A stretch of 64,000 bases of DNA from Piromyces finnis finn (GCA_002104945.1 MCFH01000041.1:310001-374000), one strand, 5' to 3'. Shown: positions 1 through 64,000, counted from the first letter of the stretch. The notes: generated by a model not told the origin, from the sequence alone. Numbers and translations: made by a program.

Positions 1-488
1 AACATGGAATTTTTAATGCCATTGGAAAATGTATAAAAACTGTCATTCAACTGTGTGATCAATTTTGTTTTGTTGTAGAAAAGAATTTAGGGGTAAAGAA
101 AAATATATCAGAAGATACTTGGAATACATGCAGAGAATTGGGATTGGTAATTAATTGAATTTTCATCCTTACTTTTTTAAATTTAAAGCCGTTATTTTAT
201 TATTTTATATATATATATATATATATAATATTTTAACTTTACTGTATACCTTTCATTACATAGAAATTTCAAGAAAATACATTTTTCTTGTTTAGAACCT
301 TTTCTGGTGTAAAGACAGCTTCTGTATCTTCATGGCAAAATCAATATTTAAGTCAATTATTATTACGAATGGACTTTAATAGATGGTTTTCAATTAATGG
401 ATTAAATCAAAATGGTGCTTCAACATGGTTAACACCAACACATGATGACTTATTTGTAGATAATAATAATATGGATGAAGAAAATTAA
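1..488 (+). CDS. GCP4: Gamma-tubulin complex component 4-like (Spc97/Spc98 family), 3' end only; exons <1-146 and 264-488
   Basis: The spliced translation ...IKTVIQLCDQFCFVVEKNL...FQENTFFLFRTFSGVK...YLSQLLLRMDFNRWFS matches the GCP4 C-terminal pattern (LCHSFC...LLFKILS...LAQLLLRLDYN). GT..AG intron at 147-263. Confidence 0.75.
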
Positions 489-570
489 ATTAATTTTTTT
501 TTTTTTTTTTTTTTTTTAATCATTTAATGATGAATATATATATAAATAAAATAAAAGTAAAAATAGTAAC

Positions 571-602
<32 letters not shown>

Positions 603-932
603 GAAAATAAAAAAAAAAAAAAAATACATATTAAATTATTATTTAAAAATAATATTAAATTAATAAATTGAAGTAGCAGCATAATTTCAACGATTGATTG
701 ATTATATTAATTTTAATAGAAATATACTATTTAAAATAATACCCTTATGTAGTCATTGATTATGTCATGAATATAATTTTTTTTAACCCTTCTATCAATA
801 TTAAGTTTGGAGTTTAAAAATTAAAGTTTTATTAATTTTTAGGATTTAACTAAAAGATTTTCTAATATTTGCTTAACTATAGGTTAATTAGAATGAACTA
901 AAATTAAATATGTTACTATTGCTTTTATTATT

Positions 933-2532
933 TTAAGATTCTTTGGTATCGCTTTCATTATTATTTTCTGTTGTTGTACTAATTTCTTCTGTTGACACTA
1001 CTGATATTGATTCTTCTATTGTATTATTATCAACATTTTCATTATCTTTATTTTTTAAATTTTCATCTTCAGAAGTTGAATTTTTATCTTGATTAAATTT
1101 TCTTGCCGGTAATATATCTAATAAACTCTTTTCCCAATCATTTGTATCTAAATAATTAAGAATAATCTTGAACACTGTTCATTTTGTAGTATAATATTAT
1201 AATATTATATATAATATATATTGATTGATTAATATAAAAATACGTTTACAAAGACTTTATATTTATTAAAAAAATCATACTATGATTGACAGTCAACACT
1301 TTTCTACTAGACATTTTTATATATTTATTTATTGGTAATCTGGCAGTTGTAATATTTTGCTTTTTTGCTTTTTCTAAAGTTAAATTCTTTTATAATTATA
1401 ATATAAATATATATATATATTAACAGAATAATTAACATTGGAATATAATATATATAATACATATTACATTATATTTATTAATATGTATTATTATTACCTT
1501 GTATCTGTTTTTATCAACAATTCCACCAATAATATATATTTTTGATTCATCAAAGGTATCTATTGTATTAGGTGAATCAGCAGTTAAATAAACTAAATTT
1601 TCTTTTTCGTTTGCAAATACTTCCTCATATGATTGTGGTTCAAATATTATCTTTTTTATTTACGATAAATATATAATTAATACAATAACCAAAATATAAA
1701 TCTATTGAAATTTATATCAATTCTATTATATAATTACTTCATTTCTTCTCCATCTTTGATAATCGGACATCTTTCTGTCAAATTCTGCTTTTGTTTTATC
1801 TCCAAAACTTGTACAATATAATTTTACTGGGTGAAAACTTTGTCTATTATAAGAGTAACAATGTGCTATTTGACTAACCATACTTTTAATTTCCTATATA
1901 TTTTATTACATGTTTAAAATTTAAAAGTAAATATATATATATATTTAATGCTATATAAAAATGGTTATATTTTTTATTTTATAAGTACCTTATCTAACAT
2001 TAAATTATCAAATGATTCATCAATTACTACTCTCATTGAGCTTGGTGTTTGTTCACATTCTCTTATTCTTTGAGGTTTTTTAAATATACCTAATAATATT
2101 TAATTAAATAGTATTGAAATTATTTAATTTCATTCAATTTTTTAATTTTTAAATAAATATATATATACCTAATTGTTTTTCCATTCTTTTTTTCTCTTTT
2201 ACTTCCTTTCTTTTTTGTAGTCTTTTAAGTCTTCTTTCTTCTGCTTGTGCTGCCCATCTTTCTTCTCTTAATTTCTTTTTTCTTTGACGTTTTGATAAAG
2301 GATCTGGTGTAGTGTAACCATTATTTTGTATATTTAAATCTTTACTTAAAGAATCAATATTTCTTTTTAATTCATTAGCCTTTTTAATTTCATTTCCATA
2401 ATTTGAATTATTTAAATTATTTTCTTGTTTAGTATTATCTTCCTTTTTATCATTATTATTTACTACATCACTATTTAACTGTTCATTATTTTTATCATTA
2501 TTATTATTATTATCAATATCACTATTATCCAT
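933..2532 (-). CDS. TRM10: tRNA (guanine-N1, position 9) methyltransferase, multi-exon
   Basis: Basic N-terminal helix [15 protein letters not shown], then exons encoding [36 protein letters not shown]...[25 protein letters not shown] and [13 protein letters not shown], which are Trm10 SPOUT-domain motifs. Confidence 0.92.
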
Positions 2533-2878
2533 TTTTTTTTTTTTAATCTTTTATAATTTAAAGTTTTTTTTAATCTTTTATTAATAAGTAATTTATTTTA
2601 CATTTTAAATTATAATTTAAAATCATTTTAAAAAATGATTGGTAGTAAAGATGTATAATGTAATGTAGGTGTTAATCTAAAATAATTTCTAAATTTTTCA
2701 AAAAGATGGTATTTAAAATAAAATTTCAAAAAATAGTAATGATGTATATTTAGTATGACTCTATGGTTATTTATAATTTTCCAGAATTATATACACAATT
2801 ATAAAAAATAGTGCTCATTAAAAATAAAAAATATATACAAAAAATTAATAAATATTGTTTTTTTTAAGAATAAGGAAA

Positions 2879-5444
<2,566 letters not shown>

Positions 5445-7167
5445 TAATTATTTATTTATATTTTATATTTTTATATAAATTTAATAATAGCTTATCTTTT
5501 ATATATATTATTTTTTTTAAAAATTAAAATGAAATATAATGTATAATTTTTAAATATTATAATAATGAATAATTTCAATTCAAAAAATACGAATTCTCAT
5601 TAAGAATTATTTTAAAATTATCTTTTAAAAAATTCTATTGGAATTACTTAGCATTTATAGTATTCAATACTTGCACATATATATTTAATATTTCTAAATA
5701 TTTTATACAAAATATTTAAAAATAATTGATATAATGAAATTATTATGATTCTCATAATTATATTTATGCGCAGTATTAAATTGAAAAGGCTTTTTTCAAT
5801 GTAATTTAATATTTGAATTTACAAAAACGAAATATTTTCATATATAAATAGTAGATATTCAAAAATTAATATCATATCGAGTATATATACCATTTACTTT
5901 TAGTGTATTAAAATAAAAATATACAGCTGAATTCAAAAAGGATAATAGTCGACAAACTTTTTCAATTTCTATTTTAGAATAATAATTTCCTTTTTTTTTT
6001 TTTTTTCCTTTAGAATATTTATTATTATTTTTTTTTTAAAAAATAAAGAATAGATAATAGTTTTGTTATTTCTTATAATTTATATAAAAATACTAGTTTT
6101 ATTCTATATAAAATAGATAGCTTTTTTTTTTTTAATATTGATTTTTATGTTAAAAAAAAATATTATTGACTTTATTATTTTATTTTTATTTTTATTTATT
6201 TTTTTTTATTAATTTTTTTTTTAATTAAAGTTTTTTTTTTTTATTTTGTAGAACTTAAAATAATAATATAAATTATTATAAACACTTTGGATGGATTTAT
6301 ATTAAAAAAAAAAAAAAAACATTTCAATTTTTAATGTTTCCTTTTTAAATTAATTAAATTAAATTAAATGAATGAATAATTAATTGATTAAATAAATTAT
6401 TAATTAAAAGTAAATAAAAAAAAGTTTAGATTAATTAAATCTGTAGCTATAATAGATTTATTTATATATATCCCTTTCTTTCAATAAACTTTTTTTTTTT
6501 TTTCGACATAAATAAAATCCTTTTTTTCATTATTATTTTCATTATTTTCATTATTAAATATAAAAAAAAAATAATTTTGTTTTTATAAAAGTCAATTTTT
6601 TTTTTATATTTTTTGCTACTTTGAAAATACATTTTATTTTAGTAGCAAAAAATTATTTGAAATTTTTTAATAAATAGTCAATTTAATATTTGAAAAAAAA
6701 ATTCCCAAGTAATAGAAAAGAAATATTTAAAGAATTTAATATTTTATTTTCTTTTATCATTAAATAAAAACCATACAAACAATCAAACAGACAAACTAAA
6801 AATAATTTAAAAAAAAAATAAACAAACATATAAATAATAATATTATATTATTAGAGTAGTATTGTTATTTTCTATATATATATATTATTTATTTAAAAAA
6901 AATAGTAAAAAAAAAAAAAAACTTAAAATATAATATATAATGAAATAGTACATTATTCGAAAAATTCGTATTTTATTATTATTATCATTTTATAAACAAA
7001 TAATCAAAAATATTTCAAAGTTTTATATTATTAATTAAAAACAATCACTGAATTTAAAATCAAACGCATACTACATAATAATTAAAGCTATCATAACAAA
7101 AAAACAATACTTTTTCTTAACAAAATAAATAAATATTTAAGCAAAGATTTATAATAAAATAATAAAA

Positions 7168-8222
7168 ATGGTAAACTATCAATTAAATAGTACTATTAAA
7201 AATGCAATGAACGTAATGTTTAAAGAATGCAATGTTCCAAAAGATAGAATTGTCGAAATAAAAAGTTATCTTCCAAAAGAAGAAAATGAAAATGAAATCT
7301 ATCCAATTTCTCATAGAATTATTAAAGAAATTTCAGACAATCTAGTAAAAAAATATCCTGGTAAATAATTTAATCAAGAAATTCTAAAATTTAATTATAG
7401 AAAACATTATAAAAAAATATTTTTAGGATAAAGCAAATCTTACCTTTAAATATTTAATCCAATATTATAGGTGAAGAAGGTAATAAATATAGATTTAATA
7501 ATTTAATTCAATCTTCAAAAATGATATTGGAAAGTCCAAAACCAAGAGTTAAGGTATATTAAACAAACAAATAAGCAATCAAAAAATGTGTAAAAACAAT
7601 ACTTAAATTCCCTTGAAATATTAATACAAAATATATCATTGTTATTTATTATTACTATTATTTTACTGTAATTTTAATAGAGTACTGAACTATTAAAAAT
7701 ATTGGACCAAATTAAGAGAGAACAAGAAAATAAGGAATATCAAAGATTAACAAGAGAATCTTTTATAGATGATGAAGAGGAAGAACGCATTGGAAATATA
7801 GCTAAAGTTGCAAAAAAGCAACTTACTTTAGTATTTAATTTATTACTTAGTATTGCTGCAGGTTTTACAGCCGGTTATTATTTTGGAAAGACAATTACTT
7901 CAGATGTTGGAAAGGTAATATAAATTAATTTTTAAGATTTTTATAAAAAATAAAATTAAGACTTTTTTTACTTTTAATTTTATATATACAGAGAGTCCTT
8001 ATTGGTTTTTTAGTAGCTGCCATTATTGGTGTTGCTGAAGGATGGTTTATGATAAAAGATTTATTAGTTTTAGAAGAAAATGAAGATGGAACTGCAAATA
8101 TTTATGCTGAAATGCAAATGGATCCGTCAGATAAATTTATTATTAATAATGATTTAGAAATAAAACCTAGAATTGAGGATAATAGAATTTCAAAATCAAA
8201 AGATAACAAAAAAACTGTATAA
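7168..8222 (+). CDS. VMA12: V-ATPase assembly factor Vma12/TMEM199, 4 exons
   Basis: SPKPRVK|STELLKILDQIKREQENKEYQRLTR followed by two TM helices (LTLVFNLLLSIAAGFTAGYY; RVLIGFLVAAIIGVAEGW), the Vma12 layout. Confidence 0.8.
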
Positions 8223-9055
8223 AGTTAAAAAAAAAAAGAAAAGAAATCAACATTTACTTTTTTAAAAATTTTATATTATTTACATAATATCTTTTATTTA
8301 ATAATATTCCTAATATTAAATAATAAATGAAAAGAAATAAAACTTTAACATATTTAATAAAATAGAGAAATTGATATATTTATTAAAAAAAAAAAAAAAG
8401 TCAATTATATATATATATCAATTAAAAAATAATTATAATAAATAATAAAAAAAAAAAAGTTCTTATCTTTAGAAAAATTATCAATTGATAAGGTAAAAAC
8501 AAAAGTGTGTGTAAAGATAAGGATAAAAATAAAAAAATAAAAAAAAAAAAATAAAAAAATATTATAAATTAAATTCAGTAATATTTGAATAGAAAAATTA
8601 AAAAAAGAAAAATGTATAAATACTAAATGATAAAGTATTTTGTTTCTTTTTTTTTTTTTTTTAATTTTTCTATATTTAATTGTTTGGTGTTGGGTGTGTG
8701 TGTGTGTGTTGGGTGTTTTTTGTGAATCATCCATTTTTTCTTTTTTTTTTTTTTTTTAAAAAAAACATTTAATTTTTTTGGTTATTAAATGATGATTAGA
8801 AAATAAATTAAATTAAAATTTTAATTAGATAAAAAATTTAAAAATAGTTAAGTGAATGAAAGATATATCTTTAAAAAAAAAATTAAAATAATATAAATTA
8901 TTGAATAATACAATTATAAAGAAATAATAATAATAATAAAGAAAAAAGGGTAAAGTTGGTTGATTTATTTAATTATTTTGTATTTAACTTTTTAAACTAA
9001 TAATAATATTATTATAACTATTCCAAAATAATTTATAGGTAGATAAGTAATAAAA

Positions 9056-12000
9056 ATGAATAAATATAAGAAAATAAAGTTGGATGACAATGAACAAGAG
9101 AAAAATTTCTATAATAGTGCTACGGTTCATGAACAAGTAACCGTTGAATCTACTGAAATGTTTCCTATGAACGTTTCAAAGGTCTTAATATTGTATACAG
9201 GTGGTACTATAGGCATGAAAATGACTGCAGATCATGTATATTGTCCAGTTACTGATTTTTTCACAGATTTATTATTAACTATGAGACAATTTCATGATCC
9301 CAATAATAATTATGATGATACAATTATTGTAAATACAGTAGTAAAAGAAGAAGAAGAGGCCACTATACCAAAATCTGAAATTACTATAATTAATAATATA
9401 AAAACAATAAAGAAAAAATTAAAAGCATTAGTTACACCAGTATCATTATATGGTAAACGAACCATATACACTATCTATGAATATGATGAATTAATTGATT
9501 CTGCTAATTTAACATTAAAAGGTTATTTTTTTGTTTTACTTTATCTATTTTATTAAAATTCTATTTACTTATCTACTTTTAAAAATTTTTTTTTTTTTTT
9601 TTTTTCTAAATATTTATTGTTAATAATAAAAAAAAATTTATAGATTGGGTAAAGATTGCTACTGATATTGAAATAAACTACAATTTATTCGATGCCTTTA
9701 TTATTTTACATGGAACAGATACTATGGCTTATTCAGCAAGTGCACTAAGTTTTATGCTTGAAAATTTAGGAAAAACTGTGATTTTAACTGGTTCACAAGT
9801 TTGTTATAAAATTTTTATTTAAACAAGCATTTAATTTAATTGTTTAAATAAATTAACATTTTTATATATTTATATATATTATATATATTATGTATATTAT
9901 TATTTTTTTTAATTTAAATTAATAAGGTTCCACTATCTGAAGTTAGAAATGATGCTGTGGATAATCTTCTCGGTGCATTAACAATTGCAAGGTATATACA
10001 TATAAGTCATATTATCATTTTTTATATTTTTAACTAAAAGTTTTATTTTTTATTTTTTTTTTAATTTTTCCATAAAAAAAAAAAAGTCATTATATTATTC
10101 CAGAAGTAACTTTATTCTTTAATCAAAAACTTTTTAGAGGAAATAGAACAAAAAAAGTCGATGCAACAAATTTTAATGCATTTGACTCACCAAATATGAA
10201 ACCTTTAGTTAAATTAAGCATTAATATTAGTAAATATAATTTTTATTCCTCTACCCCCTTTTTTTTTTTTTTCACAAATTAATATTTTATTAATAGTTGG
10301 TTGATTAAATATAAAAAAAATATAATTCTTTTGTTAATAAATAATAGATGTTTCATGGAAGGATATTCTACGTCCAACAGAAATTGCAAAATTCCATGTT
10401 CATAAAAACTTAAATCATAATATTGCTCTTTTACAATTATTCCCTGGAATATCATATATGACTTTAAAATCATTTTTATCATCTGTTGAAGGCGTTGTTT
10501 TAGAATCTTATGGAGCTGGAAATGCACCTGATAAAAGAAAAGATATTCTCCAAGCATTAAAAGAAGCTACCGATAGAGGAATTATAATTGTTAATTGTAC
10601 CCAAGTATATAGAAAAAAAAAATTAATATATATATATACATATATACATTAATAGATAATCAAGTTATTTATATATAGAAAAAGTTTAATAATCAAGCTA
10701 TTTATAATGTTATATAATATAATAAAATAAAATATTAGTGTACAAAAGGATCAGTATCCGATATTTATGCAACAGGAAAAGCCTTAACAGACGCTGGTCT
10801 TATATCTGGAAAAGATATGACAACTGAAGTTAGAAATATATTTATATATTTATTTATTTATTTTTTTCTTTATTCACATTAATATAATTACTGATATATA
10901 ATAAAATTCGTATATAGTGCGCATTAGCAAAACTTTCTTACTTACTAGGAAAAAATATAAGTAAGGATTCGGTAAAACAATTAATTAAAACAAATTTACG
11001 TGGTGAATTAACAGATGTTCCAAAAATTCCAAGATTTTCAAAATTTATTAATCCGGATAATTCATACATTGTAAAAATTATTAATTTAATTAAAAGTAAT
11101 GAAAATAATAAAAGAAAAGAAGAAAAAATAGGTTTAGATGATCCAACAACTTCAAATATTGTTAGTAAAGAAGAATCTGATAATGATTTTGTTTCATCTT
11201 TTGAAGAAAAAGGAAATAATCATGGTCAAGATAATACTCAAAGTAGAATAAATAAAATTTTACTACCATCTTTATATCGTACAGCAGCATCAACTGGAGA
11301 TATTGCTGGTTTAAATGAATTATTAGAAGGATGGCCTTATTTGATTAATAATGCTGATAATAATAGACAAGTAAATATTATATATTAAAACAATGAATTT
11401 TCTATAGTTTTTTTTTTTTTTTTACTTTCATTAAAATATATATAATATTAATGATAATAATTTTAAAAATTCATCATCATAATATTAATAATAATAATAA
11501 TTAAAAAAAAAAAAAAAAAAGACAGGTCTTCATTTAGCCGCTAAACATAATCATTTAAAAACTTCTGAATTTTTAATTAAAATGGGTTGTATTGTTCATA
11601 CTCGTGATATTCATAATCATACACCATTATGGTATGCAGTAACGAATAATTTTGATGGCCCTAAAAAACAAGAATTAATTCAATTATTAGTAAAATCCGG
11701 AGCTATTTATGCGTCTGATGAATTAAATGATGTAAAAGAATTATTATTTAGGTATTCATTTTTTTTTTTTTTTTACAATTTGAATAATATTATATTATTT
11801 AAAGGGAATAATCAATATTAAACTTTATATCTTTTATATTTATAAAACCAATAGAACTGCAAAAAATGGTAATCTTTCATTATTAAAACATATGATTAGT
11901 AGTGGTGCTGATATTAATGTTGAAGATGGTGAAAATAGAAATATTATTCATATGGTAAATTTTATCATCTTTTGTTTTTATACAATACTTTTAATTTTAT

Positions 12001-12561
12001 TTATAAAATAGAAAAACTGATATGATGATGATGATTAAAATATATATATATATATATTTTAATTTTTTTTTTTTTTTTTTTTTTTAGGCATCCATCTATA
12101 AAAACTATGATATATTATATTATTTAAAGGATCTTGACAATAATACCCTGGAACAGGATGAAAAACATCAAATAAATCATGGATTGCCGATTGAAAATAA
12201 TTTTGATAGCATAACGTATTGTGGAACTTATATTATTGAAGAAATGGATAAAACAAGTGAAGAGGCGAAAAAAGTAAAAGATGTTCTTAAAACGTCTGAT
12301 CCTTTACCGACAACTAATGTTCATAAATTAAAATGGAATCAAGTGGATCGTTGGAATAAAACACCTTTAAACTATTTAAAAATGGAATTAAAAATAATGG
12401 AAGAAAAAATCATGTTGTCTAATATGTCAATGGATGATGAAGAGGAGGAGGAAGAAGGAGAAGAAGAGAATAAATCTTGTAATGCTTTAATGAATGAAAA
12501 AATTAAATTAGAAAAAGTAATAAATGATATATTTATGCCTAGTTTCATTTCCGTTGAATAA
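9056..12561 (+). CDS. Type I L-asparaginase with C-terminal ankyrin repeats (ASPG / 60-kDa lysophospholipase-like), multi-exon
   Basis: Catalytic motifs [10 protein letters not shown] and [14 protein letters not shown], plus TGSQ and LESYGAGN. Ankyrin-like segments [18 protein letters not shown] and WNKTPL follow. Confidence 0.92.
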
Positions 12562-12665
12562 AAAAAAAAAAAAAAAGAAATAGAAATTTAAAAAAAAATA
12601 TTTATAAAGTGAAATTGAATAAACTATAAAATAAATTATTATAAAATAGAAAATGGAGAGGAATG

Positions 12666-12701
<36 letters not shown>

Positions 12702-12746
12702 TATTTTTTGTATTTTTTATTTTATTAATTTATTAAATGAAATGAC

Positions 12747-12778
<32 letters not shown>

Positions 12779-13003
12779 AAATAATAGATTGATAAAGAAA
12801 ATTATAAAACATTTTCTACCCTTTTTTTTATTTTTTAATTATTTTTAAATGGAATTTGAATTATTAATTAAATGATGAAATGAAAAAAAAAAAAAATAAT
12901 AATAATTAAATAAAATGTTTGTAGTTTAAATAAATAAATAAATGTGTATAATATATATATATTTAATTTTTTTTTTTTTGTTTTTGTTTTTGCTGTATGG
13001 GGA

Positions 13004-15528
<2,525 letters not shown>

Positions 15529-15980
15529 CTTGATGTAATATCTTTCTTAAATAAATAATAAATAGTACTAAAGGAAAAATAGATGATAAATATAAAAAAT
15601 GATAATAATAATTTTATATATATAATAAACAGTTTTTAATGTACAAAAAAAAAAAAAAGGAAAAGGAAAAAGAAATTATAACTTTAAAATATTTTAAAGT
15701 TTTTTTTTTTTTTTTTAATAATAAATTTATAAGAACAATAAAGAAAAAATATATATATATAAAATATATATATAAAAAACTTTAAAATAATATAAATTAA
15801 AATTAATTTATTATTAATTAAAAAATCTTTTATTCAAACAAAAAAAAATGTTTTTTTTTTTTTTTTTTTTTATATATTAATATTTATTAATTATTTTGTT
15901 TTATTAATTAATTAGTTTTGAATTTTTTTTTTTTTTATTGTCAGTAAAAAGGATAGTCGTTTAAACAACAGTACACCACA

Positions 15981-16117
<137 letters not shown>

Positions 16118-16557
16118 GCCTTTATTGATAATTGTATAAAGGAAACTTCTTTATGATAAATAATAAATAATAAATAAAATTAAACTACTTTTCCAATATT
16201 AATAAATATTAAAAAAAAAAAAAATAAATTATTATTTTATTCCTTTATTTGTGTGGGCGTGTGTGTGTTTTTGGCATAGCATTTATCTATGTTGATATTT
16301 TATTATTTTTGTTTTTGTTTTTAATAATTAGTTTATGAAGTTTGGTTAATAAAATGAATATTAATGTTGGATATATACATCATTATTGTTATTAAAAAAA
16401 AAAAAAAAGTGAAAAATTAATTTATTATATTAATAAATAATTATTTTAAAAATTATAAAATAAAAATAGATTTATTATTATTTAATTATATAAATATTTA
16501 ATTTGTTGATACGACAAAGCAAAACTAAACTTTATAAAAAAAATACTAATAAATAAT

Positions 16558-17523
16558 TTAACGAAGTCCAAAATTTAGCCATTGCACAATATAATCGATA
16601 TATTGTTGAAGTGAGGAAGTATATAAATTGAAAACTTTTTTCTTTAATCGATATATTTTTCTATTAATTTTATTAATCCATGGTGGGTTATCATTACCAC
16701 ATTCAATTTCTTCAGCAATATATTCACTATTAAATTGTTCATCTTCATTGTCAAACTCGGTTAATTCATCTGCATGAACTCTCTTATATTCATTAATTAA
16801 TTTTTTCATAAGATCTTCACCTTTAGCTCTACCAGTATTCATTTTGTTAGGTAACCATAATGTTGGAAGAGGTCCTATAAGAGCTGGATGTTCGTAACAA
16901 TATAATTGATCATCATCAACACTATTTAAGAAACCACCATTTAATTGATAAACATCCCATGGAATATCACAAATACCTGTTTTGTACGATTAATAAATTA
17001 AATTTAAAAATACAATATTGTTTAGTTAATATGACCTACGATAATATATATAATAGATATAATAGTAATAATAAAAAAAAAAATTTTTTTTTTTCCCTAT
17101 CATTTATTACCATTAACTCTTTCACTTCTTGGTTGATGATAATCTGTATATTCATCAAATATCCATTTACGAGAAGAATATTTATCTCTTATATTTACAT
17201 TGCTTTCACTTCTAATATGTTTACGCTTAGAAGGATTAGCAACTTCATTTGTTGTTGGAACATTATTGAAAGGATTGGAACTATCTTGTCCAAAATATCT
17301 AGCAGAAGGTGGTGACGATAAAATTCTATTATTTTTGAAATTTACATTTAATCTTGTAACTTCATTAAATTTTTTATTATATCTTCCTGAAGATACATTT
17401 GATATATTTGAATAATTTTCATCTACATTTATAGTAGGTAAAAAATTTTCAGATGATGAAGTTTGTTCTTCTCCAGATTCTTGAATTATAAAAGAACACA
17501 GATAAGTAATATTTTATTGTTAT

Positions 17524-17565
<42 letters not shown>

Positions 17566-20313
17566 TTAATATATACAATATATATATAGTATGATAAAAA
17601 TGATAAAATCTAATATTATACCTTCATTATATAAGGAATGACTTGGCTGTTTTCCTTTTCCTAATGGACTTTTTTGCTGTTGATTTTGTTTATTATTTAA
17701 TGGAAAACCATTATTATTAACTTTTAAATAGTTTGAATTTACATCAGATCTTTCTTCAGGTACATTAGTATTTTGTAAATGATTATTATTCATTTCTTTA
17801 TCATCATTAACATTTTTAATATTAGCAACTCCATTCATGGAATGAATTTCAGTACTACTATAATCTCTTTCTAAGGATGTTCGTCTTCGTAAGGCTGAAA
17901 TATCCTTTAAACTACTATTAGAATTACTTCTATGCTTATTGAACGGTGTTTTAGATGTAATAACATCATGACTTCCACAATAGCTACAATAGGTATAAGT
18001 TTGGTCATCCGCCGCTGAAGTATCTGTTCTTATAGTAGATATTGTACTATTAACAATACAGTTATCACGATTAAAATGCTTGGCAATAACCTCTAATGGT
18101 AAAAATTTAAAATGCTTATCAAATGACTGTTTAAACCACCAAGAAACAAACATTGTTGATAGTAATAAAAGAATCATAAATAATAGTACGGGAAGATTAG
18201 AAAATGTAGCTGAAGAAGAATTATATTCCATCGAGAGTTTAATAGTTAAAACGCTGAACATGGTTAATTGGAAAATGAAAATTGCAAATAGACAACGGTT
18301 AATATATAATGGTACAAAGGATCCATAACTTTCATATCTAGGATGTTGAATATACATTAATTGATATTTATATACTAAAAATGCATAGGAGAAATAAAGT
18401 ACACCCATGCACGGTATAATGGGGCAAATACATGAAAAAACCATAACTACAGTAAACAATACTAATGGCAGGGTTGAAATATATCCGTAATTTAATGAAA
18501 ATGTTCTTGGATCTGAAAGATTTGAATAGGTTCTTGGGGTTTTGGTGATATGAATAAATTTTAATAACCATGCAAATATGGATTTTGCTATTGGGGCAGG
18601 ATATATAAGTTGAACACTAATAATCAAAAAAGTTTGAAGCATCGTATAGTTGATGTAAAATGGTGAAAGTTTAATTAACGATGTGGCCAACATTTTTAAT
18701 AAATCAAAAGGTGTTTTATCTATGTATTCCCATATTGACGCAATTTTAACAGCAACTTTACCAATAATAAAGAATAGAATAACATTGAATATTTGATAGA
18801 AGAAATATTTTTTTAATAGGGCCTTTTCTAACCATGAATAGGTTTCTATACCTTGAATTTCAGAGAGAAGCATTAATATATCAGGTAAGAATGAAAGCCA
18901 TGTAGCCAAAATAATCATTGACAATGCATTATTAATCAAACTAATCAGTACAGGACTCATTTTTTCGGTAATACTTTTGATAAATGGAACAATTATTTGA
19001 AGTGAATTAATATCTGTTAAAGATGTAATTAACATTAAAGGAATAAACCAAATAGTAATAATAACTGCAGAAATAATAATGACAAGCACTGCTCTTAATA
19101 ATTTGGTATATGGATTAGCTAATCGATTAGATATATTTTTCCAATAAATATCTCTTGGTTCTGGTGCAAGGGATACAAAACAAGTAAAAGGTTTTTCATG
19201 AAGTAAACATTGAGCTCCGATTAACTATTTTTATTTGAAAATAATAATATATATTAGTGATATAAAATAAATAGATCATGGTTATTATATTTAATATTAA
19301 AAATATATATAATATAAATAATATATTATCTCCTTACAGCACTTAGCGGTGATTTAAAAGTTACAAAAGCTACAGGAGTAGTACTATTATTAACTTTGTT
19401 TCTTAGCTTTCTTACATTATTGTCCCATTTAATAAATTTTTCAACGTAATAATTAAAAAGATCGATTTTATCACCGAAAACATAAAGTCTTCCCTTCTTC
19501 CTTTCTTTAAAGTATATTTTATTTTCCACTAAAAGTTGATCATATTTTGGTTCATTATCTTCAAATAAATTGATAGTAGATGAAGCATTAACGATACTGA
19601 AAATTGAACTTTCTGATTCTGTTCTTTCATCTGTCATTTTTTTAAAATTATTATGTCCATTCCTTAAGTTCTGTAGATTTTTCATCTTATTATATGCTTC
19701 TTTTGATTCTTTTTTTTGATTTTTCTTAAGGTTTTTATATCCGATCCAATTGGTATAATACGATTCAATTTTATTCAGATAATATTGACGATTATCTAAT
19801 GCCTTTCTTAAGTGAAGATATCTTTTACAAATAACAACATTCTCTAAATCACCTATTCCCAAATCTGAAAAGAAATTATATAATTTTTCTTCATTTCTAT
19901 ACACTTTTGGTAATCCAAAAATCATAATACTTCTAAAATTAACTAATTGCTTATAGTTATTATTATAACAATTTGCTATATACTTTATTCTAATTTCTCT
20001 ACACTTGTTGTAATAAGAAAATAAATAATAGAATGCAATAAGTGAAAAAATCCATGAAAACAAAATATGAAAAATTAATAAATTTGATCCTTCCGGTATA
20101 TTATCAATTGTAATTTGTTCCAAAAGTTTTATATCAGCACTTGTTTCATTTGCTCCACTTAGTTTTAGGTCATTTGATGATTTTGTCTGACTTGCATAAT
20201 TTACTGGTACTAATATAAATAAAGCTAATACACCAATAGTAAAAAATAATTTCATCGCCATTTTCAAAAACAATAAAAACTTTTTTTTAATTTCAAATTT
20301 TTACAAAAAAATT

Positions 20314-20351
<38 letters not shown>

Positions 20352-21149
20352 GGAATTTGAATTAATAATTTTAAATAATTAAATATCATTATAAGTTTAT
20401 TATTTATTATTATTATTATTGTTGTTGTTGTTGTTGTCATTATACTATATTATAAAAATATATATATAAATTCATACCACTTCTGCATCAACACCAACAA
20501 TTGGTAAAACATATGAAGTTTTTAATCTTAATACTACCATAATCCAAGTAAATAATCCAGAAGGTATTCTAGGTGGAGCACATCTTTAATTGGAAATTTT
20601 AAATATTAAATAAATAAATTATTGGTGAAATAAATTTTATTTAATTTGTATATAATAACAAATGTAAATAAATATATATATATAATTAGTTTTTTTTTCC
20701 CTCTCTAATAAACTTTTGTTTGAAATATAATACAGTAATATGTATATTTATAACTCTATTTATATTTTATATTATTCTCTTATTTAATTTTTAAAAAAAA
20801 AATATAATAAAATTATTACTTAAACATAGAATAATATATACCTTTTTAACCTTCTTCTTGGCATATAGAATATTTTAAAATAATTTCTTAATATACAAAA
20901 TCCAAAAAATAAAAGTAAGCCTGTGCCAAAATATAAAATAAAAGGAGTAATAAGGGTAGTAATAGATGTAGATTTTTCGACATTAGGATGTAATTTATAT
21001 TCCTCTTCTACAGTTTTTGCAGGTTTTTGTGTTTGTGTTGGTAATAATGATGAAGTTGCCGAGACTATTGTCTCAGTAACTGTTGTTGCAGTAGTCACTA
21101 ATATAGAAGTTTGATTTTTAATAATGCTCTCTACTTTATCATTCTCCAT
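16558..21149 (-). CDS. OSCA/TMEM63/CSC1-family (Rsn1/Phm7-like) mechanosensitive or osmosensitive cation channel, about 6 exons
   Basis: N-terminal TM ending FKIFYMPRRRL, then FLKMAMKLFF...LVPVNY, HILFSWIFS, AFVTFKS, LAPEPRDIYWKNI, multiple TMs with FSCICPII and VYKYQLMYI, and a C-terminal YEHPALIGPLPTLWLP. Confidence 0.9.
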
Positions 21150-23125
21150 TTTACCAAAAAAGGAATGTTTTCAATTTATATTTAAAAAAGTTTTATTAAA
21201 TTGTTATAGTTTAATAATAAAAAATAATTCTGATAAATTAGAAAGAATCTAGTTTTTGTATTTCTTTAAAGAAATTATTTATAAAGCTTTATAAAAATGT
21301 TTTTGTTTTTATTGTTTCTTTTACAAAATATATATATAATATTGATGAATAATTTATAATTTTATAATAATAAATAAGCTTATTGTTATTTAAAACATTA
21401 TAAGAGTATTGAATTTTAATAGTATTGGGTATTTTTTATATATTATTTGGTATAAATTTTTTAGATATTAATTTTTATGTTAAAATATTAATAACATATG
21501 ATGGCTTTATTTTCTGTCTTTGTTTATTTGGAAAAATTCAAAATTTGTCTTTTATTGAAATTTTCTTTTTTTTTTATTGGAATATATTTATATCTTTATA
21601 AAATATTCAGCATATTTATATTTATACTGAATATCTATGATATTATTGTTTTTATTATTATTATTATTATAATAATAATAATAATAATACTTTTAAAAAA
21701 AAAAAGTTTAATTTGATTTAGTTTAAATTATTAATTATTAATTATCATTTCTTTTTTTTTTTTTTTCTTAAAACAATAAATTTTTTAGTTCATTCTTTTA
21801 ACCTATTGATCAAATAAATGGCCTGACCTAACGATATTTATATATTTTAAAATATTTTGTAATTTATATTTAATTTAAAATTATGTTAAGCAATATAAAT
21901 TATATATAAATATATATTTATATTAATATATAGCTAATATATTAAAAATATTGTAAAAAACAAAAAATTTAATTTTTTAACTTTAAAATAATTAAAATTT
22001 TTAGAAATAACCAGTTTTAGTAAATTAAAAAAAATAGAATGATTTTTATTATATCTGCAAGGATTATTTGTAATACCTAAATTCTAGGCATAGAAATAAC
22101 AAGCAAATGAATTTATAATAATTTATAACGAAACCTTTTATAAATATTTAAAAAAATAAAAATTAAACTCTTTATCTATATATAACAAAAAAGGATATTC
22201 ATTATATTTTATAATAATTATTACTCTATAAAATATGTAAAGCTACCTTTTTTTTTTTTTGTTTTATTAACTCAATAATTAATTATCAATAAATGTTTCA
22301 TAAAATAGTATTAAATATTTTATTTTCATTGATGTTATTATTGTACTTGTTTCATAAAATTCAATAGCCATTGCCATTTTGCCATTAAAAAAATTAATAA
22401 TAAAATTTAATATTAAATTAAATTAGTAATTAACTAAATTCTTTTTTTTTTTTATATATATATATATATATTTAAATTTATATAATAAATATAGGTATAT
22501 TTCTTTTTTTTTTTTTTTATACATTCTAGAATTTTTATTCATTACGACCATTATTTCTTATGTAATAGGTAAACCCATAACAAAGAAAATTAAACTTTTT
22601 TACTATTATTATTATACTTTTACATTTTTTTTAACCCTCAAATAATTAACATTTATTTAAAGTAAGCCTGAAGTAATTGAAAAAAAAAAAAAATAAAATA
22701 AATAAATAAAAATATTCAAATTTATATATATATTATAACTTTATATGTGAAATGATAAATGCCTTTATTATTTAATATTTCTTTGCTTTAGATATATAGT
22801 AAGAAAAATAATATTTATATATTAAAATATCAAGAAAAAAATTTTGTAAACTATTTTATAAATGGTTTAAATATATAATTTGTATTTTTTTTTTTAAATT
22901 ATTTGCATAGAAGAATAATATAAAAAAATTATTGAGTTAAAAAAAAAAAAAAGAAAAAAAGCAGAAAACTATAACAATCAATATATATTTGCTAAAGGTA
23001 TTTTTTTTTTTTTTTTTTATGAATAATTATGTATATTTACTGATAAAATAGATATATATTATTACTATCGTTACTACTACTATTATTATTATAATTTTAA
23101 ATTAATAATAATTAATTCTTTGGTT

Positions 23126-26100
23126 CTAGCTCTTTTTTAAATTATTTTTTATATTAGGATGTATAATTATATCTACTTTCGTTTTACTATCTTTGGATTT
23201 ATCACTTTCCGGTGTTGGATTAGAATCTTTTTCATCTTCATCCATTGAGTTAGGATCTATTTTTTTAATAGGTGAAGTTGGGGATGGTGTAGGTGATGGG
23301 GATGATGATGAAACTGATGAGTTAAGTGCTGATGTAATGTCGGTATGTTTTAATTTTGGTGATATATTCAAGGTAATCTTTTTATTATTTAATGGTGATT
23401 TTTCATTTAAACTCAATTTACTGGCCTCTTTTTTTAATTTATTTCTATTAATACTTTGAAGAAATAATTCATCATCATCTTCTTTATTTATTTTTTTTCT
23501 TGTTGGAAGTGGTTCATCATCATCATCATTTATATCGTCTTCCTCCCGTGATCTTTTATTGTTATTTCTATTGTTTATAGTGTTGTTTACTGTCATTTCT
23601 TTATCATCATCTTTCATTATATTATCAGTATTGGTTTTGGTAGGTGAAGAAGGTGATTTTTTGTTCTCATCATCTTTGTCATTTTTATTTGTAGACACAA
23701 ATTCAATTTTCCTTATTCTACTATTAGGTAGTGAATATTTATTTGTAGTCATTGCTGTATCGTTATTACTGGTTTTATTGTCTTTTGATTTATCCTCATC
23801 TTCCTTCGATTTATCATTTGAGATAAATGTGGATGTGGATTCATTTTTGGTATCTGATTTTGATTTTATTTCTTTTTCTTCTTCTCCTTCTTCTTCTATT
23901 ATTTCATCATCATCTGGATAATCTACTAAACCTGATGCTAATGGTTGGGTTGATCGAATAAATCTTGCTACTATAGCGTTTGGATTTGCAATTCTTCCTC
24001 TGGAAGGTCCACTTATTGAATTTGCTAATGCAATTTTTGGATTAGAGTTCTTTTCTGTCTTATTTTTATTTGAATCTTCTGTGTTCTTTTCTGTATCTAT
24101 TAGTGTATCTTCATCTTCATCTTCATCATCATTAAAGTAGGCTTCTTCTTCTTCATCTGCTTTACCCCAATCATTCACCTTTGTTGAGGTTGTAGGTAAA
24201 TTACTATAAAAATATATTAATAAATGAAAATGTCAATTAGAATGGATTAATGATATAAAGTTTCATTTTCCCAATTTTCGAAATATATATTAATAATTAC
24301 TTTGTCGTATCATTGGTATTGACTGTTTCAGTATTATCTTGATATTGTTCATATCTTGCTATCAATAATTCAAATACATTTACATAGTTTAAGGATTCCA
24401 AAATCTCGCGATAATTTGATACAATGTGAACAATTAATGATTTTATATTTTCCTATAAATATGGAATATGTGGTTAGTTTATTATTAAATATTATATATT
24501 GTATTATTGTTATTGGTTTTTTTTTTTTTTATTCCTAGAGTATTTATTTACCACTCTAATAAACACAAATAATTCTAAACATGCAGAATTTGGTAAATTG
24601 TTTCTTCTTTCAGTTTCGCATAACATTTGAATAATAGGTTTAAAAACGCAATTTTTTATTAAATGCTTATTATAAAATTCATCTTTCATTGATATACAGG
24701 CTCTAAAATATCTTAAAGCCGCTATAAAAATAAAATAATATATACGTTTAGTATTAAAATACATTTCTTATATACATATTTTATAAATAATGAATCTATA
24801 TATAATTCTCTTACATAATCGAATATATGTTTCATTAGATTTCAAAAGGAAACAAATTTTTTCAGTAATAGTTGATTTTAAAATAAAGAATTTACAGCGA
24901 TAGTTATGATTTTTTATACAAAAACATAATAATTCACATATCATAAAGAAAGTTGAGTTCTTTTCGTAGGTTACGAATAATTCTTTCCTTTCTCCTATTT
25001 TAACGATTTTTTTTTTTTAGAGAGTTTAATAAATATTTATTTTGGATAGTATTTATAAATTTATAAAAGTTATTAAATACGAACTTTTATTTATTCTTAA
25101 ATTTTCTTCTGTTAATTCTGTAATGGGTTTAACTAATAAATTTATGTATTTTTCATAGAATAAATCTAAAAATTCATCAACTTCAGGTTTATTTTGAATT
25201 GTTGTTGTAATACTCTTTTTTTTTTTTTAAAAAAAAATGAATATAATAAAATAACAAAATATAAAGAAAAAAATTAGAAAATTTATATATATATATTAAT
25301 TTTATATATCTTCTATCATCTGTATTTTTTACTTCATTTGGATCAAGAGTTGAGGTATCTAATAATATTCTTAAAATATCCATGTATTGTGAACGAATTC
25401 CTGAATCAGAATCAGAATGGAATCTGTCAATAATAGTTTCTATTAATGGTTTTCCTTCTTTCTTCATTTGATTGATGCAATAATTTCTTACAAGTGCTGT
25501 TTCATGATCAAGCATATTTGAAAGCATTGATATTAGTGCTAATCTTATTGATATATCTTCATGATAAGCAAATTCCTCAACAATTGATAGTAATCCATAT
25601 TCAGTTAATGATCTTAAAATAATATAGAGTTTTATTTATATATTTAAATAAGTATATTATTTAATAATACTCTTAATTTTTTTTTTCCTTTTAATATTTA
25701 TATTTAATCAAATATTTATATATTTACTTATAAAATAAATCTCTATAAACATATTGTAACCCTTTGGTAACAGAGCATAATTCATGTAAAAACATAATAA
25801 CTTGCTTTCTTTTATCAATTAAATTTGTTTTATCATTTAATATATCAAATAAATTCTTTAAAAATTGTTTATCTGTTTGAATAAAATTAACAATAGCAAC
25901 ATAGTTGAAAAATATAATTGAATTTAATGATGAATAGTTTGGATCATCGATTGTCCTTGCTAATACTACATCCTTTAAATATTGTGCTCTATATGTCTGG
26001 TGTATTTTTGCTTCTATTTCAGGATTATTAAAAGAAACAACCTATATAAAATTTATTTAAATTATTAATATTTTTCCAAAAGAAAATTTGTATTCCTTAT

Positions 26101-27689
26101 TTTTTGTATATCAATCATTACATGTTTAAATCTAGTTTTATCGGATAAATATTCTCTATAAGATGCTTTAGCATTTGGAAAATCACGATCACCTATATGA
26201 TATTATTACAATGAAAGTTATTTATTTGTCATTTTTTATAATATTAATTTCTTTTTTACATTTTTATATATTTAAATCTATTTACGTTCAAGCATTCCTA
26301 CAACACCAAGAATTATATCATCTTGCAAAATATGATGGTATATGATATTATCATTTAAATAAACTATACAATAATATTAGTTATTAAAAATATTAATATA
26401 TAGGTTATTTATATATATTTCAAAGCTTATTATTTTTTTAATATTCAACAAAAACACATACTAATAGCTTTCATAATAGCAGATAAACGATATAAATCTT
26501 CAGTACTATCCAAATCCTCGCAATCCTCTAATAATGGAATGAGTTTATCAATGTAATGCTATATATTTAAATAAAATAATGAATATTATTTATTAAATAT
26601 ACTATTTAAAACAGATGTAATGAAACCGGATATAAATTATAATTTTTTTTTACCTCTGAAATAACATAATTAATTAATTGATCTTTTGAGCATATTGATC
26701 GGGAAGCCTGATTAATTGTATTTTCAATTTCTTCCAGATTTGCGATAGTTGGTTCTGGTAAGGAGATAAAATCTGAATCATAGTAATCTTCTATAGTTTT
26801 TATATTTATTTATTTATTCATTTTTTTTTTTTTTTTTAGAATAAAATTAATATATATTTATAAATATTTATGATGGTAAGAATATATCTGATAATGTAAT
26901 AATCTGTTACCGTTTACTACATTGCCTGATGGCGGTAAATCTTTCTGTATTGCTGCTATTTCATTCCTATTTATTTAAAAAAAAAAAAAAAACTCTTAAA
27001 ATGCTGCTTTGATTTTGTGATTTGAATTTTATATTCCTCAATTATAAATGCTTATTGAAATAAACAAAATTCATTTAATTACCAGACTTCAAAACATCCA
27101 GCTGATTCTTGAAAACTTAACGCTAATTCAATATTCTTTTGATCAGTCCATAAAATCAATGTTTCTTGTTGTCTTCTAAATATATATTCTTTATAGATTC
27201 TTGAGTAAAGAATTTGTTGTTGATTTTCCTCTGAAATAACTACTAATGCAGGTATATCATTTGACTATTAAATTGTTAAATTACATGTTACAATTAGATT
27301 CAAAATCTTGCTTATTTATTTCAAATTATCAATATTTATATAAATTTTAATATCTACCTGCATTAATGGTAATATATGACCAGTTCCCCTATCCAACTAT
27401 AAATTAAAATTTTTAAAAATAGCTGTTATTACTATGCCTTATAAATTAAAAGAATTTTATATACAAATATTATTTAAATTGAACCAACCCATGAACCATC
27501 ATCTGATAATTCGTATACTTTAACACGACTGTAAATTGAAAAAAAAAATATTTATATGAATTAGTAATTATTGTATACTACTTAAAAATATAATTGGTGT
27601 ATATTTTCATATTCATTTATAAATAAAATTTACCGTTTTGGTACTGTAATCGAAGAGGAGGAAGAAGATGAAGAAGATGAAGAAGACAT
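23126..27689 (-). CDS. PSY2: Protein phosphatase 4 regulatory subunit 3 (SMEK/PP4R3), multi-exon, with a long acidic/low-complexity tail
   Basis: EVH1-like N-terminus (RVKVYELS...DRGTGH; RRQQETLILWTD...LALSFQESAGCFEVW), SMK-1 core (KIHQTYRAQYLKDVVLAR) and LAALRYFRACI. Confidence 0.93.
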
Positions 27690-30600
27690 TTTACTGATTA
27701 AAAATATATATTTTTAAAATTGTTATTCCTTCTAAAAAAAAAAAAAAAAAAAAAAATCTATAGAACTTCAAATATTTTTGTTCTATTTTCCTTCAATTTA
27801 TGATAGATATAATACTAAAAACTAAAATTCCTTATTTAATATGTGTATTTGGTGGAAATATAAGAATATGAGAAAATGATTTGAAAAGAAAAAAAAAGAT
27901 GTGTCTAAATTTGTGACAAAGGTGTTTGTATATAAATGATATTATTAATTGATGTTGATAATATAAAGTTTGTAAAATATTAAACTTTATATATAATCAA
28001 TTATTTATGTGTTATATGATATATTTATAGTTTTTTTTATTTATTTTTTTTTTTAAATTTTACTTCATTCGTATTGGCTTTATACTAAATTTAATATTAT
28101 TGAATGTTATATATTAAATATTTATAATATAGTAAAAATTTACAGATTTTGTAAAATAATCGATAGATCAAATATTAAAAAAGATTTTAAATTAGTAAAT
28201 TATCCTTTAGAAAAAACTTTATTGATATAGTATAAGATAGTTTTATTACCTTATATATAAATATATAACTTATTGAAATATAAAGAATAAAAACTTTTAA
28301 AAAGAAAATAATAAAAACATAATATTAGTATGTGTATATATAAAATCTTGGAAAAATAATTTATTTAATTGAAATTTATTTAGAATAATATTGATGTATA
28401 TGCCATTATTAAATGATTTTGTTGAATGAAAATGTTTATTTATAACATTTTTGAATTACAAAAAATAAAGAATCTTTCATGAAATTTATAATAAATTACT
28501 CAAAACTTTTATTTTCTTTGATTAATTCAATGCCTTTTCAATATTTTTCATAATAATTATATATAATACTTTTTATTTTGAAATATAAAGTGGATTTCTG
28601 TTTATCTATTTTCCTTTTTTTTTTTTTTTTTTTTTTTTATTTTTATCAAATTAGTTTTTCATTATGTAAAAATTGATAATATTAAAAACAGACTAATATT
28701 AATTTTATTGTTTTTAAATAATGATGAATAAATGATTTTGAAAGCCTATTTTTATTAAAATATTAATATTATTAAATATTGAATATCTATATATCCTAAT
28801 AACGTTTTATTCTTCTGTTCTTTTGAATTGAAACACTAATGTTTTTAATTTCTTAGATGGTACAACTGAAATGCATTTTTTTTTTTTTTTTTTTGATTCA
28901 ATTTTTAATTTTTCAAATAAAAAATAAATTGTACTTTATTTAAATTAAATTACATACAATAAAAAGATATGAAGTAATAAAATACAATAGTAATGTATTT
29001 ATTTAATAGATTAGATTGTGTTGAAAATAAGAATTTTTTTATAAAATGAATGATAAATCTCTCCTTTTTTTTTTCAAAGATTTACATTTATAAAAATTAT
29101 TACTATTAATTTTTTAAAACTAAAAAAAGTATCAATATGTAATATTCATAAAATCAAATATTAATTAATTATAATTTAATATAAAATATGAAATTTTTTA
29201 TTTATCTATATAATAATAATAATAATAATAATTATTATTATTATTATTAAATACCATATTATTTATTTATTTAATTATTTATTTATTTAATTATGTAGGT
29301 AGTTAAACAACAACTTTATTAATTTAATTTATTGGATTATATTATCTGTATAAGTTATATATAAAACAATTTATTATAATGTATAATATAATATATGATT
29401 CATCATAGATTATAAATAAAAAATAAATTTTAAAGGTAAAATATACTACGATGAAGGCCTATTTTATGTAACTTTTTGCAATAAAATAAGATTGTAACAT
29501 TTTATTATTTACAGCAACGTTCAAGAAATATGAAAAAAAAATATAAAAATATCTTTTTTAAACACTATTCTATACAAAATAATAAATAATTTGATTACTT
29601 TTCAATAATAGTAATAGCTTTTAAATTATATATTTAATTAATAATAATTTAAAAATTAAACCTAAAAAAAAAAAAAAAAACATGGTTATCATTACAACAT
29701 TTTTTTGTAAAGGATTATATTATTAATATTATTAATTATTTTATTTTAATGGACAACGTCAAATATTTATCGACTTAACATTTAATAAAGTTAATATATA
29801 TTATAGAAAAACTGCTGATGAATAATTGTATTAATCAATATAAATAATACCAATAAAGAACTTTTTATATTGACTATTCAATTTTATTAAAATAAGAAGA
29901 CTGAAATTGCGCTGATTTTATGTTTATCAATTTATTCTTTTAAAAAAGTTAATAAAGCTATTATTACAAAGGTAGGACTATAATAATTAAATCACATAAA
30001 AAATATAAATATAAAAATAATAATATATATAATCTATTCAGAATATTATTATTGCTGTTGCTGTTGTTGTTGTTGCATTTATTTCTATCTTATTATTAGA
30101 AAATATATCTATATAATCTGTATATATTATGCTTCAAAAAAAAAAACTTTTAGTTGACCACAAAAAAAGTTTTTCATCCACTAATAAATTAATATAATTT
30201 TCCCTTATATATTAATGTTAAATTCCATTTTTTTAATCCGAAAATGATCATGTGACATTGTTTCCTTTAAAGTTTTTTTCTTTGAAAATAAAAATAAATT
30301 ACATTTTAATTTATGTAATTGAATTGTACAATTTTAATATATAAATTGTTCCATTTTTTTATTATTTTTTTTGGTGAAATTTAATTTAATAAATTATTTA
30401 AAAAATAAAAAATATATTTACTTTTTATTTATTTATTTATTTATTTTTGGTAACGGCCAGTGACTGACTAGAAGAGAAATAGCAAACAATGAAAAAGTGT
30501 CTTTATAAATAATAAACTTTACACGATATAATTATAAATAATACAATAAGTTATAAAATAAAAAATAATAATAATTAGTATTCGTAATTAAAAGTGAATA

Positions 30601-30822
30601 AGACGTTTCTGATTATTAAATTCTATAATTTTATTAACTAAAAATATACAAAATTATAAAATATTAATGTCAAAATAAAAAAAACTATAACAATTTTATT
30701 GTTATTAATTTATTGCATTTACAATTTTAATATCATATAACCAAAAAATTTATAAATTAAAAATAAAAATAATATAATATTTTAAAAATTCGAAATTCAA
30801 TAATTAAACTTTATAAAACCAA

Positions 30823-31071
30823 ATGTCTGAAAATCAAAGTAAAAATAACGAAATTTCTTCATTTTTGGATATTTTATCCCCACTTAGAAGAAGAAACAAT
30901 AGCAGTGATAGTAATATATCACCAGTTTCTGATACCCTTAATAAAGATGAAAATATAAATAAAACAACAAATGAAACGGTTATTGTTATTTTGAAATATT
31001 TGTTTTATAATAGTTATGAATATGATAATAATAAATAACAATTTATATTAAATATTAATAATTCCTATTGC

Positions 31072-31112
<41 letters not shown>

Positions 31113-31946
31113 TCTAACATACAAAGTATTTTTATGTTGCGACAGTTGATGAACAGCAAAAAAAAGTATTTTTTTTTTTTAAATTATCATTACTATTATT
31201 ATTATTTTATTATAATAAAATAATATATATATGTCCAAGTTTTGATATGTATAAATGTATTTATTAAATAAAAAATTTAGAATTTAGATTCTTTACTATC
31301 TCAAAATTACTATAAGATAACAGTATTGGTAGGTTCTTTTTATATGATAATAACAATATAAAATATTGTGTTTGGTTTAAAATGTATTGAAAAAATTTTT
31401 TTTTTAATTTATTTATTCTTTATTTTTTATTCATTTTTAAAGACAAATAATCCAAATTTACCAAAATATGAATATGTAATAGAAAGAAAAATAAAAGATT
31501 TTCAAATTTTATATCAAATACTTTGTAAATATACCCATTTACTTATCTAATTATAATTAAAATAATAAATAAAATAAATAAAATAAAATGGACAATAAAT
31601 TGAAATTTATATTTTTTGTGTAATTAATAATAATTTATAACTATTCATTTAAAAAAGTGGAAAATAATCCAGGTATTTTTGTTCAGCCCGTTATCGAAAA
31701 ATATTCTATCAGTACTACTCATGAAGAAGCAATTAAGAATAGGAAATATTTTTTGGAAAAATTTTTAAAACAAATTTCTAATCATCCAGTTCTTAGAAAA
31801 GATCCTGTTATTGAAAAATTCTTTGTTGCTGGAAAGTTTAATGAAAAGGTTTATATATATTATGATAATAAATTAAAGAGAGGTTCTTTTTTTTTTCTAA
31901 AGCATTAATCTATACCAAATAAATATTGATTTATATATGTATTTCC

Positions 31947-31979
<33 letters not shown>

Positions 31980-33250
31980 GGAACCTGATAGTAATAAAAA
32001 ATTCAAATTATTTAGAAATACTCCAAATAATACATTTTTAAAAGGAACAGAAAACGACGAGGTACTATTATATATATATATATATATATAAAAGAAAAGA
32101 TTATAAACATTTTAATTTAGAATAATAATAATGATAACCCCAATAAACTCTTTTACAATAAATAGAAAATATTGAGTCAAAAAATGAGAATTGAATTATT
32201 AGGTAATCAATTAAAGACACTTATAAAAGTGTTAGAGACATTAACTAAAAATCAAAAGGATAATATATCAATATATGATGATGTTATACAAGCTTTTTCT
32301 GATTTTGAAAAATCTAAAGAAGACAAACCTATCAGTTTCAATGTGAAAAGTTTCAAGGTTGTAATGGAAAAATTAAAAAAATATGAAAAAAAATATGTAA
32401 ATATTTCAGTTTTTTTTTATTTGAAATGGGATATTATATAATATATATACTTAATTTTATATTATTTTTTCTTTTTAATTGATTAACAATTTAAACTCTT
32501 TAAATAAATATATAGCAAAAACAGGATATTCATGATATATTATTACTATCGGATGAATATATACAAAAACTGGATTCAATAAAAGTAAATGAAATTTTAA
32601 TTATACAATAAAAGATTAATTGCATATTTAAAAAAAATTTTTTTTTTATTTGAACGTTTTATTTAAATATATAAATTATTATTTTCTTAAATAATAAAAA
32701 GAGTTGTTATAATGCTCGTACACGTCTATATAATACATGGATGGATACCTTACAGGAATATAAAACTAAATTAGAGAGTCTTAATAAAACAAAAGATACA
32801 TGGATGTTTGAACAAGACACCTTAAAAGCAAAAAAAAATGAATTTGATGCTTTAAACCAAAAATTAAAAAGTCAGGAAAATGATTTTAATCAAATAACAG
32901 ATACTATTCAAAATGAATTACAAGCATTCGAAAAATTGAGATTAGAAGAATTTCTTGATGCCCTTCAACATTGGTTAGAAATTCTTCTTGAAAAGGAAAA
33001 TAAAGTAAATTTTAAAATCAATCATCCTTCAATAATAATATATTATAGAATAAAACACTACTACTAATTACTAATAAAATACTAAAATACTATTAATATT
33101 ATCATACTAATTTTTTAAAATTTGTTTTATATAATTATCTTTTTTTTTTTCCTATATATAAATCTAAAGAAAATTAAAACCTATGAAAAATATTTTATTC
33201 ATATTGAAAAAGAAAATCAAAATCAAAAAAATAGTAAAGAAACAAATTAA
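30823..33250 (+). CDS. PX-BAR sorting nexin (Vps5/SNX1-like architecture), about 9 exons
   Basis: PX-like exons YYKIT|TNNP...VIERKIKDFQILY...PGIFVQPVIEK...RKYFLEKFLKQISNHPVLRKDP, followed by a helical BAR region ending ELQAFEKLRLEEFLDALQHWLE. Confidence 0.78.
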
Positions 33251-33509
33251 AAAAAAAAAAAAAAATTAAAATATATAAAACATTGTACTATGTATATTAT
33301 TAAAAAAAAAAAAAAAAAAAAAAAAGGACTTCGTTAATAAACAAAATCATAAAATAATATTAATTGAATAAACAATCATCACAAAATATTATTTATACTT
33401 TTATAAATATTGCATTTAAAGATTAAATGAAAAGTAGGTTTAATTTTTATTATAATAATAATAATAATAATTTATTTTTATTTTATTTTATTTTATTTTT
33501 TATTTTATT

Positions 33510-33543
<34 letters not shown>

Positions 33544-33675
33544 ATATATATATAATTTATTATTTCTTTAAAGAATAATTAATAATTAAAATACTATATA
33601 TATATATATATATTATATTATTATTGTTAATGAAAAGATATTTATGTAATTATATAAGAAATAGAAAAAAGAAAA

Positions 33676-33710
<35 letters not shown>

Positions 33711-35213
33711 AATATTAGTTATATTTATAATAAAAAGAAAAAAACATATAAATTCTATTATCTTTTATAATTTTATATTTTTTTTTTTTATTATTGAATA
33801 ATATCAATTAAAAAAAAAAAATTTAAAATATAAAAAAGATACAACTTAATAATATACTTAATTATTTTAAATTGCTACAAGAGATTAATGAATATTTCAT
33901 ATCATTTTTTCATTTAGTATACAATAAAATAATATATTCAAAATTGTGAAAAGTATATTATTCATTGCTTTTTTTTTTTTTTTTTTTTTTAAACGAATTA
34001 AAATATTATAAAAAAAAAAAGAAAAAAAAATTGTATTTTAAAGTTGATTTTACAAATGAATCTTAATTATTTTATTTTTATATGTTATACATTAGCATGA
34101 CAGAACAAAAGATTCATATTTGTTTTCTCTATTTATTTAAAATATTAGTTCTAAGTTTTATAGAATTGTATTTTTAAATTTTTCTTTCTAAGAAAAACAA
34201 AAAAGAAAAAGGTTAATAAAGTTTATTATATTTTTACGTTTTATTAATTGTATATTCTGTATATAAAATATTTTACGATTGATTAATTGATTGCTTGTTT
34301 TTTTTTTTTTTTTTTTTTTTTTTGATATTTATATTTATAATGTTTATTCCTGAAAAAATAGTAATAACGGAAAAGAGAAATTTAAATTGAAAAGTTTAAA
34401 ACTATTTTTTTTTTCCTTTTTGTTTTACTATTTTTTTTTTTTTTTTCATATTATTATTATTAATTTTTTTAAATGTTGACTTATTAACAGTGTTGTTGTA
34501 TTATACTATTTATTCATTGGTAATTTCAAGAAACTATAAGAATAAAAAGTCAATACTCTTATGCTTCTATAATTAGCAATGATAAATATTATTCATTATA
34601 TTTATATATATATTGATTTTTAATTTAAATTTTTATTTAGTATTACATTTTATTTGATGCGATTGATTATTATATATTCAATTGTTCATTCACTTATATG
34701 TGGAATGCACTTTATTTTCTTTATTTAAACAAATAGGTTCTATTTTTTCCTAGATATAGTTAATAAAAAATATGCATGAAAAAATAGTTTTATACAATAC
34801 AATAATTTAGTTTACCTTTCATCCATTTTTATAACTTTATTAACAATTTCATTCTGTTATAGTAAATAATATATTAGAAAAATGCTTTATAAATACTGAA
34901 TTTTTTTTTTTTTTTACTGATATTAATCAAATAAAAAATATTAATTTTTTGATTACTGTAATTATCTGCATTTTTTTTTATTACTAAAGAATGACAACGG
35001 ATTGGATTTAAAATAAATTATTTATAAGATGTTGAGTATATTTAATGAAATCTCAAAAAATTTTGATTATATTAAATTACTTTTTTTTTTTTTTTTGATT
35101 TATATAAATATTATAATTTAATAATGGTTGTTGTTGCTATTTTATTAATTACTCATTGTTGTATTGTTGGGTTTTGATTATTGTTATTATCATTATTATT
35201 ATTATTATTACAA

Positions 35214-36706
35214 TTAAACAATAACAGCTGATCTTGATAAAAGGCCTAAAAATGGGTAAGTCTTTTCAGTAAAACTTCCACTAAATCTATTAGTTGCAGA
35301 AGATGCTTGATTCATTGTAGAAATTATCTTATTTTTATAATTACTACTGAGAGTATTTTTAATTTTTGATTTACTATTTAATTCATTATTAATAATTTCA
35401 CTAGTGTTTGGAATTGCTGCTAATAATGAATTTCTTTTATTAACCAAATCTGATGAATATGGCATTTTGCTATCAACAACCTATATATATTATTTATTTA
35501 AGTTATTTGTTATTATTGCATTATTATTTTATTTTTTATAATATATATATGAATCTAATAAAGTATAAATATATATTTAAAAAAAAATACCATAGAATTA
35601 AAAATCTTATACTGTGAATTAACTGGATTGAAATTAACATTAGAATAAATAGATGTTGCAGAAGAAGTTGACAAATGTTTAGTTTTATTGGTCAAGTTAC
35701 AATTTTCATTTACAATTAGTTGTTCATCAAAAATAACATTCTTTAAAATATCATTAACAGTTGTATGATTGGTTTGAGGTTTGGAAACCTTTTTAATACT
35801 TGAAGAAGTTTTAGACTTGGCTTCTTCCTTTTTTTCCTTTTTCTTATTTTTCTTTTTATCCTTTTTAGATATAGCTGCAGCTGGTAATATTAATGGTGAT
35901 TTTTTACTATTTGTTAATGAAGAATCAGATAAATATGGTGATACACTTCCTGTCTTTTTTACATTAGGTGAACTACCTTTATGATTCTTAGTAGTTTTCT
36001 TGTGTTCTGCTTTTTCTTTATTTTTATCGTAAAGTGTAATAATTTGACCATCATCTATAGAATATGACACTGATCCCGGATCACACCATAAAACTATTTC
36101 TCCTTTTGATAAGAACATAGCTTTAAATGCTTCATACTTAACTGGACCTTTTCCTTTTTCCAACACATTTGTTTTGATTGCTTTAAGACTTGGACTATTA
36201 TCTATTATACTTATTTTTTTTGATGATTCTTCAAAAGAATCTTCATCAAGTTCTGGAGGTGGAATTATTGTTATTACTTTTGAAAAATCATTAATAGATA
36301 TATTTAAATTAGATATAACTTCTTGATTATGTTCACTTTTCAAATATAAATCTTTTTCATTAATTTCCAATATTCCAGATTTATATCCAGCTTCAATAAG
36401 AATTGGGTCTAAAGTTGATTTTAAAACAAGTATCGAACGACATGCATTACCCTTTAATGGTTGTTTTTTATCCCATGTATATTGCTTATACTTACTTGTA
36501 AGTATAGCCCTTAAATTGGTTTTAAAATTCAAAATTTGTTCTAAATTAAACAAATTTGAATTTATTAGATATCTACAAAAGAAATCACAAACCATTGAAA
36601 TTTCAGGATACATTTTTTTTTTGTTATTATTGTTATTACAAGTAATTAAACCATTGTTCTTTGAGACATTTTTTTTAGCCTTTGAAGATTTATTATTTTT
36701 TGCCAT
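35214..36706 (-). CDS. BTG/Tob (APRO) family protein, 2 exons (36706-35591 and 35480-35214); an alternative start MYPEI lies at 36613
   Basis: MYPEISMVCDFFCRYL, box A TWDKKQPLKGNACRSI...LDPILIEAGYKSG, and box B EIVLWCDPGSVSYSID, collinear with metazoan BTG/Tob (HWYPEKPxKGSGYRCI...DPVI...LxxWxDPxEVSYxIG). Confidence 0.85.
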
Positions 36707-38741
36707 TATTAACAAAAATTAACAAAAAAGAGTTTGCTATTATTATTTCTTTATTATTTGCTTATTAAATTTTGTATTATTATTTCAAATAATAATTATC
36801 TTATTTTTTATTTAGTTATTTAATTTTTCTTCTTTTTAACTTTTTTATTTCGTAATAAATATTAATCTTATAATATTACAATTATTATTATTATTGCTGT
36901 TGCTGAAATTAATAATTTATTTCTATTATAAACAAAAAAGTATTTTGAGTTATATACATAATTTTTTTTTTTGCTTCAATTTATTAAATATGTTTTATAA
37001 ATTTATTATAAATTAATATATAATAAATATTAAATTATGATAAATTTAAACATAAAAGCTTACGATATATTTAATACCAATTTATTTTAAATTGATTAAT
37101 GTTGGTTTTTATATTATATATATTTAAAAGTTTTTTTTTTCTTTGAAATATTTAAATATTTTGAAAATATAAAATCTTTTTATAAATTTTCAAATTAAAT
37201 TATAAAAAAAAAAAAAATCAAATTTTATATTATTTATTTGATTAGTTATTAGATAGTATAAATTATTATTTAGTATTTTTATATTTAATATCGTTTATTT
37301 GTATATTTATATAAAAATCTTTTTTTTGTAAAATAATTGAAAAAAAAATAATAATTTGTTAAAATTTTCTTATAAAATAAAAGAAATAATAATATCTAAT
37401 AATTGAAATTTTATAATATTTTTATTTTAGTAAATAAATGTTTCAATTTTAATTTTATATATTGATTTTAAATAAATAAATAAATAAAAAAAAGATATAT
37501 ATTTTTTATTAAACAATATAATAAATTAAATTTAAAATCTTTTTTGTTTTTTCTTAGAATACTTTTTATTAATTTCCTTTTCTTTATTTTTAGTAAAGAA
37601 AAGTATCTTTTATTAACAATAATAATGTTAATTACAATATTAAATTAATACTATTTTTCTTTTTCTTTTTCTTTTAATTATAATTTTTATAATAACTAAA
37701 TTTTGGTGTATTTTGTTTTAAGGAAAAAAAAAAAAAAAGTTTTCAAATTATTAAATACTTTTTTCTCGAATAAAAAAATTTAATTAATAATAATTAATAT
37801 TTACCAATGAAAGTTTAATGTATTCATAATTAATTCCAATAAATAGTAAAGTAGGTTGATTATACATTTAATATTTATTTTGTATCTATTAATATATATC
37901 AATTACATTATTATTTATATATTACATAATATATAAATTATTTATCAATCAATAAAATTACAATAATGGCCATTATCAAAATTTTAAAAATAATAATTGC
38001 CATAGGATAAATCTATAGGAAATAGAATTGATATAAAAAAGCTAAACCACTCTTTGTAATAGTTAAACTTCATTAAAAAGAAGGAATAATAAAAAGATTA
38101 TAGGAAAAAAAATAGAAATAGAAATAATTATAAAAATATAGTATTATTTACATTAATGTTACTTTATCACACTATTTTAATATTTACTTTATTTATTATA
38201 ATAGGATATAATATATATTAAATTTTGTATCAGTCTAATTATATATATTACCTATTATGCCTATTCCTAGGCATTAAATATAATATAAAGTTTATTGATT
38301 ATGAATTGAAAGTATTTTTGTTATTTACCTTAGTATCAGAACAATAAAAGATAGGAATTTGAATGATATTGAAGAGATAATATTTAACATAATACTGTAT
38401 ATTGGTATGTTGTTAAATATTAAATGGTAAAACTAATGGTATAATAAATTTAACAAAAAAAAAAATTTTTTTTTTTAACCTATTCATCCTATTCCTATTT
38501 AATTATATAAAATTATTTTTGTCAAAAAATTAATTTAATACTATTGAAATGTTTTTTTTTTTTAAAATTTTTTTAGATATAAAAATATCATTATTTTATC
38601 ATTGTTATTGTTGTTAATGAATTGAATTTCCAATATTAAAATCGAACATTATAAATATAATAATAAAAGATTTATTTGCATTTTTATTCATTGTTATTAT
38701 TATTTTTAATTTAATTTGATAAAAAACAAAGCATATTTAAA

Positions 38742-40046
38742 ATGAGTGGTTCATCAATTGATAATTCATATTCAAATCTTTCTTCCGCAACAACTCCTTA
38801 TACTCAAACAACAGCTTTGACAATATCAGATAAAATGGAATTTGAAAAAGTTAATGGAAATGCCAATGAAGTTTCTGATAATTCTTCTTTAATACAAATT
38901 CAAAAATTAAATGAAATTGAAAAGGTTTTTTTTTTTAAACATTATTAATAATAATGAAAATGAAAAGAATTATAAATTATTGTATATAAATTAAAAATAT
39001 ATATATATATAAAATAAAAAATAAATAATATAATATATATTGAAAGACAGCGTTTTAATTTATGCCATTATTGTTATTTTTAAATTAAAATAGAAAATTG
39101 GTGAATTATTAAAAGTTGCAAGTCAAGCCATTTCAGTATTATCTGGTGATGAAGATGAAAGTATAAAAGTTAGTTTTGAAGATTTAACTGTACAATACTT
39201 GGAATTGGTTAATGTAAGATATTTAAATTAATTTTAATAATAGTACAATTTAATTTTAATGAAAGTAAAATTCATAAATATAAAATGATAATTAAAAAAA
39301 AAAAATGATAATAATAATTAAAAATTTTAAAATATATTATGATTTTTATTATTATTATTATTATTAATATCATCATCCTTATACATTTTATGTATACATT
39401 AATTATAATATAAAAGGATATTCAAAAAGGTTTACGTGAAACCTTTAGATTTTTGACAAATACTGATATTGAAAGCACAAGTTTTACAACTGGTTTACCT
39501 TACATATCAAATACTTATGGCGAAGAAAAGGATCAAGAAATTTCAGTAAAAGTATTAGAACTAGTAAAAACAAAAATAAACACAATTTTAAATGCAATAG
39601 GTGATTCAATGCCATTAGCTAATAATTTATCTTCTTCAAGTATTTCATCAGGTACATCTAATATTAATATCCCTACTGGTCTAAATAATAAATTTTTAAA
39701 TTCACGGTATACTTCAAATGCTGAACTTATAGCAAGTTCATTATGTTCTTCAAACAATAATTCAAATGCAAACATTAAAGTTGACGATGAGTTAGCTAAT
39801 GATATAGCTTTTTTCAAAAAACCAAAAGTAAAAAAAGAAGCCAAAGATTTAATGGATATTGACAATAAAAAAATTATAAAATCAGAGGAAGAAAAAAATA
39901 ATACTATACAACCAGATGAAATAAAAAAAGATAGTAGTAAAGATGAAGAACGAAAAAAGGTTGAAGATGAAACAATAGATTTTTTGAATTTTAACAAACC
40001 AACAGATGAAAATACTAGTATAGATGATTTAGATTTAGACTTTTAA
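38742..40046 (+). CDS. MED11: Mediator subunit 11-like, 3 exons, with a low-complexity C-terminal extension
   Basis: Spliced QIQKLNEIEK|KIGELLKVASQAISVLS...YLELVN|DIQKGLRETFRFL...GLPYISNTYGEEKDQEISVKVLELVKTKI follows the MED11 pattern (RLxxLExIE...LxxQIxYL...PxxxSxYxxxKDxxxAxxxxxxxxxKL). Confidence 0.72.
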
Positions 40047-41860
40047 TAAAGATAAAAAGAAGATAAAATGAAAGATTTAATTTTTTTTATTAATTTATAA
40101 CTTTATTTATTCATTCATAGTATTAATTTTGTAAATAGAGTCATTCCTTTTTTTAATTAGTCATGATTAACCCATTTAATAAATATTTTTATTATAATTG
40201 AAAAAGAAAATACTAGTAATTATATAATTATTATAAAATCAATTATATATGATTGTATAAACGTATATAAAGATATATTTAAAAATAATATTATTTATTA
40301 TAGATATCCTAATTTTCCCCTTATAAATTATAAAAGTACAATAATAATTTATAATAGAAAATAAAAACACTCTATATATTATATAATTTTTGAATAAAGT
40401 TTAACTGATATTGATAATCAGTAATACATGAAAAGTTGTTATTTTAAATTCCTAAATTATAAAGTATTAATATTATAAAATTAATGAAAGATTATTAAAA
40501 AAATTCTTTTCATTTCTAGTTTTTGTAATGTAATAATATGTATATTAATATTCTTAATTATTAAATCATTATTAATATTAATATATAATAAATATAACAT
40601 TAGAAATATGATAAATATTTAGTATGAATATGAATATTTATATCAATCTTTGTAATAATTAGATGAATAATATAATTAATATATATAGGGTATATAGAAA
40701 TTCATTTATAATAATCATAATATTATTAGAAGAATGGAAGTTAAAAAAAAAAGGTGGAAATTGAAGAATAATAGAATGACAATAATAATACACTTTTTTT
40801 TTCTATAATATTTATAAAAAGGGACTTTTAAAAATTAAAATAGTTAAAAAAACTATTTTAATTTTTAATACATATGATTCTATATAATATAATAAATAAT
40901 AATCATATGATATATCATGTGTTAAGACATAAACTCTATTTAAATTCATTACTTACATAAATTTCCATAAAGAAGTCTGTACTTTCAATTTAATATATAA
41001 TAAGCTTTTAATTTAAATTAATATAATATAATTAAAAAAGTTAGATATTATTGGATCTTGAGTATTCTTAAATGCAATTAAAAATTCATATATTATAATA
41101 TATAGAAATATATGAAAAAAAGGAATTAATTTAAACCGAATTGACTTTTTTGTATGCTGAAAAAAAAAATACAGATTTATAGAAATCTTTTTTTTTGATT
41201 GACATAAATCTCAAGTTTTTTTTAAAAAAAAAAGGAATAGGAATAGGGATATATGAACATTATAAATTATATATTTTTTATAGATAATGATAAATAGGAA
41301 TGATGTACTATATTTAATATTATAATGGTATTATTATTATATAACTTAATTAGTTAAAAATCGTTTTGTTCTTTTTGTATGCTGTGCATAAGAAATATTT
41401 AAGGTTTTCTGTTTAAAAAATTTTATTAATTAATAATTCAAATTGAAATTTTTATAAAAATTTGGAAAGAATGAAATTTTTATTTTTTTTTTTTTTTTAA
41501 AAAAAATTCTTTGGTTTTGTTTGAATTGGAATTAGAAATTTAATTGTTAATGATAGAAATATATTTTCTTTCATTTATTATTAATAAAATTTCTAAATAA
41601 ATAAATAAATAAATAATATTATTTACATTAAAGAAAGAATAAAAAATATCTACTTTTTCAAATATTTTATATACCATAATTTATAAAAATAGTAATATAT
41701 GAAGAAGAATAAATAATTTTAAATAAAGAAAAAAGAGATTTTTTTTTTTTTTTTTTTTCAAAAGATTGTATATAAATATTTTTATTCATAATATGAATAA
41801 ATATGTAAAAATAATCTCCAATTTCAAACTAATAAATATGCATTACATTCATAATAATTA

Positions 41861-41899
<39 letters not shown>

Positions 41900-41900
41900 A
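41861..41900. repeat. (AAAT)n tetranucleotide microsatellite
   Basis: Read directly from the sequence. Confidence 0.9.
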
Positions 41901-42790
41901 CAAATATCATAAAAATAGTAATTAATTATAATAAAAATAAAACACCCTTGTCAGTAAATTTAAAAATAAAGTAAAAAAAAAAAAAAAACTAAACAAAATT
42001 AATAAATAGGAAATATCTTATATTTACTTTTCCCCCTATCACTTCTTTTTTTTCTTTTTCTTTCATTTCTTTTCTTTTCTTTTTTTTTTTTTATAAAAAA
42101 AAAAGGTAAGTAAAAACTTTTTTAAATTATATTATTATAGCATAATTACTATATATTTTGAAATTTATTATACAATTATAATATTTATTTTTAAAGATTA
42201 TGAATATTATATTACACAATTATATATACTTTTTCATTTTATTTGAATCAAGTATTTAATTATTAATAAATATATTTTATTTTATTTATTCTCAACAACA
42301 ATAATAATATCAACAAATTATTAAATTCAATAATTAAAATTATTTAGCTGAAATTAGGGTATAAAGTAATTTCGAAAACTCATAAAATTATACATTAAAT
42401 ATAAAAGTATATATTCTTTTACATATAAGAAAAAATGTGTTTAACATTAAAAAAAAAAAAAAATCCAAAAAAACAGTAAAAAATTAATTTAAGAGAAAAT
42501 CTTCCCATTACAATTATTAAACAACAATTATAAACAATTTTGCCAATATATATGCATAAATCAAAAATTTGAATTCAAGTAATTTGTGTTACAATTTATT
42601 ATTTATTTATTGTAAGTATTTCTTAATTGACTAATTAACTGATATATATTTTATAGTTTTGTAAAATATATCAAAATATAGAAATTTATTAACAATTTTT
42701 CATTTATATATTATAATGCAATATTGATTTTTCTAGTATCATTTGCAAATTGAATTTATAAATTCTATATATTAACTAACTATTTAAACA

Positions 42791-45700
42791 ATGGAAATAA
42801 AAAATAATTATTTTAAAAAAACCTTGAAATCTTTTCAAGGATTTCTACGAAAACTAATAAACAATAAAATTTATTGTATTATAAATGTTATAATTATTAC
42901 ATTAAACATTATAGCCATGTCTGATGGAAAACATAATAAAAATTATGTTCCAAAAAATATAATTGAATATTTTTTACAATCAGATAATATATTTACAGTT
43001 TTTTTTATTATAGAAAGTTTTTTATCAATAGTAGCTGATGGACTTTATAAATCAGTAAAAAGTTTGTGGGGTTTATTTAATATTTTTATTTTTATATCAA
43101 GTATTTTAACACTTTGTGGTTTAACAAATTTATCACCATTACGACTATGGATCATATTGAAATATCTCTCACGTATACCATGTAAGTTTTTTTTTTTTTT
43201 TTTTTTCCTATTTTGAAATTGAATGAGTTTTGATTAGGAATTTACTAAATATTAATTTATTATATTATATTACATACATATTTTACATAAATAGTATTTA
43301 GCGACATCGAAATGATTTTAAAAGCACTAAAAAAGTCATTTAGTGTATTGAGGGATATTGCTGTATTTGCTATTTTTATTTTCATTTGTTCTGGAATTGT
43401 TGGTGTTTCTCTATGGGGTGGAAAATTTAAATATCGATGTATTAATAGTGAAAATGAATTTTATGATGAGGATTTAGTTTGTTCAATTAACCCAAAATCA
43501 GGTTATCAATGTCCTTACGGCTTCCAATGTACAAAAGTAGACCATAATCCAGCTTATAATACCATGGGATTTGATAATATATTACAAGCATGGTTAACAG
43601 TATTTCAAGTAAATAAAATAATTATATTTAATTTTTTTCAATTCTTTCAATATATTAATATAAAATAAAAACATTATATATAAAGTTTAATTAATTATTA
43701 TTACTAAAATTATTTTTATTTTATTTTATTTATTTTTATATGTCAATTCTTGAAATAAAGATATTAACAACAGAAGGCTGGAGTGGCATAATGGTAAATG
43801 GAATAAATAGTACTAATTCATGGTCAATTATTTATTTCTTAATAATAATTATGCTTGGTAATTGGTTATTATTGCAACTTATTGTCGCTACAGTAACATC
43901 AAATTTAGAAAAATCAATAGAAAATAATGACGTTGATGTAATTGACGAAAGTAATAGCAGCGATATTAAAACAATAACAGAAAGTAGTGAATGTTTAAAT
44001 AAAATAGATAAGCGGAATTCAATGACTGATAGTGAAAAAAGTGTAGTATTATACAATTCAGAAACTAACAATCCAACTATTCCGACAAACCAAACAGTAA
44101 TTGATTCTGATATAAGTGATGAACCAAGTATAAAAACAGTTTCTATTAATGAAATTTCAACCGACAATAATAATCAAGAAATCTTATATACCTCAAATAA
44201 TGCAATTAATAGTTCTATTAATGTTCAAAGCATCAAAAGTAAATCAGAAAAAAGTCAAAGAAAAGTGACAGGTATACGTTCAAGTTTAATAAGAATATTT
44301 AAAAGTATTAAATTTGAATATTTTATTTTATTTGTAACTGCAGTAGATGTAATTGCTTTATGTTCAAATCATAAGGAAGCATCATTAAAATTTTCTAAAA
44401 TAACTCAAACCATTAGTTTAATTTGTACAATAACTTTTGGTGTAGAAATGATATTAAAATTATATGCTTTTGGTATCAAAAAATATATTAGTTCATATTT
44501 CAATATATTTGATGGATTAATTACAATAGCATCCATTGTAGAATTAATTATGCCACATAATCAAGGAATGTTAGTACTAAGAGTTATAAGAGCAATGAGA
44601 ATCTTCAGAATTAGTAAATTTTCTAAAAGTCTAATTGATTTGGCTTTAGTTATAAATGAATCATCTAAACAATTATTATCTTTAGCTGTAATATGGGTTG
44701 TTTCAGTTATTATTTTTAGTGCTATATGTATGCAGATCTTTAGTAATGATATGAATTTTGATGATGGTATTCCAAGAGCTAATTTTGATTCAATGAGAAA
44801 TTCCATTTTATCTGTAATCCAACTCTATACCGTTGAAAATTGGAATGATATTGAAGTTAGTGTTGCTAGAAGCAAAAATAGAGCCTATATTCTTGTACTA
44901 ATTGTTATTATTATTATTGGAGCTTATGTATTGTCACAAATTTTAGTAGCTATTTTGCTTAGTGCTTTTACTGAAAAAATAAAACAAGATATGGAACAGC
45001 TTTTGAAACAATATGTTGGGAAACAAGCAAAGTTTACCATAAAAAGAGCATTTAATGATTTATTAGAAAATGTAAAAGAAAAAAACATTACATTTTATGG
45101 AGATAATGATGATAAATCATATAAAGCTAGTGAGAGTACAAATTTTTTAAAACGCGTAAAGCACTCTTTTATTGATGATAATGATAGTAAGGACCAAAAG
45201 AAAAAGCAAACAGCTCTTGGTAATGTTAAAAAAAATAATTCCGAGCCATCTTTAGTTGAGTTAAATAAAAACTCATCTAATAATATGCTAATTCGTACAT
45301 TAAATAATAAAAGAAGCATATCAAATGCTGATCTATTAAAAAATCTTTCCAAACTTAATACAGATAATAACAATTACCTTGATATGGATGCTGAAATTGC
45401 ATACAACAATATATCTTCAAATAGCAATAGTAATAATAGTAGTAAAGAAAATAGTATTGCTAGTAGTAATACAAAATATGATAAAGATTCTTGTAATTCT
45501 AGTCAACTTCATAGAAGAAATATTAACCAATTCTTTAATGATGACACCACTTCTTTGAATTCTTCTGAATATTCAAGTCCTGTTACTCCTAGTACACCAA
45601 ATACTTTAAGTAGTCCAAGTAGCCCAACAAGTCAGTACAGTGTTGAATACAAGAAAGAAAATATATTTAAACGTTACTATTGCATTTACAGAGAAACACG

Positions 45701-48700
45701 ATTTGTAAAATACGTCCAAGATTTGTCTAAAAATAAAATTTATTTAACATTTATATATTTCTTTATTATTTCCAGTTGCATTTGCCTTATATATGATACA
45801 CCTGTACAAAAAAATCAAGAATTATTAAATATCTTAAGATATCTTGACATATTTTTCTCTGCAGTATTTTTCATTGAATTAATTATTAATTTAATTGCTA
45901 AAGGTGCTATCGTTGAAAAGAAAGCCTACCTGAGAAGCTTTGTAAATTGGATTGATGTAATTGTTATCATAATATCTATTATGAGTGCATTTAAAATAGC
46001 AGATTCCGTACATGTTTTTCGTGTATTAAGAGTATTAAGATTATTCCGTTTAGTAAAATTGCATGAAGGAATGCGTATTGTATTTATGGCTATTTGGAAA
46101 ACAATTCCTTCATTAGCAACTGCATTGATTCCATATCTATTCTTTTTAATTATCACTTCTGCTATGGGTTTATCAATGTTTGTTGGTGAAGGTTGGCAAT
46201 GTAATGATGATTCTGTTAAGAATCATATGGAATGTACAGGTACCTTTTTTGTAGATAATGGTACTTCAACAATAAGTCAAGACAGAGTATGGGAAAGATA
46301 TGAATTATCTTATGATAATATTTTAGATAGTATTCAGACATCTATGGTTATTACTAATCAAGAAGGATGGCCAGATATTATGTATCGTTTTATAGACTCT
46401 GCAGGTATTGATCAACAACCAATAAGGGATAATCGACCTGGAACTTCAGTTTTCTATATACTTTCTGTATTAATTGGTAATTGGATCTTTTTAGCTGTAG
46501 TTACTGGTATTACTTTCGATAATATGAAGCGTAATCAAGAGATTTTAAAAGGTTTACACCATCTTACTGACGGACAAAAAAAATTATTAGATTATATTGC
46601 ATTAATTATTTCTTATAAGCCAAAACCACCACCAGGTACTAAAAAAAGAACGTCATATCAACAAAAACTTTATAACTTTTTTAAAAGCAATATGTATGAA
46701 TATATTGCTTTTGTTGTAGTTTCTATTAATATTATTATTATGGCTATAGCAAGATCAGATGCCACAAAAGCAGAAGATTATATACAAATAATATCAGAAT
46801 ATGTATTTACTGGTATATACATTGTGGAAGTCATTCTTTTAATGTATGCTTATAGACCCAAATACTTCTTTTTTAATTATTGGAATATATTAAATTTGAT
46901 AATTACTGTTTTTGCAATCGTTAGTATTGTATCTCAAGCCTTTTCTCAACCCAATTATCTATCTGTATTAAGATTACTTCGTATTATTCGTTTGGTCAAG
47001 TTTGCTAAAGGTTTAAAAGCGTTGGCGTCTGCAATTATTTTTAATTTTTATCAATTGATGAATGTAACATTCCTTATGTTTATAACTTGCTGCATTTTTG
47101 GTATTATTGGTATGCATTCCTTTGGTGATATTGATTATAATAAAGCAAAAGCATTAAACGAGCATATCAATTTCTCCACTTTTCCAAAAAGTTTATTAAC
47201 AGTATTTGTATTCTCGACAGGTGAGAATTGGCCTGTAGCAATGACAGATTGTAGTGGAAGAAATTTAGTTGGTTGTGATCCAAATGTTGAAAATTGTGGT
47301 GTCTTTTGGGCTCCAGTATATTTCCTTTTGTTAGAAATAATATTTAATTGGATTCTTTTGAACAGTTTCATTGCTATTACTGTGGATACATTCTTAAATG
47401 TATTAAATGATTTAGATGAAATTAATAGGATAGAAACGATAACAAATACATTCCGTCAAATATGGTTAAAATATGATTTGGAAGGAAAAGGTGTAATTGA
47501 ATTTAAAGATATGCTTCACATTTATAGAGACTTCCATATACCCAATAATTATTTATGGGGTAAAAAAAATTCAGGAAAACCAATAAAACCCAGTATTCAA
47601 AAATTATTTAGAAATGTAATTGTATATAACAATAAATGTACTTATGCTGACGCATTAATGAGTATATTAAATTCATGGGTTGGAGAACAGTTACCAGATG
47701 ATATAAAATTAAAATATTGGAGAAAAAGAAATTGGGATAGGGTATATCGTTCAAGTCGTAATAATCCAATGAATAATTCCTTGGTAATGCCAAGTAAGGA
47801 ATATTATAAAAACATTAGAAGTAAAAATCGTGAATTGGAAAGAAAGCATAGAAAAAGCGAACTTTCAAAGTATTCTTCATCTGTTCCAAATTTAAATTCG
47901 AATTCTGAGAGTTCAATATTTTCTTCAAAAAATTATAATAGAAGTGATACTAATTATCATGTAAGACCAAATTTAAGAAGATCTGGAATTCAAAAGGCCA
48001 AAACTACTTCTGATCATAAATACTATAAAAAATCTAAATTATCAGAGATGGAAATTGACATATCAAGTTTACCAATGAAATCGTATGAAGAAACAATGAG
48101 AAATATTCCAAAATATGATGTTCCATTAAGTACTTCATTTTTATCAAATAACAATAAAAGCTCTTTAGTAACCACCCCAACTAGTAGTTCGACACCAAAT
48201 AGTAATAATGATTCAGTAATATCATCTAAAGTATTAAATAAAGGAAAAAGTGTTGAACCTGAAACTATTATGAATATAAAATACCATAATTCCGAAAATG
48301 ATAGTGTTGATAATACCACAAACCAAAATCTTACTTGTAATAGACCTATGTTTAGACTTGATTCCTTTATTAGTATTAATAGTAATATTCAGAGTATTCA
48401 TCATGTTAGAAATGACAGTAGCATCACTACTGATACCAGCATTAATACGGATAGTGATATAAATATAACCAATAGTGTAAGTAAAGAAAATCCACTAATG
48501 GTTGAAGGAAATAACAACAAACTTGCCATAAGAATTAATTCATCTGACTCAAATGCCAGTAGTAGTAACCCACACATTGATATTACTTATGAAATAAATA
48601 AACAAATTCATTCAATTGTTAAAAATAAAAATAATGCAAGTAATAAAATATTTGAAAATAATAATATAAAAAATAATCAAAAAGTATATAGATCATCAGA

Positions 48701-48977
48701 CACTCATTCTTCCGTTGCCTTTGATGATCACTCTCTATATTCAAATTCAAGTGGACATAGAAAGCCTAAAAAATATACTAGAGTATCTAGTTCAATACGT
48801 AATATACTTAAACCTTATAAAAAAGAAGAATATAATGAAGATGATGATTTTGATGTTTCAAAAGACGTATTACAATTTTATGTTGTATATGCAATATATC
48901 GTCTCCAAATTAAATTTAAAAGATCAAGAAAAACTAAAAATGGAAACAAACTTGAAGTCGTAGTAAAAAAGAATTAA
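42791..48977 (+). CDS. Four-domain voltage-gated calcium-channel alpha subunit, copy 1; exons 42791-43181, 43295-43608, 43761-48977
   Basis: Four 6-TM repeats. Pore loops TTEGW, TVENW, NQEGW and TGENW give an EEEE filter. R/K-x-x S4 in DII-DIV, EF-hand-like IWLKYDLEGKGVIEF, and a terminal IQ-like FYVVYAIYRLQIKFKR. Confidence 0.93.
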
Positions 48978-50217
48978 TTTCTTTTTTTTATTTTTATTTT
49001 TATTTTTATTTATTTATTTATATATATATATGTTTTTTTTTTTTTTTTAGTTAATTTAATTTAATTCTATAAGCTTGATATTTGATTATTTTATATTTAT
49101 TATTTATCTAAAACTATTTTATATATTAATCAATTATTAATATAATTAGATTAGTATTTTACAATCTTAATCTTCATCGTCTTTCTTTTTTTTTTTTTTT
49201 TTTTATTATCTTTTAAAAAAAATATAAAATAAAATTAAAAATAAATTATATATAGCAAATAATTATAGATTAAATCAATAAAATCTATAAAAAAAATACT
49301 TTAAAAAAATCTTTTTAAGAATACAATATGTCAAAGTGAGATAAAATATATAAAAACTAATAAGTTCACAAACAAATAAAGACAAAATATATAATTCTAT
49401 AAAATTAAGTATTTTAATCCAATCTAAAAGATGATTCTATTTCTAATAAATACTTCAATATTTAAAATAAGTTAAAATTGATATTTCTTTTTTAATTTTA
49501 TATTTTTCCTTTTAATTTTATTGTTAAAAAAAAAAAAAAAAAATTAATAATAATAATTATAACTATAATTATAGTATTTTTATATTCTTAAAAAAAATTA
49601 GAATATTTTTCAAGTGTTATAAATATATTTTAATCTAGTTTTTTTTTATATAAAGTAATAAATTGTTTGATCTTTTTTGATATTAACACAAAATTCCATT
49701 AGAAAAAAAAAAAAAAAGTTTTATTATGTTGAAGTTTAATAATTTAAAATACGATTAAGTTTTAAAATATATTTAATGTTTAAAAAGTAAAATAAACAAA
49801 TTTAACAAAATAAAGTATTAAAAATTCAAAAAATTTCTAATAGATTTATTTTTTTTTTTTGATTAGACAATAAAGGAATATTGATGTATATATTTTAGTT
49901 ATAGTAAATATAACTTTTTATTATTTTTTTAAAAAAAAAAAATATATTTTCAATATTTCAAAAAATTTATAATAATAATTAGAAAATAAAAAAAAAATAT
50001 TTATATCGACTTGTTAATTTTCAAAAGAAGATAATAGACTATTAAAATTTATATATTAATAGTAGAGTTATTACTTTATTATTAACTAAAATTTGGTCTA
50101 TAATCAAAAATAAAAAAAAAAATAAAATAAACGATATATTGTTTATTTTATAAAAAAACTTTTATGAGCTTTTTTTTTTCTTTTTTTTTTTTTTTATAAA
50201 AGATATATAAAGAAAAA

Positions 50218-53200
50218 ATGGGTACTTTGAAAAAAACTTTTAATGGTATATCAAATTTTTGCTACAAAATTGTAGAAAGCAAATATTTTGTTGCTTTTTC
50301 AATTTTTATGATATTTTTAAATTTATTCATTATAACCAGTGAAGTATCAGATGGAAATGCCGATACTTTTTATGAGTATATAATTTCATCTGATCGAGTA
50401 TTCAGTATATACTTTATATTTGAAGCGGTTATATCCATTATAGCTTGCTTAAATTCTTGGAAACGCTTTAATAATTTTTGGACATATTTTGATGGATTAG
50501 TCATTGTTGTGAATATACTTTTCTTATGCAATCTTCCTAATTTTTCAGCAATCAGATTATGGAGTATATTTAAATATTTGCCAAGAATAAAATGTATCTT
50601 TTCTATTTTTTTTTTTTTTATTTTATATTTTGATCTTCCTTTATATAATTATAATGATATAATAGCTAATATATATTAATAATAATATTTTTTATTAAAT
50701 AATAAATACTTATTAAAAAAAAAATGAAATGCAATGAAAACAATAAAATAAAAAAAAAAAAAAAAATTATAACAGGGTTGCGAGGTATTAATACAATTTT
50801 TAGAGCCCTAAAAAAATCCATTCCCGTTATTAGAGATATTATTATTTTCGTAATATTTATGTTTATTTTTGCAGGTGTTCTTGGTGTTCACATGTACGGT
50901 GGTAAATTGAAATATAGATGTGTTAATGAATATGGAATAATGCTTGATGAGGAACAAATTTGTTCAACTACTCTGTCTTCAGGATATCAATGTCCGGATG
51001 GCTATACCTGTTTAAAAACTAAGGACAATCCATTTTATAATACTATAGGATTTGATAATATACTTACCTCATGCCTTACAATTTTCCAAGTATAATAACA
51101 TTAAATTATTATTTATACTTTAAAATTAAATATAACTATAATAGTATTATATAAAATAATTCTAAATTTAATATTTATATTTTATTTATATTATATACAT
51201 GATACTTCTTTTCAATAAATAAAATGAAAAAGATTATTACAATGGAAGGATGGAGTGATATTCTCTTTATGACATCAGACAGTTCATCATATTTTGGTGT
51301 TATTTTTTATTTAGTTATTATTATTCTTGGTAATTGGTTTATATTACAATTAATTGTTGCTGTTATATCAAATAATTTAATGGATGAAATTGATGAAGAA
51401 GAAGGTGATGATTCAGAGGATAATAACGATAACGTTAAAGAAATTGAATATAAAAACGACAAAGAAAATGAAGTAGCAATTGTAGTTAAAGAAAATAATA
51501 ATAATAATAAAAAAAAAAGAGCTTTATTTTAAAAATAGTAGATAAATTTATTAATTGTAAATTTATGCTAAGATTAAGAAGGTCAAAATTTGTTAATGCT
51601 CTACAGAAGATATTAAACAAAATAATGAATAATGATACATGGGATATGATTATGCTTTTTATTATCATAGCAGATACAATTTCAACATGTTTAATTACAA
51701 AGGATACCACTGTAGAAATGAGAAAAACTATATCAAAAATATCTGATATATGTACAATTATATTTACTGTAGAATTGATATGTAAATTAATTATGTTAAA
51801 TCCAAAAGGATATGTAAAACAGACATTTTTCAATGTAATGGATGGTACATTTACAATATTATCATTTTTAGATCAATTTGTAATCCCATCAGAACAAGGT
51901 TTTTTCATTTTCAGAATTTTAAGATCTTTAAGAGTTTTACGTGTCAGTAAATATTCAAAACAATTCCAATATTTGTTTGAAGTTATTAAAGATTCATCTT
52001 TACATTTATTAAGTTTGATTATTATTTGGTTAATGTCAGTAATTATATTTGCAACTTTTGGTTTTCAACTTTTTGCCGGTTCTATGAATGATTTTGAAGA
52101 AGGTGTTCCAGATGAAAATTTCGATAATATTGGAAATTCAATTCTATCTGTGATCCAACTTTTTACAATGGAAAATTGGAATAATATTGAAGTTTCGGTT
52201 GTTCATGCTAAAGGAATTATTTATGTATTAATTCCAATTATTATTGGTAAGGCATTTATTATTCTAAATATTATATAGAAAAAAAAAATTTTTTTTTTAT
52301 TATAAAATATAATATAATATAATATACTAAAATAAACAAAATATAATTATATTAATATATTCTAATTCATTTATTAATTCACTATTGTTAATTTTGTTAT
52401 AAATATATAAATAGCGATAATCGGATCTTTCTTCCTTTCAAATATTTTAGTTGCTATTATTATTGGTGCTTTTCAGGATAAAATCACAGATGATCAAAAA
52501 TCCACTGATAAATCAAAAGTACCTATTCAAACTTTAAAATTCCTAAAAAGTACTTTAGGAGGTTTTATAGATGTATCAAAAGAAGGTACAAGTAATTTTT
52601 CATTTTCGAGTAGAAAAAAAGTAGAAAATAGAAAATCAGAAATTGATTGTGGGGAAGTTGATAAATCACTTTCTTTGACAGACACTCCTAAATATAAAGA
52701 ACCAAGAGAATTAATGACAAAACAATCATCAGTATTATCTGAAAATCTTAGAATTATTGAAAATGAAATATCTAAAAGTCAAAATTTAGGATCAGATAAT
52801 AAAATTGATCAATTAAATAGTGAAAGAAGAAAAATTATGGAAAATTTAAGTAAAGAAGGAGGTATAAAGGGATTATACTATAAATACAGATTATCTAAAA
52901 TTGTTAAAATATTCCAAAAAATGACGGATAATGTGATATACAATATAGTTATTACTTTAATTATTATTTTTAGTTGTGTAATATTGTATTATGATATTCC
53001 AAGACGTGAGGTAAATAAGGATAAAGTTGTTGTTATACCATACAGCGAAAATACAGAAAACATTATATATAAGTTAAATGTAGCATTTGGTATTTTCTTT
53101 ATATTTGAATTCATTTTTCAAGCTATCGCTCAAGGATTAATTGTGGATTCAAATGCTTATCTGAGAGATCCATTGAATTGGATTGATTTGTTTGTAATTA

Positions 53201-55742
53201 TAATTTCTATTGTTGGGCTATTTGAGTTTGCTGAAAATTTATTAATTCTTAGAGTATTTAGATTGCTGAGAATTGTAAAATTGATTAAGTTAAGTCGCGA
53301 GTTGAGAATTGTTACATTAGCTATATGGAAGACAATTCCTTCGTTGATGACAGCTATAATTCCATTCATGTTTTATTTATTAATTGTTTCTGTTATTGGT
53401 TTATCTTTATATACTGGAAATGGATATACTTGTAATGATCCAAATCCAAATATAATATCAAAAAATGATTGTAATGGTGTTTTCTATAGTTCGGATTGGG
53501 ATAGAGAAATGGATAGATCGATGTGGGGATATTTTGTTGGTTATGATAACTTCTTTGATAGTTTACAAACATCTTTTGTATTATCAAACCAAGAAGGTTG
53601 GCCAGATATTATGTACTATTTTATGGGCTTTAATAGTACAAATGAGATAAGAGAACCTGGAATAAATAAATGGGTATCTATTTATTATATTTTATCAATT
53701 ATTGTTGGTAGTTGGATCTTTTTGGCCGTCGTTACTGGTATTGCATATGATAGTATAAAAAGAAATTCAGATATTTTAAAGGGAATTAATGTAAGTATTT
53801 TTATTGTGTGATTACAATTATTTTTTTAAAAAAAAACATAAAATATTTTAACCCTTTATATCTTTTTTTTTGTTCCTTTAAATATCTAGGATTTGAATAC
53901 TAATCAAAAAAGAATACATGAATATGTTTCATTATTAATTACAAAGAAACCTCAAAAACAAATGCCTAGTAGTCATAATAAATTACGTATAAGCTTGAGA
54001 AAATTTTTTGAATCATCATTATATGATAAAATAATATTTTTATTATTGTCTTAAATATTATGTTACTTTTATTGAATCATGATGACCAAACAGATATTGA
54101 AAGTAAAATTCAAAATGTTTCAGAATATGTATTTCTTGTCGTTTATACGATAGAAGTAGTGTTTTTAATTTATTCTTATGGACCAAAATATTTCTTTAAT
54201 GATAATTGGAGAAATCTTTGTTTAATAATTGTTGTAACATCATTTTTGAATATAATATTTAATGATTCACACTTTAATTCAAGTATTTTTGCAATCATAA
54301 GATTAATTAGAATATTCCGTTTAATAAAATTTGCTCGAGGTATAAGAGCATTAATTCAAGTAATAGCTACGAAATATAAACAACTATTAAACATTTTTAT
54401 AGTTAAGTATATGTATATCTATTTTAAAGAATAATATTATTTATTTTTAAAATGTATTTAATACAGATATAAAAGTTTATATTTGATATATATTAACTAT
54501 TAAAATATTATATATTTATATATAATATATATTTTCTACTATTTATATCTATAGTTAATGCTTATTGTTATGATTACATATGCTTTCCTTGGATGCTACT
54601 ATTTCGGAGATATCAATTTTGAAAATACTGATATATTAAATAAACATTTGAATTTCTCAACTTTCCCAAAAAGTTTATTATCTGTATTTATTTTTACAAC
54701 TGGTGAAAATTGGCCTATAGCTATGGCTGATTGTGTTGGTAGAACACTTAGATTCTGTACAGGTGGTGACAAAGAGAATTGTGGAAATTTATTTTCACCA
54801 TTTTACTTTATTTCTTTACAAATTATTATTAATTGGATTTTGTTAAATAGTTTTATTGCTATTATTGTTGATTCATTTGTTATGTTCCTTCAAGAACACG
54901 ACGAAATTAATCGTATGGAATTAATTAAAAAGAGTTTTTCAGATTCTTGGAATAATTTAGATGTAGGAAGAAAAGGTTTCCTGCAATTTAAAGATTTTGT
55001 AAAGATGTATGAAGAAATGAAGGTTCCAAAAGATTTTGAATGGAGTAGCAGAAAACTTAAATTCTTTAAAACAAAACCACCAATTTCATATTTATTTAAA
55101 AATTTAAAAGTCTATTATAATTATTGTACTTACACTGACGCATTATTCTGTATAACAAGTTTCTGGGTTAATGACGATTTACCATTAAATGTACGAAATA
55201 CTTTATGGGAATACAATGGATGGAATAAAATAATAAAAAAGAAATTATTTATTCAAGGTGAAAAAGTTACTTTTTCAAATAAAAATGGAGCGATACCTTT
55301 AAAAGAAATTAGTTTTGGAGCTGTATATGGAATATATTTATTACAGAAAAGGTATAAAAAAACTAAAAGTATTGATATGCTTTCAAATAAAGGTATGAAA
55401 AATTGTATTACTAATAAAGATAATTTTAGTAAAGAAGATATTACAGAAGGAGGTAAATGCAGGAGTGTTAAAAGTGCAATAATAGATGAAGACGAATTTG
55501 ATATTAATAACAATAAAGGAAATAATATTAATAGTAATGACATCATAAATTATAACAATAATGAAAATAATGGAAGTGTAGAAACCGTTGGAAGTGGGGA
55601 TGAATATTTTGATGCATTATCAAAAAGTAATATTAATATTAGTAAAAACCGTGAAAGCTTGAATGTTAAAGATATAAAAGCAAATAATATCAGAGTTAAT
55701 AGTTCTAATGAGAATCCAAAAATTGAAAATATCAATAATTGA
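50218..55742 (+). CDS. Four-domain voltage-gated calcium-channel alpha subunit, copy 2 (tandem paralog); 5 introns; two apparent -1 frameshifts in homopolymers (possible pseudogene or assembly error)
   Basis: Pore loops TMEGW, TMENW, NQEGW and TGENW (EEEE). Introns at 50594-50775, 51090-51232, 52247-52414, 53791-53889 and 54402-54554. The frame breaks at A10 (51509-51518) and T5 (54037-54041). Confidence 0.88.
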
Positions 55743-55987
55743 TAAGTAATTGCAATACAAGTAATAATATTAAATGATAATACAATTAAAACCAATTTAA
55801 GCATTAACAATAAATACTAAAAATATTTACATTAATAATAATGCAATACAATTATTACAATAAGACTATAAATATTAATTTTAAAACTATATTAAATAAT
55901 AAATATAAGGTATCTTACTCTAGACCAAAAGTGATATTTTTTTTTTAATATTTTTTTCTTTATTAAATAAAAATAAATTTTCCTATT

Positions 55988-56019
<32 letters not shown>

Positions 56020-56236
56020 TCCTTTTTATCATATAATAAAAAGGGTAAAGAATATTTATTTTATTTGCTTTTTTTCTTATTTTCTTTAGATATTATGTAA
56101 ACTTAGACAACATATGTATTATTAACAAAAAAAAAAAAACAATATATAAATATAAAATAAAGATTTCATCACCTATTACAATTTAATTCATATTAATTAG
56201 TTTATTAAAATTTATTATGTTACATTTATTTTAAAA

Positions 56237-57588
56237 TTAATCTTCAGAATAATCTTTTCTTTGTCTATGAAATTCCATTTTATCTATTGTATCTTCATCT
56301 TCAGAATCAGATAACGAAGTATCCATAACTCTATACTTGTCTTTTTCTTCCTCTTTTGATTATGAATAATAATATGATTTCATGAAATTTGTGATATTTT
56401 TAATAATTGATATAAATTTTAAAAAATAGTTTAATAGATTAAAAAAAGAAAAAAAAAAAAAAAAGATTTAAAAAATTTTTAAAATCTTACGTGAAACTCT
56501 TATATCAGGATTTGATTCTTCGTAATTTTCCATTTCGATATCTCTCGGAGTTTCTACAAGATATTACAGATAATAAATTAATAAAATAATTACATTTTTT
56601 TGTTTAATTTTAATTATATTTTTTATACCTTGTAATTCCACACTAGGCGCAAACTCAGTATGCCTTAGATTTTCTATTATTCTTTCTCTTTTTTTATTTT
56701 ATTTATTTTATTTTTCGTTTTCGTTTTATTTTTTTTTTAGTTTTGTAAAGAAAATAAAGTTAATTGATATATTCATATAGTATTATTATTTTAAGTTATA
56801 TAAATATAAATATAAATATACTTTATTTTTTCTAAATAGTCTCTTGAATTTAAATTCTTTGCTGTGCTACTTGCTTTAATATCTAACTCATTATCTGGTT
56901 CGTAATATTTTATGTAATCATTATCAGGTATTTCTATTTTATGTTTATATAAATTTAATAATAAATAAAAAAAAAATGTATAATATTTTTATTATCTTAG
57001 TTTTATTAATTGTTTAAAAATATAATTTTTATTGAAAATATTGTTAGTTATTGATTTACTTAGTGGTAATTCTTCTCCTAATGCAACTGCTGTTTCATGT
57101 GTCCATGTTCTTGCTGTGTTTCTTACTGTGTAACCGCCACCTCCAAGTAGAAGTAAGGGTAGATTAAAGGATTTCACATATTCAACACATTTTGCATGTC
57201 CTTTCTATAATACAATATATTTTTTATAGTGAGTGACCATAATTTAGCAATAATATATTTCAATAAATAATAATAATAAAAAAAAAAGTGACAACTACCA
57301 TAGATAAATTGAAAACTCCCAAACGATCTCCATTGATTGAGTCCGCACCGCATTGTAAAACAACAGCACCTGGTCTATACCATTCCATGACATGCTTTAT
57401 AATCTATTTTTTTTAATATATTAGTATACGTTATTTATTGAGAATAATTAACCTTTTATTAATTAAAAATATTATATACTAACAGGCATGAAAAGAGAAT
57501 GATAAGATTCATCATCTATACCATCTTTATTTATTTATATATAATGATAAAATAATTAGTATTTCATTTTCTATTCTTTATATATATA

Positions 57589-57643
<55 letters not shown>

Positions 57644-59297
57644 TTGCTATTTTGATGTGGAATAATTTAATATTAAGATTTACCTTTTAATGGGACATTA
57701 ACTGCATGATATTTTCCTAAATTTGACCCAATATCCTTTATGAAAAACAATTTCATTAAAATCTATTAATTTCTATTAAAAGGCTTGTATCATATATTAC
57801 ATTATAGTTTCCTGTTCCTGGGAAGAATTGTCCATACTTATGAAAAGATACAGTCATTACTCTATTTGTTGCATAAAAGGCTTCCTATTTAATTTAATTT
57901 TAAAAATCAATATTTATTATTAATTATTATTTTATATTTTTATTATTAAAAACAAATAAATAATAAATAAATAAATATATAGATAATAATAATAATAATA
58001 ATTTTAAAATTCTTACCTCAACACCATCCCCATGATGAAGATCAATATCAATATATAATACTCTTTTATGATATTTTAATAATTCTAAGATACCAAGAAC
58101 AATATCATTAACATAACAAAATCCCGATGATTCTGCTTTTTTAGCGTGATGTAATCCACCTGCCCAATTAATACATATATCAGATTCACCTCTATTTAAC
58201 TTATTTGCTGCCGCTTTTAGTTAAATAAAAATTATAATTTTATGTTAAAAACAAAACAAGAACAAAAAAATAAAAAAAATAAAAAACCGGTATAAAATTA
58301 CTAATTTAAATATATATATTACACATTGAACCACCAGCTGATATAGATGAAAATTCATATAAACCATCAAATACGGGACAATCTTCACCAACATTATCTA
58401 ATAGTAAATATATTTAAAAAAAAATTAATTTTTGTTTATTCTATTTTCTAATTATTATTATTATTATTGTTATTGTTATTATTATTATATATTTTTAAAA
58501 TTATTCAGAAATAAATAAAATTTTTGTAAATTACATTTTACTTGTAAACGTTCATAATGGTCACAATGTTCAGGTGTAATTTTTTGTAAAAAATTAATAT
58601 ATTCTTCTGTATGAAAATGAGCCATTTCTTTTGAAGTTGCTTTTATAGGTCTCTATAATATAAATTAATAATTTAAAAAATATTCATTATAATATTTTTT
58701 ATTAATCTTATTATTTATCTAATTTGAAATTTCTTTATTAAAATAATAATTAATATATATTTTTCTTACATATATATCTAATTTATTATATAAACCATAT
58801 TCCAATATTAAGTCATGAGTCATTCTTATTCTTAATGGCTAAAAAAAGTAAATAATTATAAAAAAAATAGATAAAAAAAACATTCAATTCAGTAAATGTT
58901 TACATAAGTGTGAATTAGGATATATTTTTGAATGTTAATAAATTTATCATTAACCTTCATTGGATGATGTGGTGCAAATTGAAAATTTCCTACTTCCGCT
59001 TTATTTTTTATTAATTAAAAAAGAATAAAATTAATAATTAATGAATAAAGAATATATACATTCATTAAAATATTATTGAAATAAAAAGTGTACTATAATT
59101 TAACATAAGAATAAACTATAACAAAAAAAAAAAAAAAAAAAAAAAAAATAGAGTACATAAATTAAAATTACGACTTCCATAATAATAGAAAAAATAGTTA
59201 TATCACAGAATGTGAAAATTAAATAATAAATAAATAAATAAATAAAGACGATATACATACGGTCATAGAAATAAGAAACTTTTTTTTTTGAACTCAT
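56237..59297 (-). CDS. RPD3: Class I histone deacetylase (RPD3/HDAC1-like), many short exons
   Basis: [13 protein letters not shown]|[78 protein letters not shown] and a C-terminal LSDSEDED. Confidence 0.95.
57590..57643. repeat. (TTA)n microsatellite in an RPD3 intron
   Basis: Read directly from the sequence. Confidence 0.93.
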
Positions 59298-59897
59298 TTT
59301 ATTAAACTATTATTTTATAAAACTATTTTCAATTAAAAAAATGCTATATGAATTTAAACTTTTATTTTCTTTTAAAAAGTAATATTAATTTTCTAATAAT
59401 TTTAAATATAATAATAAATAATAATAATTTAAAATTGTGTTATATAGGTTTTGTTAAGTGAAAAATTAATGAAAAAAAAAAAAAAAAAGAAATTTTTAAT
59501 TCTAAAATCCAAATTTCTTATAAAAATTTTGAAATGTAAAAAGTGCGAATAATTAAATAATTTTATTTTAAAAATATTAATAAATAACAATTTAATAGAA
59601 AAAGTTGCCCTCTTTTCTTCTTTTAAAATAAAGACTTTATTATTATTCAAATTTGAAATTTGAAATTATTAATTAAAATTTTAAAATCTAATTTTGAAAT
59701 TCCTTTTTATTTAATATTCTTTTTCAATAAAAAAAAAAAGTTTATATAATATTTATTAATATATAAACTCAACATTATTTTTCATATTATTAAAATTTAA
59801 AATATAAATTAAAAATTTTATCAAAGTTTAATTTTGAAAATTATATTACATTATAATTCTATAATGTACATTAGTAGTAAATTACATAGAAAACATT

Positions 59898-59938
59898 CCA
59901 ATCATTGTTAAGAAATGTAATACTTTAATCCAATCATT
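59898..59938 (+). promoter_or_regulatory. Tandem CCAAT boxes (CCAATCATT twice, 32 nt apart)
   Basis: Identical 9-mers at 59898-59906 and 59930-59938 in the divergent intergenic region upstream of RPD3 and the snoRNA candidate. Function is inferred. Confidence 0.4.
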
Positions 59939-60094
59939 ATTCAGAGTATTTAGTTTTGAAATATAAAAGAAAGTAAAAATCGCTATTACACTTGTATTTG
60001 CTAGCAGCATAAAACGAAGTAAATAAAAGAATAATAAAAATATTTTAATTGGATAATATTTTTTATATTCTTTTTAATTAATAATTAAAGTTAT

Positions 60095-60199
60095 ATATTA
60101 ATTTAAAGATGAAACCATTTGCTGGCACCAGTCATAGCAATTATGCTGATAAAAGCAAGAGGACCATTATATACGCAATTGGTTCCTGAAAATTAATAT
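60095..60199 (+). ncRNA. Box C/D snoRNA candidate, snR40-like, guiding the 18S site equivalent to yeast Gm562
   Basis: A perfect 10-bp terminal stem (ATATTAATTT/AAATTAATAT) encloses a 3-nt bulge plus GATGA (variant box C) and CTGA (box D, 60186-60189). Putative C' is ATGCTGA (60143-60149). The 12-nt stretch TGCTGGCACCAG (60120-60131) is the exact complement of the universal 18S sequence CUGGUGCCAGCA. Confidence 0.72.
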
Positions 60200-60594
60200 T
60201 AAGTTTTATGTTATTATAATAAAAATTGAATTTAAAAATTAAATAATATTTCATGTAATAATGAGGCATGAAATGATATTTTAAAATTGAAGTATTTTAT
60301 ATTATGAAATAAAAAGAAGTATCATGATGATTTAGTTGTGCTATTTACTTTGTGTGTTTTGTTATTTTTACTTGATGATTATTAAAAATAACGTTTATGT
60401 GACATTCTAATTGTGTATATCATTATTTTTTATTTATTATATAAGTTACTTTAATAATACTAATACTTTTTCCCATCAATTAATTTACAAAAGCTTTTTC
60501 TTTTATAAATTTTAATTATTATATACAAAATATTGTAGTACAAATTGTAAGTTACCTAATTATTTGTAATTTTTGATCAGTTAAAAGGAAAGGT

Positions 60595-62885
60595 ATATGG
60601 TCTAAAGAATAATTTCATTAGACCTGAACAATTTGGTTTTCGAAAAAAGGAAGAAAGTATTAGTCTTTTCATTTCAATCCAAGAAATATGCCGTAGACGT
60701 CAATTAGATAATAAAGAGACATATTTGGCCTTTTTAGATCTCAGGAAAGCATACGATTCAGTCCCAATCGGTAATATTCTCCATAAATTAGATTGTTTAG
60801 GAATCCGAGGTAAGAGTCTACAATTTATCAAAAATTTATATTTAACATCTAAGGCTAATGTCAAATTAGATGGACAATTCTCGAAATCTTTTGATGTGAA
60901 GAAAGGAGTCCGTCAAGGATGCCCTCTTTCTCCTATTCTCTTTAATCTCTTTATTAATGATATATTTAGAGAGTGCGAAGATCTCGGAGTCAGTTTAGGT
61001 GACACTCGATGCTGTGGTGGACTTTTTGCAGATGATATAGTTATTTGTGCTCCAACAAGAGGATGCTTAAAAAAGATGCTTAGAAGAGTTAATGAATGGG
61101 CACTGTATAATGAAATGGAATTTGGTATCCAGAAATGTTCAACGATGGTGATTCGTCCTGAATCAATAGAAAATCAGAACAAGAGAGATCCAACATTTTA
61201 CTTAGCAGGACAACCCATTCCAACTACTGATTGCTATACTTATCTTGGTGTTCCATTTGATAAGAATCTGTCCCTTAAACCAGTAATTAAAGCTCTTAAT
61301 AACAAGGTTTTGAAAGGACTTTTCTCAGTCAGTAAATTCTTAAGAAATCCTAATATTCCTATTCCTTTCAAAAAACTAGTACTTAACTCACAAGTAATCA
61401 GCAGAGTTTCATACTTTGCACCATTACTTGGATCCAACAAAGCTAGGTCTAGAATTGCTCAGAAGCATGTTAACAAAGGAATACGATGGGTTGCCGGAGT
61501 TCATAAAGCTGTATCGTTTATATCTTTATACTCTATCTCAAAAGATTTGAATATTCCTCCATTGTCAGCCAAATGTGCGTTAGCTCAGGTTAGATGTTTT
61601 AACAAATGGAAAAACTCAAATTGTATTATCTCACACCTTGTCAATTACATTCCTAAATTTAGAAAATACACGTGGTGCAAATCAAGTAGGACACTTGATA
61701 AAAAACTAAAGAAACATGGAGATGTTAAAGCAGTTAAAAACTTTTATTGGAAAGATCTCAAAGGGAATTCAATCAAAGCGCAATATTATGATGATAATAA
61801 ATTTATTGAAACTAAAGATTTTATTAAATTATGTTATGAGTACCCAGAGTTTGCCTATGGCTTCTACTGGCTATTGAAAGCAAGAAGCGGATACAAGTTG
61901 GATGCTAGAGTTGCCAAAGCTGCCAAATTTGTTGATCCAGTTTGTCCTAACTACTGTCCATGTTGCAAGTGTGGTGTTCAAAGTATTAAACATTGGTTAT
62001 TAGATTGTCCAACATTTAGAGATATCCGTATTAAACATTATGATTCCATAGTTCAGCTATTAAATTTTTTCAGTCAACGTAATTCCAATAGTCCTATCAA
62101 TAATAATGAAATTGTTAATATCAGTAGAGATAGTAATAACATTAATAGTAATAGTAACAATAGTAGTAATAACAATAGTAATAGTAACAATAGTAATAGT
62201 AACAATAGTAATAATAACAATAATAGAAATAATAATATTAGTAATGATAGCAATAGTGAAGATAATAATTCTAATTTAGATAGTAATTTAGTTAATGATA
62301 GTAATAGTTCTAATAATCCGGTGAATATTAATGTGTATGATTATTCTAGTGTGTACAGTAAAATATTTAAATTCCTTCTTGGGGGAAGAAGTTTTAACAA
62401 TATTAATTACAATTCAAGGGAATGGAAAGAACTTTGTAAGCGTCAGATTCAATCTGATACTAACGAAGGAACACCATTCTTGACGGTAACCGCGGAACTT
62501 CTAACCAAAATCATGCCTTTTGCTATTGGCCAGCAATGGTCAATGTTCAAAAGGTTTGAAGCAACATCCAAGAGCGTCAATGCTGAAGAAACAGTAAGAC
62601 AGGCCAGGAGGGCCAGCGCAACCAATGGAGATCATAATTTTGTTCCATGATAAAATTTTGATCTTTGGCTCGGTGTCCCATTGGAAGTCAAATACAATTA
62701 TTATACTTTAGTATGATAGTGGCTTTCTTACTTTAATTAAAATTACTAGAATACATTATACCCAATTTTTATTCATTTGTGTTTATTTAAACATATTTTT
62801 TTTATTTTTATTTATTTTTAATTTTTTATTACATGTATTATAATTTTAATTAAATTAATAATAAAGTGTAAAAATATTTGATGCC

Positions 62886-62938
<53 letters not shown>
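60595..62938 (+). mobile_element. 5'-truncated non-LTR retrotransposon (LINE) with poly(A) tail, flanked by a 12-bp target-site duplication
   Basis: AAAAGGAAAGGT at 60583-60594 and 62939-62950. A 54-nt A run at 62889-62942 with AATAAA at 62860-62865. The RT frame is open from the 5' junction. Confidence 0.92.
60596..62650 (+). CDS. LINE ORF2 fragment: reverse transcriptase plus C-terminal CCHC-type zinc motif; no endonuclease domain (5'-truncated) and no native start codon
   Basis: EQFGFR, FLDLRKAYDSVP, GVRQGCPLSPILFNLFIND, GLFADD, YTYLG and CPCCKCGVQSIKHWLLDC. There is no stop between 60596 and 62647. Confidence 0.93.
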   Translation, partial: YGLKNNFIRPEQFGFRKKEESISLFISIQEICRRRQLDNKETYLAFLDLRKAYDSVPIGNILHKLDCLGIRGKSLQFIKNLYLTSKANVKLDGQFSKSFDVKKGVRQGCPLSPILFNLFINDIFRECEDLGVSLGDTRCCGGLFADDIVICAPTRGCLKKMLRRVNEWALYNEMEFGIQKCSTMVIRPESIENQNKRDPTFYLAGQPIPTTDCYTYLGVPFDKNLSLKPVIKALNNKVLKGLFSVSKFLRNPNIPIPFKKLVLNSQVISRVSYFAPLLGSNKARSRIAQKHVNKGIRWVAGVHKAVSFISLYSISKDLNIPPLSAKCALAQVRCFNKWKNSNCIISHLVNYIPKFRKYTWCKSSRTLDKKLKKHGDVKAVKNFYWKDLKGNSIKAQYYDDNKFIETKDFIKLCYEYPEFAYGFYWLLKARSGYKLDARVAKAAKFVDPVCPNYCPCCKCGVQSIKHWLLDCPTFRDIRIKHYDSIVQLLNFFSQRNSNSPINNNEIVNISRDSNNINSNSNNSSNNNSNSNNSNSNNSNNNNNRNNNISNDSNSEDNNSNLDSNLVNDSNSSNNPVNINVYDYSSVYSKIFKFLLGGRSFNNINYNSREWKELCKRQIQSDTNEGTPFLTVTAELLTKIMPFAIGQQWSMFKRFEATSKSVNAEETVRQARRASATNGDHNFVP

Positions 62939-62944
<6 letters not shown>

Positions 62945-63229
62945 AAAGGTGCGGACTAAGTAACCACCCACCAAATTAATTACTCTTTTTGTTACATAAA
63001 ATTTAAATGTAACAAAAAAAAAAAATAAAGATATTATTATGAATTTAATTGGATAATTTTTATAATTTTTAAATAATATATTATTATCCATTGTACAATG
63101 AAAAAAAAAAAGTACTAGAATAAATCGGTTTTTTTTTTTTTTTTTTTTTTTCTTTATCAAAAAAAAATTATATAATATAAATTCCTATTAATTTTATATT
63201 AAATGGAAAATACCAACAAAAAAAGAAAA

Positions 63230-63963
63230 ATGGCTATTGAAAAGGTTCACACTGAAAAGGCTCCAGCCGCTATTGGTCCATACTCCCAAGCTATCAAGAC
63301 TAACGGTATGGTTTACTGCAGGTGAGTGAAATAAAAGTTAAAAAGATGTTCTTTATTAAAAATTGAATTTTTCTTTTTCTTTTTTTTTTTTTTAAAAAAA
63401 TATATTTAAAAAAGAAAAATGAAAATTTAAAATTGAATATAGTATTTATATAGAGATATTTTTGAAATAAAAAAAAAAAATTAGAAAACTATAAATTAAA
63501 GTATATGTATTATTATATAATAATATTATTAGTGGTCAAATTCCATTAGATCCAGAAAAGATGGTTATTGTTGGTAAGGATGTTAAGGAACAAACTGCCC
63601 AAGTTTTAAAGAACTTATCTGAAGTTTTAAAGGCCGCTGGTACTGATGTTGATCATGTTGTTAAGACTACCGTCTTTTTAAAGGACATGAACGATTTCGT
63701 TCCAATGAACGAAGTTTACGCTGAAACTTTCAAGAGCAGTCAACCACCAGCTAGAGCTGCTGTTCAAGTAATTATTATTTTTAATTATTATATATTTAGT
63801 TATATTATATTTAATAATTATCTTTTTTAATTATTTTAATTCAAATTATTAATTATATTTTTTTATATATTTTTTTTAATTTTAAAAAAATAATATCCAA
63901 AAGGTTGCTAAGCTCCCAAAGGATGCTCTCGTTGAAATTGAATGCATTGCTGCTCTTCCATGA
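63230..63963 (+). CDS. RidA/YjgF/UK114-family enamine-imine deaminase (Mmf1/Hmf1-like), 3 exons
   Basis: [23 protein letters not shown]...[10 protein letters not shown]...[21 protein letters not shown]...PPARAAVQ|[16 protein letters not shown]. The relatively C-rich codon usage suggests high expression. Confidence 0.95.
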
Positions 63964-64000
63964 ATTTTTTCAAATTCATTTTAAAAAAGATAAAAAATAT

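What the first reader, a model, noticed from the sequence alone, without database searches (positions are those of the whole stretch)
42791..55742. Tandem pair of EEEE-filter four-domain voltage-gated Ca-channel paralogs in a fungus
Seen: two complete 4x6-TM channel genes head to tail. Both have Glu at all four filter positions, an EF-hand-like C-terminal segment and an IQ-like motif, yet their linkers are strongly diverged. Established: EEEE is the signature of animal high-voltage-activated Cav channels, whereas yeasts use the Cch1/NALCN-related channel. Also seen: both copies read ENW in domain II where animal Cav has EDW, so the extra DII aspartate is missing. Inference: a retained Cav-like lineage that expanded locally and subfunctionalised, perhaps for zoospore flagellar or chemotactic Ca signalling.
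Basis: partly seen in the sequence, partly recalled or inferred. Interest (0 to 1): 0.75.

Follow-up and report, generated by a model that had tools for sequence, protein, structure and literature searches.

The report
Tandem Cav-like channels in gut fungus
Two neighbouring genes of the anaerobic gut fungus Piromyces finnis encode four-domain voltage-gated calcium-channel-like proteins of the animal Cav/Nav type rather than the yeast Cch1 type. The pair is old and conserved, and its second copy is broken at two single bases in this assembly, probably by sequencing error.

Summary
The window is Piromyces finnis (Neocallimastigomycota). Two four-domain (4x6 TM) channel genes lie head to tail: gene 1 at 42791-48977 and gene 2 at 50218-55742. 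Aligned to rabbit Cav1.1, both carry Glu at all four filter positions. Both read E-N-W in domain II, so the animal 'beacon' Asp is missing.

Solved-structure searches put them nearest Cav1/Cav2, then Nav/Cav3, and far from NALCN. They are not Cch1/NALCN-type.

The pair is ancient, not a recent copy:
- The two genes are about 40% identical.
- The order gene1-gene2-HDAC-RidA is kept in Anaeromyces and Neocallimastix.
- P. finnis has a second tandem pair elsewhere.
- Gonapodya channels are sister to all four paralogues, which argues for vertical descent.

Differences from animal HVA Cav:
- no AID (beta-subunit site);
- no beacon Asp;
- a charge-poor domain I S4;
- EF-hand and IQ signals only below Pfam thresholds.

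One correction to the finding: gene 2 is not an intact ORF here. It has two 1-base frame breaks, in an A10 run and in or beside a T5 run. The deposited annotation splits it into two models. Orthologue transcripts are continuous there and dN/dS is 0.11-0.22, so assembly error is likelier than decay.

Orthology to animal HVA Cav, ion selectivity and a zoospore role remain untested.

The parts
42791..43181 (+). Gene 1 exon 1: DI S1-S4. The deposited model P0001 starts at 42917 and lacks S1.
   Evidence: The GT donor is at 43182. The N-terminal 42 codons are conserved in the A. robustus orthologue.
43295..43608 (+). Gene 1 exon 2: DI S4-S5 linker, S5 and the first half of the P-loop.
   Evidence: exact mapping of P0001, GT-AG borders. 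(Ion_trans).
43761..48977 (+). Gene 1 exon 3: DI filter through DIV and a long low-complexity C-terminus, stop included.
   Evidence: (Ion_trans, four stretches, E 2e-132).
43139..43177 (+). Gene 1 DI S4, charge-poor (LRLWIILKYLSRI).
47460..47504 (+). Gene 1 EF-hand-like loop after IVS6.
   Evidence: aligns to the Cav C-terminal EF-hand. (EF-hand_1 E 0.012, below cut-off).
48888..48932 (+). Gene 1 IQ-like motif at the extreme C-terminus (YAIYRLQIKFKRSRK).
   Evidence: The C-terminal block is conserved in A. robustus. The motif was found by eye; Pfam gave no IQ match.
50218..50593 (+). Gene 2 exon 1: DI S1-S4.
   Evidence: Orthologues P0010 and P0284 align from residues 1 and 4.
50776..51092 (+). 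Gene 2 exon 2: DI S4-S5, S5 and the first half of the P-loop.
   Evidence: The same intron positions occur in A. robustus and N. californiae.
51233..52246 (+). Gene 2 exon 3: DI filter, I-II linker and DII. It holds frame break (a).
51509..51518 (+). Frame break (a): an A10 run. The upstream and downstream frames differ by one base. The assembly reads as if one base short.
   Evidence: The orthologue exon is continuous there.
52415..53790 (+). Gene 2 exon 4: II-III linker and DIII.
   Evidence: Transcript-like contig L001 is collinear.
53890..54401 (+). Gene 2 exon 5: III-IV linker and DIV S1-S4. It holds frame break (b).
54037..54048 (+). Frame break (b): a T5 run (54037-54041) plus ATTATTG. 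The assembly is one base short against the orthologue transcript.
   Evidence: 1-nt gap in the alignment with L001..
54555..55742 (+). Gene 2 exon 6: DIV S5-S6, EF-hand-like segment (54945-54989), IQ-like motif (55323-55367) and stop.
54402..54554 (+). Gene 2 intron 5. 

Best explanation
These are two members of a four-domain voltage-gated cation-channel clade found in zoosporic fungi. The clade is Cav-like with an EEEE filter. It was inherited vertically and expanded inside Neocallimastigomycota into four paralogues arranged as two tandem pairs. The pair in this window arose by an old tandem duplication that predates the split of Piromyces, Anaeromyces and Neocallimastix.

Shown: the four-domain architecture, the filter residues, the S4 charges, the synteny, the tree, and similarity to Cav/Nav rather than NALCN.

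Inferred mechanism: depolarisation moves the three fully charged S4 sensors (DII-DIV). The pore then opens and conducts Ca2+ through the EEEE ring. The C-terminal EF-hand-like and IQ-like segment gives Ca2+/calmodulin feedback. No Cav-beta subunit is used, because no AID is present.

Because the residue after the filter Glu is Asn in both DII and DIV, Ca2+ over Na+ selectivity is probably weaker than in animal Cav1/2.

The likely cellular role is Ca2+ entry that controls flagellar beating, chemotactic turning or encystment of zoospores. This is inference only.

Gene 2 is most likely intact in the organism, with the two frame breaks being single-base homopolymer under-calls of the assembly.
For: - Architecture: Pfam Ion_trans matches four stretches in gene 1 and every gene 2 exon.
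- Similarity to solved structures: Cav1.2 377, Cav2.x 364-368, Nav 309, Cav3 about 300 and NALCN 141 bits for gene 1. Cav2.1 366, Cav3.2 338, Cav1.2 332, Nav 288 and NALCN 175 for the gene 2 orthologue. Clade profile: Cav2.3 752, Cav1.2 709, Nav1.7 629, Cav3.2 602, NALCN 354.
- Filter: EEEE by alignment to rabbit Cav1.1.
- Voltage sensors: DII-DIV S4 carry 4-5 regularly spaced R/K.
- C-terminus: EF-hand-like and IQ-like segments align with the animal Cav C-terminus.
- Synteny: the order gene1-gene2-HDAC-RidA is the same in N. californiae and P. finnis, and gene1-gene2-HDAC in A. robustus.
- Second tandem pair: P0009 and P0012.
- Tree: fungal clade 100/100; Gonapodya sister 100/99; (p3,p4) 100/100; (gene 1, gene 2) 82/83.
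- Expression in relatives: intron-free contigs L001 and P0284 (1629 aa on a 5.2 kb contig) show the gene 2 orthologue is transcribed as one four-domain message.
- Constraint: dN/dS is 0.11-0.22 between P. finnis gene 2 and L001, including the parts downstream of both breaks.
- Nature of the breaks: both lie in or next to homopolymers, and both are one base short in the same direction.
- Background: loss of Nav/Cav tracks loss of flagella (PMC4685582). Anaerobic-fungus zoospores are chemotactic (PMC7609409).
Against: - No Cav3, Nav, NALCN or Cch1 sequences could be brought into a tree. The position among the big families therefore rests on bit scores only.
- In the trees, a green alga and an unidentified metagenomic eukaryote sit on the animal side of the fungal clade. 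Simple orthology to animal HVA Cav is therefore doubtful.
- AID is absent.
- The beacon Asp is absent in both DII and DIV.
- DI S4 is charge-poor.
- Pfam GPHH, IQ and EF-hand matches are all below the gathering scores.
Gene 2 could therefore be truly frameshifted.
- No expression, localisation or electrophysiology data exist.
Confidence: 0.8

Rival explanations
1. Gene 2 is a recently inactivated pseudogene in this P. finnis strain. On this reading the two single-base frame breaks are real mutations and only gene 1 of the pair works.
For: - There are two independent frame breaks in 4.8 kb of coding sequence, while gene 1 (5.9 kb) has none.
- The second break need not lie in a long homopolymer.
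- The annotators could not build a single model.
- The protein database holds no full-length P. finnis gene 2 protein derived from transcripts.
Against: - No in-frame stop occurs anywhere else in about 1590 codons of a 20% GC genome.
- dN/dS is 0.11-0.22 downstream of both breaks.
- The P. finnis terminal branch is no longer than those of its orthologues (0.16 against 0.14-0.33).
- Both breaks are one base short in the same direction and can sit in the A10 and T5 runs. From memory, that pattern is usual for long-read assemblies.
- Runs guessed to be RNA hold up to 0.82 of the stretch's words, and its exon share is about 0.85.
Confidence: 0.25
2. The channels are not Ca2+-selective. They are mixed Na+/Ca2+ or mainly Na+-conducting voltage-gated channels, because the HFS+1 'beacon' Asp is replaced by Asn in DII and DIV.
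For: - E-N-W in DII and DIV of genes 1 and 2 and of Gonapodya.
- PMC10120453 reports that the beacon Asp is ubiquitous in Ca2+-selective Cav1/2/3.
- The same paper reports that Asp-to-Asn makes animal Cav channels Na+-permeable, and that cnidarian Cav3b with Asn is Na+-permeant.
Against: - The EEEE ring itself binds Ca2+ with high affinity in animal Cav channels (established knowledge).
- Outer-ring acidic residues are present (for example ENWNDIE in DII).
- No measurement exists for any member of this clade.
Confidence: 0.4
3. They are Cch1/NALCN-type voltage-insensitive leak channels, the usual fungal four-domain channel.
For: Fungal four-domain channels described so far are Cch1. DI S4 is charge-poor.
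Against: - NALCN scores are less than half of the Cav scores in three searches.
- The filter is EEEE, whereas Cch1 homologues have three acidic residues (PMC3410928).
- DII-DIV S4 are fully charged.
Confidence: 0.02
4. The genes were acquired horizontally from another gut eukaryote, for example a rumen ciliate or flagellate, rather than retained.
For: - Neocallimastigomycota are known for gene transfer (cited in PMC13358043).
- A protein from the Entosiphon sulcatum transcriptome (P0017) groups next to the fungal clade.
Against: - The free-living fungus Gonapodya is sister to all four paralogues with 100/99 support.
- Introns, composition and synteny are typical of the host genome.
- P0017 sits on a very long branch of 2.26.
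Confidence: 0.03

Closest known systems
Animal high-voltage-activated Ca2+ channels (Cav1/Cav2 alpha-1 subunits)
   Same: - Four 6-TM repeats and an EEEE filter in the same P-loop context (T-x-E-G-W in DI and DIII).
- Charged S4 in DII-DIV.
- A C-terminal EF-hand-like plus IQ-like segment.
- Best sequence match among solved structures.
   Different: - No AID in the I-II linker.
- Asn instead of the beacon Asp after the DII Glu.
- DI S4 is charge-poor.
- The Pfam GPHH and Ca_chan_IQ domains are not detected at threshold.
- The clade lies outside animal Cav1+Cav2 in the trees.
Fungal Cch1 / animal NALCN
   Same: Four-domain pore-loop channel in a fungus. One charge-poor S4.
   Different: - Far lower similarity: 141-175 bits against 330-377 for Cav1/2, and 354 against 752 with the profile.
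- EEEE rather than the three-acidic Cch1 filter or the Lys-containing NALCN filter.
Gonapodya prolifera M427DRAFT_47550 and Gonapodya sp. JEL0774 'T-type calcium channel alpha-1H, partial' (Monoblepharidomycota)
   Same: Sister group of the Neocallimastigomycota paralogues. Same filter set (TMEGW, TTENW, MQEGW, TGENW) and an IQ-like motif.
   Different: A single gene at its locus, not tandem. About 28% identity. The automatic name 'T-type' does not fit: Cav3 has an EEDD filter.
Cnidarian Cav3b and other channels that lack the beacon Asp (PMC10120453)
   Same: Asn at HFS+1 of domain II, which that paper links to Na+ permeability.
   Different: Those are EEDD Cav3 channels. The fungal channels are EEEE and also have Asn in DIV.
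Putative Nav/Cav of Allomyces macrogynus (noted by reciprocal BLAST in PMC4685582)
   Same: A Cav/Nav-type channel in a flagellated fungus. It fits the link between flagella and Nav/Cav retention.
   Different: I could not obtain its sequence here. Whether it belongs to the same clade is untested.

Membership tests
Four-domain voltage-gated cation channel superfamily (Cav/Nav/NALCN/Cch1) | Four homologous repeats of six TM segments, each with a P-loop, in one polypeptide | tested here: met
   Ion_trans matches four stretches in gene 1. Gene 2 exons cover all four repeats and are collinear with the 1539-aa and 1629-aa orthologues.
HVA Cav (Cav1/Cav2) | EEEE high-field-strength site | tested here: met
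   aligned to the four filter Glu of rabbit Cav1.1.
HVA Cav (Cav1/Cav2) | Beacon Asp at HFS+1 of domain II (E-D-W) | tested here: not met
   E-N-W in both genes and in all fungal relatives. Definition from PMC10120453.
HVA Cav (Cav1/Cav2) | Alpha-interaction domain (AID) for Cav-beta in the I-II linker | tested here: not met
   The columns of the animal AID (QQLEEDL..Y..WI) hold no matching motif in any fungal sequence.
HVA Cav (Cav1/Cav2) | C-terminal EF-hand / pre-IQ / IQ module (Pfam GPHH, Ca_chan_IQ) | tested here: inconclusive
   - The segment aligns with the animal module.
- Pfam hits are all below cut-off: EF-hand_1 E 0.012 (gene 1) and 6e-5 (A. robustus gene 2); GPHH 0.22 and 0.038; IQ 0.04.
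- Precomputed Pfam lists no PF16905 or PF08763.
HVA Cav (Cav1/Cav2) | Phylogenetic placement with Cav1/Cav2 to the exclusion of Cav3, Nav and NALCN | not testable with these tools
   - The fungal clade is outside animal Cav1+Cav2.
- No Cav3, Nav, NALCN or Cch1 sequences could be fetched.
- Only bit-score ranking is available.
Cch1/NALCN | Closest similarity to NALCN/Cch1 | tested here: not met
   NALCN scores 141, 175 and 354 bits against 377, 366 and 752 for Cav. No Cch1 chain appeared among the PDB matches.
Cch1/NALCN | Filter with three acidic residues (Cch1), or a Lys in DII/DIII (most NALCN) | tested here: not met
   EEEE. Definitions from PMC3410928 and PMC10120453.
Cch1/NALCN | Arg/Lys-poor S4 segments | tested here: not met
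   Only DI is charge-poor. DII-DIV have 4-5 regularly spaced R/K. Definition from PMC5824947.
LVA Cav (Cav3) | EEDD filter | tested here: not met
   EEEE. Definition.
Nav1/Nav2 | DEKA, DKEA or DEEA filter with a one-residue-shorter DII filter | tested here: not met
   EEEE with no gap in DII. By eye the III-IV linker has no IFM-like triad; this was not tested formally.

The most novel reading that the evidence does not exclude
The Neocallimastigomycota and Gonapodya channels form a separate, undescribed subfamily of four-domain channels in flagellated fungi. Its marks would be an EEEE filter with Asn at HFS+1 in DII and DIV, a degenerate DI sensor and no beta-subunit site. Such a channel could carry a mixed Na+/Ca2+ regenerative current, an action-potential-like signal, in the zoospore or its flagella. 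The four paralogues in two conserved tandem pairs could be split between flagellar and cell-body membranes or between life stages.
Probability: 0.3. Interest if true: 0.65.

Novelty: new member of a known kind. Interest (0 to 1): 0.42.

Why it matters
Papers in the searchable library treat fungal four-domain channels as Cch1 only. One says Cav alpha-1 was lost in fungi (PMC4202318). Another notes that Chytridiomycota lost the Cch1 complex (PMC12412391). A putative Nav/Cav in Allomyces is mentioned only as a BLAST hit (PMC4685582).

A conserved set of four Cav-like genes in culturable anaerobic fungi, with a sister in Gonapodya, gives a concrete handle on how fungal zoospores couple membrane voltage and Ca2+ to flagellar steering. 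It also bears on what the opisthokont ancestor's channel looked like.

The natural Asn at the 'beacon' position is a ready-made test of a current selectivity model.

Practically, the deposited P. finnis annotation needs correcting. Gene 1 lacks its first TM segment. Gene 2 is split in two.

Tried and rejected
- **Reads.** There is therefore no read-level check of splicing, expression or the two frame breaks. Local scripts used 50100-54497 and 54543-55900.
- **Full-family tree.** I wanted a tree with Cav3, Nav, NALCN and Cch1. The three word-based protein searches returned only Cav1, Cav2, fungal and a few protist sequences. PDB sequences cannot be imported into scripts. The tree was left out and replaced by bit-score ranking.
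- **Big representative search.** The protein is not 'open', and that search gives no names or taxa.
- I set max_evalue to 1e-100, so only 5 hits were listed. That used the search poorly.
- **Metagenome scan.** It gave one locus, L001. L001 settles the second frame break in a relative but does not reach the first.
- **Joined model of gene 2.** I used exon references and orthologue proteins (P0010, P0014, P0284) instead.
- **Downstream tblastx.** The comparison of the downstream region with A. robustus was swamped by low-complexity hits. I used it only to see the HDAC match.
- **Unavailable paper.** Cai and Clapham 2012 (PMC4037924), which from memory reports Ca2+ channel families in basal fungi, is not held.
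- **Short intron at break (a).** A 38-47 nt GT-AG intron across 51473-51519 was considered and rejected. The orthologues have one continuous exon there, and the other introns of this gene are 99-182 nt.
- **Transcriptional slippage.** Slippage at A10 as a rescue was considered. It cannot explain the second break.


Full report
**Source and layout.**
The window is very AT-rich, with GC of 14-30% in 2-kb windows. The big ORF at 43740-48977 is 100% identical to a Piromyces finnis protein, P0001 (BCR36DRAFT_358694, on a 489-kb contig). The window is therefore from this anaerobic gut fungus (Neocallimastigomycota).

Two sets of + strand ORFs carry Pfam Ion_trans:
- Gene 1 has three exons (42791-43181, 43295-43608, 43761-48977) with GT-AG introns.
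- Gene 2 has six exons (50218-50593, 50776-51092, 51233-52246, 52415-53790, 53890-54401, 54555-55742).

The gene 2 introns sit at the same places as in the Anaeromyces robustus and Neocallimastix californiae orthologues. The last two junctions are also seen spliced in an intron-free metagenomic contig, L001. The genes are 1240 bp apart.

**Check of the observation.**
I aligned both genes with rabbit Cav1.1 (P0098) and other animal Cav1 proteins. Both place Glu in the columns of the four filter glutamates.
- Gene 1 reads TTEGW, TVENW, NQEGW, TGENW.
- Gene 2 reads TMEGW, TMENW, NQEGW, TGENW.

It holds for every fungal relative and for three non-animal relatives. Domain IV is also E-N-W.

The segment after IVS6 (W..YD..GKG.I.F) aligns with the Cav C-terminal EF-hand. 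Gene 2's VYGIYLLQKRYKK aligns with the animal IQ motif. Gene 1 has a similar motif, YAIYRLQIKFKRSRK, at its very end.

Pfam support for these segments is only sub-threshold:
- EF-hand_1: E 0.012 for gene 1 and 6e-5 for the A. robustus gene 2 orthologue.
- GPHH: 0.22 and 0.038.
- IQ: 0.04 in Gonapodya.

The 42 codons upstream of the deposited start hold DI S1 and are conserved in A. robustus.

**Correction: gene 2 is not an intact ORF in this assembly.**
- Within exon 3 the frame changes inside the A10 run at 51509-51518, in the I-II linker.
- Within exon 5 the frame changes at about 54037-54048, in DIV S1. There the assembly is one base short against the orthologue transcript L001.
- The deposited annotation copes by calling a 297-aa 'gene' for domain I. 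It adds a 1196-aa gene (P0014) that starts at 51625 and jumps the second break with an artificial intron.
- In A. robustus and N. californiae both exons are continuous.
- A 1629-aa orthologue on a 5.2-kb intron-free contig (P0284) covers all four domains in one frame.

Several results favour assembly error over decay:
- Both breaks are one base short in the same direction, and each can be placed in a homopolymer (A10, T5).
- There is no other stop in about 1590 codons.
- dN/dS against L001 is 0.14, 0.22 and 0.11 for three segments, two of them downstream of both breaks.
- The P. finnis terminal branch is not lengthened.

I put about 75% on assembly error. The only other hint is weak. Runs of the same organism, guessed to be RNA, hold 0.54-0.82 of the stretch's sampled words, and exons make up about 0.85 of the stretch.

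**What the proteins are.**
Scores against all solved structures:

| Query | Cav1.2 | Cav2.x | Nav | Cav3 | NALCN |
|---|---|---|---|---|---|
| Gene 1 | 377 | 364-368 | 309 | about 300 | 141 |
| A. robustus gene 2 orthologue | 332 | 366 (Cav2.1) | 288 | 338 (Cav3.2) | 175 |
| Profile of 12 fungal sequences | 709 | 752 (Cav2.3) | 629 (Nav1.7) | 602 (Cav3.2) | 354 |

Two further points agree:
- Cch1 homologues have three acidic filter residues, not four (PMC3410928).
- The S4 segments of DII-DIV carry four or five regularly spaced Arg/Lys. Cch1 and NALCN are Arg/Lys-poor (PMC5824947).

**Differences from animal HVA Cav.**
- The I-II linker has no AID motif, so no Cav-beta site.
- The 'beacon' Asp at HFS+1 is Asn in DII and DIV.
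- PMC10120453 reports this Asp as ubiquitous in Ca2+-selective Cav1/2/3. It also reports that Asp-to-Asn makes such channels Na+-permeable. I therefore expect weaker Ca2+ selectivity. This is an inference.

**History of the pair.**
- The order gene1-gene2-HDAC-RidA is the same in N. californiae and P. finnis, and gene1-gene2-HDAC in A. robustus.
- P. finnis has a second head-to-tail pair, P0009 and P0012, on another contig.
- The careful ML tree used 21 sequences and 1344 columns under LG+C20.
- In that tree the fungal clade has 100/100 support.
- Two Gonapodya proteins (Monoblepharidomycota) are sister to all Neocallimastigomycota paralogues (100/99).
- P0009 and P0012 are sisters (100/100).
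- Genes 1 and 2 are sisters with moderate support (82/83).
- Animal Cav1 and Cav2 form their own clade (100/100).

Each tandem pair therefore arose by its own tandem duplication, before the genera split. Descent within zoosporic fungi is vertical.

The tree has no Cav3, Nav, NALCN or Cch1 sequences, because none could be fetched. It cannot be rooted among the large families. A green alga and an unidentified metagenomic eukaryote sit on the animal side, so orthology with animal HVA Cav is not established. A protein from an Entosiphon sulcatum transcriptome groups next to the fungal clade, but on a very long branch.

**Mechanism.**
Shown: the architecture, the filter, the sensors, the C-terminal motifs and the conservation.

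Inferred:
- It is a depolarisation-activated, Ca2+-permeable channel with calmodulin feedback.
- It has no beta subunit.
- Its Ca2+/Na+ discrimination is reduced.

A role in zoospore flagellar control or chemotaxis is plausible. Retention of Nav/Cav tracks retention of flagella (PMC4685582). Anaerobic-fungus zoospores swim chemotactically to sugars and phenolics (PMC7609409). Nothing here tests it.

**Novelty.**
The proteins are already in public databases as hypothetical, 'EF-hand domain-containing' or 'Ion transport domain-containing' proteins. One Gonapodya protein is auto-named T-type. An expansion of the voltage-gated ion channel superfamily in Neocallimastigomycota has been counted without detail (PMC8778642). 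A putative Nav/Cav in Allomyces has been mentioned.

I found no description of this clade, its filter or its tandem organisation in the searchable literature. The 2018 and 2025 surveys did not include these fungi. I file it as a new member of a known kind, of moderate interest.

A joined, frame-corrected model of gene 2 was neither searched nor folded. Its exons and orthologues were used instead.

Noticed in passing
L004:10001-25886 (P. finnis contig MCFH01000001.1): A second head-to-tail pair of Cav-like four-domain genes (P0009, 2216 aa; P0012, 1811 aa). Their filters read E-A-W in DIII and E-G-W in DIV. The two are sisters, so this is an independent tandem duplication.
   Followed up: partly
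window 42791-42916, 50308-51523 and 51625-55742: There are deposited annotation errors. Gene 1 starts 42 codons too late and loses DI S1. Gene 2 is split into a 297-aa model and a 1196-aa model, with an artificial intron at 53986-54095.
   Followed up: yes
L005:10001-23259 (Gonapodya prolifera KQ965810.1): The single Gonapodya Cav-like gene lies within 5 kb of two ciliary genes, CFAP298 and an IFT122-like WD40 protein. This may be coincidence.
   Followed up: no
P0017 (EukProt EP01012, Entosiphon sulcatum transcriptome): A euglenid-transcriptome protein with an EEEE filter and E-N-W in DII groups next to the fungal clade on a very long branch. It could be contamination, long-branch attraction or a real relative.
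   Followed up: no
window 56468-59297 (- strand): The histone deacetylase model is 407 aa in P. finnis but 438 aa in both A. robustus and N. californiae. This may be another model shortened by an assembly indel.
   Followed up: no
window 60725-62650: A 641-aa ORF lies between HDAC and RidA, where the other two genera have no called gene.
   Followed up: no
The tool says this is a filter that also trips by chance. They were left out of all later searches.
   Followed up: no
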